Source: Thermodesulfobium acidiphilum (lineage in GTDB: Bacteria > Thermodesulfobiota > Thermodesulfobiia > Thermodesulfobiales > Thermodesulfobiaceae). Taken from it: a DNA stretch of 64,000 bases. A program made the position numbers and the translations under genes. The stretch is from positions 1,476,916 through 1,540,915 of the forward strand of contig NZ_CP020921.1 in assembly GCF_003057965.1 (NCBI RefSeq), in the 5' to 3' direction. The notes below the pieces were generated by a model. The model did not search any database and was not told where the DNA came from. It saw only the letters and a program-made list of their open reading frames with translations. Shown one piece after another: positions 1 through 64,000 of the stretch; within the stretch, counting starts at the first letter, position 1; the number at the start of each line of letters is the position of its first letter.

Positions 1-269
1 TTTATTATTAAAACAGGTTCATCAGGATAAAAGACGCTGCCCTCTTTAAGAGATAAAACTTCTATATCCTTTAATTCATTAAGGATTAGCCTGACTTCAT
101 TAATACCTGCAAAAATAGCCCAATTATAACCAGATGGAAAAGAGGAGGCTTTAATCTCAGCTACAACTTTTTTATTAATGCCTTTTTCCTTAAGGATTCT
201 AAAAGTCCTTAAAAAGTAAGAGTCTGCAGTAAGGCCTTCAATTATATCATCAAAATTTGAAATAAGCAC
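1..269 (-). CDS. Nicotinate phosphoribosyltransferase, N-terminal part (runs off the window edge)
   Basis: Not in the ORF track. My translation from GTG at 269: MLISNFDDIIEGLTADSYFLRTFRILKEKGINKKVVAEI...AIFAGINEV...LSLKEGSVFYPDEPVLII, which matches the NAPRTase N-terminus (TDxYF.RT, G..EV, EG..F...EPVL). Confidence 0.8.
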   Translation of the reverse strand, partial: MLISNFDDIIEGLTADSYFLRTFRILKEKGINKKVVAEIKASSFPSGYNWAIFAGINEVRLILNELKDIEVLSLKEGSVFYPDEPVLII

Positions 270-275
270 TTTATT

Positions 276-989
276 TCAAGACTCTTTTTTTGGTTTTCTA
301 CCACAAGATTTCTCCTCATTGCAATATCCAATGATTTCACACTTTGGGCACAAAAATTCAGAAAGAAAGGGAGAAATCTCAAAAACTCTTTTCTTGATTT
401 CCTCAAACACTAATCTTATTTCCCATTGAGCTCTTTGACAAAGTCTGAGACTAGAAGCATGCATAAGTTCTCTGAAATTCATTGTCATCACAAGAGAGGT
501 GTGAGCGCTATTTGGCAAAATATATCTTGCATCTTCAGCAGGTACCCCTTTAGATAACAGATCCTCATAAAGCCTTCTGCCCAATTCCAAATAATCTCTA
601 TACTTAGTTAAAATCGAGGGATGTTTCTGAAAGGATGGAGGGAAAACATATAAATCTCCAATTTCAATTCTCTTATCAGTTCCTGATGCTAAGGCTTTTA
701 CTCCAAATCTTGTATATCTTTGACTTTTTTGAGTAAATGAAGCAATCCTGTGTCTTACAAGTTGATGCGAACAAGACCTGGAAATGTTTTCAATACCAAA
801 TGTAAAAGAAACGTGTTCAAAGGGCGTGTGATGTCCCATTTTATATAGCCTTTTTACCAGTTCTTGAGCCTCATCCTCTTTTAGTTCAGAATAAACGCCA
901 AGAATAGATTTATTAGTAACCGAAACTCTTGCCCCCAGGGCAATAGCCCTGACAGGGTCTGGAGTGTTGTAAATTAGGGAAACCTTAAT
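276..989 (-). CDS. thyX: FAD-dependent thymidylate synthase ThyX (probable ATT start at 989)
   Basis: Motifs [38 protein letters not shown] and RAQWEIR. The frame stays open upstream of ATG 839 and encodes [23 protein letters not shown], a typical ThyX N-terminus. Confidence 0.95.
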
Positions 990-1209
990 TTTCGCTTTCT
1001 CCCTTATTTTTTTTGCTATATTTCTTGTTAAACTTTTCTATTCTGCCTTCAGTATCAACAAGCTTTTGAGTGCCCGTAAAAAACGGATGACATTTTGAAC
1101 ATATTTCTACCTTTATTGACTTCCTTGTTGATCCAGTGGTAAAGGTATTGCCACAAGCACATGTAACAACACAGTCCTCATAAAATCGAGGATGAATTCC
1201 TTCTTTCAA
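985..1209 (-). CDS. rpmE: 50S ribosomal protein L31 (zinc-binding type)
   Basis: KEGIHP..CACG...[10 protein letters not shown]...[17 protein letters not shown] start at 1209 follows a GGAGGTG RBS. Confidence 0.97.
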
Positions 1210-1310
1210 TTGATACACCTCCAATTCAAGTTAAGATATTTTAACATAAATTAAAAAAGAATATATAATTAACAAGATTATAGAAAATATTTTTTTTAAG
1301 GAGGTAACAT

Positions 1311-1673
1311 ATGTCTGAGAAACTTGTCGTAACAGTAACAGTTGGTCCTGACGATCCAGAAAAAGCCACATTTGCATTTATTATGGCCAATACAGCCTTG
1401 ATAATGGAAATGGACGTAACAATGATATTTCAATCTAACGGCATTTACAATGTAACCAAAGGTACATATGAGCACATAAGAGCAGTTGAACATGAGAGCA
1501 TCAAAGAACACGTCGAAAATTTTATTGAAAACGGCGGAAAACTTCTTGCATGTATTCCCGCCTGCATTTCCAAAGAAATACCTAAAGATCAGCTCATAGA
1601 TGGTGTTCAAATGATAAAAGCAGGAAGGGCGCTCAAAGAGATGATGGAAGCAGATCTTGTCCTGAATTATTAA
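1311..1673 (+). CDS. DsrE/DsrF-like family protein
   Basis: TVGPDDPEKATFAF..A..AL and ACIPAC pattern, 120 aa, AAGGAGG RBS. Confidence 0.85.
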   Translation: MSEKLVVTVTVGPDDPEKATFAFIMANTALIMEMDVTMIFQSNGIYNVTKGTYEHIRAVEHESIKEHVENFIENGGKLLACIPACISKEIPKDQLIDGVQMIKAGRALKEMMEADLVLNY

Positions 1674-1724
1674 AGCTTATTTATATACTATCTAACAAAA
1701 ATATTTTTAAATAGTTTATAAACA

Positions 1725-1773
1725 AAACAACAAGGTGTACGAACCACATATAAGTTCATACACCTTGTTGTTT
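1725..1773. terminator. Bidirectional hairpin terminator between the dsrE-like gene and cydB
   Basis: AAACAACAAGGTGTACGAAC-9nt-GTTCATACACCTTGTTGTTT, a 20-bp stem with one mismatch, between convergent genes. Confidence 0.75.
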
Positions 1774-1777
1774 GTAT

Positions 1778-2788
1778 TTAATAACCTTCTCCTTTACCTT
1801 CCTTTATCTTATAACTAAACGTTTTATATGTCCAAAATTTATAGAAGAGCACGATTGGAACAAATATTATAACAACAATTGTCATCACAGCTAGGGTATA
1901 TTGACTCGAAGATGAATTAAATGCGCTCAAGCTAAAGGCATTGTTAATACTAGACGGAATAAGATTTGGATATAGACCGCCTACACCAGTAAAGGTTAAG
2001 AATATTATGCATATAGCTGATGACAAAAAAGCCATAATTTCTGAAGAGTTAATAAAAAATCCTGCACCCAAAAGGCCAATCACGCACAAAATGGGAACCA
2101 CAAGAAGAATGGGCATGGAAAAATAGTTAGAATAGAGATTGGTTACGAAGTAAGCGCTTACAAAGAACAAAACAGCAAAAAACAGTGTTACAAACCAAAG
2201 CTTTTTAGCAATTGATTTAGCTCTAACATTTATATCTCCTTCAGTTCTAAAAGAGAGCCAAAGGGAACCATGTAGTAGAAATGCTACCACAAACAAAATT
2301 CCAGTGATTAAACCAAATGGATTAAGAAGCGTTAATAAATTTCCATGATAGCCATTTTGATCTATTGGAAGACCCTGGAATATATTTCCAAAAGCTACTC
2401 CTAAAAGAAGCGCAGGCAATAAGCTTCCAAGGAAAAACCCAAACTCTAACAAAGAAATCATAGTTGGATTATTTACTTTATATCTAAATTCAAGGCAAAC
2501 TGCTCTTATGATTAAACCATATAAAATAAGCATTAATGGAAGATATAGAAAACTAAACATATAAGCGTAAGTAATAGGAAATGCTGCAAATGTTGCGCCA
2601 CCAGCAGTTATAAGCCATACTTCGTTAGCATCCCAAACAGGTCCAATACTTTCAAGCATTGCCTTTTTATCCTGATCCGTTTTAGCAAAAAAGGGAAAGA
2701 GAATCCCAATCCCCAGATCAAAACCATCAAGCGCAAAATACATAGCCCAAAGAAGTCCCCAAATAATAAACCAAAGAATATTTAACAC
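1778..2788 (-). CDS. cydB: Cytochrome bd oxidase subunit II
   Basis: LDGFDLGIG, IGPVWDANEVWLITAGGATFAAFP and LLGVAFGN motifs. Confidence 0.97.
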   Translation of the reverse strand: MLNILWFIIWGLLWAMYFALDGFDLGIGILFPFFAKTDQDKKAMLESIGPVWDANEVWLITAGGATFAAFPITYAYMFSFLYLPLMLILYGLIIRAVCLEFRYKVNNPTMISLLEFGFFLGSLLPALLLGVAFGNIFQGLPIDQNGYHGNLLTLLNPFGLITGILFVVAFLLHGSLWLSFRTEGDINVRAKSIAKKLWFVTLFFAVLFFVSAYFVTNLYSNYFSMPILLVVPILCVIGLLGAGFFINSSEIMAFLSSAICIIFLTFTGVGGLYPNLIPSSINNAFSLSAFNSSSSQYTLAVMTIVVIIFVPIVLFYKFWTYKTFSYKIKEGKGEGY

Positions 2789-2799
2789 AATTTCACCCC

Positions 2800-4116
2800 C
2801 TAATCCGTTTCTAATGGACCCTTACGGGCATAATAGATTAAAAGTGCAAAATCAAGAACTGCAAGTGCAGTATACAGAACAATAAAAACCCCTAAAGTTA
2901 GTAATACGTCTCCAACGGTTAAATTCTTACTAACAGCATCATTTGTTCTCAATAGTCCATACACTATCCATGGTTGTCTACCCACTTCTGCAAGAATCCA
3001 ACCTACCTGAGTCGCAATATAAGGGAGAGGAAGAGAATATAACATAATTTTCAAAAAGGTTCGATGTTCAAGCAATTTATCTTTCCTTGCATACCACCAG
3101 GCTAAAATTGTTAAGATAATAAAGAGTGTCCCTAATCCTACCATAATCCTGAAACTTAGAAAAACAGGAGTTACAGGAGGAATATCATTTTCAGGAAAAC
3201 TATTAAGACCTCGTACTGTAGCGTTGGGATCATGATATGCAAGTAAGCTTAGAAGAGATGGTATTGGAAATGCTTCAACCAAATTGGTTTTTTTTGATTC
3301 ATCAGGCACTAAAATTAGATATATTGGTGCAGCCTTTTCAGTATTCCAAAGAGACTCCATTGCAGCTAATTTTGTTGGCTGAACGTGAGCTACCTCAGCA
3401 GCATGAAAATCTCCAATCAAAAAAACCAACACGCTGGCAATCAAACCAAAGGTGGCACCAATATAAAACGACTTTTTAAAAAATTCTACATTTTGTTTCT
3501 TCAAAAGATGATAAGCCGAAATTCCCATCACAAAAAACGAACCTACAACAAATCCTGCAGTAATAGTGTGAGTAAATTTCAGCCATGCATAAGGGCTAAA
3601 TACTACAGCAAAAAAGTCTGTCATCTCAGCCCTGTTGTTTTTTAGAACAAAACCAACTGGATCTTGCATCCAGGCATTGGCAATAAGTATCCATAAAGCA
3701 GACAAATTTGACGAAAAAGCCACGAGCCAGATACTGATTAAGTGCATTTTAGGAGATATTCTTTTCCAGCCAAAAAGCCAAACGCCCAAAAATGTTGATT
3801 CAAGGAAAAAGGCAAGTGTGGCCTCTATTGCTAGAGGTGCACCAAAAATATCTCCTACATAAATAGAATATTGTGCCCAGTTAGTTCCAAATTGGAATTC
3901 AAGAGTAATGCCAGTAACAATTCCCAAAATAAAATTAATTAAAAACAATCTACCCCAAAACTTTGTCATTTTCAGATATACTTCGTTTTTTGTCTTGTAA
4001 TAAAGAGTTTCCATTATAGCTACAAGAATACCAAGACCTAAAGTTAATGGAACAAAAATAAAGTGATACATCGCAGTTGCACCAAATTGCAACCGTGACA
4101 ACATTACAGCATCCAT
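2800..4116 (-). CDS. cydA: Cytochrome bd oxidase subunit I (short Q-loop)
   Basis: SRLQF..TAMYHFIFVPLTLG, EFQFGTNW, QPTKLAAME and EVGRQPW motifs. Confidence 0.97.
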   Translation of the reverse strand: MDAVMLSRLQFGATAMYHFIFVPLTLGLGILVAIMETLYYKTKNEVYLKMTKFWGRLFLINFILGIVTGITLEFQFGTNWAQYSIYVGDIFGAPLAIEATLAFFLESTFLGVWLFGWKRISPKMHLISIWLVAFSSNLSALWILIANAWMQDPVGFVLKNNRAEMTDFFAVVFSPYAWLKFTHTITAGFVVGSFFVMGISAYHLLKKQNVEFFKKSFYIGATFGLIASVLVFLIGDFHAAEVAHVQPTKLAAMESLWNTEKAAPIYLILVPDESKKTNLVEAFPIPSLLSLLAYHDPNATVRGLNSFPENDIPPVTPVFLSFRIMVGLGTLFIILTILAWWYARKDKLLEHRTFLKIMLYSLPLPYIATQVGWILAEVGRQPWIVYGLLRTNDAVSKNLTVGDVLLTLGVFIVLYTALAVLDFALLIYYARKGPLETD

Positions 4117-4210
4117 AATTTTCCCCCTTTCTTTTTTTATTATAATAAATTATAGTTATTAATACTTAAAAGTCAATAGGAATAAGAATTATTTTTAAGA
4201 GGTGATTTTT

Positions 4211-5395
4211 GTGAAAATTAATAAAGACTCCAGAATATCTATGTCAATAGATATAATATGGGAAGAGGATAATGTTAAACACGTTGAAAATTACTTTATT
4301 AGACCACATATGTGGCTTGATGCTGATACCCTACCAAAAAATTTATACGAATGGCTGGAAGGAAAAGATGTAGGAGACATTTTTGAGTTTACTTACAGCG
4401 CAGGAGAATTATTTGAACCATATTCATCAAAAAATATACTTCCAATAAAATGGATTTCAGAAGAAGAGAAAAGTTTTTTTAAAGTTGGCAGATTTTATCC
4501 TCTTGAAACCTTAATGGGTAGAGAAGGGAAAAATTCAATAGAAAAGCCTTTTTTCAGGTGTATAGAAAAGAGAGACGATCTGTTCTTTGCAGACTTTAAT
4601 CATCCTTTATCAGAAAAAAGATGTACTCTTAGAGCCAAGATAATAAAGGTAGTAGAACAATTAGAAGTAAAGTGTGGCACTGGAGGAATTTGCTATGATT
4701 GGTTGTCAGAATTTGGCTTTGGAATTGGAATGCAAGGAAAATTTAAACAAATTGAAACAGATTTCTATTCTGAAAATTCTTTTATTGTCGAAGACTCGGA
4801 TGAAAGCGGAATATTTTATGAAAGCAACTCTTCCATAATAAACGTTGATTTGGTATTAAAAAATAAAATAGGTGAAGTATTAGAAAATATTATTAATGAT
4901 AACTCAAAAATCCTTGATATTATGGGTAGAGCTACACCTTATTTAAGAAATAATCCAGATATAACAATCGTTGGATTAAACAAAGAAGTTTCCTCATTAA
5001 ACAAAAAGATTTCATCAATTAATAATAAAAATATCTTTAAGGATTCTCGTCTTCCTTATCATGACAACCAATTCGATATAGTAATATGTAGCTTTTGTTT
5101 TGAATATATACCTCACCCACATGAGTTTGCGAGTGAGGTAAAGAGAGTTCTAAAAGCTGATGGTTCTTTTGTAACAATATTTACAAATAGATACTTCAAG
5201 CCAAAATCAATTTTACTTTGGTCTGAACTAAACGAATTCGAAAGGCTTGGATATTTGCAAGACATTTACAAAAAAACCAACTTCAAAGAAATTAATACTT
5301 ATACGTCGCGTGGATATCTAAGAGCCCTTTCGGATCCAGAAGCGGTAATAGACAGACACAGCGCTCCACTTTTCCTTATAAAGGGTAACAAATAG
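4211..5395 (+). CDS. Class I SAM-methyltransferase-like protein with an N-terminal FKBP/SlyD-like region
   Basis: DFNHPL (SlyD-like) in the N-terminal half. C-terminal LPYHDNQFDIVICSFCFEY..P..F..EVKRVLK.DG..VTIFTNR.F..K.I..W. GTG at 4211 follows GAGGTG. Confidence 0.7.
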   Translation: MKINKDSRISMSIDIIWEEDNVKHVENYFIRPHMWLDADTLPKNLYEWLEGKDVGDIFEFTYSAGELFEPYSSKNILPIKWISEEEKSFFKVGRFYPLETLMGREGKNSIEKPFFRCIEKRDDLFFADFNHPLSEKRCTLRAKIIKVVEQLEVKCGTGGICYDWLSEFGFGIGMQGKFKQIETDFYSENSFIVEDSDESGIFYESNSSIINVDLVLKNKIGEVLENIINDNSKILDIMGRATPYLRNNPDITIVGLNKEVSSLNKKISSINNKNIFKDSRLPYHDNQFDIVICSFCFEYIPHPHEFASEVKRVLKADGSFVTIFTNRYFKPKSILLWSELNEFERLGYLQDIYKKTNFKEINTYTSRGYLRALSDPEAVIDRHSAPLFLIKGNK

Positions 5396-5719
5396 TTATT
5401 TATCACTTTCTTTAATAGAATCTTTGTTGACAAATTCGTAGTTGCCATCGGTTCTAATTTTCAAAAGCTTGCCGTTCACTAGAAAATCAGCTAATTTTTT
5501 CCCTGCAATATCTACAGTCCTACCCACTGTCTGTCTGGACACCCCAAGCTTCCTTGCAGCCTTATCCTGATCTAAACCTTCACCAAAAACGAGTCTTAAG
5601 GTCTCTACTTCATCGAGATCCATTAAGACCTCGTCTTTGATCTTTCCTGCACCTTTTGGAGCATATACACTGTACTTTGGCTCCATTTGAATAAACCTTT
5701 TCAACTTTGGCCTAGGCAC
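5396..5719 (-). CDS. DUF134 family putative DNA-binding protein
   Basis: PRPK..R, E.ETLRL..EGLDQ..AA.KLGVSRQT HTH. GTG start at 5719 has AAGGAG about 10 nt upstream. Confidence 0.88.
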   Translation of the reverse strand: MPRPKLKRFIQMEPKYSVYAPKGAGKIKDEVLMDLDEVETLRLVFGEGLDQDKAARKLGVSRQTVGRTVDIAGKKLADFLVNGKLLKIRTDGNYEFVNKDSIKESDK

Positions 5720-5879
5720 TTCAATCATCTCCTTATATAAAAAAATTATCTTTAAAAACAATAACATTGTAGCATATTGCAATAATTAAAGATTAAAGAA
5801 TTTTGTTACTTTCTAATGAAGGTCCTCGTATATAAAGTATTCGAAAATTTTGAACCAAACATTTGAGGAGGTAAAAAAA

Positions 5880-6347
5880 GTGAAAAAGTTTTTTGTAGGA
5901 TTTATGGTTTTAGCTTTACTTGCTTCTGTATGGTTTATGGGGAATTCCTTTGCCTTTTCTTCAGGAGCTTTTGGACCAGGTTCTGGTTATGATTATGCGT
6001 TTAATCAATTCCATAACAGACAGAGTTTGAATTACAAACAAAGAGAAAACTTTCAATTAGAAAGAATGAAAGAAAAACTTAATCTTACAGACGAACAAGT
6101 TAACCAGATCAAATCGCTTTTGGATGAAAAATATGCAAAGCTTAAAGTCCTGAGAACAAAACTTTGGAACCTACACAACGATTACAGAAATCTTGTTGTT
6201 AACAAGGCTGATACATCTCAACTTGAATCAAAAATTAAAGAAATAAATAGCACAAGAGTAGAAATTATGAATCTAAACACCGATTATAGAATTAAGATCT
6301 TAGAAGTTTTGACTCCTGAACAAAGAATTTTAATGTCTATGAAATAG
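5880..6347 (+). CDS. Spy/CpxP family exported protein (LTxxQ motifs)
   Basis: Signal peptide, LNLTDEQ and VLTPEQR motifs. GTG at 5880 follows GAGGAGG. Confidence 0.85.
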   Translation: MKKFFVGFMVLALLASVWFMGNSFAFSSGAFGPGSGYDYAFNQFHNRQSLNYKQRENFQLERMKEKLNLTDEQVNQIKSLLDEKYAKLKVLRTKLWNLHNDYRNLVVNKADTSQLESKIKEINSTRVEIMNLNTDYRIKILEVLTPEQRILMSMK

Positions 6348-6367
6348 ATAAAATAAATATAATCTTT

Positions 6368-6409
6368 CAAACATCTACCGCTGTTCTATAGAACAGCGGT
6401 AGATGTTTG
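6368..6409. terminator. Perfect 42-bp palindrome, probable terminator hairpin after the spy-like gene
   Basis: CAAACATCTACCGCTGTTCTA|TAGAACAGCGGTAGATGTTTG. Confidence 0.7.
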
Positions 6410-6460
6410 CTTTAAAATTGTATAATTAGATAATTAAATATAACTAGAAGGGGGATAAAA

Positions 6461-7120
6461 ATGGAATTTGAAAAAAACGGCGCAATTTTACAAAGAGACA
6501 AAAAAACGTACGCTGTTGTTGCAAGAATTCCCTGTGGAATTCTTTCTCTCGAAACAATGGAAACCATTTCTTCGGTGGTAAAAAAATACTCTATACCCGT
6601 AATTAAAATATCATCAGGGCAAAGAATTGTCTTAGTAGGTATCAAACCTGATAAAATAGACTCAGTTTGGTCAGATTTAAAAACCGGGATAGGAAGGGCA
6701 CTCGAACCATGCTTACACTACGTTCAAGCGTGTCCCGGAACTAGCGTTTGTAGGTTCGGGCAAAGAAATTCTCTTGAAATGGGGATGAAATTGGAAAATA
6801 TCTTATATGGTTTGCCAACAGCAGCAAAATTAAAAATTGGTGTATCAGGATGTCCATTTAATTGTGGTGAGGCCTTTACAAGAGATATTGGCTTGATTGG
6901 CACTGTTAAGGGTTGGAAATTAGTTTTTGGTGGAAACTCTGGTAGAGTACCAAGAATCGGGAATGTAATAAAAGAGGAACTATCTGACGAAGAAGCTATA
7001 AGTTTAATAAAAAAAGCTATAAAGGTTTACACAGAAAAGGCCAATCCAAAAGACAGAACTGCAAGATTTATTGAAAAATTCGGCTTAGAAAACTTTAAAA
7101 ATGAAATATTTAGTTCTTAA
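6461..7120 (+). CDS. Stand-alone nitrite/sulfite reductase ferredoxin-like plus 4Fe-4S domain protein
   Basis: GAILQRDKKTYA, ACPG...C, KLKIGVSGCPFNCGE...DIGLIG. Confidence 0.85.
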   Translation: MEFEKNGAILQRDKKTYAVVARIPCGILSLETMETISSVVKKYSIPVIKISSGQRIVLVGIKPDKIDSVWSDLKTGIGRALEPCLHYVQACPGTSVCRFGQRNSLEMGMKLENILYGLPTAAKLKIGVSGCPFNCGEAFTRDIGLIGTVKGWKLVFGGNSGRVPRIGNVIKEELSDEEAISLIKKAIKVYTEKANPKDRTARFIEKFGLENFKNEIFSS

Positions 7121-7200
7121 ATTTGCAAAACTTTTTGTGATATAATGAAAAATTTATGATTATTTATTGAACTAAAAAATATATCCAGAAGAGGTATATT

Positions 7201-8415
7201 GTGAGTTCTTTTATTGCCAGACAACCAATATTAAATGCTGATAAAAAAACATTCGGATATGAAGTTTTATACAGAGATTCAAATAAAAACGAATTCCCAG
7301 AAGAAAATCCAGAAGAAGCATCGCTAAAGGTTTTGGTGGATCTTTTTACCAACTACGGCATTACTTACATAGGGAAAGGCTTGCCTATATTTATAAATAC
7401 ACCACTTTATACCTTAAAAAAATCTCTTCCACCCTTTCCAAAAGAATCCATATTTTTTGAAATAAATCAAACAGAAATAAACAATAACTTTGATCTGTCA
7501 TTTATAAAAGAACTCCATTATTCTAGTTTCAATTTATCATACCAGGGTTCAGATTTGCCTCACCAATCAATTTTACGCTTTTTCAATGCAATAAAAATCG
7601 ACTTCTCTATTGCCCCAAAAGAAAAAAGATCTCTTTTACCAAAATATATACCTCAAAACAAAGTATTAATTGCCCACAAGATAGAAAACAATCTCTTATA
7701 TGAGGAAGCTTTAGAAGAAGGATACAAACTTTTTCAAGGTTTTTATTTTTCAAAACCAGAGACTCTAACGAAAAAAAACTTTACTGCATCACAAATTGAA
7801 ATCTTAAACATCATAAAAATGCTCTTATCTGAAAATTTAAAATGGGATAGGATTGAAAAAGAGATAAAGAAAAACGCATATTTGACAATCAAAATTCTAA
7901 AACTCGTTAATTCTTCATTTTTCGGCTTTAGATGTGAAGTAAAATCAGTTTTACAAGCAATAGTTCTTCTAGGAAGAAAGCAAATGATAAAATGGCTTAT
8001 TATGATACTTCTTACCGAGAAAACCACAGCTCCCTTAGAACTTCTAAAAATTACTCTCACGAGGGCAAGATTAATGCAACTTTTAGCACAGGAGACTTCA
8101 AAAAAGTTCAAAGAGGATGAGTATTATCTTATTGGTTTACTCTCTCTTTTTGACGTAATAACTGGTTTTTCAAAAGAAAATCTTTTGATTCATCTTCCGC
8201 TGAGCGAGACAATCTCAAACGCTATAAAGGGCGTAGATAACCCACAAACAAGGAGCTATCTACAAGCTTTAAAGCTTGTAGAGCTCTATGAAAAAGGAGA
8301 CTGGGAAAAAGTTATATCAATGTGTTATGAACTTAGAATCAGACATGAAAGGATGGGAAACCTTTATATGGAAGCAATCAGTTGGGCAGATGAAACCCTT
8401 GAATCGATAGCCTAG
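7201..8415 (+). CDS. EAL-HDOD domain protein (YuxH-like)
   Basis: FIARQPI, GYEVLYR, FQGFYFSKP, KILKLVNS..FG and V.S..QAIVLLG. Confidence 0.9.
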   Translation: MSSFIARQPILNADKKTFGYEVLYRDSNKNEFPEENPEEASLKVLVDLFTNYGITYIGKGLPIFINTPLYTLKKSLPPFPKESIFFEINQTEINNNFDLSFIKELHYSSFNLSYQGSDLPHQSILRFFNAIKIDFSIAPKEKRSLLPKYIPQNKVLIAHKIENNLLYEEALEEGYKLFQGFYFSKPETLTKKNFTASQIEILNIIKMLLSENLKWDRIEKEIKKNAYLTIKILKLVNSSFFGFRCEVKSVLQAIVLLGRKQMIKWLIMILLTEKTTAPLELLKITLTRARLMQLLAQETSKKFKEDEYYLIGLLSLFDVITGFSKENLLIHLPLSETISNAIKGVDNPQTRSYLQALKLVELYEKGDWEKVISMCYELRIRHERMGNLYMEAISWADETLESIA

Positions 8416-8900
8416 CCAAGCTTGTAACCTATTTTTCTTAAAAAGGCTTTTCTCTTGCTCTTATCTTCTAAATTTTCAACACCTTTAGGTTTAAGCCCGT
8501 CAATAACACCCAATATTCCTCCATTCCCTTCATCATCATAAGAAACCACAACCTTAACATTGTTAGCAGTAGCACAAAAGATTGATACAACTTCTTGACA
8601 ATTTTTTAAGGAATTAAGTACGTTTATAGGAAATGCATCTTTCAAAACAATAATAAAGCTGTGTCCACAAGAGAGAGATATCAAATTTTGTACAGCAATA
8701 TTTATGAGTTCCTCATCATTACCTTCTGTTCGAATCAAGCAATCGCCAGAAGCCTCTGAAAAAGCAATACCAAATTTGGCAGCAGGATTAGAAGATACTA
8801 TAATTTCATAAATATCTTCAATTGTTTTGATAAAATGAGCTTGCCCTAATATTATGTTAGCATCGCCTGGAAAATTTATCTTTTTTAACTCTAGTTTCAT
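8412..8900 (-). CDS. Adenosine-specific kinase family protein (DUF355)
   Basis: NIILGQAHFIKTIED, FGIAFSEASG, FPINVLN, FCATAN and FLRKIGYK. Confidence 0.92.
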   Translation of the reverse strand: MKLELKKINFPGDANIILGQAHFIKTIEDIYEIIVSSNPAAKFGIAFSEASGDCLIRTEGNDEELINIAVQNLISLSCGHSFIIVLKDAFPINVLNSLKNCQEVVSIFCATANNVKVVVSYDDEGNGGILGVIDGLKPKGVENLEDKSKRKAFLRKIGYKLG

Positions 8901-8980
8901 CTTCACCCTCCATTCTATCTTTATAGATTTTAATGATACAATTTTAACAATAAAAAGAAAAAGAAAAAAGGAGAATCAAA

Positions 8981-10576
8981 TTGTCAAAGAGTGCTTATTT
9001 TGGAGAAATTAAATTAAGCGAAGACACAATTTTAGCTTTAAAGGAGATGGGTTTTGAAGAACCATCCGAGATCCAAAAACAAACAATACCAATTGTAATG
9101 CAGGGATTTGATGTAATAGGCCAGGCTCAAACTGGAACTGGTAAAACTGCAGCATTTGGAATTCCAATAGCTGAAAAAACAACAAAGGATAGAATTCCTC
9201 AATCACTGGTATTAACTCCTACAAGGGAACTTGCAATACAGGTTGCCGAAGAAGTATCTAAAATCTCAAAATATAAAGGACTTAGAGTAGTTCCCATTTA
9301 CGGTGGACAATCTATTGAAAGACAGATAAAAGCTCTAAAAAATGGAGCTCAAGTAATAATAGGTACGCCTGGAAGGTTAATTGATCACATTAAGAGAGGA
9401 ACATTATTTTTGTCCCAAATTTCAATGCTTGTACTTGATGAAGCTGATGAAATGCTTGATATGGGTTTTATTGAAGATATAGAAACAATTTTGAAATCGA
9501 TTAAAAACGAAAACAAACAGACTCTCCTATTTTCAGCAACTATGCCAGATCCAATCATGGCACTTACCAAAAAATATATGAAAAATCCAAAAGTTGTCTC
9601 AATAAGCAAAGAGCAACTTACAGTACCTTTGACAGATCAGTTTTATTGTGAGGCCAAAGATAAACTTGAAGCCCTTTGTCGTATATTAGAAACAGAAGAT
9701 ATGGACAAAACAATTATATTTTGTAGAACAAAAAAGGGCGTAGATGAATTAGTTGCTTCATTAAATACAAGGGGATACAGCGCCGAAGGTCTACACGGTG
9801 ATTTGACGCAAGCACAGAGAGATAAAGTAATGAGATCATTTAGAGAGAAAAAATTAGAAGTTCTTGTGGCAACAGACGTAGCGGCAAGAGGGCTTGATAT
9901 TTCTGACGTTAGCCATGTAATTAATTTTGATATACCTCAAGACCCAGAATCGTACGTTCACAGAATCGGGAGAACAGGGAGAGCAGGTAAATCGGGTATA
10001 GCTATTACTTTTATAACCCCCAGGGAGTTTAGACAATTAAGATTGATTGAAAAAGTTATTAGAACGACTATCAAGAGAAAGGAGGTCCCAAGCATTTCAG
10101 ATCTTTTGGAAAAGCAAAAAGATGAATTGAAGAGTTTAATTTCTAAAATAATCAAACAGGAAAAAATATCGCATTACGTTTCAATAGTCGAAGAAATGAC
10201 TGAGGAATTTGAACCCGAAAGAATTGCGGCCGCAGCAATTAGGTTATACCAGGAAGGAGAACCAGAAGAAAAACTTGAGGTCGACAAAGAAAGGTTCAAA
10301 AAAACAGGAGCAAAAGAAGGTATGACAAGGCTTTTTATAAATATTGGCAAAGAGAAAAATATTTCGAAAGAAGACATTGTAAACTATATATGTGAAGAAG
10401 GAGATATGAAGAAGAAAGACATAAAAAATATAAGAATATTAGATAAATTTACTTTCCTAGAAGTGCCAGAAGAAGTATCAGAAAGAATAATTGCAGTATT
10501 GCACAAATCAGTTATAAAGGGACATAAAATCCATGCAGAGCCTGCAAGGCCTATAAGGAAAAATGAAAATTTTTAA
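8981..10576 (+). CDS. DEAD-box RNA helicase (CshA/DeaD type) with a C-terminal DbpA RNA-binding domain
   Basis: AQTGTGKT, PTRELA, LDEAD, SAT and HRIGRTGRAG; C-terminal RLFINIG. Confidence 0.96.
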   Translation: MSKSAYFGEIKLSEDTILALKEMGFEEPSEIQKQTIPIVMQGFDVIGQAQTGTGKTAAFGIPIAEKTTKDRIPQSLVLTPTRELAIQVAEEVSKISKYKGLRVVPIYGGQSIERQIKALKNGAQVIIGTPGRLIDHIKRGTLFLSQISMLVLDEADEMLDMGFIEDIETILKSIKNENKQTLLFSATMPDPIMALTKKYMKNPKVVSISKEQLTVPLTDQFYCEAKDKLEALCRILETEDMDKTIIFCRTKKGVDELVASLNTRGYSAEGLHGDLTQAQRDKVMRSFREKKLEVLVATDVAARGLDISDVSHVINFDIPQDPESYVHRIGRTGRAGKSGIAITFITPREFRQLRLIEKVIRTTIKRKEVPSISDLLEKQKDELKSLISKIIKQEKISHYVSIVEEMTEEFEPERIAAAAIRLYQEGEPEEKLEVDKERFKKTGAKEGMTRLFINIGKEKNISKEDIVNYICEEGDMKKKDIKNIRILDKFTFLEVPEEVSERIIAVLHKSVIKGHKIHAEPARPIRKNENF

Positions 10577-10746
10577 CAAGGAAACAATAAATTTTTGCCT
10601 CAAACCCACCATACTATTATAAGAAATTTACAAAAAAGTCTTAAAATAAGTAGTATAACTCTGATATCGTTAACTTTCGGTTGGCACATAAAGGTTTTAG
10701 AATAAGTTTTATAAATAAGACAACATAAAAACAAATTATTCAAAAC

Positions 10747-11226
10747 CTAATTTTTAGTTTTTCCTGGTAAAATTGCGTTTAAAAAATAAAACATATAATA
10801 CGAATTTACAACCACTATAAATGCCAGAATTACAAAAAATCCCCATTGAAACTGTACAACCATACTTTGTGCTCTTGCCACAATACCAACAGTAAATGAA
10901 AATACAAAATAAGATGCAAGCAGTACAACACTCAAAAAACCACAAACCACTTTGGATAATTTTTTTGCAGGTTTAACCAACCAAAAAAGAGTTCCAAAAG
11001 CAGCAGAAAAGTAGATAATCTCTGATATAAAACTAAGGTTAGTATTTTGAATTTTTATTATAGAAGCTATAGTAGAATTATTAGTTATATTGTTAAACGT
11101 AACGCTTTGAGTCAAAAGATTTTGCTCTGTTAAAAATTTACAAAATGGGAGAGAGCCCAAAAGAATGCCGATAAAAGAAAATAAAATAGCGGGTAGATAC
11201 AAAATTAATGCTTCTTTAAGTTTCAT
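10747..11226 (-). CDS. Hypothetical membrane protein (about 4 TM)
   Basis: ATG at 11226 follows AGGAGG. Hydrophobic segments, no recognised family. Confidence 0.7.
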   Translation of the reverse strand: MKLKEALILYLPAILFSFIGILLGSLPFCKFLTEQNLLTQSVTFNNITNNSTIASIIKIQNTNLSFISEIIYFSAAFGTLFWLVKPAKKLSKVVCGFLSVVLLASYFVFSFTVGIVARAQSMVVQFQWGFFVILAFIVVVNSYYMFYFLNAILPGKTKN

Positions 11227-11280
11227 TTTACCTCCTAATTTGTTTGCTTTAAACAATAAATATATCAAATTATACCTGAA

Positions 11281-12522
11281 ATGAACAATAAAAAAGTTAT
11301 ATTTCCAGGTAAAAATAGCCCTGAAGTTAAATTTATTGTCGAGCTTGGTAAAGCTTTCCACAAATGCGGCTTTTCCTCATATGCTCTCGAAGAAAGGCTT
11401 ATGGAAGTAGCATCTAAATTTAATATTGCTTTGCAAGTATATTCTTCTCCAACAGGAATTTTTCTATCCTTTGAAGACCAGGATGCTTTTACTACAACCA
11501 TATTAAGAGTAGAACCAGGCATTCTTGATCTGGAGAAAATTGCATTGACCAATGAAATTTCAAATAGGGTTCTAGAAAATAAAATAACAGCAAAGGAAGG
11601 CGTCGAACTTTTGAAAAGGGTGATGTTAAAAGGCAATAGGTTTCCTTTCTGGGTCATTGTATTTTCATACTCTGCTGTTTCTGCGATGGTCTCAATCATT
11701 ATGGGTGGAGGATTAAAGGAACTTTTTGTGTCAAGTTTTCTTGGACTTATAACTGGAATTATTTTTGTAATTTCTAATAAATTGAACCTCACAAGGTTAT
11801 TAGAATTTGTCTGTGCAGCATCAGTCGGAGCACTTTCTAATATCTTGTATACAGCAATTGGTCCATATGATCAATCCATATCAATTATCTCCGGATTAAT
11901 AGTGCTCTTCCCTGGGCTTACTTTAGTATCTGGAATCGATGAAATTGCAAATAGAAATCTTGTATCGGGTACAACAAGGCTTAGCTCTGCAATCTTTGTA
12001 TTAATGTTTATAGTGTTTGGGGTGGCACTAGGAACAAATTTATTCTTTCCGCACGAAAATTTATATATACTTAATATAAAAAACTCAACTTTTCCATTAT
12101 CTCTCCAATACTTTGCAACCTTTTTAGCACCACTAACCTTTATTGCTATCCTTAATGCAAGGACAAAGGATGCTGCAGTAATGCTTGTTTCTTCTCTAAT
12201 TGCTCAAATAGGCCTTTATTTTGGGAATCAAATTACAAACAATCAGATTGGCATTTTTTTTGCATCCTTAGTGCTTGGAATTTTTTCCAATACCTGGGCA
12301 AGATTTAGCAAGGGCTCACAGTATATTCCTCTTATATCTGGACTGATTTTGCTTGTACCAGGTATAGTTGGATATCAAAGTCTTTCTTCGTTTTTATCAA
12401 AAGATATCAGCGAAGGCATCATGGCAGCTTTTAATATGAGTTTAAGGGCAATTGCATTAGTTACAGGACTGCTTTGCTCAAACTTTATGATTTCAGCTTA
12501 TAAACCTAAGAAACAAAATTAG
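11281..12522 (+). CDS. ThrE family threonine/serine exporter
   Basis: G.SSY.LEE.L, VYSSPTGI, L.PGL.L..GI.E, LVSGTTRL and LVPG..GY motifs. Confidence 0.88.
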   Translation: MNNKKVIFPGKNSPEVKFIVELGKAFHKCGFSSYALEERLMEVASKFNIALQVYSSPTGIFLSFEDQDAFTTTILRVEPGILDLEKIALTNEISNRVLENKITAKEGVELLKRVMLKGNRFPFWVIVFSYSAVSAMVSIIMGGGLKELFVSSFLGLITGIIFVISNKLNLTRLLEFVCAASVGALSNILYTAIGPYDQSISIISGLIVLFPGLTLVSGIDEIANRNLVSGTTRLSSAIFVLMFIVFGVALGTNLFFPHENLYILNIKNSTFPLSLQYFATFLAPLTFIAILNARTKDAAVMLVSSLIAQIGLYFGNQITNNQIGIFFASLVLGIFSNTWARFSKGSQYIPLISGLILLVPGIVGYQSLSSFLSKDISEGIMAAFNMSLRAIALVTGLLCSNFMISAYKPKKQN

Positions 12523-14105
12523 TTTCCCTTTATGAACTCATCTCCTAAAAAATTAAAACTCATATTTTGATCGTTTGATCCAAAATTTACTACTAGATCT
12601 CCAAAATCAATTAATTTAGCGCTATTATCAGAAACTGGCATCAAAACCAGGTTCATTTTTTCGCCCTCTGAATCGATATAATCAAGCATATAAAAACCTC
12701 TAAATTTTTTAATTTCAACATCTTTTATCAGGCTATTTTTATTAACACTTATCCATTTGCCCAACCTCTCTTTCCAGATATCGCTATATTTAGGTTCCTC
12801 AATTTCTCTCGCAAAAAGTATGTTTTGCCCAAAATTTAACAAATCAAGATATCTAACTCCATTAATATATGTAAATCTAAATCTTAAGTTCTTAACATAA
12901 TCATTATTATCCTCTAGTGGAATAAGACTAAAACTTGAATCGTTAAAAAATTTAACAAAGTAAAACTTTTTATTCATGTTACACATTAAATCTTTGTCAA
13001 CAACATGAAATTCAATAATTCCTTTCCTGTTTTCAAAAAAACCTTTATAAGAACTTAAAAAATCATTTTTATCTTCAATCTTTTTTAAAGATAGGTTGGA
13101 TCTATAATCAAAAACATCAAGATTGAGAAAGTCCTTTAGTGATATTTTTAACAGTTCCTTTGCTAGATAGTCTTTTTTATCAAAACTAATCGGAAAATTA
13201 GAAAGAAAAACAATAGCAAATCTCTTTTGAGGGATTACAAGCACAAAGGAACTCGTTGAATCGTCATACTGATAATACAAATTGTATTTATTATAAACGT
13301 TGTTTTCATCTACCAAAGTTATATTTTGAGAAATAAATGAGGGAGTAAAATATAAGTCTTGATCGTAGGGAGTATTTTCGAATCTTCTAAATATTTTTTC
13401 ATAATTTTTTTTATTTGTCATAATGCTTGATAAAAATTTGCCAATATTTTCTGGAGAGCTATAAAATCTACTTGAAATTGGAAATTCTTCACCCTTTTGA
13501 TTATCGTAAAAACCAGTATTATTTAGATCAAATTCTTTAAACAAATCGTCAAAGAAATCTTTAAAGCTAATTTTTTCAGATCTTTCAATAATTAAAAGCA
13601 ATATGTCACTCGAAATTTGAGATCTATTATATAATTCATCATATCTCAAGATATTTACATTTCTAACCAAAAAATTCAACAAATCCTCTGTAGAACTTAT
13701 TTTATAAGGATAACTGTAAGGAAGATAAGTGTGATCTTCTAATAAATCAGATATCTTGATATTATTTTGATACTTACCTTTTAATTCAGGCAAATATTTT
13801 AAAATTGAATCACCGAAACTTATTTTTCCAAATTCGTTAAGCTTTATTGCCCCCAGTCCAATAAATAATCTTAATAGACCACCAATGTCATACTTCTCAC
13901 TAAAATTGCCAAAACCTCTACCAAAATTTTTTGAAAAATATTTATCACCATAAGCTATATAAATTGAAGCTCTCCTGTCACCTTCAAAATTAACTGAACT
14001 ATCTACAACTTTGTTTAAATCATTATTAATATCTCTAAGATCCTTTGAAAGTGCTAAATTTTGAAAAATTAAGAAAAAAATTATAGCCAAAACTATTGCT
14101 TTCAT
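12519..14105 (-). CDS. Exported beta-lactamase/serine-hydrolase-fold protein, catalytically degenerate
   Basis: Signal peptide and G..D.I.KYLPEL...IKISDLL.DH..LP scaffold. The SxxK position reads GGLLR. Confidence 0.7.
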   Translation of the reverse strand: MKAIVLAIIFFLIFQNLALSKDLRDINNDLNKVVDSSVNFEGDRRASIYIAYGDKYFSKNFGRGFGNFSEKYDIGGLLRLFIGLGAIKLNEFGKISFGDSILKYLPELKGKYQNNIKISDLLEDHTYLPYSYPYKISSTEDLLNFLVRNVNILRYDELYNRSQISSDILLLIIERSEKISFKDFFDDLFKEFDLNNTGFYDNQKGEEFPISSRFYSSPENIGKFLSSIMTNKKNYEKIFRRFENTPYDQDLYFTPSFISQNITLVDENNVYNKYNLYYQYDDSTSSFVLVIPQKRFAIVFLSNFPISFDKKDYLAKELLKISLKDFLNLDVFDYRSNLSLKKIEDKNDFLSSYKGFFENRKGIIEFHVVDKDLMCNMNKKFYFVKFFNDSSFSLIPLEDNNDYVKNLRFRFTYINGVRYLDLLNFGQNILFAREIEEPKYSDIWKERLGKWISVNKNSLIKDVEIKKFRGFYMLDYIDSEGEKMNLVLMPVSDNSAKLIDFGDLVVNFGSNDQNMSFNFLGDEFIKGN

Positions 14106-14225
14106 TTTTCACTCCTTAAAGTAAAAAAATAATATATAATAATTTAGTAGTCATTTTATCATAATAATCATATGCTATTTTTGAATTTTCAATATTTTTT
14201 TTCAATATTTAAGGAGGATTAAACT

Positions 14226-15431
14226 TTGGAAGATTTCAAATTTGCAAGTGTAGAAGAAGCTCTCGATGATATAAAAAATTCTAAATTAATAATCATTACA
14301 GATGACGAAGATAGAGAGAACGAGGGCGATCTATTTATCCCTGCAGAAAAGGTAACACCAGAACACATTAACTTTATGGCAACTTATGGAAAGGGACTTA
14401 TATGTCTTCCTCTAACTGAAGAAAGGCTCAAACAACTGGATATAGAAATGCTTGAAAGTAATAACCCTGATCCCTTTTATACAGCTTTTGCAATGCCAAT
14501 TGATGCTAAAAACAATACAACCACTGGCATAAGTGCTTTTGACAGAGCACAAACCATCAGAAAAGCAATAGATCCTAATGCAAAACCTGATGACTTCGTT
14601 AAGCCTGGCCACGTCTTCCCACTCAAAGCCAGAAAGGGAGGTGTGGTCATCAGAGCAGGGCATACAGAAGCAGCAGTTGACCTTGCTAGCATGGCAGGAT
14701 TATTCCCAGCAGGGGTGATATGTGAAATTATGAAAGAAGATGGAACAATGGCAAGGATGCCAGATCTTATTGAATTTTCCAAAAAACACAATATAAAAAT
14801 TTTAACTATTGCAGATCTTATAAAATATAGATTACAAAGCGAAATATGGGTTCAGAGAATGGCTGAAGCAGATTTACCAACCAAATATGGTGACTTCAAA
14901 ATATACGCTTATAGATACTTAATGGACAAAAGCGAACACGTTGCTCTTGTAAAGGGTGACGTCAGAAACAAACAAAACGTTCTTGTAAGAGTTCATTCAG
15001 AGTGCCTTACAGGGGACGTTTTCGGATCTCTAAGATGCGATTGCGGTGACCAACTGCACACTGCTATGAAAATGATAAACGAAGAAGGATTAGGAGTGAT
15101 TCTCTATCTTAGGCAAGAAGGAAGAGGCATTGGTCTTGCTAATAAAATTAAAGCATATCACCTTCAAGACACCTGTCATTTAGATACAGTCGAAGCAAAT
15201 ATAAAGCTTGGTTTCCCTCCAGATCTAAGAGAATATGGAATGGGGGCAATGATGCTGAAGGACTTGGGCCTCTCAACTATAAGAATTCTTACTAATAACC
15301 CCAAAAAATTGCTTGGCATAAAGGGTTTTGGGCTTCAGATAACTGAAAGAGTACCTATAAAAATCGATCCTAATCCTTACAACAAAGACTATCTAAAGTG
15401 CAAAGTTGAAAAAATGGGACATATGTTTTAA
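14226..15431 (+). CDS. ribBA: Bifunctional DHBP synthase / GTP cyclohydrolase II
   Basis: [35 protein letters not shown] and QEGRGIGL. Confidence 0.98.
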
Positions 15432-15469
15432 GTATGATCTTTTAAAAAATTTATTTTAGGAGGATATTA

Positions 15470-15943
15470 ATGCAAATATTCGAAGGAAAGCTTAGCGCTA
15501 AAGACCTTAAAATAGGCATTGTTGTGAGTAGATTTAATAGCATAGTTACTTCCAGACTCTTAGATGGTGCCCTTGACTGTCTCAATAGACATGAATGTCA
15601 GGATAAAAATATAAGCATATACTATGTGCCTGGCGCATGGGAAATCCCTCTTGCTCTAAAAAAATTATCCAAATCAGGAAAATTTGATGGCATTATAGCC
15701 CTTGGCGCTGTAATCAGGGGAGAGACTCCTCATTTTGACTATGTAGCTGCAGAAACGTCAAAGGGTGTTGCGTTAGTTTCACTTGAACAAGAAATTCCCA
15801 TATCATTTGGTATACTAACAACAGACACTATGGAACAAGCCTTTGACAGAGCTGGTGGAAAAGCTGGTAACAAAGGTTTTGATTGCGCATTATCTCTAAT
15901 TGAAACAATCCAGTTACTAAAGATCACAACCGTCAAAGAGTAA
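15470..15943 (+). CDS. ribH: 6,7-dimethyl-8-ribityllumazine synthase
   Basis: [27 protein letters not shown] and GNKG. Confidence 0.98.
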
Positions 15944-15959
15944 GAAATTTTAATATTCT

Positions 15960-17963
15960 ATGTCTTTGAGGTCTATTAAGTTGACCAACCTCTTAAGGGA
16001 TCTCTTTTTAGACTCCATAGATGATATTATTTACTATTTTCCAAAAAGATATAAAGAAGTTACAGTCGTCAAATCTCATAATGACGTAGTAGCAGGTAAA
16101 AATCTTGCTTTCAAGGCACAAATAGGCATACCTGTTTATTATCCTGAAAGAAAGAGGCTAGTAAAAGTTAAACTAAATATTGAAGGGAAAGAAGCATTTG
16201 CTTGCTGGTTTAATCAACCATATAAAAAAAATCAAATCTTAAAATTAAGACCACATGCATATTTTGCTGGTGAAGCTGTTCTTAATAACAGAGAACTTGT
16301 CTTTTATCACCCCATTTTAAGTAAAGATCCCATTTACCTAAATTCTGGAATTTATCCTGAATATTGCCTAGAAACTAATGATAATGAAATTAGAAAAATT
16401 ATAAAAAACGTATTTGATGAAAAGAAAGAAATAAAGGAGACATTACCAGAATCTTTGATATATAAACTAAAATTAATGAAACTTAAAGATGCGTTATATA
16501 CCCTTCACTTTCCAAAAGATTTAAGAAGTTTGGAAAGCGCAAGAAAAAGAATTGCATTTGATGAGCTTTTACAATGGAAATTAACAATACTAACCGAAAA
16601 ACAAAAATTTAGCTCAAAAAGTGCGCCAATATTAAATCCGGAATCAAAGCTAGTAAAAAAATTCTTATCTTCACTACCATTTGCACTAACAGAAGATCAA
16701 AAAAGGGTTATTGACGAGATCTTTTCTGACGTAAGTAAAAATAAGCCAATGCAAAGACTTCTTCAGGGAGATGTAGGCTCAGGCAAAACTGTAATTGCTG
16801 TTAGTGCTCTACTGTGTGCTGTATCTTCGGGCTTTCAATCGGCATTTATGGTTCCATCAGAAATACTATCAAAGCAACATTATGAGAAACTACGTGAATG
16901 GCTTAAGCCCATGGGAGTAAAAATTTATCTTTTAACAGGTTCAACAAAAAAATCAGAAAGAAATTTAATAATAGAAGAAATAAATAAAGGAATACCATTG
17001 ATTCTTACAGGCACTCACGCACTTATCACTGAAGGTCTTGAATTAAAAAATCTTGGACTAGTAGTCATAGATGAACAACACAGGTTTGGAGTAAGACAAA
17101 GATTAAGTTTAATAGAAAAAGGTATATGTCCACATACCCTGGTTATGACAGCAACTCCAATACCGCGAACTTTAGCATCTATTTTTTATGCTGACCTGGA
17201 TTACTCTGAAATAAGAACTATGCCAGAAGGTCGAAAAGAAATAGTTACAAAAATAATCCACAAAAGCGATATTAAGAAACTTTACTCAATAATACGTGAA
17301 AATCTAAAAAAATATGATTCAAGAGTCTTTTATGTTTGTCCCTTAATTGAAGATTCTAATTCTCTAAAGCTAGAATCTGTAAAAAAAAGATATAAAGAAC
17401 TGGTAAATATTTTTCCAGAATTTGAAGTAGGACTCATACATGGAAAACTCAGTCAAAGTGAGCAAGACAAAATTATGCAAGACTTTAAGGCTGGTAAGAT
17501 CAAAATACTTGTCTCTACCACAGTTATCGAGGTAGGAATCGATATTCCTCAAGCAAACATTATGGTAATAGAAAATCCAGAAAGATTTGGTTTAGCCCAG
17601 TTACACCAACTTCGTGGGAGAATAGGAAGAGGTAATCTCAATTCAACTTGTTACTTGTTAGTGGATGAAGAATCGTACTCTTCCAGAAGAATACAAATTT
17701 TCGAGAAAGTAAAGAATGGATTCGAACTTGCCGAAAAGGATCTGGAACTAAGAGGTCAGGGTGAAATAATTGGTTCCAAGCAAAGTGGTATGGATGAGAC
17801 ATTAAAGGTTGCAAATCCCCTAAAGGATGCGGATATAATGAGAATAGCTCAAAAAGTTGCAGAGTTAATTATATCAAAAGACCCCGATCTAACTCGTTTT
17901 AAAGAGTTAAAATTAAAGATGGAAAAAACGTTTAAGGATAGAGAGGTAATAAAGGCAATTTGA
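15960..17963 (+). CDS. recG: ATP-dependent DNA helicase RecG
   Basis: RLLQGDVGSGKT, DEQHRFGV.QR, MTATPIPRTL and GLAQLHQLRGRIGRG. Confidence 0.97.
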   Translation: MSLRSIKLTNLLRDLFLDSIDDIIYYFPKRYKEVTVVKSHNDVVAGKNLAFKAQIGIPVYYPERKRLVKVKLNIEGKEAFACWFNQPYKKNQILKLRPHAYFAGEAVLNNRELVFYHPILSKDPIYLNSGIYPEYCLETNDNEIRKIIKNVFDEKKEIKETLPESLIYKLKLMKLKDALYTLHFPKDLRSLESARKRIAFDELLQWKLTILTEKQKFSSKSAPILNPESKLVKKFLSSLPFALTEDQKRVIDEIFSDVSKNKPMQRLLQGDVGSGKTVIAVSALLCAVSSGFQSAFMVPSEILSKQHYEKLREWLKPMGVKIYLLTGSTKKSERNLIIEEINKGIPLILTGTHALITEGLELKNLGLVVIDEQHRFGVRQRLSLIEKGICPHTLVMTATPIPRTLASIFYADLDYSEIRTMPEGRKEIVTKIIHKSDIKKLYSIIRENLKKYDSRVFYVCPLIEDSNSLKLESVKKRYKELVNIFPEFEVGLIHGKLSQSEQDKIMQDFKAGKIKILVSTTVIEVGIDIPQANIMVIENPERFGLAQLHQLRGRIGRGNLNSTCYLLVDEESYSSRRIQIFEKVKNGFELAEKDLELRGQGEIIGSKQSGMDETLKVANPLKDADIMRIAQKVAELIISKDPDLTRFKELKLKMEKTFKDREVIKAI

Positions 17964-18523
17964 AAACTATAATTATAGGCGGAGAATTTAAAAATAGGCC
18001 CCTAGTTAGCCCAAAAACTAATGAAGTAAGGCCACTTAGTTCCAGAGTTAGAAAGTCCCTAATGGATGTCCTTGGAAGTATGGTAATTGATTGCACACTT
18101 TTGGATCTCTTTGCTGGAATTGGCTCTGTTTCAATAGAATTTCTCTCACGAGGGGCTAAAAGTGTAGTTAGTGTTGAGAAAAATCCAAAAATTGCAAATT
18201 TTCTCAAAAAAAACCTTGAAAATTTTAATTTACTCAATAGATGTACAATACTAAATTATTCGGCAGAAAAATTTTTGCTTAATTGTCATGATATAAAATT
18301 TGATATAATCTATATGGATCCGCCTTTTTCTTATGATTTAGAAACACTTTTACAAATTTTTTCTAATTTTAAAGGTTATCACAAAAAATCAGTATTTATT
18401 TTGCATCATTTTTTTAAAAATAAACCAAAGGAGAAGTTAGGTTATTGGAAAATGTTAGATTCAAGAACTTATTCAAGCAATACAATTACTTTTTATGTGC
18501 CAGAAGATTATTTAGATGATTAA
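17960..18523 (+). CDS. rsmD: 16S rRNA m2G966 methyltransferase
   Basis: LDLFAGIGS...E.LSRGA and DPPF motifs; conserved recG-rsmD-coaD order. Confidence 0.92.
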   Translation: MKTIIIGGEFKNRPLVSPKTNEVRPLSSRVRKSLMDVLGSMVIDCTLLDLFAGIGSVSIEFLSRGAKSVVSVEKNPKIANFLKKNLENFNLLNRCTILNYSAEKFLLNCHDIKFDIIYMDPPFSYDLETLLQIFSNFKGYHKKSVFILHHFFKNKPKEKLGYWKMLDSRTYSSNTITFYVPEDYLDD

Positions 18524-19022
18524 AAAAGCTTTATATCCAGGCAGTTTTGATCCGATAACTTTAGGTCACTTAGATATTGCGAGAAGAGCATCCCATCTTT
18601 TTGACGAAATAATCATTGCAGTAGCATATAATGAAAAGAAAAAAGCTTTATTTAACATAGAAGAAAGAGTAAATCTTATAAAGGAGTCACTCAAAGAAAG
18701 AAATATGCCAAACAACGTATACGTAACTAGTTACACATGCTTAACAATTGAATTTGCAAAATCATTAAATGTTAGTTCGATAATAAGAGGTTTAAGAGTA
18801 ATTTCTGATTTTGAATTTGAATTCCAGATGGCTCTTACCAATAGAAGAATGGATCCAAGGATAGAAACGGTTTTTTTAATGACACACGAAGATTATTCAT
18901 ATATTAGTTCTACAATAATAAAAGAAATTGCTTCTTTAAATGGTAATGTAACTCCCTGGGTAACAGACGTTGTAAAAAATGCGCTAAATGAAAAACTATT
19001 TGGAAAAGAGGGGAAAAAATGA
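18516..19022 (+). CDS. coaD: Phosphopantetheine adenylyltransferase
   Basis: YPGSFDPITLGHLDI, IRGLR..SDFEFE.QMA and ISS. Confidence 0.98.
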   Translation: MIKKALYPGSFDPITLGHLDIARRASHLFDEIIIAVAYNEKKKALFNIEERVNLIKESLKERNMPNNVYVTSYTCLTIEFAKSLNVSSIIRGLRVISDFEFEFQMALTNRRMDPRIETVFLMTHEDYSYISSTIIKEIASLNGNVTPWVTDVVKNALNEKLFGKEGKK

Positions 19023-19471
19023 GTCAAACTTTTTTAAAATTCATAGAAGACCTTGAACTTCTAGTAATGAGTTCTCCAAAAATTCCGCTTACAAATATGG
19101 TATTTGTAAATGAGCAAGAGATATTTAGAATTATAGATTCAATCAGAATGAATATTCCACAGGAAATAGTTGATGCTCAAAGATTTTTACAAGAAAAAGA
19201 AAATATAATAAACGAAGCCCAGAAAAAAGCTGATGAAATAATTCTCAATGCAGACCTAAAAGCCAAACAAAAATTAGATGAAAACGACTTAATTATAAGG
19301 GCAAGAGAAGAGTCAGAGAAAATTAAAAATGAGGCAAGAGCCGAAGCAAATAGACTTATGAAAGAGGCAAGAGATTACTCAGAAAACGTTTTACAAAAAC
19401 TTGAGATAGAAATAGATAAGCTTTTGACTTCAATCAGAAAGGGCAAGGAAATATTAAGGTCTAAAGATTAG
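19019..19471 (+). CDS. Conserved coiled-coil protein typically found downstream of coaD
   Basis: LE.LV....KIPLT..V.V pattern followed by a helical EA..I..A repeat region. Confidence 0.75.
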   Translation: MSQTFLKFIEDLELLVMSSPKIPLTNMVFVNEQEIFRIIDSIRMNIPQEIVDAQRFLQEKENIINEAQKKADEIILNADLKAKQKLDENDLIIRAREESEKIKNEARAEANRLMKEARDYSENVLQKLEIEIDKLLTSIRKGKEILRSKD

Positions 19472-19484
19472 TATATTTTTCTTA

Positions 19485-19919
19485 TTACTTTTCAATCTCC
19501 AATAAATTCATTGGAACAATTATTGCAGGAATTCCAGCTCTAAAAAACATATTTTGTGAAAATTCTCTTATAAATGGCCAAACAGCCTTTATAGAAGCTT
19601 CAATAACCATGTTATCTTTTTCTTTTGTTTTTCTATTCTCAGTTATCACTAGAAAATAAGTTGCTGAAAATTCAAGCCAGGGCTTTTTTCTTCTGCTACT
19701 TCCCTCTTCTATATTTTCATCTAGTTCAGTACCTCTGATGTTTGTAACAATTTCTACTTCATGTGTCCTGTCTACTGTATTTTTTATAGAAGGCTTTATA
19801 TCTACAGATATTGAACTTTCTGGGGAATGAAGCGGCTTCATCTTGAAAGTACAATTTATAAGCGATAAGGCTTCTAATTTATATTCATTGTTTATAATTT
19901 TACTATCTCTTTTTTTCAT
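19485..19919 (-). CDS. SecB-like chaperone family protein
   Basis: C-terminal VWPFIREF.....RAGIPAII.P resembles the SecB signature; AGGAG RBS. Confidence 0.6.
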   Translation of the reverse strand: MKKRDSKIINNEYKLEALSLINCTFKMKPLHSPESSISVDIKPSIKNTVDRTHEVEIVTNIRGTELDENIEEGSSRRKKPWLEFSATYFLVITENRKTKEKDNMVIEASIKAVWPFIREFSQNMFFRAGIPAIIVPMNLLEIEK

Positions 19920-19973
19920 AATTTCCTCCTAGCTAACTCAGTAAATATATTATAACAGCTTTAGAAGATAAAA

Positions 19974-21371
19974 TTAATCCTCCCTCATTATGTCAATCAA
20001 CTCTTGCCTATTTGACACATTACACTTCCTGAATATATTCCTCATATGGGTCTTAAAAGTATTTTCAGAAATATGCATAGTTTCAGCAATATATCTGCCA
20101 TTCCTACCCATTAAAATATACTTAACAATTTCCTTTTCTCTAGGAGTGAAGGCAAAAGAATCAAACTTTTTTTCAAAAATAGTTTCAAATTTAGAATCCT
20201 TTACTACAACTACAGATTTCTTTTTCTTAAAAAAAGGAAAGGGTTCATAATAATCAGCTTTTACCAGAGCAAACAAAAGAGCCAGAATAATACCAGCAGT
20301 ATAAGATAATAAACTAACCAGTTCAAAATTTTGCGGAATTCGATGAATGAAAAAATATAATATATCACCAATAAAAACGGAGCCAGTGATTATAAAATAT
20401 CCAAAAGATAAAACTCTAATATCATATCCTCTTTGGATAGAAAGGGATAAAGTTAAAGCTAAAGAATAAAAATCAAAGATTGCAAATCCAATCTGAAAAA
20501 GAGAGAAAATTATAAACAAAAATGGATTTTCAAAATAAATTGGGAACAAAAAAAAAGCAACAATTAATATGGCCAGTGATGGCCTATAAAGACTGGAAAT
20601 TTCAAGTTTCTTGAAGTAGATGAAAAGAGGCAAAACCAGAGTACCAATGCAATAAGCTATGTTCGACAAAAAATAGTTGTTGTTAGTAGAAAAATTTAAA
20701 AGAAAATTATAAACTGCTCCGCCACAAAAATAAAACCCAAGGAAAACAAAAATAATTTTTTTAGGAAAAATTCCAAAATCAAATTTACTAAATTTCTTTT
20801 GAAAATGTAAATCAAAATTAATTTTAAATAAAACAGACATTAACAAGGGTAACAAACAAAAAATTAAATATGAAAAGTTATTGTTTATTATATTTAGTAA
20901 AAACATAACACTTGTAGCAAAAAGAGTAGAAAGAGCAAAAATAACGGACCAAAAAACAAAATTTTCTCTAAAAAACATTGAAAGCGTTAAAATAAATAAA
21001 TAACTAAAGAAAATAGAACAAAGTGAAATTAATAAAATAGGTAAGATAATATTATTAGAAATACAATTCCCAAAAAATAGTCCCAATAAGAAAACTGAAA
21101 AAAGAATTGACAATATTTTAATAAAAGGATTAATAATCTCAATAAATCTTTTATTATTAAATAACTTAACCATAATAAAAAAGGTTAAAGCCTGAACAAG
21201 CAAAAAAGTTCTAAACAAAATAGCACAAGATATGTGCCACCGCTCAGCCACCACATACAAAAATGGCCCATCAAGAAAGAATAGCCATAGGTAGATAAAT
21301 AATAAACCTAAGGATAAAAGAAAAAAAAATCTCTCCCTCGTCAAATAAGACAAATAATACCTGAAGAACAA
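19974..21371 (-). CDS. Multi-pass membrane protein with a C-terminal LuxR-type HTH (one-component regulator)
   Basis: About 12 hydrophobic segments, then FTPREKEIV..I..GR...YIAE.M.ISENT.KTH.RNIF.K..V.NRQEL. Confidence 0.9.
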   Translation of the reverse strand: MFFRYYLSYLTRERFFFLLSLGLLFIYLWLFFLDGPFLYVVAERWHISCAILFRTFLLVQALTFFIMVKLFNNKRFIEIINPFIKILSILFSVFLLGLFFGNCISNNIILPILLISLCSIFFSYLFILTLSMFFRENFVFWSVIFALSTLFATSVMFLLNIINNNFSYLIFCLLPLLMSVLFKINFDLHFQKKFSKFDFGIFPKKIIFVFLGFYFCGGAVYNFLLNFSTNNNYFLSNIAYCIGTLVLPLFIYFKKLEISSLYRPSLAILIVAFFLFPIYFENPFLFIIFSLFQIGFAIFDFYSLALTLSLSIQRGYDIRVLSFGYFIITGSVFIGDILYFFIHRIPQNFELVSLLSYTAGIILALLFALVKADYYEPFPFFKKKKSVVVVKDSKFETIFEKKFDSFAFTPREKEIVKYILMGRNGRYIAETMHISENTFKTHMRNIFRKCNVSNRQELIDIMRED

Positions 21372-21455
21372 CTAAATAACCCCTTTTGAGTGATATACAA
21401 AAGCTTTTTTACATTATAACATCATAATAAAAATAAAATTTTAGAGGGGGCAAAA

Positions 21456-21656
21456 ATGAAAAAATTAGCTAAAAAACAAAATAAAATAAAGTGGTCAGAT
21501 GATGTTGGTATTCCAAAGTGTTTTATTTTTCCAGAAACAGAAAATCTTAGCTACAAAACAAAAAAGGGATTAAAGTTGGAGTTTCTAATATCTTTAGAAG
21601 ATTTAAAAGTTCACAATGCCCTGGCTATAGGAAGAAATTCACTAAGAATGGTATAA
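21456..21656 (+). CDS. Small hypothetical protein (possible gene remnant)
   Basis: 66-aa ORF with a GAGGGGG RBS, divergent from the LuxR regulator; no recognisable family. Confidence 0.4.
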   Translation: MKKLAKKQNKIKWSDDVGIPKCFIFPETENLSYKTKKGLKLEFLISLEDLKVHNALAIGRNSLRMV

Positions 21657-21685
21657 TATAAAAAAACAAAAATTAAGAGGTATCT

Positions 21686-22675
21686 TTGAAGAACAAAAGA
21701 ACAATTGTTACTTTCTCAATAGTATTGATAGCAGCAATATTGATATACTGGTTTGTAATAAGAAGGGAACCGCCGAATAACTTTATTGAAGTTTCTGGAA
21801 ATATTGAAGCAGACCAATACAACGTCTCTTTTCAAATCTACGGCACTTTATCTTCTTTAATGGTACATGAAGGAGATAAAGTAAAAAAGGGCGAATTACT
21901 TGCTATCCTTTCAAGAAAAGATCTTGAAGATTCTTTACAAGCAGCCATACACAATATGAACAAGGCAAAAGCTTTATACGATCAATATCTTTCTGGATAC
22001 AGGGCCCAAGACATAAAGATGGCTGAAGCCGATAGAGATGCTAAATTTGCACAGTTTGAAAAGGCAAAAAGCGACTATATTAGATATGAAAAATTATACA
22101 AAGAGGATGCTATTCCAGCTTCAAGCTTTGACAATATTAAAAGCATTTATCTTTCTTCCAAAGAGGCATTAAAAGCAAGTGAACAAAGACTTAAAGAATT
22201 GCAATCAGGCTATAGACAAGAAGAAGTTGAATCTTCTAAAGAAGCATACAAAGAAAGCGTCGCTAAAGTAGAGCAAGCAAAAACAATCTTAGGATATACC
22301 AGGATTTACTCACCTATTGACGGCGTTGTGTATTCTAAAGATTCAGAAGTAGGAGAATTCGTTTCATCAGGTACTCCTGTGTTAACTCTTTACGATTTGA
22401 ATAGCACATATGTAAAGGTGTACGTAAGTGAAAAGGATATTGGCTTTGTTAAATTAAACGCACCATGTACTATAAAGGTTGACTCTTTCCCGGATAAAAA
22501 TTTTAGCGGATATGTAGAAGCAATATCAGACAAAGCAGAATATACTCCTAAATTTATTCAGACTAAAGAGGAAAGAGTCAAATATATGTTCTGGGTTAAG
22601 GTAAAAATCAATAACCCTGAAGGTATTTTAAAACCTGGAATGCCAGCAGATGTTTATATAGAAAAAGCCCAATGA
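21686..22675 (+). CDS. HlyD/YbhG-like membrane fusion protein
   Basis: N-terminal TM, VHEGDKVKKG, SPIDGVV, AEYTPK..QT.EER and LKPGMPADV. Confidence 0.93.
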   Translation: MKNKRTIVTFSIVLIAAILIYWFVIRREPPNNFIEVSGNIEADQYNVSFQIYGTLSSLMVHEGDKVKKGELLAILSRKDLEDSLQAAIHNMNKAKALYDQYLSGYRAQDIKMAEADRDAKFAQFEKAKSDYIRYEKLYKEDAIPASSFDNIKSIYLSSKEALKASEQRLKELQSGYRQEEVESSKEAYKESVAKVEQAKTILGYTRIYSPIDGVVYSKDSEVGEFVSSGTPVLTLYDLNSTYVKVYVSEKDIGFVKLNAPCTIKVDSFPDKNFSGYVEAISDKAEYTPKFIQTKEERVKYMFWVKVKINNPEGILKPGMPADVYIEKAQ

Positions 22676-23568
22676 TCTCAATCGTTAACATAAGTAAAAC
22701 CTTTTACAAAAAGAAGGTATTAGATAATATAAATCTTGAGCTAGACAAGGGAGAGATTTTAACTATCCTAGGACCTGATGGATCAGGGAAAACTACCTTA
22801 ATAAAAATTATTATCGGATTGTTTCGCCCAGATTCAGGAGAAATATTTATAAATAACATAAACATTACGAAAGATATATCTTCAACAAGGGAATTAATAG
22901 GATATAAGGCACAAGAATTTTCATTATATCAAGATCTTACTGTCAGTGAAAATATTAGATTTTTCGGAAATCTTTACTCTTTATCTGGGAAAGAGCTCGA
23001 TGAAAGAGAAAATTTTATACTTGAATTTATAGGCTTGAAAAGTTTTAAAAACAGGTTTGCTGAAACACTTTCTGGAGGAATGAAAACTAGACTTGCCATT
23101 GGTTGTGCTTTAATACACAATCCATCAGTACTTCTATTAGACGAACCAAACGTAGGCGTGGATCCTGCCTCAAGAAAAAGTGTTTGGAAACTCTTAAGAG
23201 AACTTACCAATTCAGGTAAAACAATTATAGTAACTACGCCTTATTTCCTTGAAGGAGAACTGTCAGACAAAGTAGTATTTATTAAAGAAGGTAAAACAGT
23301 TTTATTTGGGAAGCCAAAAGAACTTATTGAAAATCTTGATTTTATAGTATACAAAGTAGAAGGAGAAAATTTACAAAACGTTTATTTCGATTTAAAGAAA
23401 AAAGAACTTGAATTTAAATACTGGTTAAAAAATGAGCACATAAGGGTATTGCTACCCAAAACTGAAAAATTAAGTAAAATTTTTGACAAAATTCATATTA
23501 ATAATAATAAAACAGTAAGAGTAGATAAACCTGACCTGGAGGATATATATTTATGGCATTCGACGTAG
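22672..23568 (+). CDS. ABC exporter ATP-binding protein (like the N-terminal half of YbhF)
   Basis: GPDGSGKT, LSGGMK, LLLDEP.VGVDP and TTPY. Confidence 0.92.
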   Translation: MISIVNISKTFYKKKVLDNINLELDKGEILTILGPDGSGKTTLIKIIIGLFRPDSGEIFINNINITKDISSTRELIGYKAQEFSLYQDLTVSENIRFFGNLYSLSGKELDERENFILEFIGLKSFKNRFAETLSGGMKTRLAIGCALIHNPSVLLLDEPNVGVDPASRKSVWKLLRELTNSGKTIIVTTPYFLEGELSDKVVFIKEGKTVLFGKPKELIENLDFIVYKVEGENLQNVYFDLKKKELEFKYWLKNEHIRVLLPKTEKLSKIFDKIHINNNKTVRVDKPDLEDIYLWHST

Positions 23569-24290
23569 AAAACGTAATTGAGGTTGAAAATTTAACAAAA
23601 AAATTTGGAAATTTCATCGCAGTTGATAATATCAGTTTTTCTATAAAAAAAGGCACAGTATTTGGTTTCTTGGGTCCAAATGGAGCTGGCAAAACCACGA
23701 CTATAAAGCTTATCCTTGGGTTAATAAACAAGACAAGTGGGAAAATAAAAATTTTCGGAGAAGATATAGAAAAATTTTCAAAAGAAAGATTGGGCTATAT
23801 GTCCCAAAAATTCTCTTTATACCACGATCTAAAGGTTTTTGAAAACATGATTTTTTACGGTTCTATTTATGGCTATTCTCGAAAAGATTTAGAGAAAAGA
23901 ATAGATTTTTTGCTAGAACAATATCATCTTAAAGAAGTAAAAAATACTATGGTAAGGGATATTGGTGGGCTAAGACAAAGGGTTGCATTTTGTACAGCTA
24001 TTTTACATAACCCAGATATTTTAGTTCTTGATGAACCAACAAGCGGCGTTGATCCTGATGCCAGAATAAACTTTTGGGACGCTATTTATAGCTATGCGAG
24101 AGAGGGAAAAACTGTACTCGTTACAACACATTATATGGATGAAGCTGAATTTTGTAATCAAATAGGTTTTATTATCTCAGGAAAATTAAAATTTGTTGGA
24201 ACTCCAAACTCTGCAAAAAAAATCTATTTTGAAAATTCCAATAAAGTTGGAAATCTTGAGGATGCATTTTTATGGTTTATGGAAAATTAG
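23553..24290 (+). CDS. ABC exporter ATP-binding protein (like the C-terminal half of YbhF)
   Basis: GPNGAGKTT, GYMSQKFSLY, LDEPTSGVDP and TTHYMDEAE. Confidence 0.93.
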   Translation: MAFDVENVIEVENLTKKFGNFIAVDNISFSIKKGTVFGFLGPNGAGKTTTIKLILGLINKTSGKIKIFGEDIEKFSKERLGYMSQKFSLYHDLKVFENMIFYGSIYGYSRKDLEKRIDFLLEQYHLKEVKNTMVRDIGGLRQRVAFCTAILHNPDILVLDEPTSGVDPDARINFWDAIYSYAREGKTVLVTTHYMDEAEFCNQIGFIISGKLKFVGTPNSAKKIYFENSNKVGNLEDAFLWFMEN

Positions 24291-24866
24291 TTAGATAAAA
24301 AAGTATCTTTTAACCCTTTTCTTATAAGATTCATATTTATAACCAAATCTTTTTGTAAGCTCTCTCTCTTCAAAAGGAATTATCAAAAAATTATTTATTA
24401 AAAAATCAAATATGCTCACAACAAGAGACATTGTTCCCCCACTAATAAGAAATACTCCAAAAAATAACAAGGAGTGCGAAAGATATGTTGGATGCCTCAT
24501 ATATTTATATATAAATCTCGTTTCTAAGTCGCCGGGATCCTCTAATACGAATTCATTTAAACCAAGAATTCTGCCCTTTAAGATTGACAAAGTTAAGAGT
24601 TGAAGAAAGGCTCCAGCAACAAATATAAAAAAACCAAATAGTTTTAAAGTAAATGAAGTCTGAATATACATATTTAATAAGCTTTGATTGTTGATCAAAA
24701 AATATAGATATGGAATATATAATGTATATATTAATATAAAAGTTAAAAATTTAATTTTTTTTGCAAAGCTGGTAAAAAAATGTACAAATAGCCAATACAT
24801 AGGAATTAGAGGCCAAACAAAAACCAAAAGATAGTTTAAAATGTTTAGATAAGGAAAACTAAACAT
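24291..24866 (-). CDS. Isoprenylcysteine carboxyl methyltransferase (ICMT/PEMT) family membrane protein
   Basis: IYKYMRHPTY and EEREL..RFG..Y..Y...V.R motifs. Confidence 0.88.
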   Translation of the reverse strand: MFSFPYLNILNYLLVFVWPLIPMYWLFVHFFTSFAKKIKFLTFILIYTLYIPYLYFLINNQSLLNMYIQTSFTLKLFGFFIFVAGAFLQLLTLSILKGRILGLNEFVLEDPGDLETRFIYKYMRHPTYLSHSLLFFGVFLISGGTMSLVVSIFDFLINNFLIIPFEERELTKRFGYKYESYKKRVKRYFFI

Positions 24867-25020
24867 ATTTGAATTTAATAAAAGATATATAATGTAAGTT
24901 CTGCATTAATTATATTATATATTAATATATATTAAAAGGGTTTCTATAATGAATTTTAAAATTATTATTTTTTCTCTGTATAATTAATTAATAAATATTA
25001 CTATCAGAGGAGGTGAAAAA

Positions 25021-26082
25021 GTGGACAACTTTCCAAAACTTACTTCTTTAGTACGCTGTGCTGGCTGAGCAGCAAAACTCAATCCAAAGGACCTAGGTGA
25101 GGTTCTAAAAGATTTACCGAAATTTGAACATCCGGGCCTTATTTTTAACTCCGATGGCCTTGATGACGCGGGAGCTTTAGTTATAAAAGACGATATAGCC
25201 ATCGTTCAATCTGTCGACTTTTTCCCTCCTGTGGTAAATAGCCCTGATTTATACGGCAAAATTGCAGCAGCCAATTCTCTTTCTGATTTATATGCAGTTG
25301 GTGCAAAACCCATTACTGCTCTAAATATTTTAGGATTTCCAAGATATGATATTGAACTAAACGTCATAAATGAAATACTCAGGGGTTCCCATGAAAAAGT
25401 AAAGGAAGCAGGAGCATTGATACTGGGGGGGCATAGCATGGACGATATAGAACTTAAATATGGTCTTAGTGTTACTGGAATTGCAAAAAAAGAAGAGCTA
25501 ATAACTCACAACAACGCCCAACCTGGAGATATAATAATCCTTACAAAACCTCTAGGCACAGGAATACTTACTTCTGCTCTAAAAATCGAACTTATTGACG
25601 AAATAGATATGCAAGATGCTCTAAATTCTATGCAAGAATTAAATTATTTTGCAGGTGAAGCACAAAAAAGATTTAAAGCGAGTTCTGGTACAGATGTTAC
25701 AGGTTTTGGGCTGATCGGTCATGCAATAAACATAGCAAAATCTAGTAATGTTATATTTGAAATATTTTCAAATTCTTTACCTATTTTCGAAAGAGTACTA
25801 GAGCTCGCAGATGAAGGAGTACTACCTGCAGGAATTTTTGCAAACATTGATTTCTACAAAGAAAATGTAGTTGAAATAGGAAAAATTCAAGAAAGTTATA
25901 GATATGTTATCTACGATCCGCAAACCTCTGGGGGTTTGCTTTCCACTTATAAACCAGATGTCGTAGATGATGCTTTAAGATTTCTAATTAATAATGGAGT
26001 AAACGCACGCATTATAGGCGTTGTTAAAAACAATACGGTCTTTAATCCTGGCACGATTGTTATTAAAGAAGGGTCTATTTAA
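25021..26082 (+). CDS. selD: Selenide, water dikinase (selenophosphate synthetase), a selenoprotein with Sec at codon 16 (TGA 25066-25068)
   Basis: AGGAGGTG RBS and GTG at 25021 give MDNFPKLTSLVRCAG-U-AAKL..., in frame with DDAG, QSVDFFPPVV, AAANSLSD.YA.G, TDVTGFGL.GH and DPQTSGGLL. Confidence 0.97.
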
Positions 26083-27218
26083 TGAAGGCTTCTCTCCAAA
26101 GGATATGGGCTGTATTTATCAAGGAATTTATTCAATTTTTTAGAGATAAAGTTACTTTTATCACTGCTATTTCAATTCCTTTGATACAACTTATTTTATA
26201 CGGCTATGCTATAAATACTGATGTAAAGCATCAATCTACAGTTGTATACGATCAATCAAGATCTGTAATGTCAAGAGATATATTATATAAATTTCAAAAT
26301 TCACAATATTTTGATATAAAGAAATTTGTAAATAGCTCTGATGCAGTTGGAAGGGCAATAGACAACGGACAAGCAAAGGTAGGTATCATCATCCCCCCTA
26401 AACTTGAGTCAAACATATTGGGCAATAAATCAAGTCAAATTTTAGTAATAATTGATGCGTCTGATCCTATGTCCTCAAGCTCTGCCCTTTCTGCGTCTCA
26501 AATGATAGGTTTGCTGGAAAATCAAGAAATATTAACAAAAAAACTTCAGCAAAATGGTATAATATTACCAAGCAAAACTCCTTTCGAAGTTGATGTCAGA
26601 GCCTGGTATAACCCGGATCTTTTATCTACTTATTTTTTGGTACCCGGTTTAATAGCTGTTTTAATCAGTTTATCAACTCTGGTTCTAACTGCTATGGCAA
26701 TTGTAAGAGAAAAGGAGAGGGGAACATACGAACAATTAATAATTACCCCTCTTAGGCCAATTGAGCTAACTATTGGAAAGGTAACTCCGTATGCCATTAT
26801 AGGATACGCACAAATGACTCTCGTAATAATAGCTGCTGTAGTACTTTTTAAACTTAACATAAAGGGAAACTTACTTTTGTTATATATCTTTGCATTACCT
26901 TTTATATTAGCCAATTTAAGCCTAGGATATATAATATCTACCCTTGCAAAAAACCAGCAACAAGCTCTTCAAATGTCCTTTTTTCTTATGGTGCCTATAT
27001 TTTTATTGAGCGGTTTTATGTTCCCTAGAGAAGCCATGCCAGGAATAGTATATTACTTAAGTTATATTGCTCCAGCTACATTCTTCTTAGTTATAGTAAG
27101 GGGTATCATTTTAAAGGGTTTAGGCTTTTACGAATTAGTAAAATGGGAAATTGGCTTAATAATATATATCATAATTGCTTTAAACATATCGAGGTTTTTA
27201 CTTAAAAGAAAATCATAG
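26082..27218 (+). CDS. ABC-2 type permease (YbhS/YbhR-like)
   Basis: KEFIQ..RD, WYNP.L, IVREKERGT.EQL..TP and LSGFMFP...MP. Confidence 0.93.
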   Translation: MKASLQRIWAVFIKEFIQFFRDKVTFITAISIPLIQLILYGYAINTDVKHQSTVVYDQSRSVMSRDILYKFQNSQYFDIKKFVNSSDAVGRAIDNGQAKVGIIIPPKLESNILGNKSSQILVIIDASDPMSSSSALSASQMIGLLENQEILTKKLQQNGIILPSKTPFEVDVRAWYNPDLLSTYFLVPGLIAVLISLSTLVLTAMAIVREKERGTYEQLIITPLRPIELTIGKVTPYAIIGYAQMTLVIIAAVVLFKLNIKGNLLLLYIFALPFILANLSLGYIISTLAKNQQQALQMSFFLMVPIFLLSGFMFPREAMPGIVYYLSYIAPATFFLVIVRGIILKGLGFYELVKWEIGLIIYIIIALNISRFLLKRKS

Positions 27219-27629
27219 CTAAACTATTAGTACTGGCACCTTTGCCCTTTCAATTAAAAACCTAGCTATAGAGTGATGCATAATTGATGCCTCAAAGCCA
27301 GATTTTCTCCCAATTACTATTAGATCAGCGTTAAATCTTTTTGCAATGTTATAAATTTCCATCGAAGGATTTTCTCCTTCTTGAAGCACAACTTCATCAA
27401 TAACGTCTTTATCCTTTATCTCATTCTTAAGTTCTTCTAACAACCCTTTGGCCTTTTCAAACCTCAACTCTTCTGCTTCAGGATTTAAATCGGCAACCTG
27501 TGTGGGCATTTCAATAACATGTAAGAGTATAATCTTAGAGCCACTTAACTCTGCTAATTCATAACCAATTTTTAATACATCATATCTCTTTGATGTCGAA
27601 TCAACCGCCAATAATATTTTTCTAAACAT
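27219..27629 (-). CDS. Universal stress protein
   Basis: MFRKILLAVD, ADLIVIG and PVLIV. Confidence 0.9.
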   Translation of the reverse strand: MFRKILLAVDSTSKRYDVLKIGYELAELSGSKIILLHVIEMPTQVADLNPEAEELRFEKAKGLLEELKNEIKDKDVIDEVVLQEGENPSMEIYNIAKRFNADLIVIGRKSGFEASIMHHSIARFLIERAKVPVLIV

Positions 27630-27651
27630 TACTCCTCCCAGTCAATCAGTC

Positions 27652-28620
27652 TTATATTACTGAAAAGCCTTTTAAAATACTCATCAAACCAGAAAGAGAA
27701 AGTAAAATAATTACTAACCACCTTACAATTCTAGGCTTAGTACGAGCAAGCAGTCTCACACCAACCTGAGAACCTAACATCATACCTACTACTGAAGGAA
27801 TCGCAATAATGGGTAACACTGCTCCATTGTTTAAGTATATCCATGCAGCAGATGTATCTGTAATAGACAATAAAAAATTACTCGAAGCTACTGATATCTT
27901 TAATGGGGCACCTAAAACTAAGTTAAAAACAGCTACATTAGCCCAACCAGCGCCTAACCCAAACATTCCTGCAATAAAACCAACCAGAAAAAATAGAAAA
28001 ATGCCGATGTGAGAATTCTGAATCTGCCAATTGATATTTCTCCTTTGGGTTATTTCATAGTAAACACCATGTATCCCAAGAATTTGAGCAATTTTATCGC
28101 GCTTTGTTATTTCTGGAAACTCAGATCTTTTTGAAGTGAGAAGAACAAAGCAGATGGCAAGAATAACTAAACCGAGAGCAATTCTAACTATATTTTGAGG
28201 CAAAGCAAGCCCTACCATGGCACCCATAACTGAAGAAATCGACGCAATTAGAGCCATTGGCATACAAAGTCTAAGAGAAGCAAGATTTCTCATCAAAAGT
28301 CCGGGACCAGCAGAAAGAGATCCAGCTAAAGCCACCATTAAACCTGCACCTCTTACGAAATCCATATGAAAAGGGAAAAACGTTCCAAGTATAGGAACAA
28401 AAAGTACACCCCCTCCAACACCTGCCAAAACAGCTATAATTCCTAAACCAAAACAAAACACAAATAATGACAGAGGCCATATCCACCATGGAATTTTTAA
28501 AGAGGTTTCTTCAGCAAGTATGATATCTTTTGCAGCAAAGGCGTGAGGTGATAAAAAAAATAAAGAAAAGAATAAAATAAGAAAAAAACCAAAAAAGATC
28601 GATTTTTTCGAAAAGGTCAC
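27652..28620 (-). CDS. TauE/SafE (TSUP) family sulfite exporter
   Basis: GVGGGVLFVP and GMFGLGAGWANV repeats. Confidence 0.9.
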   Translation of the reverse strand: MTFSKKSIFFGFFLILFFSLFFLSPHAFAAKDIILAEETSLKIPWWIWPLSLFVFCFGLGIIAVLAGVGGGVLFVPILGTFFPFHMDFVRGAGLMVALAGSLSAGPGLLMRNLASLRLCMPMALIASISSVMGAMVGLALPQNIVRIALGLVILAICFVLLTSKRSEFPEITKRDKIAQILGIHGVYYEITQRRNINWQIQNSHIGIFLFFLVGFIAGMFGLGAGWANVAVFNLVLGAPLKISVASSNFLLSITDTSAAWIYLNNGAVLPIIAIPSVVGMMLGSQVGVRLLARTKPRIVRWLVIILLSLSGLMSILKGFSVI

Positions 28621-28630
28621 AATATTCCTC

Positions 28631-29062
28631 CTATTCTACTTTAAGTAGTCCGCTAGCAGCCAAAATAAGAATGGATATCTCCATTAAAACTATAAAAACC
28701 ATTACAATTTCTTTCTTCTTAACATAAATTGGTAAAACAGATAAATAACACAAAATTGGCACGCATGCCAAAAAGGTGAGTGCTGCCTTTGCCATCATAT
28801 CTGACTTAGATATCAAACTCATCCATCCCCAACCAGTAGCTATTCCAAAACTTTCATTAAGAAACATAGAATTTCTCACCCACAAGTGTGGTAACCTCTC
28901 AAGAGGTATTACTGGCGAAATAAGCCCAGAAATGTAAATAAAAAAGGTAAATAAAATAGAAAAAAGACCAATTCTTGCAGACCATTTAAGAACTAAAGCA
29001 TATCTTTTTTGATCGATTGGCGTTTCAATATTTTTCTCTGAGCTCTTGATAGTTTTGTCCAT
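28631..29062 (-). CDS. DUF1634-like membrane protein (TauE partner)
   Basis: Q.RYA..L.W, P..PL..LP..W, TGWGW..L..D and LAASG.L motifs; adjacent to TauE. Confidence 0.75.
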   Translation of the reverse strand: MDKTIKSSEKNIETPIDQKRYALVLKWSARIGLFSILFTFFIYISGLISPVIPLERLPHLWVRNSMFLNESFGIATGWGWMSLISKSDMMAKAALTFLACVPILCYLSVLPIYVKKKEIVMVFIVLMEISILILAASGLLKVE

Positions 29063-29438
29063 TCTTACATCTCCCTTCAATTTTGATGTTCCCCCGTTAC
29101 AGGTAATGATATAACTAAAATTTGTACAGTAAAAACACTTACAAAATGTAATTCTTCTTTGCGATAATTATAACATATTTTTATTAAATTTATATATTTT
29201 AGTTATAACTTATCAAAAAAAATATAAATTTATGACATAAGGGATTTTACTTACTTCAGTACAATAATTTCCCCCATAAAAAATCCAACTTTCCCTAACT
29301 ATTTTTTTATATAAGTAGATTTTATCATTAATTAAAACAAAATTTATAAATAAGTGAGGGAGGTGAAAAAAATTAAAGAATTTTATTTAAAACTCTTGTT
29401 TAGTAAAAGCTATAAAAATTTTAAGGGAGGGAAATAAA

Positions 29439-30740
29439 ATGTTAAAAGGATTTTTTGGAAAGCTTTATAGGACGGGAGAACTTATTACTGAAGCAGCCAA
29501 AGCACAGGGGAAATGGCAACTTGAAACCAGCAATACAATCTTAATGAAGAGGAAGAAATTTTTATTCTTATTGTTTCTTCCTGTGATTGCAGGAGCAGCC
29601 ATGCAATATGCATTTGCAGCAGGACCAGCTTATATTGGAGGTGGGCATGCCTACATGCCTGCTGTAGCCACTACTCAGATGCTTCTTGGGATACTCGTAA
29701 TAGGTTTGTTATCCGGACTAATTACCGGCGTTATAGGGGCTGGTGGAGGATATGTACTAACCCCTGCGCTTATGACACTTGGAGTAAAGGGAATTATGGC
29801 GGTTGGAACAGATCAATTTGCAATTTTTGCAAATGCAATACTTGGAACAACTTTACACAAGAAATTAGGAAATGTAAATCTCTGGCTTGCAGTCTGGTTT
29901 GTAGTGGGATCTTTTGTAGGAGTAACAACAGGCGCAGCTATTAATAGGAGCATCTATGCACTAAGCCCAGCATTAAGCGATGCATTTATTTCTACAGTAT
30001 ACGTAATACTATTAGGAATACTCGGATTTTATTCAACTATGGACTATATAAAGTTAAGAAGAGGACAGAAAGATACGTCAAAAAAGGCAATTTTAGATGT
30101 CAGAACTAGTTTTTCACGCTGGCTTCAAAGCATACCTTTAAAGCCTAGAATAAAGTTTGACGATCATATATTTGAAGGTGGATTAAGCATATCTGTATAT
30201 CCTGTTATCATATGTGGCTTTACAGTTGGTTTTGTAGCAGCAATAATGGGAGTCGGCGGCGGATTCTTGACATTTCCTCTTTTTGTATATGGTTTAGGAG
30301 TTTCAACATTCACAACGGTAGGTACAGACATACTTCAAATAATTTTCACAACAGCATATTCTTCAATCTTTAATTATGCAATATATGGTTATATTTTCTA
30401 CAGTATAGCCATAACAATGCTTCTAGGATCTCTCATAGGTGTCCAAATAGGCGCTATGGTTACAACATTTGTAAAGGGTGCAACAATTAAGCTATTTTAT
30501 GCTCTTACTATTCTCGCAGGCTTTGTAAACAGACTTGCAGCTCTTCCACCAAGACTTTCAGACGCCAACATCATATCTATTAGCAAGGAAACATCAAATA
30601 TATTAACAATAGTTGGAACAGTTGTGTTCTTTGGTCTGGTAGCAGTATTTGGATTCTTTGTTTTATATACGTTCTTCACTAATGTCATAATTTCAAGAAA
30701 GTTGGCTAGAGAAGCTATTGAATCAAAGAAGATTTCTTAA
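29439..30740 (+). CDS. TauE/SafE family permease (long type)
   Basis: GAGGGYVLTPALM.LG.KGI.AVGTD, HKKLGNV and MGVGGGFLTFP..VY.LGVS..TTVGTD. Confidence 0.92.
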   Translation: MLKGFFGKLYRTGELITEAAKAQGKWQLETSNTILMKRKKFLFLLFLPVIAGAAMQYAFAAGPAYIGGGHAYMPAVATTQMLLGILVIGLLSGLITGVIGAGGGYVLTPALMTLGVKGIMAVGTDQFAIFANAILGTTLHKKLGNVNLWLAVWFVVGSFVGVTTGAAINRSIYALSPALSDAFISTVYVILLGILGFYSTMDYIKLRRGQKDTSKKAILDVRTSFSRWLQSIPLKPRIKFDDHIFEGGLSISVYPVIICGFTVGFVAAIMGVGGGFLTFPLFVYGLGVSTFTTVGTDILQIIFTTAYSSIFNYAIYGYIFYSIAITMLLGSLIGVQIGAMVTTFVKGATIKLFYALTILAGFVNRLAALPPRLSDANIISISKETSNILTIVGTVVFFGLVAVFGFFVLYTFFTNVIISRKLAREAIESKKIS

Positions 30741-30761
30741 GAATTAAAAATTAAGAAAGGA

Positions 30762-31556
30762 GTGAAAAAGATGTTATCTAATAGAAGAAAGTTTCAATTA
30801 GGACTTTTAGGAATAATAAGTTTTATGGCAATGTTAATAGTTTGGCTTAGTCCAGTTGCACCAGGGCACCTAACAGGACTTCAGTGGGCAGACCAATTTT
30901 TCAATGGACTCACAAAGGCATCAGCTTATCAGTTTCCAAAGGTCTTTAAGGAAAGCGAAAATTTTGTAGGTAAGCCATTCGTGCTTAATTATAAGGCAGC
31001 CAATGAAAGTGATGCAAAGATGCTTGAAAGGTTATATACATCATTTGGAGCAAAAGTTGACGCTCAAGGAACATCTTTAACAATTAGCGGAGATCTGGGA
31101 AAGGTTTCACAGGGGATACTTTCATACAGCGAAGACTTCTTTAATAACAGAAGAAAGGATATGACAAATGTACTAGGTTTTGATAGCAAAGACGGCTTGT
31201 ATGCAATATATTTATCACAAAAAGCTCTCGAAAAGTATTATTTAAGAAATAACCAGGCTGCAGAATTGAAGTTTGTAAGAGAAATTTTGGAAAGAGCAAT
31301 AGAACCAGCTTATAACTTTGACGGAATAGTGGCTGCTGGATCCCCAAAGCCTGTGGAAGGTGAATATGCGATTGGTGCACTTAGGCACTATCCAAGTATA
31401 GAACAAAGCCCTATCGGAGTTAGAGAAATGATAATTCTTACTGGACTAATAATATTCTATCTCCTATATACATGTTGGTATGGTTTTTCTCTAATGTACT
31501 TATTAGAAGGTGCTGGAATATCAAAGTTAAGCAAAAAGGCCAGAAAAGAAGCATAG
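30762..31556 (+). CDS. Membrane-anchored TauE-associated protein
   Basis: Two TM segments, GL..AD.FFN.L.K.SAY and EPAYNF.GI, Y..YT.WYGF....L.EG. This type follows long TauE genes in sulfate reducers. Confidence 0.7.
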   Translation: MKKMLSNRRKFQLGLLGIISFMAMLIVWLSPVAPGHLTGLQWADQFFNGLTKASAYQFPKVFKESENFVGKPFVLNYKAANESDAKMLERLYTSFGAKVDAQGTSLTISGDLGKVSQGILSYSEDFFNNRRKDMTNVLGFDSKDGLYAIYLSQKALEKYYLRNNQAAELKFVREILERAIEPAYNFDGIVAAGSPKPVEGEYAIGALRHYPSIEQSPIGVREMIILTGLIIFYLLYTCWYGFSLMYLLEGAGISKLSKKARKEA

Positions 31557-31624
31557 GCAATGCATATACAGAGGGCACATAAAATATGTGCCCTCTTAAA
31601 AATCTCATAAACGAGGTGATAAAA

Positions 31625-32044
31625 GTGAATCCAATCTTAATAATAATAAAAGATCTAAAAAACGATAAAAAAGTATTAAAGGGTGGACTTGAAAGAGCAA
31701 TTGAAGAAGGAAGGCCAGCAGTTATAGCCAAGATAATAGAAAGACCAGAACATCTTGGAGTATATAATCCAGAAGCTGAAGAATATCTAGTTCAAAAAGC
31801 ATGGCAAGAAGTCGATAAAGCAATTGAAGAAGGTGAGAAATTAGGAATTAACGTTTACGGAGTGATCAAAATAGGTCCATTAGAAGAGAAGATCAATGAA
31901 GTAGCAAAAGAAGTAAAAGCAAAGTTAATAGTAATTGGCCAGAAGAAAATAAGTGGCTTTAAAAAGTTGGTATTCGGGCATAGCAACAAAGAAGAAAATA
32001 ATTTCGAAGATACATGTCCAGTGTTACTCATTGGAAAAAAATAA
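31625..32044 (+). CDS. Universal stress protein
   Basis: IG...E.I..VA....A.LIVIG...SGFKKLVFG...CPVLLI. GTG at 31625 follows GAGGTG. Confidence 0.85.
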   Translation: MNPILIIIKDLKNDKKVLKGGLERAIEEGRPAVIAKIIERPEHLGVYNPEAEEYLVQKAWQEVDKAIEEGEKLGINVYGVIKIGPLEEKINEVAKEVKAKLIVIGQKKISGFKKLVFGHSNKEENNFEDTCPVLLIGKK

Positions 32045-32166
32045 ATACTCACTTTCTTTTATGTTAAAATTACTAAAAAAGTGGGGGTATTGTTGCCTTT
32101 AAAAATTATAAGATTTTAATTTTAAAATATTTAGTAAAAAATCCATACGCTATATTAATAATTAGC

Positions 32167-33057
32167 TTGATATTAGTATTTTTAGTTTTTTTATTGATCG
32201 TTATAAAAATAGATTTTAGCCTTCAGCCAACTTCATATATAAATTTTAGCGAAAAACTTCCAAACAATTATCTTGAACAGAATAAAACCAATCTTTTAAG
32301 GGTGGTGGTTTCATCCACCCTTGACCCTAAGGAAACGATACATATCTATCAGCCACTGCTTCAGTATATTTCAAAAAAAACTGGACTTCAATCGGTACTA
32401 ATTCAAAAAAGAACTAACTTTGAAATAAAAGACTTGTTCAATTCTAAAACAGTTGATATCGGGATAATAACCGCAAGCGCCTATGTGCTTGATCAGGATC
32501 AAATGGACATTTTAGCAATACCAGTAATTAACAATGATATAACCTTTTCATCTGTTATTGTTTCAAACAAAAATAATATAAGAACTTTTGAAGACTTAAA
32601 AGGAAAATCAATAGCTTTCACCGATATTGCATCGTTTTCAGGATACCTTATCCCTTTATTTTATTTAAAAGAAAACAATCTCGATATAAACTACTTTTCA
32701 GATCACATTTTTACATTCAATAGCTCTGATTCTATTCGAGCTCTTTTGGACGATATGGTTGATGCTGCAGCTTTAAATAGCAAATTTTTTAAAACATATA
32801 TAAGAGAAAATCCTGAAAAAACAAAAAATTTACACATTGTCTGGCAGTCTCCAATAAGAATTGGCAATCCCCCAATAGTAGCCAGAAAAAACATAGATCC
32901 AGTAATTGAAAAAAAAGTTAAAGATGCCCTGATAAACATGTCAAATGATCCCGAAGGGCAAAAGATTCTTAAAACTCTAGGATATGACAGATTCTCAAAA
33001 CCTCAGCCAAATCTATATTTACCTATAAAAATAATTATCAAAAAACTTGAACAATGA
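32167..33057 (+). CDS. PhnD/SsuA-type oxyanion-binding protein associated with a two-component system (start uncertain)
   Basis: Y.PL..Y.SKK.G, DLKGKSIAFTD..S.SGYL.P and PP.V.R motifs; overlaps the kinase start. Confidence 0.85.
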   Translation: MILVFLVFLLIVIKIDFSLQPTSYINFSEKLPNNYLEQNKTNLLRVVVSSTLDPKETIHIYQPLLQYISKKTGLQSVLIQKRTNFEIKDLFNSKTVDIGIITASAYVLDQDQMDILAIPVINNDITFSSVIVSNKNNIRTFEDLKGKSIAFTDIASFSGYLIPLFYLKENNLDINYFSDHIFTFNSSDSIRALLDDMVDAAALNSKFFKTYIRENPEKTKNLHIVWQSPIRIGNPPIVARKNIDPVIEKKVKDALINMSNDPEGQKILKTLGYDRFSKPQPNLYLPIKIIIKKLEQ

Positions 33058-34454
33058 GCTTAAAAACAAAAATTTTAATCATTAATATCTTTTCAATATT
33101 TATAATAACTTTAGGAATAGTTCTTGAAATAAAGTTTGTTCTGACTCAAAATCTTGAAGACAGATTAATTTTAAGAACTACCAATATGGCATCAATTCTT
33201 TCAGATAGTATTATAGAACCGCTATTATCTAATAATATTTATTTAACCCATCAAATTCTTACTCAATACAAAGAAAATAACTCAGAAATAAGTTATATAA
33301 GCATACTAAATAGCCAGAACGAAATACTCAGCAGCACTTTCACCAACGGCTTTCCAAAAGAACTTTATCATTTACAAACTAGTAAAACGGAAAACAATGT
33401 AGCAGTATTTTCTTGTGAAATGGGTAAATTTCTCGACGTTAAGTATCCAATTGCCGATGGATCTCTAGGGTATATTCACATTGGCGTTACAGAAAAAGAG
33501 GTAGAACAAAGAATACAAGAAATTTTAGAAAAAATTCTTTTTCTAAGTTTTTTTATTAATTTATTGGCATCACTTTTACTTTACAAACTTACCAACTCAA
33601 TAACTGATAACTTAAAAAAATTAACACTATACGCAAAAAACATAGCACTTGGAAATAAGGTTTTAGAACCTGTTATTAAAACCAATGACGAAGTAAGAGA
33701 TTTGTTCATATCATTTAAACACATGCTTAAAGCATTAGAAAGGTCTTCTAAAGAAGAAATACAACTAATTACAAAGTTAAAAGACGAAGAGCTCAAAAGA
33801 GAACTCTTGAAAAGGACTATGGAAACTCTTGAAAAGGAAAGAAAAAGACTTTCAATGGAAATTCACGATTCTGTTATGCAAAATCTTGCATCTATAAATA
33901 TAATGTTAAAAATATTTCAATCAAAGCTAGATCAAAAAGAAAAATTAGACCTGGATAATATACAAAAGCTAATAGAAACGACTATAGAAGAACTCAGAAA
34001 TATTGCGAATAATCTCAGACCTCCCCAGTTAGAAAAGTTGGGTCTAAAATCAAGCTTAGAATCGTTTTTTAATGAAACTGAAAAAAGACATAATTTAAAA
34101 GTAAACTTTGATTTCTCAATAAACGAAAAAGTGTTAGACTGGACTTGGTCGATCAATATCTATAGAATAATACAGGAAGCAATATCAAATATTGTTAAGC
34201 ACTCAGGCGCAAATAATGTTTTCGTTTCAATAAAAGAGGTAAACGATAAAATTGAGCTTGAAATAAAAGACGATGGGAAAGGATTTGATGTCGATGAAAC
34301 CCTAAGCAAAAAGTCAAATCATTTAGGAATAATAGATATGAAAGAGAGGACAAAGACTTATAAAGGAGAATTTTCTATAAACTCTATAAAAGGAGGTGGT
34401 ACAATTGTCAAAATCTTTTTCCCAATACCCAAAAACAATGATATTGGTCGATGA
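33054..34454 (+). CDS. Sensor histidine kinase (HAMP + HisKA_3)
   Basis: ERKRLSMEIHDS..Q.L, LRPP.L..LGL, YRIIQEA..NIVKHS.A and DDGKGF. Confidence 0.95.
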   Translation: MSLKTKILIINIFSIFIITLGIVLEIKFVLTQNLEDRLILRTTNMASILSDSIIEPLLSNNIYLTHQILTQYKENNSEISYISILNSQNEILSSTFTNGFPKELYHLQTSKTENNVAVFSCEMGKFLDVKYPIADGSLGYIHIGVTEKEVEQRIQEILEKILFLSFFINLLASLLLYKLTNSITDNLKKLTLYAKNIALGNKVLEPVIKTNDEVRDLFISFKHMLKALERSSKEEIQLITKLKDEELKRELLKRTMETLEKERKRLSMEIHDSVMQNLASINIMLKIFQSKLDQKEKLDLDNIQKLIETTIEELRNIANNLRPPQLEKLGLKSSLESFFNETEKRHNLKVNFDFSINEKVLDWTWSINIYRIIQEAISNIVKHSGANNVFVSIKEVNDKIELEIKDDGKGFDVDETLSKKSNHLGIIDMKERTKTYKGEFSINSIKGGGTIVKIFFPIPKNNDIGR

Positions 34455-35103
34455 TCACGCTATATTAAGGGCAGGTTTAAAAGCCCTAATTCAGGAACAT
34501 CAAGAAGAATTTAAGGTAATAGAAGAAGCATCAAATGGAACTGAAGCTATAGATAAAATAAAAAAAATAAAACCAGATATTGTTCTATTGGATATATCCT
34601 TACCAGATATAAGTGGATTAGATCTAATAGATTCAATAAAAAAATATTCTATAAATACTAAAATTCTTATATTAAGTATGTTTGAAGATGAAACTATGAT
34701 TGTTAAAGCCCTAAAAATGGGAGCAAATGGATTTATACCAAAAAGATTAGCATACGAAGAACTAATTGAAGCACTTAAAACAATATCAAAAGCAGAAGAC
34801 GTATATGTCCCATCATGCCTTGCCAAAACAGTTCTTAGAGGGATGCTAAATAAAGACAAGAAGACAAAGTTAAGCACGAGAGAAAGCCAGGTTTTAAGAT
34901 ATACTGCGCTAGGTTATGGAAACAAGGAAATGGCAAAAAAACTCAACCTTTCTGTCAAAACCATAGAAACATATAAACTTAGAATTTCAGAAAAAATAAA
35001 CGCTCAAAAAAAATCCGATCTTGTAAAATACGCTATCAAAGAAGGGCTTTTAAAAGAAGAAGAAGGAACAGGTATCTCAGATCAAGAAGAAACTTCAAAT
35101 TAA
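34405..35103 (+). CDS. NarL/LuxR family response regulator (start 34405 or 34438)
   Basis: LVDDHAILRAG, LLDISLPD.SG and LS.RE.QVL...A.G..NKE.A..L.LSVKTIETY. Confidence 0.95.
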   Translation: MSKSFSQYPKTMILVDDHAILRAGLKALIQEHQEEFKVIEEASNGTEAIDKIKKIKPDIVLLDISLPDISGLDLIDSIKKYSINTKILILSMFEDETMIVKALKMGANGFIPKRLAYEELIEALKTISKAEDVYVPSCLAKTVLRGMLNKDKKTKLSTRESQVLRYTALGYGNKEMAKKLNLSVKTIETYKLRISEKINAQKKSDLVKYAIKEGLLKEEEGTGISDQEETSN

Positions 35104-36342
35104 ATGCATTCAATAGAACAAGTAAATTTTATCAACGCTAAAATCGTTGTCTCTTTGTTGATTCTTTTATTTCTATTATTTGTCCTTTCAGTAGGAAAAT
35201 CCCCATATTTCAAAATAGACAGGGCTTCAAGCGCAATTATTGGTTCTTGTTTTGTCATAATTTTTAGAATTTTAAACTTTGATCAAGCAGTAAGTTCGGT
35301 AGACATACGAACAATAGTACTGTTATTTAATATGATGATTCTATCAGGAAGCTTAAAATTAGCGGGCTTTTTTCCAATGGCAGGTTTATTTCTTATTTCA
35401 AATGCAAAAAATAGGATTATTCTTTTATATCTAACTATCTTTATCACCGGATTTCTTTCTATGATTATAATTAACGATATCGTCTGTTTGTTATTCACTC
35501 CTATAATTATCTCAATATGTATTAGAACCAAAACATATCCTATACCATTTTTATTAGGAATAGCACTTGCATCTAATATAGGCAGCGCATGTTCTTTGAT
35601 CGGAAATCCTCAGAATATAATGATTGCAAATCTCTCAAAAATTTCATTCCTTCAATATTTTTCTAAAACTTTTTTATTAAGCATAATAGGTCTTTTTTTA
35701 ATATCGATATTACTGCACTTTCTCTATAAAGATAAACTACCAAAAGAATCTTTATCCATAAGGTATAAAAAGTTTGTTTTTCACAGGTATTTAGTTTACA
35801 AAAGTATTTCAGTCTTACTTTTCGTAATAATAGGCTTCCTGTTAAATATTAATCAGGTTGTAATTTCTAGTCTTGGGGTTGCTTTTTTAATGTTAACGAA
35901 AAGAATAAAATCAGAAAAACTTATTAAAGAAGTGGATTATAGTCTTCTTCTTACCTTTATCGGGCTCTTTATAGTAATCGGTGCAGTAGAAAAAAGTGGA
36001 ATCATAAATATAGTTATAAACAATTTAGGCTTTAAAATATTTGATAACATCTATCTTTTTGCTTTTCTAACAGCAATTTTATCAAATATCATTGGAAATG
36101 TGCCATCAGTAATGATACTACATTACTTTATACCAAGTGAAAATATCAATTATGGTTGGACAATTTTAGCTATGATTTCAACACTAGCTGGAAATTTAAC
36201 TTTTACAGGTTCAATAGCCAACATAATAGTAGCTGAAATCGCAAAAAAAAATAAAATTGAAATAAAATTTCTAGACTATCTAAAGATAGGCTTCCCTACC
36301 ACACTCTTATTAATTATTTTAAGCCTACTCACCTTAAAATAA
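35104..36342 (+). CDS. ArsB/NhaD (YbiR-like) anion permease
   Basis: DR..AI.G, ND..CL..TP, ASNIGS...IGNPQN and STLAGNLT..GSIANIIV.E. Confidence 0.9.
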   Translation: MHSIEQVNFINAKIVVSLLILLFLLFVLSVGKSPYFKIDRASSAIIGSCFVIIFRILNFDQAVSSVDIRTIVLLFNMMILSGSLKLAGFFPMAGLFLISNAKNRIILLYLTIFITGFLSMIIINDIVCLLFTPIIISICIRTKTYPIPFLLGIALASNIGSACSLIGNPQNIMIANLSKISFLQYFSKTFLLSIIGLFLISILLHFLYKDKLPKESLSIRYKKFVFHRYLVYKSISVLLFVIIGFLLNINQVVISSLGVAFLMLTKRIKSEKLIKEVDYSLLLTFIGLFIVIGAVEKSGIINIVINNLGFKIFDNIYLFAFLTAILSNIIGNVPSVMILHYFIPSENINYGWTILAMISTLAGNLTFTGSIANIIVAEIAKKNKIEIKFLDYLKIGFPTTLLLIILSLLTLK

Positions 36343-36789
36343 TTAAGTAAATAGCCTAAAGATGTCCAAAATTTTTCCAAACAGCAAAACGAATAAAATT
36401 GTGATAATTAATCTTCCAAAAAAAATAATTTCAAAGTTTGCCCCAATAGCAACAAATATAGCTGTATCCTCAATCATTGCATGAGACAAAACCAAAAAAA
36501 TATTTATTAAGACTATTTCTTTTGGACTTATAAGTCCTTTCTTTACTTCATCAAACATAGTTCCTGCACCATATATGAGACCAAAGATTATTCCAGCTGC
36601 CAAAGGAATTGCAGAATTTTTAGAAAAACCAAGATATTTAATAATTTTTGAAACACTATTACAAAACTTACCCCAAAACGAGCTTCTTTTAAAAATTTCA
36701 ATAAAAATCATGAGAGGTATAACTATCGTTGCTATGGTAAAAATAGTTCCAATCGATCCGAAAGCTGCTTCTTCTAGTATTTGTATCAT
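36343..36789 (-). CDS. Nucleoside recognition (Gate) domain membrane protein
   Basis: G..FGL.YGAG and HAMIEDT..F...GA motifs. Confidence 0.85.
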   Translation of the reverse strand: MIQILEEAAFGSIGTIFTIATIVIPLMIFIEIFKRSSFWGKFCNSVSKIIKYLGFSKNSAIPLAAGIIFGLIYGAGTMFDEVKKGLISPKEIVLINIFLVLSHAMIEDTAIFVAIGANFEIIFFGRLIITILFVLLFGKILDIFRLFT

Positions 36790-37217
36790 CTTAGCATTAT
36801 ATTAAGGCAAAAACCCGCAATAAAAGAAGTTAAAATTCTAAAAATAGTTATGAAAAAAGGGTTTATACCTATCTTTGAACAAATAACTCCTTCAAGAATA
36901 AGACTGTGAGCAATCAAGACCATTGTTGCAAGTATGGTGATCTCTCTAGGATTAAAAGTTAAACCCATTATTACTCCAACTGCAGAATATATGTTCAAAA
37001 TATAACCTGTAATCAGAACAAGTGAAGCCTCTCCTGGAAGACCGAAATATTTCATAAACGGAGAAAATAAGATATTTAAATAATATATAAAGGGAGTAGC
37101 CTTAAGAATTGTTACCACAAAAAAAACAGGAACAACTATTTTAACAAGATTAAAGGTCGTAATTAATCCTCTATTAAAACCAACCTTTACACCTTCTAGA
37201 AGATAACTTTTATCCAT
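36786..37217 (-). CDS. Nucleoside recognition (Gate) domain membrane protein
   Basis: P.M..FGLPGEA, N.YSA.G and HSL..E motifs; ATGA overlap with the downstream partner. Confidence 0.85.
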   Translation of the reverse strand: MDKSYLLEGVKVGFNRGLITTFNLVKIVVPVFFVVTILKATPFIYYLNILFSPFMKYFGLPGEASLVLITGYILNIYSAVGVIMGLTFNPREITILATMVLIAHSLILEGVICSKIGINPFFITIFRILTSFIAGFCLNIMLR

Positions 37218-37315
37218 GTATATAATTATATCAAACAAAACTCTTAAAACTCTTTACAGATTTTTTAAAATATATAATATTTTTATATATATTCATTAGA
37301 GTTTAAGGAGAAAAA

Positions 37316-37966
37316 ATGAACATAGTACATATTTTTTCAGGAGGATTAGATTCCACCACTCTTTTATACTATCTGCTAAATGAAGGTCACAAAGTCAAAA
37401 CAATAAGTTTTTTCTATGGGCAGAAACATAATAAGGAACTTGAATGCTCAAAAAATATTGCCAAAAAACTAAATATAGAAAATAAATTAATTGATCTAAG
37501 CGCTCTAAAAAATGTTTTTGGAAAAAGTTCTTTAACAAGTGAAATAGATGTGCCTGAAGGTCATTATAACGATATAAATATGAAATCTACAGTAGTCCCA
37601 AACAGAAATATGATTTTTTTATCAATTGCAATCTCTTATGCAATATCCTCAAACTTTGATGCAGTGTCTATAGGAGTTCATGCAGGAGATCATGCAATAT
37701 ATCCAGACTGCCGCCCTGTTTTTATAAACAGGATGAAAGAAGTTGCAAAAGTCTCAGACTACAACGAAATAGACATACTCACACCCTTTTTAGATTTCAA
37801 AAAATGCGAGATTGTAAAAATAGGTCTGGAACTAAAAGTTCCTTATGAAATGACATGGACATGTTATAGGGGAGAAGAAAAACCCTGTCTAAAATGCGGC
37901 GCATGTACAGAAAGGCTTGAAGCATTTAAACTAAATAATGTAAAAGATCCTCTACTTCTTATTTAA
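37316..37966 (+). CDS. queC: 7-cyano-7-deazaguanine synthase
   Basis: SGGLDSTT, YGQKH..E, VPNRN, YPDCR, TWTCY and C..CG.C..R. Confidence 0.97.
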   Translation: MNIVHIFSGGLDSTTLLYYLLNEGHKVKTISFFYGQKHNKELECSKNIAKKLNIENKLIDLSALKNVFGKSSLTSEIDVPEGHYNDINMKSTVVPNRNMIFLSIAISYAISSNFDAVSIGVHAGDHAIYPDCRPVFINRMKEVAKVSDYNEIDILTPFLDFKKCEIVKIGLELKVPYEMTWTCYRGEEKPCLKCGACTERLEAFKLNNVKDPLLLI

Positions 37967-38170
37967 TTCCTTTCTTGATTCCTCCACTACACGGTGGACG
38001 TCAGCCAAACATCAAGTACCCCTGGGATTGTTCAAATGACATGCACACTTACCTTCCTTCTTTTTGTTTACTATAAACTGCTCTATTCTAGAGATACCGT
38101 TGTTCTTTATCACGTCTTCTTTAATTTCATTATCAGTAAAACCAAAACAATAACAAATAGTTTGATTCAT
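37952..38170 (-). CDS. BFD-like/CopZ-type [2Fe-2S]-binding selenoprotein, 72 aa, Sec at codon 53 (TGA 38012-38014)
   Basis: Not in the ORF track. MNQTICYCFGFTDNEIKEDVIKNNGISRIEQFIVNKKKEGKCACHLNNPRGT-U-CLADVHRVVEESRKELNKK*. Matches the CYC...CxC...NPxGxCC pattern with UGA at the first Cys of CC, and a hairpin follows the UGA. Confidence 0.88.
37983..37998 (-). promoter_or_regulatory. Candidate bacterial SECIS element of the 72-aa selenoprotein
   Basis: On the minus strand, TCCAC-CGTGTA-GTGGA. The apical loop starts 18 nt after the UGA and has G at loop position 2. Confidence 0.65.
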
Positions 38171-38339
38171 AGTTCACCACTTTTCTAAAATATTACTATT
38201 TTTATTATAATATAAATATAATTATAAATAAATAGAAGGAGGTGTTGTCCATGTTAATTAGATGATTTACAAGAGAAACTTTAAATAGATACGTAGTTTA
38301 CGTATCACAATATACAAAATCAAGAAAAGGAGAGATATC

Positions 38340-39602
38340 ATGGACAACACCAAAATGCACAAATCGCTTGGTATAGATTTAAAGGCTCATGATACCCTAA
38401 TTAGAGCACTTCCAGAATTATTTAAGGAATGTTTTTTAAATAAAGAACAGGATCTAAAAAGTCTTTCATACTTTTATTCAGTAGTTGCTGATATACACGG
38501 GACAAGAGTAAAAGAACTAATAGAACACAAAAATAAAGGACCCGTTATTGGTTCGTTTTGTATTTACGTACCCGAAGAAATAATTTTAGCTATAGGTGGA
38601 CAACTGGTAGGCCTTTGTGCAGGAGCTGATTTTTGGGTCCCATACGGAGAACAAATAGTACCAAAAAATCTGTGCCCATTAATAAAAGCAGGTATCGGAG
38701 CAAAATTTTCAAAAACCTGCCCATACTTTCAGGTAATAGACCTGTTAATAGGAGAAAATACATGTGATGGCAAAAAAAAGGCATGGGAAATACTTTCTGA
38801 TATGGTCGAGATGTATATAATGGATATGCCAAACAAAAAAAGCAATAGTGGGTTAAAGCTTTGGCAGGAAGAAGTAAAGAGTTTATGCAATTTCCTGGAG
38901 AAAAAATTCAGCAAACCTATAAGTTTTGATTCTCTTTTAAAAGCAGTACAGAAAGTAAATGCAAAAAGAAGTGCACTAAATAGACTTTATGAAACTAGAA
39001 AAAATTCTCCGACTCCAATATCAGGAATAGATACTCTATTAGTTACGCAAATAGGCTTTTATGATGACACAGAAAGATATACAAAAATGGTAGAAACTCT
39101 TGCCAAAGAATGTGAAGAAAAAGCATTATCAAATTCTAAAAGCAATGACAAAAAAAGAATTTTGGTTACAGGCTCTCCAATGGTTGTGCCTAATTGGAAG
39201 GTTCACCATGTGATAGAAACAAGTGGTGCCGATGTAGTGGTCGAAGAAAATTGCACCGGCACAAGATATTTTAAGGACAACGTTTCAATAGAAAATTCTT
39301 TAGCTAAAGAAGATCTTTTAAAGAATATATCAGATAGGTATATAAGGAACATAAATTGTGCATGTTTTTCTCCAAACACAGATAGAGAAGAAGAGATATT
39401 AAAAATTTGTAAAGATTATAAAGTTGATGGCATTGTATATGCATCGCTTAGCTTTTGTACTACTTATATGATAGAAGCAGAAAAAATAAGAAAAGTAGCG
39501 AAAAAAAATAATATACCTATGATTACAGTAGAATCAGATTACTCGTTTTCGGATCTTGGCCAACTCAGGACAAGAATAGAAGCCTTTATAGAAAACCTAT
39601 GA
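38340..39602 (+). CDS. Double-cubane [8Fe-9S] cluster protein (DCCP)-type anaerobic reductase (2-hydroxyacyl-CoA dehydratase superfamily)
   Basis: N-terminal LGIDL.AHD.L...YF..V...IHG.R.KEL and Cys motifs FCIYVPEE, GLCAG, LCPLIK, CPYF, TCDGKKK, ENCTG, NCACF, FC; C-terminal E.DYS..D.GQL.TR.EAF.E. Confidence 0.88.
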   Translation: MDNTKMHKSLGIDLKAHDTLIRALPELFKECFLNKEQDLKSLSYFYSVVADIHGTRVKELIEHKNKGPVIGSFCIYVPEEIILAIGGQLVGLCAGADFWVPYGEQIVPKNLCPLIKAGIGAKFSKTCPYFQVIDLLIGENTCDGKKKAWEILSDMVEMYIMDMPNKKSNSGLKLWQEEVKSLCNFLEKKFSKPISFDSLLKAVQKVNAKRSALNRLYETRKNSPTPISGIDTLLVTQIGFYDDTERYTKMVETLAKECEEKALSNSKSNDKKRILVTGSPMVVPNWKVHHVIETSGADVVVEENCTGTRYFKDNVSIENSLAKEDLLKNISDRYIRNINCACFSPNTDREEEILKICKDYKVDGIVYASLSFCTTYMIEAEKIRKVAKKNNIPMITVESDYSFSDLGQLRTRIEAFIENL

Positions 39603-40348
39603 AGATACTTGGTTTGGATATAGGCTCAAGGAGTATAAAATGGGTTCTTTATGAAACAAGTTTTAGTTGTATCTTAGAAAAAGGTATATTAGACAGTACC
39701 CCACACAGTCTTGAAAGAATAGAAGAAATTATCCCCTCCTTTGACAAAATTGGTCTTACCGGTTATGGCAGACATAATTTAAACAACGTACTAAGAACAA
39801 AATCTCCAAAGATAGTTTCAGAGATAACCTGTCACGCTAAGGGAGCAAAATTTATAGAGCCAGGACACCATTATTTATTAGATATTGGAGGTCAGGATAC
39901 AAAGTTTATAACTCTCGATGCATCAGGAAAAATTATAGATTTTAAACTTAATGATAGATGCTCAGCCGGAACGGGTAGATATATTGAAAATATGGCTAAA
40001 ATTTTAGATTTAGAGATTCAAGATTTTATAAACATGGCAATTAAATCCGAAAAACCTTCTAACATAAATTCAATGTGTACCGTATTTGCAGAAAGTGAAA
40101 TAATAAGTCTAATTCATTCGAGAGAAAGAATAGAAGACATATCTGCAGGAATAATAAAATCGTTAATATTTAGAACAAAAGCCTTAATTGGAACAAATAA
40201 AATAGATGAAAAAATATTACTATTGGGTGGTCTTTCAGAATTAGAAAACATAGAGATTTTGTTCGAAAGGTTTGATTTAGAAGTCAAAAAAAATGAACTA
40301 TCAAGGTATACAGGTGCATTGGGAGCAGCACTAGTTTTAGTTGATTAA
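39599..40348 (+). CDS. ATP-dependent activase (acyl-CoA dehydratase activase / DCCP-R type)
   Basis: GLDIGSRSIK, TGYGR, EI.CH..G, DIGGQDTK, NDRCSAGTGR and INSMCTVFAESE. Confidence 0.93.
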   Translation: MKILGLDIGSRSIKWVLYETSFSCILEKGILDSTPHSLERIEEIIPSFDKIGLTGYGRHNLNNVLRTKSPKIVSEITCHAKGAKFIEPGHHYLLDIGGQDTKFITLDASGKIIDFKLNDRCSAGTGRYIENMAKILDLEIQDFINMAIKSEKPSNINSMCTVFAESEIISLIHSRERIEDISAGIIKSLIFRTKALIGTNKIDEKILLLGGLSELENIEILFERFDLEVKKNELSRYTGALGAALVLVD

Positions 40349-40364
40349 AAAATTTTCACCCCTA

Positions 40365-40393
40365 TTGACATTTTATCATAAAAAATTTATTAT
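40365..40393 (+). promoter_or_regulatory. Sigma70-type promoter of the umuDC-like operon
   Basis: TTGACA-17nt-TATTAT. Confidence 0.75.
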
Positions 40394-40422
40394 TATGAAA
40401 AATAAACAATAGGGGTGAAAAA

Positions 40423-40719
40423 ATGCAAAGAACTGGATTCCCATCGCCTGCAAAAAATTACGAAAAGCTTGATATAGATCTTAACAAATTGCTAATAGAT
40501 AGTCCTTCTTCAACATTTTTCTTTAGAACAAAGAGGGATTATAAAGAATTAGGTCTAAAAAATGGGGATATCATAATAGTAGACAGGTCAAAACATCTGA
40601 GAAAATCTATCCTATTAGTCGTTTTACTGGACGGACGCCTTACAATAAAGAATATCTGTGATATAAAGCCAGAAACAGAAATATTTGGCAAAATTACCTA
40701 TGTCATTAGAAAATTGTGA
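40423..40719 (+). CDS. umuD: UmuD-like protein (short, catalytic Ser absent)
   Basis: GFPSPA..Y....DLN.LLI..P..TFF.R, GD..IVDRS, DG..T.K and I.G..TYVI; overlaps umuC. Confidence 0.8.
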   Translation: MQRTGFPSPAKNYEKLDIDLNKLLIDSPSSTFFFRTKRDYKELGLKNGDIIIVDRSKHLRKSILLVVLLDGRLTIKNICDIKPETEIFGKITYVIRKL

Positions 40720-41956
40720 AAGTCTTTTTGCCTTGATAGATTGCAATAATTTTTACGTATCGTGTGAAAGGCTATATAATCCAGCCCTATTATACAAACC
40801 TGTTGTCGTATTATCAAATAACGATGGGTGTATAATTGCAAGATCCAACGAGGCAAAAAAATTAGGGATAAAAATGGGTGTTTCGTATTTTCAAATAAGA
40901 GATTTCCTTAAAAAAAACAAAGTTGCGGTTATCTCATCAAATTATGAAATATATGAAGATATATCAAAGAGATTTATAAATATAATAAAGTCCAAAATAT
41001 GCTTTGTAGAAGCATATTCAATAGACGAAGCTTTCATAGAGTTAAAAGGAATTTTTAAAAAGAGGAGTTTTGAATTTTGTAAAGGGTTAAAGGAAGATAT
41101 ATATCGGCTTATAGGAATACCAGTTTCTATAGGTATAGGCAGAACAAAAACTCTGGCAAAGGTTGCAAACAAAATAGCCAAAAAAAATAAAGACCTCAAC
41201 GGAATATTTGATATAACAGGAAGGGAAGAAGAAATCCTCAAAACCTTTGATGTGGAAGATATATGGAGAATTGGCAAGAGCAAAGCCAATTGTCTGAAGG
41301 GTATGGGAATAACAAATGCCCTAAATCTATCAAAAATAGATAATTCACTTGCTCAAAAAACTCTTGGCATAAATGGCTTAACTACAGTATTCGAGTTAAG
41401 AGGAATAAAATGCATAAATTTACAAGAAAAAAAGCCTATCCAAAAGGAGATAATAGTATCAAGGTCTTTTGGACATGATATCGGCAACTATAAAGAATTG
41501 AAAGAAGGCGTTTCACATTTTTCTGCAATTGCTGCTAAAAATATGAGAAACCTAAACTTATATACAAAAACGTTATCTGTTTTTATAACTTCTAATCCAT
41601 TTAAAGATGGGTTTTATACTAATCAGGCAGAAATTAATTTTGACTTTTATACCAGAGATACATTTCTTATATTACAAGCTGCTGAAAAATGTCTAAATAA
41701 AATATTCAAAGAAAATATAAAATACAAAAAAGCCGGTGTAATCCTAAGGAATTTAACAAATTGCGTTTGTTTAGGAAATTTATTTACAAATTTAGAAATT
41801 GAAAACAAACACAATCTGATGAAAGCCATAGATTTATTAAACAAAAAAATAAAAAAAGACGCTGTATTCTTCGCTGCTGAAGGAGTAAATAAGCTCTGGC
41901 AAGCAAAAAAAGAATATACATCAAATTACAACGCAAGCGAAATAATTCTTATTTAA
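40700..41956 (+). CDS. umuC: Y-family DNA polymerase, UmuC type
   Basis: FALIDCNNFYVSCER, PVVVLSNNDGCIIARS.EAK, YSIDEAF, TKTLAK.AN and SRSFG. Confidence 0.94.
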   Translation: MSLENCESLFALIDCNNFYVSCERLYNPALLYKPVVVLSNNDGCIIARSNEAKKLGIKMGVSYFQIRDFLKKNKVAVISSNYEIYEDISKRFINIIKSKICFVEAYSIDEAFIELKGIFKKRSFEFCKGLKEDIYRLIGIPVSIGIGRTKTLAKVANKIAKKNKDLNGIFDITGREEEILKTFDVEDIWRIGKSKANCLKGMGITNALNLSKIDNSLAQKTLGINGLTTVFELRGIKCINLQEKKPIQKEIIVSRSFGHDIGNYKELKEGVSHFSAIAAKNMRNLNLYTKTLSVFITSNPFKDGFYTNQAEINFDFYTRDTFLILQAAEKCLNKIFKENIKYKKAGVILRNLTNCVCLGNLFTNLEIENKHNLMKAIDLLNKKIKKDAVFFAAEGVNKLWQAKKEYTSNYNASEIILI

Positions 41957-42051
41957 ACTTTCTAGTTAATTTAAAGATATAAATATCTTTTTGGTATGCT
42001 ACAATATACAAGCTTATGTCAAGATCTATAGATGAGAGAGGAGAGGGATGA

Positions 42052-43656
42052 ATGAACTTTTTGCTCGCTATTAGCCCGATTGTGCTTATTCTTTTAGGAA
42101 TGACAATTTTTTCAAGATCAGGATTTCTAATGTCAGTATTAGCATGGATTTTTACGTTCTTTTTAGCACTTATTTTTTTTAAAACTCCATTTGATGTTTG
42201 CTTAAACGCAACAATATTTGGTATTCTAAAATCTCTAAGTATTTCGTTAGCAGTATTTTTCACTATGTTATTAATTTTTATAATGAAAGTGACAAAAGCA
42301 CTCGATTCAATTGCCTACAAGCTCAAGAACTTATGTAAAACAAAAGAAGAACAGGTAATGTTTTTAGGACTCGGTTTCGGCTCTCTTGCAACCTCTTTAG
42401 GAGTAGTAACCCCAGCTCTCTTCCCACCGCTTCTTCTTACACTAGGATTTAGTCCTGTATCATCCATTGCTATATCAGTGCTTTGTTATGATCCCTTAAC
42501 ATCATTTGCACTATTATCAATCCCAATAACAGTACCTTCAGAGGTTGCATGGCAAGCATTCAAAATACAGCCACAAGGGATAACAAACCTTGAACACTTC
42601 ATAAATACATTTACTATAAACATTTCAATTTTTTTACCATTTATTTCTATTGGATTCGCATATATAATGCTCTATTTTATAGATGGCACAAATTCTCTTA
42701 AAAAGGGTTTTACCGGTGCGTTTTTGAGTGGGTTAGTTCTTGGTCTTAGTTGTCTAATTTTTTCTATTACAAAAATATTTCCAGTACAAATAATAGGAAC
42801 GCTTTCTGGTCTTTTAACTATGATTTTCGTACTTATATATCAAAAAATTACAAACGCTCAAAAGGAAACAGCCGAAGAAGAGAAAAAGCCAGAGATGTCA
42901 CTATTAAGGGCAATTTCTCCCTGGATATTACTTTTCTTGCTTGCCCTGACAACCAATCTTCCAGGTATCAACAAATTTTTATCAGATTTGCCTGGAAAAT
43001 ATGAAGTAATCACTCTTTATAAAAATCAATCTGTAGACCTTAACATATTATCCTCTATCTGGTTTTGGATAATGATAACAACGATAATATCAATTTTTTT
43101 ACTAAAGCCTACCAAAGAACAACTTTCTTCAGTCATGAAACTCTGGATAAAGAGATCACTTTCTCCCTTCGTAGCTTATTCTATATGTTTTTCGATTGCC
43201 ATGATAATGGCCTGGTCAGCTATGTCAAATAGTTCTGGAGTTTTAGTACCAAGCACTTATTATTCATCTTTTAATATGGACAGGATCATAGCCATAAAGA
43301 TAGCAATGCTCTCAGGAGCAGTATTCACCACGCTAATACCATATCTTGGGCTAATAGGCTCGTTTATAGGTGGTTCAGAAACAGCGTCAAACGTGTTCTT
43401 TGCAAAAATATTGTATGAATCTGTAAAAAGCGTCGGTTATGAAAATTATTTTATGATAATTTTTGGCGCACATGCTGTAGCAGGTGGAATCGCTTCAGCC
43501 ATAACCCCAGCTAAGATTACTAATGCAGCTATGACAATAGGGTGTAGTGGAAAAGAAGAATCAGAATTTATGAAGAAAGCTATCTTGCCAGTTATAATTC
43601 TCACATTTCTAACAGGAATTATTTTAACTGTATTTATAAGTTTTGGCGTACAATAA
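42052..43656 (+). CDS. L-lactate permease family protein (divergent type)
   Basis: LL..LGFSP, G.IGSFI.GS.T.SN..F and GG..S.I.P..I motifs. Confidence 0.82.
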   Translation: MNFLLAISPIVLILLGMTIFSRSGFLMSVLAWIFTFFLALIFFKTPFDVCLNATIFGILKSLSISLAVFFTMLLIFIMKVTKALDSIAYKLKNLCKTKEEQVMFLGLGFGSLATSLGVVTPALFPPLLLTLGFSPVSSIAISVLCYDPLTSFALLSIPITVPSEVAWQAFKIQPQGITNLEHFINTFTINISIFLPFISIGFAYIMLYFIDGTNSLKKGFTGAFLSGLVLGLSCLIFSITKIFPVQIIGTLSGLLTMIFVLIYQKITNAQKETAEEEKKPEMSLLRAISPWILLFLLALTTNLPGINKFLSDLPGKYEVITLYKNQSVDLNILSSIWFWIMITTIISIFLLKPTKEQLSSVMKLWIKRSLSPFVAYSICFSIAMIMAWSAMSNSSGVLVPSTYYSSFNMDRIIAIKIAMLSGAVFTTLIPYLGLIGSFIGGSETASNVFFAKILYESVKSVGYENYFMIIFGAHAVAGGIASAITPAKITNAAMTIGCSGKEESEFMKKAILPVIILTFLTGIILTVFISFGVQ

Positions 43657-43661
43657 AAGTC

Positions 43662-43696
43662 TGCTACCTCCATTTAGAATCCAAATGGAGGTAGCA
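43662..43696. terminator. Bidirectional terminator between the two lactate permeases
   Basis: TGCTACCTCCATTT-AGAATCC-AAATGGAGGTAGCA, a 14-bp perfect stem. Confidence 0.8.
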
Positions 43697-43703
43697 TTAT
43701 TAT

Positions 43704-45398
43704 TTACTTTCCTACAACAGGTATTAGATTAGGAAATACATAAGCATAAATCAATCCAATTATTCCTACTAAAATTGCAAGCAAAAAGCTATGAATAAGT
43801 GCTGATCTAAACAGTGGTGCAAAGGATTCTTCTGCAACCTTTCTATCAGAAAAAGTAGCAGCTAAAGCCACCACAATAGACTGTGGACTTATCATCTTGC
43901 CCATTACGCCACCAGCGCTATTAAGAGCAGTTGACAAAATTGGATTTATATGTAACTGTTCAGCAGTAATCTTTTGAAGATTTCCAAATAGCGCATTTGA
44001 AGACGTATCTGAACCTGTCAAGAATACTCCTAAATATCCTAACATAGCCGAGAAAAACGGAAAAGCCGAACCCGTAGACGCAAAAGCCAACGCAAGCTGA
44101 ACATCCATGCCTGCATACTTATAAAGAAATGCTATCCCAACAATCGAAGGTACAACTATAAAAGGTGCCTTCATCCTATTAAAGGTAGTATTAAAAGCAT
44201 TACCCCACTGTGCTCCAGACAACCTCAACCACAAACCTGAAAGAATTGCTGCAATCAATATACCCGTTCCTGTAGCACTAAGTAGTGGTAATACAAAAAC
44301 TGCATCTTTTAAAACTGTAGGCTTAGGAACCACAGGTGGCATCTTTGTAACCAAACCGTTCAAACCTTCTATTGGAAATTTAAAAACTAGTATTGAACTA
44401 AGTACTTTTGATATAGAAGGAGTTCCCCACATGATTATAACAATAACCAGAATCAACCATGGCACCCACGCATAGAATGTTTCTCCCGCAGAATATTCTC
44501 TGTTAACCTCTTTTGCCCAGTCGGCCACCCAAACTTTTTTTGGAGACCAAAAACGAAGAAATATTGCAAGAGATATAATAGACACGATACCCGCAAGAAT
44601 GTCTATTAATTGAGGACCAAGATGCTGAGCTAAAAAGTATTGTGTTAAAGCAAAGGATATGCCCGAAACAAATGCAGCAGGAATAACCTCAGAAAACTCC
44701 GACATGCTTTTCTTCTCAAGTAAAATTACGTATGTAAACATAATCCAGAATGGAACCAAAAAAGAAAAGAATGGCAAAATTCTTCCTACCATTGCTGTGA
44801 TATCGTTCACTGGCAAGCCTGTTACTTGACCCATCATAATCATAGGAATACCTACACCACCAAATGCAACTGGAGCAGTGTCTCCCAACAGACACAAAAG
44901 AGCTGCTTCAAGAGGGGCTATTCCCATTCCTACCAATATTGCCGCACATACTGCGACAGGAGTTCCAAAACCTGCAGCACCTTCAAGGAATGCTCCAAAA
45001 CCGAAGGCAACGATCAGGACCTGAACTCTCTTATCCTGAGTAATTTTCATAATACTATGGCGCATAACATCAAAAGAACCAGATATTACAGTCATTTCAT
45101 AAAGAAATAAAACTGTTATTACTATCCAGCAGATAGGATATAACCCAATCAAAGCACCCAAAAACCATGAAAGAAATGCCTGAGTAGCTGGCATTTTATA
45201 AATACCTATAGCAATTAGAAGAGCAACTACCGCAGCAGTCACAGTGGCAAAACGCGCATCTACTCCAAGCTTCTTTCTTCCTTGAGAATCTTTCCCTGGA
45301 TGCAGTGCCAGTAAGTAAAGTAAAATAATCAACGGCAATGAGGCACAAAAAACTGATAACGCAAAATTGTTTAGCGGATCATAGTTCTGTACAAACAT
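43704..45398 (-). CDS. L-lactate permease (LctP/LldP type)
   Basis: Q.YDP..N, FGAFLEGAAGFGTPVA, TAPVAFG..G.P, GVFLTGSDTSSNALFG.LQ and GGVMGKMISPQS. Confidence 0.95.
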   Translation of the reverse strand: MFVQNYDPLNNFALSVFCASLPLIILLYLLALHPGKDSQGRKKLGVDARFATVTAAVVALLIAIGIYKMPATQAFLSWFLGALIGLYPICWIVITVLFLYEMTVISGSFDVMRHSIMKITQDKRVQVLIVAFGFGAFLEGAAGFGTPVAVCAAILVGMGIAPLEAALLCLLGDTAPVAFGGVGIPMIMMGQVTGLPVNDITAMVGRILPFFSFLVPFWIMFTYVILLEKKSMSEFSEVIPAAFVSGISFALTQYFLAQHLGPQLIDILAGIVSIISLAIFLRFWSPKKVWVADWAKEVNREYSAGETFYAWVPWLILVIVIIMWGTPSISKVLSSILVFKFPIEGLNGLVTKMPPVVPKPTVLKDAVFVLPLLSATGTGILIAAILSGLWLRLSGAQWGNAFNTTFNRMKAPFIVVPSIVGIAFLYKYAGMDVQLALAFASTGSAFPFFSAMLGYLGVFLTGSDTSSNALFGNLQKITAEQLHINPILSTALNSAGGVMGKMISPQSIVVALAATFSDRKVAEESFAPLFRSALIHSFLLAILVGIIGLIYAYVFPNLIPVVGK

Positions 45399-45498
45399 AG
45401 ACTAACCCCCTTATATTTTTTATTGAAACCATAAGAATTGCTAATACATATCACCATCCTTTCTTTTATCTAAGCCATTTATTTACCTTTGGTATTTT

Positions 45499-45527
45499 AT
45501 TATATTTGGTATACAAGAGAAAATCAA
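45499..45527 (-). promoter_or_regulatory. Promoter of the lactate permease with a GntR/FadR-like operator in the spacer
   Basis: Minus strand TTGATT-17nt-TATAAT. The spacer contains CTTGTATACCAA (45506-45517). Confidence 0.6.
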
Positions 45528-45674
45528 GAAAAAATCAATATTAAGAATTGAATGACAATTCAAATAATTATAAAAAATCTATATCATCTTAATATTATGT
45601 TAAATTATTTATATATTTTTGAAATTTTATAAATTGTGTTATATTTAGGTTTACTTAATATAAGGAGGATAGAA

Positions 45675-47876
45675 ATGAAAAACGATAATAATAAAAAATT
45701 ATCCAAATTTAATTATGCTAAATTATGGCATACCATAAGTTTAAGATTAACACTATCGGCAATTCTAATTATCGTAATTTTTGGTACATCTATTATGCTA
45801 GTTTCATATTTCGTAATCAAGGAAAGCGTAAAAGACCAAACAATTGCTGCAATGCAAGAAACCGCAAAGGATTCAGTTGCAGGGATAAACAATTACATAA
45901 CAAATAGAATTGAAGCTCTTCAAAATCTTGCAAAAAATCCATCATTTCAAACTAATGATGAAAAAACCATATTAAACACGTTAAGCTCAGTCTTTCCAAT
46001 GTTTCCAGAAGCTGAGCTTATATTCTTTGTAAAAACTGATGGCAGTTATATTACAAACACAGGGCCAGCCAATGCGAATTTATCGGATAGAGACTATTTC
46101 AAAGAGGTCATGTCCACAGGAAAAACTACAACATCATCTCTGCTAATATCCAAAAGCACAGGGAAAAAGATATTTGTAATTGCTGTACCTGTATTAAATC
46201 AGTCAGGAAAGATAATAGGCATTGTAGCAGATGCTGTAAAAGCTGATGCAATAGACGAGATGATATCAAATATAAAATTTGGAAAGTCAGGATATGGCTT
46301 TTTGCTTGACAAAAGTGGCCTCTTTGTAGTACATCCTCTTAAAGAAATGGTTATGAAAGAAAATATTACAAATGTTAGCAAACTAATAACTCCATCACTT
46401 GCTGAACTTGGCAAGAGAGTAGTAAGCGAGTCCACAGGATATGGCACCTATAGTTTTCTTGGACAGGACAAGATACTTGTTTGGGATAGAATTCCCTCTA
46501 CTGGGTGGATATTAGCAATCCCTGTTTTATTGTCTGATTTCTACTCAGGACTTTACAACCTTCTCATAATTATACTTATAGCCATAATAGTAATATCTAT
46601 AATATCTCTCATAATATTTAAGTTCATATCAAAAAGCATTACAAAGCCTCTTTCAGAGATAGTGGAAGTAAACAAGAAGATTTCAGAAGGAGACTTAAAT
46701 GTAGATATAAATACCAATTACTTTGGTGAACTAGGACTTCTTTCACAGAGCACCAAGAAGATGGCAGAAAATACAAAGTCTGTAATACAGAGTCTAAAAA
46801 ACCTTGTGTCAGACTTACAGAGCGCATCTGAAAGGGTAAAAGAAAACGCAACTATATTGTCTCGTTCATCAGGAGAAGTTTCTCAGGCAGCTTCGAATAC
46901 AGCACATGGAGCAGAGGAGATATCAAAGATAGCTCAGACGCTCTCTAATAAAGTAAACACCTTCTCAAGCACTACTCAGGCAATTGCAAAGGGAGCAGAA
47001 GAACAGGCAAACAATACAGAGCAGATTGCCCAGATGATAGATCAGATAAACTCAATTATGGAAGAGACAAAGAAGAGCAACAAAGAACTCACAGATCTGT
47101 CTGTGTCAATGAAGGACAAGGCTCAGGACGGCAACATCCTTATGACAAAGACAAATGAGAGCTCTCACAAGAGCCTTGAATCTGTCAAGAAGTTGGCAGA
47201 GGTAATACAATCTCTTAGCAGGAAATCTGAGGATATTGGAAAAATTGTAGATCTGATATCAAACATCTCAGACCAGACAAATCTCTTAGCTCTAAATGCT
47301 GCAATAGAAGCTGCAAGAGCAGGAGATGCGGGCAGAGGCTTTGCAGTGGTTGCAGATGAAGTAAGAAAGTTAGCAGAGGAATCTCAAAAGGCTGCAAATG
47401 AAATAGCTTTAATAATAAGCGAAACCAACAAGGAAACGAGAAATGCAATGGACTCTATGCAAGATACCTTAAACGACGTAACCACAGGATTAGAAGCCTC
47501 AGAGTCTACGTCAAAGACTTTCCAGGCAATACTCACATCTATAGACAAGATAGGATCTCTCTTAGAACAAAGAGAAAAGATAGGAGCACAACTAATTGCT
47601 AACCTATCAACGGTAAACCTAAACGTTAGCAACCTTGCTGCCCTATCAGAAGAATACACTGCCTCAGCACAGGAAATGGCAGCTTCATCAAAAGAAATAT
47701 CTAATGAAATAGAAAGCCTTGCTGCGATCTCGGAAGAATCATCAGCTTCAGCACAGGAGCTCGCATCTACAACAGAAGAAAGTGATAAAATAGTAAAAGA
47801 GTTCGAGGAAATCTCGAAAAATCTTATGGAAAATACAGAAAAGATATCTGAAGAGGTAAAGAAGTTTAAAGTTTAA
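45675..47876 (+). CDS. Methyl-accepting chemotaxis protein (dCache + HAMP + MA)
   Basis: DRDYF, G..GYGFL.D..G..V.HP and [39 protein letters not shown] at 45675 follows AAGGAGG. Confidence 0.97.
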
Positions 47877-47901
47877 TAATAATTAATATTAATAAAATTT
47901 C

Positions 47902-47932
47902 AAATAACCCGGGGTCTATCCTCTGGTTATTT
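47902..47932 (+). terminator. Probable terminator hairpin after the MCP gene
   Basis: AAATAACCCGGGG...CCTCTGGTTATTT. Confidence 0.55.
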
Positions 47933-47947
47933 CTTTAAGGGGTAACT

Positions 47948-48448
47948 ATGACTAAAACAGAAAGACTAAAAAGCTACGGATGGAATTTTGAAGGTAGTAT
48001 TGCTCACAAAGAATGGAAATTAAATATTGGAGTATCTGACGAACCATACATAGTAGACATGCAAATTGATTTTGAAAACGAGAGAGCTTACTTTAACGTC
48101 AAACATAAAAACATCGAAAAAAAACACGAAGTAGATTTCAAAGAGGCCATCCTTCACGCTACAGAGGGCAATCTTTTTAAAGACTTGCAAAATCCATTTA
48201 AAGAAGAAATAATCCTATCGTATAAAGATGGTAAAGATATCGAAATCCAGATTACAAAGGTACTTAGTCCAAAATTCAAATCAATAATGTTTGATGAAGG
48301 AGGAGAAGAATATTTCATTAGAAAGATAAAGAAATTAGGACAATCATTTATAGAATCCTATGAGAAAATAGACAAAGGCGATGTCGAGAACATATTAAGT
48401 AAAGGCCAAAACGAAAGGGAAAGTTTAATATCAAAATTTTTAGAATAA
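47948..48448 (+). CDS. Hypothetical protein
   Basis: 166-aa ORF with an AAGGGG RBS; no recognised motif. Confidence 0.75.
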   Translation: MTKTERLKSYGWNFEGSIAHKEWKLNIGVSDEPYIVDMQIDFENERAYFNVKHKNIEKKHEVDFKEAILHATEGNLFKDLQNPFKEEIILSYKDGKDIEIQITKVLSPKFKSIMFDEGGEEYFIRKIKKLGQSFIESYEKIDKGDVENILSKGQNERESLISKFLE

Positions 48449-48462
48449 CTTAGGAGGCACTT

Positions 48463-50217
48463 TTGAACAGACTGATTGATATGGACGAAGAACAAGTCCA
48501 ATATATAAAGAAGTGGGGATTCTTAAGCGTCATAATAGGAATTGCTGGCGGACTGGGCGCAATATTTTTCTACAGCGCTATACAATTTTGTACGTATTTA
48601 TTTCTGGGTCTCAGTGCAGGATGCTATCCTCCTTCTCCTGCAGGAGAAGGAGTTACAAAGATAGTCCCCATATTAAGGTATTGGATGATTCCAGTATCTA
48701 CTACAATTGGTGGTCTTTTAAGTGGCTTCTTGGTTTATAAGTTCGCACCAGAAGCAGAGGGACATGGCACAGACGCAGCAATTGACGCATTTCACAACAA
48801 AAAGGGGATAATACGAAAACGCATCCCCCTTATAAAAACAATTGCATCGGCAATAACAATTGGAAGCGGAGGGAGCGCAGGAAGAGAGGGTCCCACAGCA
48901 CAAATAGCAGCAGGAATAGGCTCAATAGTAGCACAAAGCTTAAATTTGAGCGTTAAGGACAGACGACTTGCGGTAGTAGTTGGGATAGGAGCAGGAATAG
49001 GTTCAATTTTCAAAGCCCCACTTGGCGGAGCGCTTCTGAGCACTGAAATACTTTATTTAGATGGCTTCGAGATAGACGCACTTATACCATCTTTCGTTGC
49101 ATCCTTGATAGGGTATGTAATATTTGCTTCTTATAAAGGATACACTCCAATATTTGGCAAATTCCCTACTAATTACTCTTTTTCCCCTCAAAGCCTTGTA
49201 TATTTTGCTATTCTCGGTTTATTATGCGGCCTTATCGGAATTCTATATACAAAAACTTTTTATGGAACAACAGCTTTATTTAAAAAAATAAAGATTCCTA
49301 ACACCTTCAAACCTGCAATAGGAGGTCTAATTGTTGGGCTAATCGGCATGTTATATCCGCAAATTCTTAGCATGGGCTATGGTTGGATTCAAATAGGAAT
49401 GAATAACTCAATTCCATTAGAAATTGTAATAGCTATAATTTTTCTAAAAATAATCGCGACGTCTCTAACAATAGGCTCAGGGGGAAGCGGCGGCGTTTTT
49501 GCGCCAGGGCTATTTATTGGCAGTATGGTTGGACTTGCCTTATGGAAGATCATTAGCTTGTCACCTCTTCACATTTCATATATACCAGAGGTTTTTATGG
49601 TTATAGGCATGATGGCACTGTTCGGAGGAGTAGCAAGATGCCCTCTTGCAGTAATGTTTATGGTTAGCGAAATGACAGGCGGATATGTACTAACGATTCC
49701 TGCGATGATAGCAGTTGCCATATCGTACGTCATAGTTGGTAAAAATACTATATATAAGAGCCAGGTAAAATCACCATCCGAATCTCCAGCCCACAAATTT
49801 GACTACTATAAGCCTATTCTTGACAAGATAAAAACAAAAGAAATATTAATAAAAGATGTCCCTATTGTAACTGAGGAAGACAGTATAAAAGCTGCCGCAG
49901 AAACTTTAAAAAAACACAAGATATCAGGAATGCCTGTTTGCTCGGCTCAAAACAATTCATTAGTTGGTGTTGTTTGTAATCAGGATCTATTAAACAACTG
50001 CGAAGGAGGAAAGGATAAAAAAGTTGCAGATATAATGAATTCACCTGCAATAATAATATCCCCAGAGGATAGCCTTTACAATGCCCTATCTTTAATGTAT
50101 AAAAACGACATATCTTTTTTGCCAGTTGTAGATAAAAACGTACTATTGGGCATGATTACGAGAGAAAAAGTATTAGAAACTTACTTTAATAATATCGGCA
50201 AAGAAAGTTCAGAATAA
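48463..50217 (+). CDS. ClC family chloride channel/antiporter with C-terminal CBS domains
   Basis: APEAEGHGTD, GGSAGREGP, F.APLGG..E and GGSGGVFAP; two CBS repeats. Confidence 0.95.
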   Translation: MNRLIDMDEEQVQYIKKWGFLSVIIGIAGGLGAIFFYSAIQFCTYLFLGLSAGCYPPSPAGEGVTKIVPILRYWMIPVSTTIGGLLSGFLVYKFAPEAEGHGTDAAIDAFHNKKGIIRKRIPLIKTIASAITIGSGGSAGREGPTAQIAAGIGSIVAQSLNLSVKDRRLAVVVGIGAGIGSIFKAPLGGALLSTEILYLDGFEIDALIPSFVASLIGYVIFASYKGYTPIFGKFPTNYSFSPQSLVYFAILGLLCGLIGILYTKTFYGTTALFKKIKIPNTFKPAIGGLIVGLIGMLYPQILSMGYGWIQIGMNNSIPLEIVIAIIFLKIIATSLTIGSGGSGGVFAPGLFIGSMVGLALWKIISLSPLHISYIPEVFMVIGMMALFGGVARCPLAVMFMVSEMTGGYVLTIPAMIAVAISYVIVGKNTIYKSQVKSPSESPAHKFDYYKPILDKIKTKEILIKDVPIVTEEDSIKAAAETLKKHKISGMPVCSAQNNSLVGVVCNQDLLNNCEGGKDKKVADIMNSPAIIISPEDSLYNALSLMYKNDISFLPVVDKNVLLGMITREKVLETYFNNIGKESSE

Positions 50218-50220
50218 AGT

Positions 50221-50248
50221 TTGCAAATGTTAAATTATTTGATATAAT
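50221..50248 (+). promoter_or_regulatory. Promoter of the tRNA operon
   Basis: TTGCAA-16nt-TATAAT with an extended -10 (TGaTATAAT). Confidence 0.7.
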
Positions 50249-50271
50249 TCAAATACATAAAATGTTTATTA

Positions 50272-50346
50272 GCGGGCGTAGTTCAATGGTAGAGCATCGG
50301 CTTCCCAAGCCGAGGGTTGAGGGTTCGAGCCCCTTCGCCCGCTCCA
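50272..50346 (+). tRNA. tRNA-Gly (anticodon CCC)
   Basis: GCGGGCG acceptor stem, anticodon arm TCGGC-TTCCCAA-GCCGA, GGTTCGA T-loop, encoded CCA. Confidence 0.97.
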
Positions 50347-50354
50347 GTTAATAT

Positions 50355-50429
50355 GGCGACGTGGCCAAGCGGTAAGGCAAGGGCCTGCAAAGCCCTCATT
50401 CCCCAGTTCGAATCTGGGCGTCGCCTCCA
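50355..50429 (+). tRNA. tRNA-Cys (anticodon GCA)
   Basis: GGCGACG acceptor stem, AGGGC-CTGCAAA-GCCCT, GTTCGAAT, ends TCCA. Confidence 0.97.
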
Positions 50430-50438
50430 AAATCAAAT

Positions 50439-50523
50439 GCCGGGGTGGCGAAATGGCAGACGCAACGGACTTAAAATCCGTCGGGCATCCCCCGTGTGGG
50501 TTCGAGTCCCACCCCCGGCACCA
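50439..50523 (+). tRNA. tRNA-Leu (anticodon TAA)
   Basis: GCCGGGG acceptor stem, ACGGA-CTTAAAA-TCCGT, long variable arm, ends ACCA. Confidence 0.97.
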
Positions 50524-50575
50524 TTTTATCTTGTAGAATAAAGATTTAAAAAAATAAAATTTTAGGGAAGTAAAA

Positions 50576-51022
50576 ATGAGCGACAAAGTAAAAGTTGGGA
50601 TAATTATTTGCGATCGCTACAGGTCGTGTGCAGGGGGCAAGTGTTTTAGGTCTTTGCAAGATCGAGAAGGTGCCTTCTCGATCTACAAGGACAAGGAAGT
50701 TGAGATTGCTGGATATACCTCATGCGGCGGTTGTCCGGGCGGAAATATTGAATATGCACCTGAAGAGATGATAAAAAATGGCGTCAATGCGATTCACCTT
50801 GCAACTGGACTAATTGTAGGCTATCCTCCATGCCCGTACATCAATTACTTCAAATCTTTTATAGAAGAAAAATATAAGATCCCGGCAGTAATAGGTACAC
50901 ATCCTATTCCAGAAAAATACCTTAAAACACACTCAAAATTGGGGACATACGATAACCAAGAATGGCGTGAAATAATTAAGCTAACCTTAACCAATGAAAA
51001 AGTTCGCCTATCTTACGACTAA
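50576..51022 (+). CDS. CGGC domain protein
   Basis: GIIICDRY..CAGGKC, G...CGGCPG, YPPCP and GTH. Confidence 0.92.
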   Translation: MSDKVKVGIIICDRYRSCAGGKCFRSLQDREGAFSIYKDKEVEIAGYTSCGGCPGGNIEYAPEEMIKNGVNAIHLATGLIVGYPPCPYINYFKSFIEEKYKIPAVIGTHPIPEKYLKTHSKLGTYDNQEWREIIKLTLTNEKVRLSYD

Positions 51023-51111
51023 AAATTTTTAATAAACAATCCACTTTGTCAAGCGAATACTTTTTATGGATATTTATGCCAAGAAACGCTATAAAAAGTA
51101 TTCGAAGTTAG

Positions 51112-51987
51112 ATGAGCGTTATTCAAGTTGAATCATTAACAAAATATTATAAAAAGCTAAAAGTCCTTGAAGGGATTAGCTTCTCGTTGGAAGAAGGGCA
51201 GATATTCTCTCTCATTGGACCAAACGGTTCAGGAAAGACCACGCTTACAAAAATAATATCTGGTTTTTCAAAAGCTAACTCTGGAAAGATAAAAATCTTT
51301 GGAAGAAGCACAGATGAGTTTAAAAAAATAAAAAATAAAATTGGTTTGGTTCCTCAAGAAAACAATTTAGACCAAGACATCAATGTACTTGAAAACCTTA
51401 TAGTACACTCAGAACTATGTGGCTTAAACATAAAAATTGCTAAAGAGAGATCTTTAAATCTGCTGCAGAAATTCGGACTTGATAAATATAAACACGAAGA
51501 TATAAGAAATCTCTCTGGCGGCACAAAAAGAAAGATTATGCTTTTAAGGGCACTTTTAACCGATCCCAAGCTATTAATCCTGGATGAACCTACTGTTGGA
51601 CTTGATCCATCTATCAGAAGACAATTTTGGGATATAATAATCGGTTTAAAATCCCAAAACGTATCAACAATATTTACTACACACTATATGGAAGAAGCAA
51701 GTTTTTTGGCAGATACAATTGCCTTTCTAAATAAGGGTAAGTTGATTTTAAGCGGAAATCCGCAGGATCTTATAAAAAATATCCTTGAAAATTTTGTATT
51801 TGAAATAAAAAAAAGGATATCAATTGAAAGCTACAAAAGTTATATATATGAAGACAAAACCTTTATTTTCACGTCAAACAAAGAAGGTTTGCTTTCAAAG
51901 CTAAAATTATTTGGGATAGAACCATGTACAATAAGAGAAACTACTCTTGACGATCTCTTTTTGTATCTTACTGGAGAAAAAGTTTGA
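51112..51987 (+). CDS. ABC transporter ATP-binding protein (NodI/DrrA-like)
   Basis: GPNGSGKTT, IG.VPQENNLD, LSGG.KR, LDEPTVGLDP and TTHYMEEA. Confidence 0.93.
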   Translation: MSVIQVESLTKYYKKLKVLEGISFSLEEGQIFSLIGPNGSGKTTLTKIISGFSKANSGKIKIFGRSTDEFKKIKNKIGLVPQENNLDQDINVLENLIVHSELCGLNIKIAKERSLNLLQKFGLDKYKHEDIRNLSGGTKRKIMLLRALLTDPKLLILDEPTVGLDPSIRRQFWDIIIGLKSQNVSTIFTTHYMEEASFLADTIAFLNKGKLILSGNPQDLIKNILENFVFEIKKRISIESYKSYIYEDKTFIFTSNKEGLLSKLKLFGIEPCTIRETTLDDLFLYLTGEKV

Positions 51988-52730
51988 TACCATTTTTAAT
52001 AATATTCAAAAGAAATATTATCTCATTTAAAAAGCGAGCCTGGGGCACATTGATAAGTGGGATAGATCCTTTACTTTTTCTTTTAGCCTTTGGCTTTGGT
52101 ATAGGAAAATTTATTCCCAGTGTTGAGGGTTTATCTTATGTTGAATTTATAGCGCCTGCAATGGTTGTTATAAGCGTTTTATACGGTTCATTTTTTGAAA
52201 CAACTTACAATGCCTTTGTAAGGATGTATTACGAAAACATATATACAGCCTGGCTATCTACAAACGCTACAGTAAAAGACATTGTTTTGGGGGAAATGCT
52301 TTGGGGGGCTTTTAGAGGAACGCTATATGCAATAATAGTAATTTTTGTCTTGTCTTGTTTTGGATTAATAAAAAATTTAAGCTTTTTAATAATAATTTTA
52401 GTTTTGCCACTTCTTGGGTTAACGTTTGCATCAATTGGCATGTTTTTTACTTCAGTAGTGCCTAATATAATGTTTTTTGATTATCTTTATTTTGTATACA
52501 TAAATCCAATGATATTGTTCTCTGGAACATATTTCCCTATTAATATATTACCAATATTTCTAAAAATAATTCTAAAAACTCTTTTTCCTTTATATTATGC
52601 AGTGAAGATTTCAAGAGAATTTTATCTTGGTCAATCACTAGACATAATAAATATAATAATATTGTTGATAATAACAGTAATCTTCACAATTTTGGGAATC
52701 AAGTTTTTAAAAATTAGGTTGATAAATTAG
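51984..52730 (+). CDS. ABC-2 permease (NodJ-like)
   Basis: DPLLFLLAFG.G.G, Y.EFIAP, FETTY..F.RM and FSGT.FP. Confidence 0.9.
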   Translation: MIPFLIIFKRNIISFKKRAWGTLISGIDPLLFLLAFGFGIGKFIPSVEGLSYVEFIAPAMVVISVLYGSFFETTYNAFVRMYYENIYTAWLSTNATVKDIVLGEMLWGAFRGTLYAIIVIFVLSCFGLIKNLSFLIIILVLPLLGLTFASIGMFFTSVVPNIMFFDYLYFVYINPMILFSGTYFPINILPIFLKIILKTLFPLYYAVKISREFYLGQSLDIINIIILLIITVIFTILGIKFLKIRLIN

Positions 52731-53113
52731 CGATGAATAAATACACTATACCCCAAAATACTCAAAACAAAGATTACTATAAGCGTATAAAAAATATAAA
52801 TAAAAGCATTCGATCTATACTCTCCCAATTCAATTCTTCTTTTCACAACGATATAATCTATGAGCCCGACAATAACAGTTAAAAAAGAAAGCCCCGCAAA
52901 AACAACAGCCACCCAATAAAGATATAGACTCTTCTCTTCAGGGATGCCAAATGTGGGACCAAGATAGTGGATAAAGAGATCGAATCTATCAAGGAGAACG
53001 CTAAACGCCATCAATCCAAGTGATGTCCTAATCCAGGAAAGAAGCGTTCTGACAGCAGCCATACTTTCTTTGGCATCTTCTTCTTTTATATTATTTTTTC
53101 TTCCAAGAAACAA
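52727..53113 (-). CDS. DUF202 (YidH-like) membrane protein
   Basis: MAAVRTLLSWIRTSL.L..F motif, 3 TM. Confidence 0.85.
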   Translation of the reverse strand: MFLGRKNNIKEEDAKESMAAVRTLLSWIRTSLGLMAFSVLLDRFDLFIHYLGPTFGIPEEKSLYLYWVAVVFAGLSFLTVIVGLIDYIVVKRRIELGEYRSNAFIYIFYTLIVIFVLSILGYSVFIHR

Positions 53114-53136
53114 GTTATTAACCTCTTTTTAATGAA

Positions 53137-53544
53137 CTATGCCCTTATAAGAACAAATAAAACCAAAACCAATAAAACAGCTACAACGAAAGACATATAT
53201 CCTATATGGTATTCTGGAGAACATTGAAAATATCCTGCTCTTATCTTTCTTACATTTTGGACATAGTCTATTGCACCAGCAAGTATTGTGCAAACTGACA
53301 TCAAGAGAAGTAAGATAACAATTATATGTATTGAACCTACCGTCCCCCTTATGTATGAAGAAATACCTGGTTGAGTTTGAAGCCAAACATCTACTTTATC
53401 AAGAGCAATACCAAAACCCAACATATTAAAAGCTGTCCTGACCCATGCCAAAAATGTCCTGACAGCAGCCATCGCAAATCTTGGATCCACATAAGTCATC
53501 CTATCTTCTTCAAGACGAAGAATTTTTCTAAGAAGATTCATCAA
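53137..53544 (-). CDS. DUF202 (YidH-like) membrane protein
   Basis: DPRF.MAAVRTFLAWVRT...GFG motif, 3 TM. Confidence 0.85.
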   Translation of the reverse strand: MMNLLRKILRLEEDRMTYVDPRFAMAAVRTFLAWVRTAFNMLGFGIALDKVDVWLQTQPGISSYIRGTVGSIHIIVILLLLMSVCTILAGAIDYVQNVRKIRAGYFQCSPEYHIGYMSFVVAVLLVLVLFVLIRA

Positions 53545-53698
53545 CTTTACTTCACCCCATACTATATAAATTTAATTAATTATAAAACAAAAATTATTTT
53601 ATATGAAATAAAGTTTATCAAATAATAAATATTAACAAAATTTAACTTTTGCATATATAATATGCACTAATATACTGCAGAAAAGGGTGTGTATAACG

Positions 53699-55156
53699 AT
53701 GGAAAGAAAAATAAAAAAGGTACTTATTGCAAATCGAGGAGTTAGTGCAGTAAGGGTGATGCACACATGCAGAGATAAAAAGATCCCAACTACAGCTGTA
53801 TATAGTACTCCTGATAGATTGGGATTACACGTGCTCTCATCTGATTCTGCAGTACATATCGGAGAAGCTCCACCAATAAAATCCTATCTAAATATGGATG
53901 CAATAATTGAGGCAGCTTTAAAAACTGGATGCAATGCTGTGCACCCAGGATGGGGATTTCTCTCAGAAAATCACATATTTGCTCAAAGAGTTATAGATGC
54001 AGGACTTATATGGATCGGGCCAAAGCCAAAAGTTATAAAATCTATGGGAGATAAGATAGAGGCAAAAAAATGGGCAAAACGTGCAAATGTTCCTGTAATA
54101 CCCGGCATAGACAATGCCAAAAGTTATGAAGAAATTATAAATTGGATGAAGGAAGAAGATGTATCTTTCCCAATTTTAGTTAAAGCCTCAGCTGGCGGCG
54201 GAGGCAAGGGCATGCTAAAGGTTGAAAAGACAGAGGACATCCAAAGCGCATTTACCCAGGTAAAATCTGAAGCACTTAAGTCCTTTGGTGATGATAAAGT
54301 TCTTGTAGAAAAATACATAGAAAGAGGAAGGCATATAGAAGTCCAAATTATAGCCGATGAATATGGCTCTATATGTCATCTTTTCGAAAGAGAATGCACA
54401 ATTCAAAGGAGAAATCAAAAAATCATTGAAGAAACACCATCTCCAAGCCTTGACGACACTCTCAGACAAGAAATATGTTTTACAGCAGTAAGGTTTATGA
54501 GAGAGATTGGTTATACATCTGCTGGAACAGTAGAATTTTTATACGACTCAAACACAAAAAAATTCTATTTTCTCGAAGTAAATACAAGGCTTCAGGTGGA
54601 ACATGGTATTACAGAACTCTCAACTGGACTTGATATTGTGAGCTTAATGATAGACATAGCGGAAGGTAAAAAATTACCTTTCAACCAATCAGACATACAT
54701 CAAAATAGGTGGTCAATAGAGTGTAGGTTAAACGCTGAAGACCCTAAAAACTTCTCTCCATCTTTCGGAAGAATCACAAGACTTCAGGTTCCACATGGAC
54801 CAGGTATAAGAATTTCTCCTGGCGCATATGAGGGTGCATCCATACCTCCCTTTTATGATTCAATGTTTATGCTCTTAATTAGTGCTGGAGCAGATAGAAC
54901 AGATGCAATAAGAACAATGGACAGGGCCTTATCTAGAGGATTAAGAGTTGAAGGAGTTAAGACAATTGCTCCACTTCTTCTTAGTATACTAAGGCACCCA
55001 AAATTTATTTCGGGAGAGTTTTCAACTAGATTCATCGAAGAACATATGGACGAATTGGTATCATCTTTCAAAGAAAGAGACCCGGAAGATGAAGTCTTAA
55101 AGATTGCCCGTTACGTTGCAGAAATAAGCGCACTTGGCCAACAAAAGTGGATGTGA
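53699..55156 (+). CDS. Biotin carboxylase subunit (pyruvate carboxylase subunit A-like)
   Basis: KVLIANRG, HPGWGFLSEN, KASAGGGGKGM, RECTIQRRNQK, FLEVNTRLQVEH and YDS. Confidence 0.95.
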   Translation: MERKIKKVLIANRGVSAVRVMHTCRDKKIPTTAVYSTPDRLGLHVLSSDSAVHIGEAPPIKSYLNMDAIIEAALKTGCNAVHPGWGFLSENHIFAQRVIDAGLIWIGPKPKVIKSMGDKIEAKKWAKRANVPVIPGIDNAKSYEEIINWMKEEDVSFPILVKASAGGGGKGMLKVEKTEDIQSAFTQVKSEALKSFGDDKVLVEKYIERGRHIEVQIIADEYGSICHLFERECTIQRRNQKIIEETPSPSLDDTLRQEICFTAVRFMREIGYTSAGTVEFLYDSNTKKFYFLEVNTRLQVEHGITELSTGLDIVSLMIDIAEGKKLPFNQSDIHQNRWSIECRLNAEDPKNFSPSFGRITRLQVPHGPGIRISPGAYEGASIPPFYDSMFMLLISAGADRTDAIRTMDRALSRGLRVEGVKTIAPLLLSILRHPKFISGEFSTRFIEEHMDELVSSFKERDPEDEVLKIARYVAEISALGQQKWM

Positions 55157-55165
55157 GGTGAGGTT

Positions 55166-57184
55166 ATGTCTGAATATATTTTTGTCAAACCTGGAATGAG
55201 TCCTTCAGAAGTAGTAAAGAGCGTCAGAAATCTAAATGGGGTTTGTTTTACTTCCACAGGCATGAGAGATGCAGGTCAATCAGATTTTAAGAATAGACAC
55301 AGAATCTATGATCTTAAAACACTTGCGCCACTTTATAACAAAATGGGTCTTTTCAGTTCAGAATGTCATGGGGGCGCAAGATGGCATGTGGGGGTAATGA
55401 ACAGAAAAGAATCGCCCTTTGAAGAAATAGAGATATACAGAGAATTAATGCCTAATGTATTACTTCAAACCCTAGTAAGAGAAACCAATCTTTGGGGATA
55501 CAGACCGTATCCAAAAAACGTAATCGAATATGTTGTTTCTAAAGTTGATATTGACGTTTGGAGATGCTTTTCCTTTTTAAATGACATAAGAAACATGAAA
55601 ACAGTTGCAGAGGTAGTAATGAGTAGAGGAAAGCTTTTCGAACCTGCAATCTCGTTTACCGAGGTAGAATGGGCTACAAACGAATATTATCTAAAAACAG
55701 TCGATGAAATTGTTTCTCTTTGTTCTGGAATAAATGAAATAATACTATGCATAAAGGATATGGCAGGAGTTGGTAGCCCAAAAAGAATATATAGCTTAAT
55801 AGATTCTATAAAACAAAAATATCCAGACCTGGTAATTCACTACCACAGACATACTACAGATGGACTTGCTCTTCCGGCATACCTTGCAGCAGCCCAAGCA
55901 GGTGCAAAAATAATAGACGTAGAGGAAGACTCATTAGTTAGGTTTTACGGACAACCTCCAATTATGAGCACCTATGCATACCTTACAGAATCTGGAATAA
56001 ACGTTCACCTAAACACCAAGGCAGCTTTTGAGGCAATTCAAACAGTAAGAGAATGGATAAAGCATTACGAATGGGCTGAGTCCCCCTTTAAAGGGTTTGA
56101 CTATTTTGTAACTAAACACAAAATGCCTGGTGGAGCTTTTCCTAGTTCTTTTGAACAAGCTCAAAAAGGCGGTTTTTTAAACCTAATGCCACATATATTA
56201 AAATTAATGTCTCTTTACAATAGAATAGTTAAATATTTTGATGTAACTCCTGGATCGCAAATAACCTGGGTTACGTGTAGCGGAATAATTAATAGATATT
56301 CAAAAGAGAGAGGTGAAGCTGGAGTAACTCATATCATAAGACTTTTAGAAAAATTCGTTGAAGAAAAGAATTGTAAATTTGAAGAAATGAACGATGAAGA
56401 AAAAAATGAATTGTTAGAACTTTTTAAAAATGCGCCAGGCGATTTTAAGAATTTGCTTCTCGGACTTTATGGAAAACTTCCTGTAGGATGGCCTGATGAT
56501 TGGGTTTATCAAAGCACTTTTTCAGATGAATGGGAAGAAAAAATAAAATCAAGAGTTGACGTGTCGCCATTAGAACATATTGAAGAAGAGGATCTAGAAA
56601 GAACAAGAGAAGAGTTGAAAGAAAAAATTTCAAGATTACCTTCAGAAGAAGAGTTTATTCTTTATCTAATGCACCCAAAGGATGCTATAGAAATGATTAA
56701 TTTTAGAGAAAAATATGGAGATGCTCCAATAGTACTTCCAACAAACGTTTTTATCAACGGATTGAAGAATCCAGGAGATAAAGTAGAATTTACTTTCTCT
56801 GAAAAGCCTTATACCCTTGAATTAGTTTCTATAGGGAAAGAACATGAAGGCATTATTCACGTAGTTATGGAGGTAAACAACAAAACTAGAGTATATAAAG
56901 TCGAAACGCCAAGAGCAAAGAAAAAGGAAATTAGATTTGCAAAAGGTTCTAATGAGCTTGGTTCTCCCATCAATGGTAATATCTGGAGACTTGGTAATCC
57001 AAAAAGAGACCCTATAAAAGTAGGAGACATATACCACAAAGGTGAAGAAATAGCAAATCTCGAAGCTATGAAAATGGAAACCCCCCTTCTTGCGCCATTT
57101 GACTGCATGATAAAAGAAATATGTGTAAATCTTAACGAAAGTGTGGTAGAAAACCAGCTTCTATTTGTACTAAAACAAATTTAA
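55166..57184 (+). CDS. Carboxyltransferase + biotin-carrier subunit (pyruvate carboxylase subunit B-like)
   Basis: RDAGQS, LCIKDMAG, HRH.TDG, VTPGSQ and the biotinylation motif EAMKME. Confidence 0.92.
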   Translation: MSEYIFVKPGMSPSEVVKSVRNLNGVCFTSTGMRDAGQSDFKNRHRIYDLKTLAPLYNKMGLFSSECHGGARWHVGVMNRKESPFEEIEIYRELMPNVLLQTLVRETNLWGYRPYPKNVIEYVVSKVDIDVWRCFSFLNDIRNMKTVAEVVMSRGKLFEPAISFTEVEWATNEYYLKTVDEIVSLCSGINEIILCIKDMAGVGSPKRIYSLIDSIKQKYPDLVIHYHRHTTDGLALPAYLAAAQAGAKIIDVEEDSLVRFYGQPPIMSTYAYLTESGINVHLNTKAAFEAIQTVREWIKHYEWAESPFKGFDYFVTKHKMPGGAFPSSFEQAQKGGFLNLMPHILKLMSLYNRIVKYFDVTPGSQITWVTCSGIINRYSKERGEAGVTHIIRLLEKFVEEKNCKFEEMNDEEKNELLELFKNAPGDFKNLLLGLYGKLPVGWPDDWVYQSTFSDEWEEKIKSRVDVSPLEHIEEEDLERTREELKEKISRLPSEEEFILYLMHPKDAIEMINFREKYGDAPIVLPTNVFINGLKNPGDKVEFTFSEKPYTLELVSIGKEHEGIIHVVMEVNNKTRVYKVETPRAKKKEIRFAKGSNELGSPINGNIWRLGNPKRDPIKVGDIYHKGEEIANLEAMKMETPLLAPFDCMIKEICVNLNESVVENQLLFVLKQI

Positions 57185-57201
57185 AAATTTAATAATAAAG
57201 A

Positions 57202-57245
57202 AAGAAGAGCCGCGCCTGTTATTACAGTACTCACGGCTCTTTCTT
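57202..57245. terminator. Hairpin between the convergent carboxylase and hcp genes
   Basis: AAGAGCCG...CGGCTCTT stem flanked by A- and T-rich runs. Confidence 0.65.
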
Positions 57246-57251
57246 AAACGG

Positions 57252-58880
57252 CTATCCTAAAATTGCTTTGAGATCTTCATCAGGAGTTTTGATTGGAGCA
57301 ATATTAAAGTTTTTCACCAACACATCAAGGACGTTTGGTGTTATAAAAGCAGGCAAAGATGGCCCTAGTTTTATATTTTTTATCCCAAGGTACAATAGAC
57401 TCAGTAAAATTGCCACTGCTTTTTGCTCATACCATGAGAGTATCAAAGAAAGCGGCAAATCGTTAACCCCTACATTAAACGCTTTTGCCAAAGCATCAGC
57501 AAGTACTACTGCTGAATATGCATCATTACATTGCCCAACATCTATAAGTCTGGGAAGCCCATCAATTTCACCCAACTTTTTATCAAAAAATCTAAATTTC
57601 CCACAGGCAAGAGTCAATACAATGCAGTCTTCAGGTACTTTTTCTACAAATTCAGAATAATAAGATCTTCCTGGTTTTGCACCATCACATCCTCCTACAA
57701 GGAAAAAGTGTCTTATTTTTTTGTTCTTCACAAGATCTACGACCTTTGAGGCTGCCAAAAGAAGCGTTTTCCTACCAAAACCAACCATTACAGAACCATT
57801 ATCGAGATCCTCTTCAAATCCTTCCATTTCAAGAGCTTTCTGAATAACTAAAGAATAGTCATAATTTGTGATGTGTTTAACGCCTGGCCAGGCTACCACA
57901 CCTGTTGTAAAAATATTGTTAAAATAACTTTTTTGTGGCCTTTGAATACAGTTTGTAGTCATAACTATTGGGCCGGGGAAGTGAGGAAATTCTTTTATTT
58001 GATTTTGCCATGCAGTTCCAAAGTGCCCATAAAAATGAGGATATTTTTCTTTTAACAACGGATAACCATGAGTAGGAAGCATCTCGCCATGGGTATAAAC
58101 ATAAATGCCTTTGTCCTGACTTTGTTTCAAAATTTCTTCTAAATCTTTCAAATCGTGTCCTGAAACCAATATTGCCTTTCCTTTCTTGTGACCGAGAGGA
58201 ACTGTTGTTGGGACAGGATCGCCATAAGTTTTTGTATTTGCTCTATCAAGAAGTTCCATAGCAAGAAGATTGTATTTCCCTACTTCGAGAGTTCTAGTCA
58301 CCCAATCCTCTAAAGATATATCATTTCTCGTAAGATCAAAAAGGGTTCTAAACATATATTCATAGAGATCCTTGCTAGATTCTCCCAAAATCGCTGCGTG
58401 ATCGGCATAAGCTGCTATGCCCTTTAAACCAAAAAGTATAGTATGTTTCAAGGCTCTCTTATCTGGATCTGTTTCTGGATCATTTTTTAATCCAAACTTT
58501 TTTCCTTGAGCTTCTAATTCTGGAATGTTGTTTGCAAACTTAAAGTTAGCAATATCAGGAAATTCAATTTCATGATTTTCGGTTACAGCCTTTTTTAAAT
58601 CATCTCTTTTCTTCTGCGCTAATTTGATCCACTCTTTCAATCTTTCTGGATCAAAATCTACATTTGTTAGTGTTGAAAATAATGCCTGACAAACAAAGTG
58701 TCCTAGCTTCTCATCTACATCTATTCCTACTTCTTTTGCACTTTGAATTACAGATGAAAGGCTTTCCAAAGAAAATATCAATAGATCTTGCAAGCTGCTC
58801 GTAGTTTCATCTTTACCACAAACTCCCTGAATTTCACATCCTACCCCCTTTGCTGCTTGTTCACATTGATAACAAAACAT
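57252..58880 (-). CDS. hcp: Hybrid cluster protein (hydroxylamine/NO reductase)
   Basis: MFCYQCEQ...GC...GVCGK, SGHDL, YTHGEMLP, TTNC, GGCDG, LACGK, GQCND and SWYEQKA. Confidence 0.98.
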   Translation of the reverse strand: MFCYQCEQAAKGVGCEIQGVCGKDETTSSLQDLLIFSLESLSSVIQSAKEVGIDVDEKLGHFVCQALFSTLTNVDFDPERLKEWIKLAQKKRDDLKKAVTENHEIEFPDIANFKFANNIPELEAQGKKFGLKNDPETDPDKRALKHTILFGLKGIAAYADHAAILGESSKDLYEYMFRTLFDLTRNDISLEDWVTRTLEVGKYNLLAMELLDRANTKTYGDPVPTTVPLGHKKGKAILVSGHDLKDLEEILKQSQDKGIYVYTHGEMLPTHGYPLLKEKYPHFYGHFGTAWQNQIKEFPHFPGPIVMTTNCIQRPQKSYFNNIFTTGVVAWPGVKHITNYDYSLVIQKALEMEGFEEDLDNGSVMVGFGRKTLLLAASKVVDLVKNKKIRHFFLVGGCDGAKPGRSYYSEFVEKVPEDCIVLTLACGKFRFFDKKLGEIDGLPRLIDVGQCNDAYSAVVLADALAKAFNVGVNDLPLSLILSWYEQKAVAILLSLLYLGIKNIKLGPSLPAFITPNVLDVLVKNFNIAPIKTPDEDLKAILG

Positions 58881-58956
58881 TATAAGTCACTCTCCTTCAT
58901 TTATTTTTTTATCTTTTATCAAGAAATTAGGATAAAACTTTAAAGATAACAAATCA

Positions 58957-58970
58957 TTGATTTAGATCAA
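58957..58970. promoter_or_regulatory. FNR-type operator between hcp and its regulator
   Basis: Perfect TTGAT-TTAG-ATCAA palindrome. Confidence 0.85.
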
Positions 58971-59019
58971 TATAGTAAAATTATATAGAAAACAATTATT
59001 TAAGGAGAACGTATAATTA

Positions 59020-59685
59020 ATGGATAAAATTCTTAGATCCAACGTTTTTTTTAAAAACTTAAGCAACGAAGACATAGCAAAAATTTTAAATATCTCTCAT
59101 AAAATAGAACTAGATAATAACCAAATACTTTTTACTGAGGGAAGTCTGGCGTTAAACCTATTTATAGTTTTAAGTGGCAAAATGAAGGTTTTTAAAATTT
59201 CTCCATCCGGAAAAGAACAAATACTTCACATAATGACTTCTGGAGATTTGATTGCTGAAGCACCAATGTTTGCAGGACTTGATTATCCTGCAAACGCCCA
59301 ATGTATTGAGAAGTGCACTCTTTTAGCAATTGACAGAGAGGGCTTCAAAAATCTTATAATAAACAATCCAAATCTCACAATGAACATATTATCAGCTGTA
59401 TCCTTTAGACTTAGAAATTTTACCTCTCTTATTGAAGCTTTGTCCTTAAAAGAAGTTTCTGGTAGATTAGCATCTTATCTTTTGTACCAAAAAGAAGCTC
59501 AAAAAAGCTCAAAGATAGAATTGCCACTTACCAGAGCTGAACTCTCAAAATATTTTGGCACGATGCCCGAAACACTTTCAAGGATATTTACAAAATTTCA
59601 AAATCTAAATATTATCTCCACAAATAACAAGATTGTCACAATATTAGACGAAGAAGGTTTAAAAAAACAGGCATGGGGAATATAA
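59020..59685 (+). CDS. Crp/Fnr family regulator (HcpR/DNR-like)
   Basis: cNMP-binding fold (LF.EG, G.MKVFK.S.SGKEQIL) and HTH TRAELS...G..PETLSR; divergent from hcp. Confidence 0.93.
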   Translation: MDKILRSNVFFKNLSNEDIAKILNISHKIELDNNQILFTEGSLALNLFIVLSGKMKVFKISPSGKEQILHIMTSGDLIAEAPMFAGLDYPANAQCIEKCTLLAIDREGFKNLIINNPNLTMNILSAVSFRLRNFTSLIEALSLKEVSGRLASYLLYQKEAQKSSKIELPLTRAELSKYFGTMPETLSRIFTKFQNLNIISTNNKIVTILDEEGLKKQAWGI

Positions 59686-59697
59686 CTATTAGGTGCT

Positions 59698-61071
59698 CTA
59701 TTTAAAGTTAATAATGCCTATAGAATTTAAAAATATTATAATAAGCAATATTGGCGTTATAGTTTTTAGAACAAAGAGATATATCTCAGTAGCAAATTTA
59801 AGTTTTAGAAAATTATTTGAAAATTCATCCAAAACTGCTTTACGGTTCATAATATATCCAACAAATATTGCAATAAAAAATCCACCTATGGGTAATAAAA
59901 TATTTGAAGAAATATAGTCATACCAATCAAAAAATCCCTTCCCAAAAAACTTTATAGAACCCAAAAGAGAATTGGCGTCAACTGAAAGAGCAGCAGTTGA
60001 ACCTATTATTACGATTATTGTTGAGTTTACAATACTTGCAGCTTTTCTTGATATACCAAACTCTTCAGTATAGTATGCCACTAACACCTCTACAAGAGAG
60101 AGCATTGCAGTGGTAGCTGCAATTGAAGAGAGGAAGAAAAAAGCAATAAGCAAATAATTCCCCATGGGTATTTTTGAAAAAACAAGTGGAATTGTCATAA
60201 ACAAGAGCCCAGGACCAGCTCCTGGCTGCATTCCAAAAGCAAAAACCGTAGGAAAGATAGCAAGTCCTGCCAAAATAGACACAAGAGTATCAGAAAAGGC
60301 AACTGAAAATGCTGTTCTAAAAAGATTGTTATCTTTTGTAAAATAGCTGCTATAAGTAACCATTGTGCCCATACCAAGAGAGAGTTTAAAGAACGAAAGC
60401 CCAAGTGCTGTCAAAATTGCAACGGCAGTTAGTTTTGAAAAATCAACGTTGAAAAGAAACTTAACCCCATCAAAAGCTCCCGGAAGAGTAAGTGCTCTAA
60501 TATCACAAATTATGATCAACAAAAACAAAACTGGCATAAGCGTTTTGGTAACTCTTTCAATCCCTTTCTGAACGCCCATAATAAGAATCGATCCAACAGC
60601 TACCATAACAATTGACTGCCAGAGAATTGGCGTAAGAGGTCCTATTATAGTTTGAGTAAATTGAACCTTTGCGCTCTCCAAGGTAATACCAACAAAATCC
60701 CCTCTTATAGATTTAAATAGGTAACAATAAACCCATCCAGCTACACAGCTATAAAAAAACATAATTAAATATGCAGCTATCACTCCCATAGTACCTACAT
60801 GCTTCCACATTGTACCCGGAGCCAATTTCTTAAAAGCCCCAATTACGTTAGAACGGGTGTTTCTCCCAATGAAAAATTCGGCAAGCATTACAGGTATGCC
60901 GACAAATATAACGCAAAGAATATAAACTAATAAAAATGCTCCGCCTCCAAAAATGCCAGTCAAATAGGGAAATTTCCAAATGTTGCCTAATCCTACAGCA
61001 GATCCAAGTGCAGCAAAGAAAACAGCAATCCCAGAAGAAAACGTTTCTCTTTTTTTTGAACCTGAAGACAA
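59698..61071 (-). CDS. Sodium-dependent transporter, NSS (SLC6) family
   Basis: RE.F.S, GSAVGLGNIWKFPY..G..GGGAFL, FF.LSLG.G.M.TY.SY and GPGLLF. Confidence 0.96.
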   Translation of the reverse strand: MSSGSKKRETFSSGIAVFFAALGSAVGLGNIWKFPYLTGIFGGGAFLLVYILCVIFVGIPVMLAEFFIGRNTRSNVIGAFKKLAPGTMWKHVGTMGVIAAYLIMFFYSCVAGWVYCYLFKSIRGDFVGITLESAKVQFTQTIIGPLTPILWQSIVMVAVGSILIMGVQKGIERVTKTLMPVLFLLIIICDIRALTLPGAFDGVKFLFNVDFSKLTAVAILTALGLSFFKLSLGMGTMVTYSSYFTKDNNLFRTAFSVAFSDTLVSILAGLAIFPTVFAFGMQPGAGPGLLFMTIPLVFSKIPMGNYLLIAFFFLSSIAATTAMLSLVEVLVAYYTEEFGISRKAASIVNSTIIVIIGSTAALSVDANSLLGSIKFFGKGFFDWYDYISSNILLPIGGFFIAIFVGYIMNRKAVLDEFSNNFLKLKFATEIYLFVLKTITPILLIIIFLNSIGIINFK

Positions 61072-61108
61072 AACCTTTGCTCCTTCCTGTTTTAAAAAGT
61101 TGTTTTAA

Positions 61109-62098
61109 TTAGTTGTTAATCCTATCAAAATTTGGATTAAAGAGAATTAACAACAAGCCTAATATTATAGATGATATTAAACAGTAAACGCAAGCAGCTT
61201 TTACTATAAATATTTCAAGAATTGTCAGATAAATAGCAACAATAACAGCCAAAAAGGTAATCCAAAAAACTATTTTATTTAAATCAAAGTAAAATATTTT
61301 GTCTCTTTTTAAGATAAAAGAATTTATCCAGAAACCAAATAAACTAATAAATAACAATATCTCCAGTAATGCTAACGGAATTATGCCAAAAATATGAGAG
61401 AATGAACTTCTTTGCACCGTATTACAACCTGAAAATAATATACACACTCCAGAAGAATTGGTTGTTTCCAGATGAAATAAATAAATAGAAATTAAGAGAC
61501 CTATTAATATAAATACTAATGTTAAGAATTTTTTGATATATTTGAGAAAAATTGCATATTTCGTTAAATTCTTAAATTTAAACGTCAAAATTGAATATGA
61601 AGAGACTATTACCAAAAAGAAAAATGTAAAAATTGCAAAAGGCTTTCCTTCAGAATTTTCATTTTCAATTATATTAATATCTACATATTTAGAAAACTCA
61701 GAGTGAAGTACTCTTTCAGGAAAAGGTATGCCGCCATGATTAATACCATCCTGAATTAAATCTGGCAAATCTTTTTTTATTTCATCGGTTCCTATTAATA
61801 CCCTGTTACCTATAATCATAAAGGGAACTCCAACATCGCTTTTCTTAATACCATATTCAGCTGCTAAATTATAAAAAGGTTTCACCTGACTCTCTTTGTA
61901 AAGCATTATATAAGTAATCAACAATCTATCTTTAAATTTTTCCTGAATTGGAGGAAGTACATTTTCTATTACGTCATGACAGTGAGGGCATGTTGGACTC
62001 CAAAAAAGAACTACATTGACTTTGTTTGAGGCATAAGCATACCCTGTTTTAAAACATAAAGAAAATAATACAATTAGAAATAATATCCTCGATTTAAT
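61109..62098 (-). CDS. Thioredoxin-fold + vitamin K epoxide reductase (VKOR) fusion, probable ATT start at 62098
   Basis: The frame is open upstream of the track start (61924) and encodes a signal peptide and FWSPTCPHCH, then GVP (cis-Pro loop). The VKOR domain has C....GC..V..S.F and the CVYC active site. Confidence 0.88.
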   Translation of the reverse strand: MKSRILFLIVLFSLCFKTGYAYASNKVNVVLFWSPTCPHCHDVIENVLPPIQEKFKDRLLITYIMLYKESQVKPFYNLAAEYGIKKSDVGVPFMIIGNRVLIGTDEIKKDLPDLIQDGINHGGIPFPERVLHSEFSKYVDINIIENENSEGKPFAIFTFFFLVIVSSYSILTFKFKNLTKYAIFLKYIKKFLTLVFILIGLLISIYLFHLETTNSSGVCILFSGCNTVQRSSFSHIFGIIPLALLEILLFISLFGFWINSFILKRDKIFYFDLNKIVFWITFLAVIVAIYLTILEIFIVKAACVYCLISSIILGLLLILFNPNFDRINN

Positions 62099-62160
62099 AA
62101 AGCTTCCTCCAACAAAGAATTAAGTAAATATAACACATTTTTATAAAAAAGTATAAAAAC

Positions 62161-62186
62161 GGCAGGAGAAAAATACTTCTCCTGCC
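62161..62186 (-). terminator. Intrinsic terminator after cstA
   Basis: GGCAGGAGAA-6nt-TTCTCCTGCC, a 10-bp stem followed by GTTTTT on the minus strand. Confidence 0.85.
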
Positions 62187-62197
62187 AAAAATAACTA

Positions 62198-64000
62198 TTA
62201 ATCGCTTGTAGATTTTACAGCGTCAGATCCCGAAAGTATCTTTAACCAAACTCTTATTGAATCGAAAAGTACCCATATTCCCATAGCAAGGAGTAATATT
62301 GACAAAAATGCGTTAATTACTCCTGCTACATTCCCCTTCTGTGCCATCGGCAAGAATATATTGGCAAAATTCATCCATGCTGCAGTAAATGTGATCGTTA
62401 CCATAAAGGCACCAGGGATCATTGTGACCAAAGAATAAGATATCTTTCTTGTTCTTCTTAAAATTTCAGTAGTAGCAATCAAGAGCGCAAGACAGGCCAA
62501 AAGCTGGTTTGATGCACCAAACATAGGCCATATGGTGGAAACATTGCCAGAGTAAAGAAGGTAGCCCCAGAAAAACGAAACCAAAAAACCAGTTAACACA
62601 ATACCGAAATTCCAGTGTATATCTTTGAATTTTGGAACAAATATACCCAAAAATTCTTGTAAAAGATATCTTCCAACCCTTGTACCCGCATCTACTGCAG
62701 ATAATATAAACATTGCCTCAAACATAATTATAAAGTGATACCAATAACCCATCATACCAGTAAGAAACGGAACATTATCGAAAATATAAGCTATACCTGC
62801 TGCAAGAGAAACAGCACCACCCGGTCTACCTACAAGATTTTCTCCTACCAATTGAGAAATATAAGCAACTTGCTGGGTATGCATACCAAGTTTCTGAAAA
62901 ACAGCAGGTGCAGTATTTATAGCAAAATAGTCTCCTACAGGCAACACACAAGCAGCAATTAAAGCAAGGGCAGCAACAAAGCTTTCCATTATCATTGCGC
63001 CATACCCAATAAATCTTGCATCAGTTTCACAACTCAGCATTTTCGGTGTAGTACCAGTTCCAACCATACAGTGAAAACCAGATATAGCGCCACAAGCTAT
63101 TGTTATAAATAAATATGGGAATAGTGGACCCGGAATGATTGGACCTCCTCCACTTATAAATTTAGTGAATGGCGGCATTTGTAGCATTGGATGAGCTATT
63201 AATACTCCCAGAGCAATCGCCACTGCTACACCTATCTTCATATAACTGGACAAATAGTCTCTTGGCAAAAGAAGCATCCAAACTGGAAGTACAGATGCAA
63301 AAAAAGCGTAAGTTGGAAGCAAAATTTTCATTGTTTGTTCGCTATAAGTAAAGTATTTCGCAAACTCTGTACCAGGCACAATACTCCCAAGCCATGTTGC
63401 AACAAACAATAATATAACTCCAATTAAAGAGGCTTCACCTATTTTTCCAGGTCTAAAATGAAACATCCAAAACCCCATCAGAAATGCAATTGGAATTGTT
63501 AGACCTACAGTAACTGTCCCCCAGGGAGAACCCTTGAGAGCATTTACTACCGCAATGCTTAAACCAGCAAGAGTGAGAACCATTATAAGAAATATTGCAA
63601 GTGACATTACTCTACCAGTAGGAGTAGAGATTTCTTTTCTAGCAATTTCTGCAATAGACAAACCGCCCTGTCTTACAGATAAGACTAAAACAACAAAATC
63701 ATGTGTAGCACCAGCTATCACAGCACCTAAAACGATCCAAAGAAGTCCAGGCATAAAGCCCCACTGCGCAGCAAGAACCGGTCCAATCAATGGCCCTGCT
63801 CCTGCAATAGCCGCAAATTGATGCCCAAATAAAACATATTTATTTGTGGGCACATAATCTCTTCCGTCATTAATTTTACAGGCAGGCGTCTCTCTACCCG
63901 CATCTAAGCACATTACTTTGGCAGCGAGCCAGGCACTGTAATATCTATATCCAACCGCCCATAAACAGAATCCAAAAACCAGAAGTAAAATTGCGCTTGG
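62198..64000 (-). CDS. cstA: Carbon starvation protein A family (peptide/pyruvate transporter); start lies just beyond the window
   Basis: DG.DYVPT...LFGH.FAAIAGAGPL.GP, LPVW.LL.PRDYLS, FITIACGAISGFH and IWP.FG..NQLLA. The frame is open to base 64000. Confidence 0.95.
   Translation of the reverse strand, partial: PSAILLLVFGFCLWAVGYRYYSAWLAAKVMCLDAGRETPACKINDGRDYVPTNKYVLFGHQFAAIAGAGPLIGPVLAAQWGFMPGLLWIVLGAVIAGATHDFVVLVLSVRQGGLSIAEIARKEISTPTGRVMSLAIFLIMVLTLAGLSIAVVNALKGSPWGTVTVGLTIPIAFLMGFWMFHFRPGKIGEASLIGVILLFVATWLGSIVPGTEFAKYFTYSEQTMKILLPTYAFFASVLPVWMLLLPRDYLSSYMKIGVAVAIALGVLIAHPMLQMPPFTKFISGGGPIIPGPLFPYLFITIACGAISGFHCMVGTGTTPKMLSCETDARFIGYGAMIMESFVAALALIAACVLPVGDYFAINTAPAVFQKLGMHTQQVAYISQLVGENLVGRPGGAVSLAAGIAYIFDNVPFLTGMMGYWYHFIIMFEAMFILSAVDAGTRVGRYLLQEFLGIFVPKFKDIHWNFGIVLTGFLVSFFWGYLLYSGNVSTIWPMFGASNQLLACLALLIATTEILRRTRKISYSLVTMIPGAFMVTITFTAAWMNFANIFLPMAQKGNVAGVINAFLSILLLAMGIWVLFDSIRVWLKILSGSDAVKSTSD

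Follow-up and report, generated by a model that had tools for sequence, protein, structure and literature searches.

The 72-aa minus-strand gene of this locus is a genuine selenoprotein gene. Its head-to-head arrangement with a predicted double-cubane cluster protein (DCCP) and an ATP-dependent activase is most likely, judging from gene neighbourhoods, an inheritance within one genus and not a conserved functional module. Coordinates refer to the window, the whole stretch of 64,000 nucleotides of Thermodesulfobium acidiphilum that was analysed. The identities of the three products, an Fe-S selenoprotein, a DCCP and an activase, can be regarded as almost certain. A first-pass annotation had already described the small gene with its in-frame UGA, the reductase and activase, a shared divergent region of about 170 bp and a selD some 12 kb away, all of which our analysis bore out. 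It had also proposed that the three genes are regulated together as one unit, in which the small protein is the partner of the DCCP and expression depends on selenium status, and this proposal was not supported, as no adjacency was found beyond genus-level relatives.

The small selenoprotein and its relatives

The features of the small gene and of selD are as follows.
37955-38170, minus strand: small selenoprotein gene, 72 aa, with one in-frame TGA (U53)
38012-38014, minus strand: in-frame UGA, codon 53, read as selenocysteine (Sec)
37983-37998, minus strand: SECIS-type hairpin, stem UCCAC/GUGGA, loop CGUGUA
25021-26082, plus strand: selD, itself a selenoprotein gene, with its own in-frame TGA at 25066-25068

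Sec decoding follows from the Sec machinery of the genome (selD, selB and tRNA-Sec), the conservation of the TGA, the covariation of the SECIS hairpin and the cysteine of CC-form homologues. All four species of the genus keep the U53 TGA and the residues that follow it, and UGA was read in frame in 76 of 80 more distant, pattern-selected homologues, among the matches listed. In relatives, the U53 column holds C (the CC-form homologues), W (where TGA was translated as W) or a truncation. The hairpin, whose stem starts 13 nt 3' of the UGA here and 12 nt in the family consensus, is invariant across the four species, with variable synonymous sites around it. Across 79 family sequences its pairing was found in 93.7% of cells, compared with 25-60% when the partner was slid, and the 15 double-change cells were reached by 0 of 500 shuffles. 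UGA-53 would be read through with the help of this hairpin, 12-13 nt downstream. The gene shares its final 12 nt with the 3' end of the oppositely oriented queC, and the protein database entry consists only of a truncated 52-aa product; the gene should be called a 72-aa selenoprotein, and many of its relatives are likewise cut short or have W in place of the UGA codon. From the end of selD to the start of the small gene there are 12,088 bp with unrelated genes between them; selD sits in a group of ABC-transporter genes and does not belong to the proposed unit.

The protein, with the motif C6-x-C8...C42-x-C44...N-P-R-G-T-U53-C54, is a member of the CopZ-like (2Fe-2S)-binding selenoprotein "form 1" (GxUC), a prokaryotic selenoprotein family listed in tables of two reviews (PMC9312934, PMC13188914). 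We found GxUC with the UGA aligned to Cys, a BFD/CopZ-N-terminal domain, and a SECIS together with the Sec machinery, the cd10141-type domain being judged via NF047645 and the 2HU9 profile and fold and not via cd10141 itself. The family and the protein described here have in common G-x-U-C, the CxC...C...UC cysteine pattern, a fold of the BFD/CopZ-N-terminal type and a hairpin downstream of the UGA, and nothing essential differs. In the collection searched, there were no near relatives outside the genus, all other hits being matches of the same domain only.

In domain terms, the protein is a stand-alone CopZ-N-terminal-like/BFD-like [2Fe-2S] domain, equivalent to the C-terminal half of longer relatives. 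It matched the NF047645 profile at positions 85-137 of 138 (60.8 bits, E 1.6e-16), and a profile search of the PDB retrieved 2HU9, residues 72-120 (E 0.0047). The match to NF047645 (CopZ_Nterm_CC, an equivalog) lies below the cut-off of 100 bits with the zinc-ribbon half unmatched, and NF045877 (Csac_0668, CU form) scored 24.7 bits against 190, the order here being U-C, so that the protein belongs to neither. Compared with 2HU9, NF047645 and NF045877, it is without the N-terminal zinc-ribbon half and without a fused CopZ metal-binding domain. Aligned with the N-terminal domain of Archaeoglobus fulgidus CopZ (2HU9), C6/C8 correspond to C75/C77, C44 to C109 and U53-C54 to C118-C119. Within GxUC, Sec adjoins the presumed last cluster-ligand cysteine. 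With the AF2 model (pLDDT 96), the VIA structure comparison gave Bfd a Z of 5.7 (rmsd 2.3 Å, 53-54 residues) and 2HU9 a Z of 3.4. Bfd (PDB 4E6K, 6E6R) was the best structural match, covering 53-54 of its 56-57 residues; unlike Bfd, the small protein has an additional C-terminal helix and the UC pair and no bacterioferritin context, and its Pfam Fer2_BFD score of 20.9 bits is under the 26-bit cut-off. A phmmer search of the PDB with the single 72-aa sequence yielded chance matches only, and all Foldseek E-values for the model were about 1 or higher.

The gene context of relatives was surveyed in 80 genome loci of Sec homologues, which are the first matches listed for a degenerate DNA pattern and come mostly from Desulfobacterota, and which are therefore a biased sample. 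Among these matches, 20 of 80 loci had arsenic/mercury-type neighbours within up to four nearest ORFs (ArsR, ArsP, Acr3-type SBF, LMWPc, ArsD, ArsA, MerR, MerT, MerC, TauE, chromate transporter and DUF364; thresholds 1e-5 and 1e-12), or 21 of 80 when a lone MerA-like oxidoreductase is counted. The closest metagenome relatives showed the same arsenic/mercury theme. Based on where its relatives are located, we infer a protein for redox reactions or for handling thiophilic metals and metalloids, mostly of arsenic/mercury contexts; [2Fe-2S] binding, a role of Sec and a metal(loid) function are putative.

The DCCP, its activase and the connection with selenium

On the plus strand, two genes follow the divergent region.
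38340-39602, plus strand: double-cubane cluster protein (DCCP), 420 aa; matches NF040772 with 470.6 bits (cut-off 350)
39599-40348, plus strand: DCCP-R type ATP-dependent activase, 249 aa; TIGR00241, 190.2 bits against 125.4, and PF01869

From their sequences, the predicted products are a DCCP of the class-I type with its ATPase reductase, and the two genes form one overlapping pair, the start of the activase overlapping the stop of the DCCP (ATGA). The predicted activity is an ATP-driven reduction at an [8Fe-9S] cluster. The DCCP belongs to NF040772 by score, full-length match, seven-cysteine motif and adjacent reductase. It matched 6ENO/7YYL over residues 1-418 with 439-441 bits, and its cysteines are arranged as C74-X18-C93-X18-C112-X29-C142-X162-C305-X34-C340-X32-C373; none of the seven varies among 20 sequences and each aligns with a Cys of 7YYL, with two spacers off the printed motif by 1 and 4 residues. 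Two cysteines of the activase, C121 and C160, do not vary among 16 sequences. An adjacent DCCP/activase pair was also present in 17 of 20 and in 60 of 80 other DCCP loci. The pair thus resembles the DCCP/DCCP-R of Carboxydothermus hydrogenoformans (6ENO, 7YYL) in the full-length alignment, the seven cluster cysteines, the overlapping adjacent activase and the class I length (420 aa here, 421 aa there). It differs from it in a genus-specific leader (upstream ORF, helix and palindrome) and a divergent selenoprotein neighbour, and in this comparison the DCCP described here is without a DUF3343 or Sec-lyase-like neighbour.

A connection of the DCCP family with selenium, in line with the selenium link proposed in the first-pass annotation, is shown by published passages and by our neighbourhood counts. 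Passages of Haft and Gwadz (10.1101/2022.07.06.499078) already reported the link, connecting DCCP to SelD (955 of 970) and to a selenoprotein-rich SAO cassette (21 of 52), and the STRING table of Lin et al. (2015; PMC5322559) associates DCCP with selenium as well. Our neighbourhood comparison sharpens this published link. Of the 80 DCCP loci that most resemble the one here, 41 contained a DUF3343 Se/S-carrier gene, typically directly after the DCCP and in all 41 confirmed by Pfam, and a Sec-lyase/cysteine-desulfurase-like gene stood directly before the DCCP in about a third. Within the genus, PF11823 (DUF3343) had no match in four of four genomes. Searches of the genome for SaoL and SaoC returned no match, a weak result as the controls also matched nowhere. 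The present locus agrees with the published association in that a DCCP occurs in a SelD-containing, Sec-decoding genome beside a Cys/Sec-rich small protein, but selD is 12 kb off and the neighbour is of another family. Given the general association of DCCPs with selenium, a selenoprotein beside one is less of a coincidence than it would be beside a gene picked at random. A passage of PMC9351452 treats what DCCPs do physiologically as an open question; with the pairing restricted to one genus, the present locus by itself gives no answer.

The gene pair within and beyond the genus

The head-to-head pairing was found only in four genomes of the genus and in two metagenome contigs (79% identity, full synteny), and all six of these genus-level records keep both the adjacency and the conserved intergenic region. 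The small gene and the DCCP pair may therefore be co-regulated within the genus. Gene-neighbourhood analysis had been named beforehand as the check on a wider module, and it came out against one from both directions. Neither a DCCP nor an activase lay near the small protein in any of the 80 genome loci of Sec homologues, among the matches listed, or in any of 73 metagenome loci outside the genus, which were on contigs found by a narrower alignment, 39 of them with at least 1.5 kb upstream. Conversely, the CopZ-like motif occurred in 0 of 20 and 0 of 80 DCCP loci, the positive control being recovered both times. At the genome level, 2 genomes in a sample of 401 contained both families when about 1.2 were expected, which is no excess, and Gate-domain, queC, CitMHS and UmuD neighbours were not found near the DCCP in the other 100 loci.

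The reading that we favour, and consider fairly probable, is that the small gene and the DCCP pair are two independent units lying back to back, the latter with the leader described below. Alternatively, the CopZ-like selenoprotein could have been recruited to the DCCP system in this genus as a lineage-specific partner, replacing DUF3343 as a Se/S/metalloid carrier, an electron donor to the activase or a cluster-maturation helper; we regard both the recruitment and such a role as unlikely. In its favour, 34 of the 41 DUF3343 genes start within about 125 nt downstream of the DCCP, the closest DCCP relatives (55-56% identity) possess DUF3343, and the genus, in which PF11823 is missing, has the small selenoprotein beside the DCCP in four of four genomes, to which the published links with SelD and the SAO cassette cited above can be added. 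However, the pairing recurs in no second lineage, the genes lie on opposite strands with separate translation signals, and relatives of the small protein are found in arsenic/mercury contexts and not in DCCP contexts. Moreover, in a taxonomically broad sample, 27 of the 29 genomes with a DCCP had no adjacent DUF3343, so its absence here needs no substitute. A more specific proposal, in which the CopZ-like Sec protein serves in this genus as the dedicated Cys/Sec carrier or electron donor of the DCCP, and DCCPs act on selenium or metalloid from carriers, is more improbable still. If it were true, the substrate could be, for example, selenide for SelD or a bridging chalcogen inserted into the cluster, and the pair would be a minimal two-protein system for testing the long-unknown function of DCCPs.

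The divergent region and the DCCP leader

The region between the two start codons contains the following elements.
38171-38339: divergent intergenic region, 169 bp, AT-rich, with strongly conserved blocks
38236-38242, plus strand: strong Shine-Dalgarno sequence AAGGAGG
38251-38265, plus strand: 4-codon upstream ORF (uORF) M-[L/I]-I-R-UGA (ATG TTA ATT AGA TGA)
38241-38253, plus strand: 5' arm of a 13-bp long-range helix, GGUGUUGUCCAUG (16 nt, 94% complementary)
38339-38351, plus strand: 3' arm of the 13-bp helix, CAUGGACAACACC, containing the DCCP start codon (38340-38342)
38288-38306: perfect palindrome GATACGTA-GTT-TACGTATC, 8-bp arms, 3-nt loop, z -2.49

The uORF starts with ATG in two species and with GTG in two, and shows one synonymous ATT>ATC change. 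The 13-bp helix is kept in four of four species with the one-sided changes A-U>G-U and G-U>G-C; no pair changed on both sides among these four species, and the 3' arm is under coding constraint as well. The fold of the leader is thermodynamically unexceptional (z -1.28; 14 of 200 shuffles fold as well). The palindrome is the sole perfect copy in the 1.77-Mb genome and is invariant in the four species. No similar leader was found upstream of 20 other DCCP genes, and the promoter and terminator scan of the locus gave nothing above shuffles. Translation of the uORF would melt the 13-bp helix and so free the DCCP AUG, and the palindrome could act as an operator or as an RNA element. This genus-specific leader, a uORF with a helix that buries the start codon, would provide a compact system for testing how such a reductase is controlled at translation.

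The first-pass annotation had seen in this leader a second UGA-plus-hairpin element. Both parts are present, and they are the stop of the 4-codon uORF and the palindrome, not a SECIS: at 38263-38306 there is no conserved ORF past the UGA and no likeness to the other SECIS of the genome. In three of four species the reading after the uORF UGA is UUU-UGA, which leaves no readable ORF after it. That the UGA and the palindromic hairpin are a SECIS-like, SelB-binding element tying DCCP translation to selenium thus appears very improbable, even though the UGA is conserved in four of four species, the hairpin begins 22 nt past it, compared with a spacing of 19 nt in selD of this genome, and the first loop position is G. 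Against such an element, the hairpin has a 3-nt GUU loop on an A/U-rich stem, whereas the loops of the two genuine SECIS elements of this genome are G-rich (AGGUG and CGUGUA), a second UGA comes one codon later in three of four species, Rfam gave no family below E 2.8 around the locus, and the invariant hairpin sequence provides no covariation to support an RNA role. It is possible, if rather doubtful, that the palindrome and the 13-nt inverted repeat are DNA sites of a repressor or activator for one or both divergent promoters, an explanation that concerns the mechanism of the leader only and is compatible with either reading of the gene pair. The dyad is perfect and unique in the genome, unchanged in the four species and placed between two divergent genes, but no regulator gene adjoins it. 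Moreover, two start codons mark the exact ends of the 13-nt repeat and the ATG>GTG change keeps the pairing as G-U, both of which fit RNA better than DNA.

Two further repeats were set aside. A copy of the palindrome with two mismatches (genome position 804792) falls within an ORF of 653 aa and was judged to be due to chance, and a second inverted repeat (38279-38292 / 38371-38384) was rejected, a sister species keeping 9 of its 14 positions. As a separate observation, Rfam at gathering thresholds identified three tRNAs only.

A small gene divergent from the DCCP gene

The first-pass annotation described a hidden 72-aa minus-strand gene with an in-frame UGA, which shares a divergent region of about 170 bp with a DCCP-like reductase (DCCP, double-cubane cluster protein) and its ATP-dependent activase, with selD in the neighbourhood. 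Every feature it named was confirmed in the source genome, which is a single contig of 1.77 Mb with 33.7% G+C.

Features of the locus
25021-26082: selD, with its own in-frame TGA
37955-38170, minus strand: predicted small selenoprotein gene, 72 residues if its sole in-frame TGA is read through
38012-38014, minus strand: in-frame TGA of the small gene, from translation
169 bp: divergent gap from the small gene to the DCCP gene
38241-38253 and 38339-38351: 13-bp perfect inverted repeat
38340-39602, plus strand: HGD-D family protein, 420 aa (DCCP)
39599-40348, plus strand: BcrAD/BadFG ATPase, 249 aa (activase), its start overlapping the DCCP stop

The small gene converges with queC in a 12-nt overlap (37955-37966) that is kept in the genus, so that the last four codons of the two genes face each other. 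A CitMHS/ArsB-like permease (35104-36342) adjoins two overlapping small membrane proteins with a 'Gate' (nucleoside recognition) domain (36343-37238); these genes are syntenic across the genus and were not found near DCCP outside it. A UmuD-like S24 peptidase and a UmuC-type Y-family polymerase directly follow the activase (40423-41956). The selD product is a selenoprotein itself, its UGA being codon 16 and its hairpin having the loop AGGUG; selD lies among ABC-transporter genes (HlyD, two ATPases, ABC-2 permease), not with other selenium genes.

With the TGA read through, the small-gene product reads MNQTICYCFGF...NPRGT-U-CLADVHRVVEESRKELNKK, and its protein database entry is only a 52-aa truncation. 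Besides selD, the genome carries selB and, immediately upstream of it, tRNA-Sec. The small gene is present in all four species genomes of the genus in the collection (everything beyond the genus being listed merely as 'same domain'), with the TGA at the identical codon and 77-86% identity over the full length, including 19 residues past the TGA. Moreover, GTCCACCGTGTAGTGGA, 13 nt past the UGA, does not differ among the four species, while the rest of the gene shows synonymous variation, and the segment folds into a stem of 5 bp with CGUGUA as its loop. A scan with the degenerate DNA pattern CYCF...NPxGx-TGA-TG identified at least 120 loci, mainly in Desulfobacterota and Nitrospirota among those listed; 80 were taken with flanks, and 76 of these are in frame as ...NPxGxUCLxDV[RH]xVV.... 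In an alignment of 79 sequences (75 of the in-frame loci and the four genus members), a hairpin beginning 12 nt past the UGA paired in 93.7% of cells versus 25-60% when the 3' partner was slid, and 15 cells had changed on both sides, a count reached by none of 500 shuffles; for example, a synonymous GUC>GUU was accompanied by GAC>AAC on the opposite arm. This comparative evidence identifies the small gene as a true selenoprotein gene.

A library-wide HMMER search returned 803 relatives of the small protein at E ≤ 0.001. Many short relatives stop exactly before the UGA or have W there (TGA translated as W), and longer relatives have CC at that position. Many family members in public protein collections are likewise cut at the UGA or carry W under a TGA=W code, so that the selenocysteine forms of this family are widely mis-called.

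The NCBIfam model NF047645 (CopZ_Nterm_CC) matched the small protein at E 1.6e-16 and 60.8 bits, below its 100-bit cut-off, over only profile positions 85-137 of 138; NF045877 (Csac_0668 CU family), with its cut-off of 190, gave only 24.7 bits, and Pfam Fer2_BFD gave the truncated form 20.9 bits, below its 26-bit cut-off. A profile of 28 relatives matched residues 72-120 of 2HU9, the A. fulgidus CopZ N-terminal domain (E 0.0047), aligning C6/C8 with C75/C77, C44 with C109, and U53-C54 with C118-C119. The AlphaFold2 model (pLDDT 96) was nearest to Bfd (Z 5.7, rmsd 2.3 Å, 53-54 of 56-57 residues), also matched 2HU9 with Z 3.4 and rmsd 2.5 Å over 58 residues, and had weak Foldseek E-values of about 1. 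From these NCBIfam, profile and model matches, the small gene joins an already known selenoprotein family as a short form, which lacks the zinc-ribbon half of the A. fulgidus domain.

DCCP, its activase and the leader

The identities proposed for the reductase and the activase hold. The 420-aa protein scored 470.6 bits on the double-cubane model NF040772 (cut-off 350) and matched the DCCP of known structure (6ENO/7YYL) over the full length with 439-441 bits, its seven cysteines (74, 93, 112, 142, 305, 340, 373) being invariant in 20 sequences. The 249-aa ATPase passed TIGR00241 (190.2 bits versus 125.4), and an activase adjoins DCCP in 17 of 20 loci and in 60 of the best 80 of at least 667 loci of other genomes. 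Both families, the small selenoprotein and DCCP, are already described, and the identities are ordinary.

The leader, the 5' region of the DCCP gene, has three conserved parts. The first is AAGGAGG with a 4-codon upstream ORF (uORF), M-[L/I]-I-R-UGA, after it; two species start this uORF with ATG and two with GTG, and it shows one synonymous change. The perfect palindrome GATACGTA-GTT-TACGTATC follows, invariant in the genus and the sole perfect copy in the genome. Finally, a 13-bp helix pairs GGUGUUGUCCAUG, which holds the uORF start, with CAUGGACAACACC, which holds the DCCP start. The first-pass annotation read a second UGA-plus-hairpin element here, and both parts are present, but they are the uORF stop and the palindrome. 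In three of four species UUU-UGA follows the uORF UGA, thus leaving no selenoprotein ORF in the leader, and the hairpin, with a 3-nt GUU loop and an A/U-rich stem, resembles neither the selD SECIS (loop AGGUG) nor that of the small gene; both speak against a SECIS in the leader.

Ribosomes translating the uORF might instead melt the 13-bp helix and so make the start codon of DCCP accessible; the palindrome could be an operator or RNA element. The helix is kept in all four species, ATG>GTG being accommodated as a G-U pair; against this reading, the leader fold is unexceptional (z -1.28) and the helix has no double compensatory changes among the four species. No comparable repeat was found before 20 other DCCP genes.

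Comparative test of the three-gene module

For the selenium-linked module of small gene, DCCP and activase proposed at first pass, the neighbourhood analysis found no pairing past genus-level relatives. DCCP, activase and queC were absent from flanks of up to 6 kb per side of the small-protein homologue at all 80 Sec loci (homologue loci selected by the TGA pattern), a biased sample from at least 120, mostly from one phylum. Among 75 metagenome loci of relatives, two, both at 79% identity, keep the full synteny (CitMHS, Gate, Gate, queC, small gene, DCCP, activase, UmuD), and DCCP occurs at none of the other 73 (28-56% identity), 39 of which have at least 1.5 kb of upstream side. Conversely, with all frames considered, a protein of the pattern CxC...[NH]P...[CU]C was found at 0 of 20 DCCP loci of a taxonomically broad 401-genome sample and at 0 of the best 80 of at least 667 in the species collection; the window's own small gene was recovered in both scans as a positive control. 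Within the 401-genome sample, genus excluded, DCCP occurred above cut-off in 29 genomes and the small family (at least 50 bits) in 17, and the two co-occurred, non-adjacent, in two genomes, with about 1.2 expected by chance. Because adjacency does not extend beyond close relatives and co-occurrence shows no excess, the outcome is the first of those that the first-pass annotation had itself named as refuting the module. Conserved synteny inside one genus says little for or against it. On these gene-order comparisons the module claim fails, and within the genus the three genes may possibly form a module.

The small-protein homologues have other neighbours. Counting up to four nearest ORFs at each of the 80 Sec loci (of at least 120), 20 (21 with a lone MerA-like oxidoreductase) have among these one or more of ArsR-type regulators, ArsP permeases, Acr3-type SBF carriers, LMWPc arsenate reductases, ArsD/ArsA, MerR, MerT, MerC, TauE, chromate transporter or DUF364. 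Neighbours seen among 14 of the closest metagenome relatives include a same-strand Acr3-type gene immediately upstream, ArsR with ArsP, thioredoxins, and a cation-efflux gene together with a methyltransferase. These contexts fit the NCBI label, 'putative iron-sulfur cluster-binding metallochaperone', and by themselves suggest that the small protein may have a redox or thiophilic-metal(loid) role. Another recurring context, at three loci, has a DUF3334 gene on one side of the homologue and a PHO4-type phosphate transporter plus PhoU-like gene on the other.

DCCP and selenium in other genomes

Passages of a preprint report that 955 of 970 high-scoring NF040772 proteins are in SelD-containing assemblies and that 21 of 52 SAO selenoprotein cassettes have DCCP within 5 kb; from this association its authors propose that DCCP may process selenium compounds, or even bear a selenium-bridged cluster (Haft and Gwadz, 10.1101/2022.07.06.499078). 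The DCCP review does not mention selenium or desulfurases. A DUF3343 (PF11823) Se/S-carrier gene was found in 41 of the best 80 of at least 667 DCCP loci of other species, all 41 passing the Pfam cut-off, and in the broad sample 13 of 29 DCCP genomes have DUF3343 somewhere, adjoining DCCP in just two. In print, this adjacency was found only as a STRING entry in Table 1 of Lin et al. (PMC5322559), and neither in the DCCP review nor in the preprint passages covered. PF11823 has no match in the four genus genomes; on the boldest reading, which we consider rather unlikely, the small selenoprotein would substitute for the missing DUF3343 carrier. Among the same best 80 loci, DUF3343 begins within about 125 nt after DCCP in 34 of the 41, a class-V aminotransferase occurs in 27, mostly directly upstream, and 11 have selD no more than 6 kb away.

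Follow-up and report, generated by a model that had tools for sequence, protein, structure and literature searches.

The DCCP locus and its leader

The window analysed is a 64,000-nucleotide stretch of Thermodesulfobium acidiphilum DNA, and positions are counted from its first letter. A gene at 38340..39602 on the plus strand encodes a 420-residue HGD-D family protein. The product matches Pfam HGD-D (E = 2.8e-113), and its residues 1–418 align with PDB 6eno/7yyl_C at about 1e-130; we take these structures to be DCCP (the deposit title reads "Dehydratase family protein"). The next gene (39599..40348, plus strand) encodes a BcrAD_BadFG ATPase, the DCCP reductase or activator, with a Pfam match and a match to PDB 7yyl_E. 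The locus thus combines an HGD-D protein whose nearest solved relative is DCCP with an adjoining BcrAD_BadFG ATPase, the composition of a double-cubane cluster protein system. The protein's amino terminus has the same length in the distant orthologue L006. In Calderihabitans, the accessible part of a transcriptome study (PMC7306483) reports down-regulation of the DCCP gene pair under CO. Upstream, the ORF list gives a divergent 52-residue Cys-rich frame (38012..38170, minus strand), which is kept in all five lineages compared. Its weak resemblance to BFD-like [2Fe-2S] proteins (Fer2_BFD, E = 4.7e-4) falls short of the Pfam cut-off.

The comparison covers five lineages of one genus: four genomes and one metagenome lineage (two contigs), six loci in all. 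As a neutral yardstick, 36 of 117 four-fold degenerate sites in the DCCP gene (31%) are invariant across the five lineages.

A sequence-only reading of the leader had singled out a perfect ribosome-binding site, a tiny reading frame, and a perfect hairpin, and each is exactly as described. The site, AAGGAGGTG at 38236–38244, is SD1 (AAGGAGGUG, 38236..38244, plus strand), with nine nucleotides complementary to the 3′ end of the organism's own 16S rRNA, GGATCACCTCCTTTCT. Six nucleotides separate AAGGAGGTG from the start codon in 5/5 lineages. The frame, ATG TTA ATT AGA TGA at 38251–38265, is a mini-ORF (38251..38265, plus strand) that reads MLIR-stop here and, by alignment, M-(L/I/F)-I-R-UGA across the lineages. 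Its start, three sense codons, TGA, and length are all kept in 5/5 lineages. Eleven of its 15 sites are invariant, and the changes fall only at sites 1, 4, 6, and 9 (codon positions 1, 1, 3, and 3): the start codon varies between ATG and GTG; codon 2 always encodes a hydrophobic residue (Leu, Ile, or Phe); codon 3 is ATT, ATC, or ATA, three wobble bases that all specify Ile; and AGA and TGA are kept in every lineage. The DCCP leader therefore carries a short ORF with its own Shine-Dalgarno sequence, kept among relatives, as leader-ORF attenuation or unmasking would have it.

Two look-alikes of the mini-ORF were set aside. A second MLIR-TGA, at genome position 171590, is a chance match located where a SecG-like gene begins. 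An amino-terminal extension of DCCP from the ATG at 38262 (AUGA, overlapping the UGA) is closed by TAG 38286–38288; in relatives this frame ends after 4, 7, or 7 codons or continues into DCCP, and is not conserved.

The hairpin is a perfect 8-3-8 structure, GATACGTA-GTT-TACGTATC (38288–38306), and its loop begins precisely 30 nt after the UGA, as the sequence-only reading had it. It lies within a block, AGATACGTAGTTTACGTATCA (38287..38307, plus strand), delimited by alignment. Predicted energy is −7.0 kcal/mol, or −8.5 kcal/mol with the flanking bases. The genome holds one other TACGTA-N3-TACGTA, inside a coding region, and none that is intergenic. Two spacers flank the block. Spacer 1 (38266..38286, plus strand) is fixed at 21 nt in 6/6 loci and is neutral-like in sequence. 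Spacer 2 (38308..38339, plus strand), which contains the DCCP Shine-Dalgarno sequence SD2 (AAAAGGAGAG, 38325–38334), measures 32, 32, 28, 28, and 29 nt across the lineages, and the distance from the mini-ORF start to the DCCP start is 89, 89, 85, 85, and 86 nt.

Conserved blocks thus stand beside neutral-like spacers. SD1 with its spacer is invariant across the five lineages at 15/15 sites, and the hairpin block at 21/21, loop and flanks included; the corresponding figures are 5/21 for spacer 1 and 31% for the four-fold sites. Alone, the leader features could have arisen by chance: the pattern GGAGG, 4–10 nt, start, at most eight codons, stop occurs 295 times on both strands of the genome. They are lifted above chance because they are conserved across five lineages. 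By eye, the leaders of orthologues L006–L008 (42–43% identity) and L018 (55%) hold no comparable mini-ORF, hairpin, or helix, so by sequence the element appears to be genus-specific. (Orthologue L019 lacks its 5′ end.)

A predicted helix joining two start codons

The earlier reading overlooked a feature that explains the leader's architecture without selenium. Complementarity and folding define a helix, P1, whose left arm, GGUGUUGUCCAUG (38241..38253, plus strand), comprises the end of SD1, the spacer, and AUG1, and whose right arm, CAUGGACAACACC (38339..38351, plus strand), comprises the DCCP AUG and the codons GAC AAC ACC. P1 is a perfect 13-bp helix between the mini-ORF initiation region and the DCCP initiation region. 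The fold has a minimum free energy (MFE) of −30.5 kcal/mol with z = −5.23, and 0/200 shuffles are as stable; the duplex alone contributes −21.9 kcal/mol. The P1 pairs have a mean probability of 0.99 at 37°C and of 0.96–0.97 at 65°C across four flank contexts, and the helix appears in the predicted MFE fold of 5/5 lineages. With the right arm present, AUG1 and AUG2 are predicted to be unpaired with a probability of 0.01, and SD2 with 0.83–0.91; while the right arm is absent, the value for AUG1 is 0.37–0.72. By prediction, then, the helix sequesters the initiation region of the main gene.

Such complementarity is rare. The whole 1.77-Mb genome contains 17 perfect inverted repeats of at least 13 nt at 40–130 nt spacing, and 12 of these have both arms inside long open frames. 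In a set of 1251 crude gene starts, a complement of at least 12 nt within the gene's own upstream 150 nt occurs at DCCP alone; the next best, in two genes, is 11 nt.

The arms are also conserved. Twelve of 13 left-arm sites are invariant, and the one change, A to G in the GTG start, retains a G·U pair. Substitutions in P1 as a whole number two, A-U to G·U and G-C to G·U, and both are tolerated only in plus-strand RNA. The right-arm codons GAC AAC ACC are minor, C-ending codons (usage in the genome 0.234, 0.309, and 0.146), and all three are identical in 5/5 lineages, against a yardstick of 120/323 (37%) amino-acid-conserved codons. Because 0/13 pairs show a double-sided compensatory change in this one genus, P1 rests on complementarity rather than covariation. 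Each arm, moreover, has another reason for conservation: the left arm also holds SD1, AUG1, and a possible minus-strand −35 element (TGGACA), and the right arm is coding sequence.

A MITE or an invertible segment between the 13-bp arms was considered and rejected: the arms are unique in the genome and have one orientation in 6/6 loci, and the DCCP amino terminus keeps its length in L006.

A second conserved inverted repeat lies 2 kb downstream (40353–40421) and buries the Shine-Dalgarno sequence of the next gene. This suggests that the genus uses start-masking of this kind.

A model for translational unmasking

We propose that the DCCP leader is a translational unmasking element composed of three conserved modules: P1; the mini-ORF; and the hairpin block. 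We assign this reading a probability of about 0.5. It draws on the sequences, their conservation pattern, and predicted folds; from these we infer a transcript start upstream of 38236, translation of the mini-ORF, the order of events, and a positive effect on DCCP. In this model, the mini-ORF and the 13-bp helix together probably decide whether the DCCP gene is translated.

In the folded mRNA, P1 would bury both start codons and leave the DCCP Shine-Dalgarno sequence exposed. The four-codon ORF, behind a Shine-Dalgarno sequence of nine nucleotides, would act as a ribosome holder. A ribosome would load on the nascent leader ahead of right-arm transcription; such co-transcriptional loading is required in the model because the closed helix would block the mini-ORF too. 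AUG1 is part of the left arm, and the ORF comes to its end 12 nt further on. Given the textbook size and geometry of the ribosome footprint, a loaded ribosome would move at most 12 nt and cover the left arm throughout its stay. With P1 blocked by the held ribosome, a second ribosome could take the DCCP start; with no ribosome on the leader, the mRNA would lock shut. The UGA would be an ordinary stop, and the second UGA present in four of the five lineages a back-up that keeps leaky ribosomes on the left arm and off SD2 and AUG2.

The hairpin block would set or modulate this switch as a protein target. The unmasking model leaves unexplained both the invariance of the hairpin with its loop and the fixed 21-nt spacing from the UGA. 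The block is most likely a separate, sequence-specific protein target, acting as RNA or DNA.

The selenium question

The sequence-only reading put selenium at the centre of this leader. It held that the hairpin is a SECIS element at which SelB inserts selenocysteine (Sec) at the UGA; read-through ribosomes would cross SD2 and AUG2, and DCCP translation would follow selenium supply. The genome does encode the machinery (SelA, SelB, and tRNA-Sec) and at least two genuine Sec genes, an FdhA-type gene and SelD (Sec at 25066). The extended frame proposed, MLIR-U-FTRETLNRYVVYVSQYTKSRKGEISWTTPKCTNRLV, is confirmed, with its end at TAG 38374–38376. Furthermore, the mini-ORF stop is TGA in 5/5 lineages, as that reading would require, though TGA makes up only 21% of stops in the genome; the distance from UGA to hairpin is a constant 21 nt; and the apical hexamer AGUUUA is common to the candidate hairpin and the organism's own FdhA SECIS loop. 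A loose model of bacterial SECIS elements has, in the part of the source available, the following properties: an apical loop of 3–9 nt with G in one of its first two positions, usually followed by G or U; an upper stem of 4–16 bp; 16–37 nt from UGA to apical loop; and an MFE of −7.5 kcal/mol or lower (PMC13188914). The candidate agrees on all four counts (GUU loop of 3 nt, G first; 8-bp stem; 30-nt spacing; −9.2 kcal/mol over a 65-nt stretch) in our own MFE-based implementation, for which the two genuine SECIS elements served as positive controls and passed. (A simple perfect-stem filter was discarded, as it rejected genuine elements too.) But this fit is weakly specific: 992 of 15000 random genome TGAs (6.6%) also pass. 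Nor is the constancy of the TGA specific evidence, because it sits in an invariant 8-mer.

Comparative data also tell against recoding. The read-through frame indeed contains no TAA or TAG ahead of the DCCP start in 5/5 lineages (the other two frames have 0–4 stops), but it is not open throughout: in 4/5 lineages, the reference excepted, a second in-frame TGA follows two codons after the first. Outside the palindrome the peptide evolves as neutral-like sequence, with the 5/21 invariant spacer sites noted above, and indels of 3–4 nt alter its phase relative to DCCP between lineages. The UGA is flanked by no frame conserved on both sides, as a Sec/Cys pair would show, and the upstream part is four codons long. 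The hairpin is frozen. By contrast, the genuine FdhA and SelD elements have in common a GACC...GGUY stem, absent from the candidate, and their stems compensate within the genus (GACC/GGUC to GGCC/GGCC; GGUUC to GGUCU), in 3/4 compared genomes for FdhA and 4/4 for SelD. A search of Rfam with the leader, at E up to 10, gave no meaningful family; the genuine SelD element goes equally undetected there, so this outcome has no bearing on SECIS membership. Our literature search found no Sec recoding in a bacterial regulatory uORF, and no bacterial case in which such recoding acts as a regulatory sensor rather than in selenoprotein synthesis; a link between DCCP and selenium was not found in the portions of the literature consulted. 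The second TGA, the unconserved peptide, and the shifting phase thus make the selenium-sensing switch barely plausible. What survives is its broader proposal: a translational-control leader for DCCP, built of mini-ORF and hairpin, fits the comparative data, whereas the selenium part is unsupported.

Selenium could also enter in other ways. Genuine SelB-dependent recoding might act on the regulatory mini-ORF and reset DCCP translation: with selenium, ribosomes would pass one or two UGAs, leave the four-codon holding position, and sweep SD2, AUG2, and the P1 right arm. We regard this as highly improbable; if true, selenium status would reset translation of an ATP-driven low-potential reductase. 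Alternatively, SelB-GTP-Sec-tRNA might bind the 5′ UTR hairpin and repress initiation without any recoding, as in Escherichia coli selAB. A G-U-containing apical loop with 6 nt identical to the FdhA SECIS loop would suit such an operator, as would the hairpin's sequence invariance. Yet the selAB element sits 3 nt before the Shine-Dalgarno sequence, according to the accessible part of the report (bioRxiv 10.64898/2026.03.03.709296), whereas the DCCP hairpin lies a variable 14–18 nt from SD2; the GACC/GGUY stem of genuine elements is absent; and DCCP is apparently no selenium gene. This arrangement has very little to recommend it. Overall, the sequences make a selenium link to the DCCP leader unlikely.

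Readings at the level of DNA and mRNA stability

Promoter-like sites provide material for a different view, in which regulation occurs on DNA. A candidate DCCP promoter, TTGATT-N18-TAAAAT (38162..38191, plus strand), scores 9 of 12 and would place the start of transcription near 38198, ahead of the mini-ORF; the corresponding site scores 10 of 12 in L004 and is not listed for L003 or L016. For the divergent gene, TGGACA-N19-TATAAT (38222..38252, minus strand) was read by eye, with its −35 element in the P1 left arm. The 19-nt spacer here lies outside the scan listing; relatives have 18 nt, and their sites score 11 of 12 (L003, L016) and 10 of 12 (L004). The locus might accordingly consist of two divergent promoters that overlap, one for the BFD-like gene and one for DCCP, with the palindrome as operator for a dimeric transcription factor and the mini-ORF and 13-nt complementarity as by-products. 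We consider this possible but doubtful. The repeat lies 3′ of every plus-strand candidate promoter. A perfect palindrome whose centre and flanks are invariant at 21/21 sites is what a sequence-specific protein site would look like; the minus-strand TGGACA-N18-TATAAT of relatives, at 10–11 of 12, overlaps the left arm; the palindrome centre is about 82 bp upstream of the implied minus-strand transcript start; and the divergent upstream gene of L006 reads, by eye, like a putative LysR-type regulator. Against this, promoter-like sites are no more numerous than in shuffles. No transcription-factor gene adjoins the locus, and the genome has no second intergenic copy of the palindrome, so neither a neighbouring regulator nor a regulon of sites was found. 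The nearest regulator is a two-component system 3 kb away, and a link to this NarL-type system (33054–35103) was dismissed, since its intergenic regions hold no TACGTA pair. Among genome contigs, the palindrome with a free centre has 43 matches in scattered taxa, 36 of them inside frames of at least 80 codons, and this leader recurs in just one of the 43 (L063); a widespread operator was rejected for this lack of enrichment in other genomes. A promoter also leaves unexplained the invariance of SD1 within the promoter spacer, the codon-like variation of the mini-ORF, and a 13-nt complement found at 1 of 1251 gene starts. Finally, the ATG-to-GTG change weakens the −35 element to CGGACA, yet it leaves a start codon in place and preserves the RNA pair.

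The leader might instead protect the message. In the STAB-SD mechanism of Bacillus cryIIIA, a ribosome recruited near the 5′ end guards the mRNA. Here SD1, with or without the mini-ORF, would recruit a ribosome near the 5′ end and block a 5′ exonuclease, P1 and the hairpin would add structural protection, and DCCP translation would not be switched. The sequence-only reading had itself named a stabilising mini-ORF as an alternative. Consistent with it, a TATAAT at 38217–38222 would set the 5′ end about 6 nt before SD1, and SD1, with nine nucleotides complementary to the 16S 3′ end, is far stronger than a four-codon product needs. But neither the conserved stop at codon 5 nor the burial of the main start codon in a helix (predicted unpaired probability, 0.01) is required for stabilisation, and the hairpin's sequence invariance is left unexplained. 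We judge it improbable.

Implications

A conserved leader of such elaboration points to tight translational control of DCCP dosage in this genus. The design proposed in the unmasking model is compact: the two starts pair with each other, and the four-codon ORF is too short for its ribosome to uncover the masking strand. If true, it would provide a minimal model of a co-transcriptional ribosome-loading checkpoint, and would account for the brevity of some conserved bacterial uORFs, which span just a few codons. The invariant hairpin could serve as bait for the regulator and, through it, perhaps lead to the signal to which DCCP responds.

Comparison with known systems

As in bacterial SECIS elements, a stable hairpin with a G-first apical loop follows the UGA, the loop starting after 30 nt, in an organism that decodes Sec. 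The DCCP leader differs in that no conserved protein flanks the UGA, a second UGA occurs in 4/5 lineages, and the palindrome is perfect and frozen. It differs from the selAB operator in the long and variable distance between hairpin and Shine-Dalgarno sequence.

A two-codon minigene in the LEE1 leader of EHEC must be translated for optimal ler expression, according to the available abstract (PMC3262186). As proposed for the DCCP leader, translation of a very short ORF within a long leader serves the next gene, and both its stop and its position matter. The LEE1 minigene has two codons rather than four and belongs to another organism and gene, and the abstract does not include a start-to-start helix.

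Fold-back inhibition in IS10 and IS50 silences some transcripts through pairing between the initiation region and an inverted repeat upstream of it; the native IS10 transcript starts inside the repeat and thereby escapes. The DCCP leader, unlike IS10, has no conserved promoter between its arms: the variable spacers hold no conserved −35/−10 pair, and the promoter scan returned none there, so a promoter of the IS10 type was rejected. The neighbouring inverted repeat at 40353–40421 fits the IS10 scheme better.

In the translational attenuation of cat and erm genes, a leader ORF has its own Shine-Dalgarno sequence, and a ribosome positioned there opens the helix that masks the main gene. The DCCP leader likewise combines a short leader ORF and Shine-Dalgarno sequence with a helix over the main initiation region. 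Its leader ORF, however, is only four codons long; it has no alternative (anti-) hairpin; the gene it would regulate encodes a low-potential Fe-S reductase, not a resistance determinant; and the masking strand is the leader ORF's own Shine-Dalgarno sequence, spacer, and start, so that two starts pair together.

Long-range pairing also masks the downstream start in MS2 coat-replicase and E. coli rpmI-rplT, where ribosomes on the upstream cistron open the pairing. There the upstream cistron is a real gene, with the masking strand in its coding region. In the DCCP leader, the upstream cistron would be a four-codon holder whose own initiation site is the masking strand.

The DCCP leader and its relatives

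The gene at 38340-39602 (plus strand) encodes, by homology, a DCCP-type protein: it matches Pfam HGD-D (2.8e-113) and, over its full length, PDB 6eno and 7yyl (~1e-130), and a BcrAD_BadFG ATPase gene lies directly 3′. A divergent gene for a 52-residue Cys-rich protein (weak BFD-like match) is transcribed from 38170, and the leader element lies within the 169-nt divergent intergenic region. The genome (1.77 Mb) is 33.7% G+C, its 16S rRNA 54.5%.

The sequence-only reading described three plus-strand features here, all recovered exactly as claimed: a Shine-Dalgarno sequence, SD1, AAGGAGGTG (38236-38244); a four-codon mini-ORF, ATG TTA ATT AGA TGA (38251-38265), whose start is AUG1; and a perfect hairpin, GATACGTA-GTT-TACGTATC (38288-38306). 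Reading through the TGA would indeed give a 41-residue product in a frame other than that of DCCP, with its stop at TAG 38374-38376. SD1 is complementary to nine bases at the 3′ end of the organism's own 16S rRNA. Taken singly, these pieces are unremarkable: a Shine-Dalgarno sequence, a start, and then a stop within 8 codons occur 295 times on the two strands of the genome.

A protein search of 41 genomes (this one, G000, and 40 relatives) found close DCCP orthologues in the three remaining species of the genus (86-89% identity) and nowhere else. A metagenome scan added one lineage at 84% identity, on two contigs (L016 and L017) whose leaders differ at 1 position in 213 nt. The comparison set is therefore five distinct lineages, all one genus; leaders of distant orthologues (L018, 55%; L006-L008, 42-43%), compared by eye, appear unrelated to that of the window.

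The DCCP gene itself supplied the neutral baseline: 36/117 four-fold sites (31%) do not vary among the five lineages, and 120 of the 323 amino-acid-conserved codons (37%) are identical. In the leader, SD1 and its spacer are invariant at 15/15 sites, the mini-ORF at 11/15, the spacer from UGA to hairpin at 5/21 (its length exactly 21 nt in 6/6 loci), and the hairpin block AGATACGTAGTTTACGTATCA at 21/21. The spacer from hairpin block to DCCP start, which includes the DCCP Shine-Dalgarno sequence (SD2), varies in sequence and in length (32, 32, 28, 28, and 29 nt), and the DCCP start ATG GAC AAC ACC is invariant. Variable mini-ORF sites are 1, 4, 6, and 9: the ORF begins with ATG or GTG, followed by TTA, ATT, or TTT as codon 2 and by ATT, ATC, or ATA, all Ile, as codon 3, and AGA TGA never varies. 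Such variation is typical of a translated ORF under length constraint, here M-[L/I/F]-I-R-stop.

At 38262-38288, an AUG overlaps the mini-ORF stop in an AUGA arrangement typical of termination-reinitiation. The small frame so opened reads MIYKRNFK-stop in the window, ending at the hairpin foot. Its peptide is not conserved, and its length in the relatives is 4, 7, or 7 codons, except in G001, where it is continuous with the DCCP frame.

A predicted helix between the two starts

The sequence-only reading did not mention that GGUGUUGUCCAUG (38241-38253) and CAUGGACAACACC (38339-38351) are perfectly reverse-complementary. The resulting 13-bp helix, P1, would pair the stretch from the final four bases of SD1 across the spacer to AUG1 with the DCCP start (AUG2) and codons 2-4. 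The leader fold reaches −30.5 kcal/mol (z = −5.23), with none as good in 200 shuffles, and the P1 duplex alone −21.9 kcal/mol. Mean P1 pair probability is 0.99 at 37 °C and 0.96-0.97 at 65 °C across four flank contexts, and P1 is present in the minimum free energy structure of 5/5 lineages.

Perfect inverted repeats of at least 13 nt, spaced 40-130 nt apart, number only 17 in the genome, and 12 of these have both arms within long open frames. Of the 1251 gene starts called by a crude method, only that of DCCP has a complement of at least 12 nt in the upstream 150 nt; the next longest are 11 nt in two genes and 10 nt in three. The only substitutions in P1 are A-U to G·U (where the mini-ORF starts with GTG) and G-C to G·U, both tolerated in plus-strand RNA only, and its right arm comprises three minor codons (usage 0.234, 0.309, and 0.146). 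As none of the 13 pairs shows a double-sided compensatory change in the five lineages, P1 rests on rarity and complementarity rather than covariation.

Two further pairings were noted. In G002 and G003 (two other species of the genus; loci L004 and L005), the second spacer has a CUCU roughly 30 nt before the DCCP start, and this local anti-SD, which the window lacks, is predicted to pair with GGAG in SD2. The 8-mer TGGACAAC of the DCCP start recurs in the start region of the SelD gene, GTGGACAAC (25012-25030), which makes this region a further possible trans partner for the leader's left arm; by rough arithmetic, such a coincidence is not unexpected among ~1250 gene starts.

A proposed co-transcriptional checkpoint

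In a transcript ending before 38339, AUG1 is predicted to be unpaired with probability 0.37-0.72. Once the right arm is transcribed, AUG1 and AUG2 both fall to 0.01, while SD2 is still at 0.83. These predictions suggest that the leader probably acts as a co-transcriptional checkpoint. A ribosome would load at SD1/AUG1 on the nascent RNA and, since the mini-ORF has only four codons, would remain within 12 nt of AUG1 and go on covering the left arm, given the usual footprint of a ribosome; P1 could then not close, and AUG2 would be available on emergence. Without that ribosome, the message would lock with both starts buried. This holder model would explain the fixed ORF length, the need for a strong stop, and the second in-frame UGA found in 4/5 lineages, which would keep leaky ribosomes from quitting the holding position and crossing SD2/AUG2.

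Selenium and operator alternatives

The sequence-only reading had instead proposed selenocysteine (Sec) read-through of the mini-ORF UGA as a selenium-sensing switch. The organism does decode Sec: the genome carries SelA, tRNA-Sec, and SelB, an FdhA-type gene with one in-frame TGA (...HQARI-U-HSSTV...), and SelD with Sec at 25066 (...VRCAG-U-AAKLNP...). Moreover, the stop is TGA in 5/5 lineages, as that reading anticipated; no TAA or TAG interrupts the frame before the DCCP start in any; the UGA-to-hairpin distance is fixed; the hairpin fits the formal bSECIS description; and its apical AGUUUA is the loop of the genome's FdhA SECIS. However, TGA constancy is not specific evidence, because the TGA lies within an invariant 8-mer, and the published loose bSECIS model as implemented here (criteria from PMC13188914), although passed by the candidate and both genuine SECIS controls, is also passed by 992/15000 random TGAs of the genome (6.6%). 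In 4/5 lineages the sequence is UGA-UUY-UGA, the second UGA in frame two codons later. The read-through peptide is not conserved, and its phase relative to DCCP shifts (start-to-start 89, 89, 85, 85, and 86 nt). An apical GACC...GGUY stem, missing from the candidate, is common to both genuine SECIS, and they vary within the genus by compensatory changes (GACC/GGUC to GGCC/GGCC in G003; GGUUC to GGUCU in G002 and G003; FdhA compared in 3/4 genomes, the G002 copy being cut by a contig end). Cys paralogues have lost the hairpin, and the candidate never changes. No bacterial regulatory uORF recoded with Sec came up in the literature searches made here. Read-through is very improbable; comparative evidence supports the other part of that reading, in which a genuine mini-ORF belongs to a leader that controls translation. 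A SelB operator of the selAB type, acting without recoding, appears about as improbable: the selAB site lies 3 nt from the Shine-Dalgarno sequence (bioRxiv 10.64898/2026.03.03.709296), versus a variable 14-18 nt here.

The hairpin block is invariant, including loop and flanking A residues, between neutrally evolving spacers, which points to sequence-specific recognition rather than a purely structural role; it is a candidate site, either RNA target or DNA operator. An operator role would suit a good minus-strand promoter match (TGGACA-N18-TATAAT; 11/12 in L003 and L016, 10/12 in L004, all same-genus leaders; spacer 19 nt in the window), in which case the palindrome would lie ~82 bp upstream of the point where transcription of the divergent gene starts. 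The −35 of this promoter falls within the P1 left arm, a rival reason for conservation of part of that arm. A regulon operator, however, fits poorly with a palindrome unique in the genome, the sole other TACGTA-N3-TACGTA lying inside a coding region. With its center left free, it occurs in 43 stretches among 185,579 species' genomes, scattered across taxa; 36 are inside frames of at least 80 codons, and only L063 is the same leader. No regulator gene was found adjacent to the locus.

Neighboring and related genes

SelD (selenophosphate synthetase; 25021-26082) is itself a selenoprotein, with its in-frame TGA at 25066-25068; 21 nt beyond this TGA lies the hairpin GGACCU-AGGUG-AGGUUC. A simple ORF caller gives SelD only from 25231. 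The gene is syntenic with DCCP, ~13.3 kb upstream, in 4/4 genomes. Outside the window are two FdhA-type molybdopterin paralogues (G000:C1:1090454-1092076 and 1084825-1086444, both minus strand), one a Sec form with its TGA at 1091812 and a SECIS of sequence GACC-AGUUUA-GGUC, the other a Cys form with no hairpin; relatives keep the same pair.

A second conserved inverted repeat, TTTTCACCCCTATTG and CAATAGGGGTGAAAA (40353-40421; −27 kcal/mol), has its core conserved in 5/5 lineages. Its right arm is the Shine-Dalgarno sequence of an S24-peptidase (UmuD-like) gene at 40423, followed by a UmuC-type polymerase gene, and the arms flank a promoter-like TTGACA-N17-TATTAT. Transcripts reading through from the DCCP operon would thus mask this Shine-Dalgarno sequence by folding back, whereas transcripts from the inner promoter would not, a scheme like that of IS10. 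Farther on, two convergent lactate-permease family genes occupy 42052-45398, with a strong match for 43704-45398 (minus strand; 3e-148) and a much weaker one for 42052-43656 (plus strand; 5e-43).

Relation to known systems

Together, these results describe a genus-specific, strongly constrained leader whose core is a predicted start-to-start helix and a proposed four-codon holder ORF, plus an invariant hairpin. Its closest experimentally described relatives are leader-ORF attenuation in cat and erm genes, the EHEC LEE1 minigene, and coupling by unmasking in MS2 and in rpmI-rplT. The LEE1 minigene is a translated ORF of two codons (PMC3262186). Beside these systems, the DCCP leader would represent a variation on leader-ORF unmasking.
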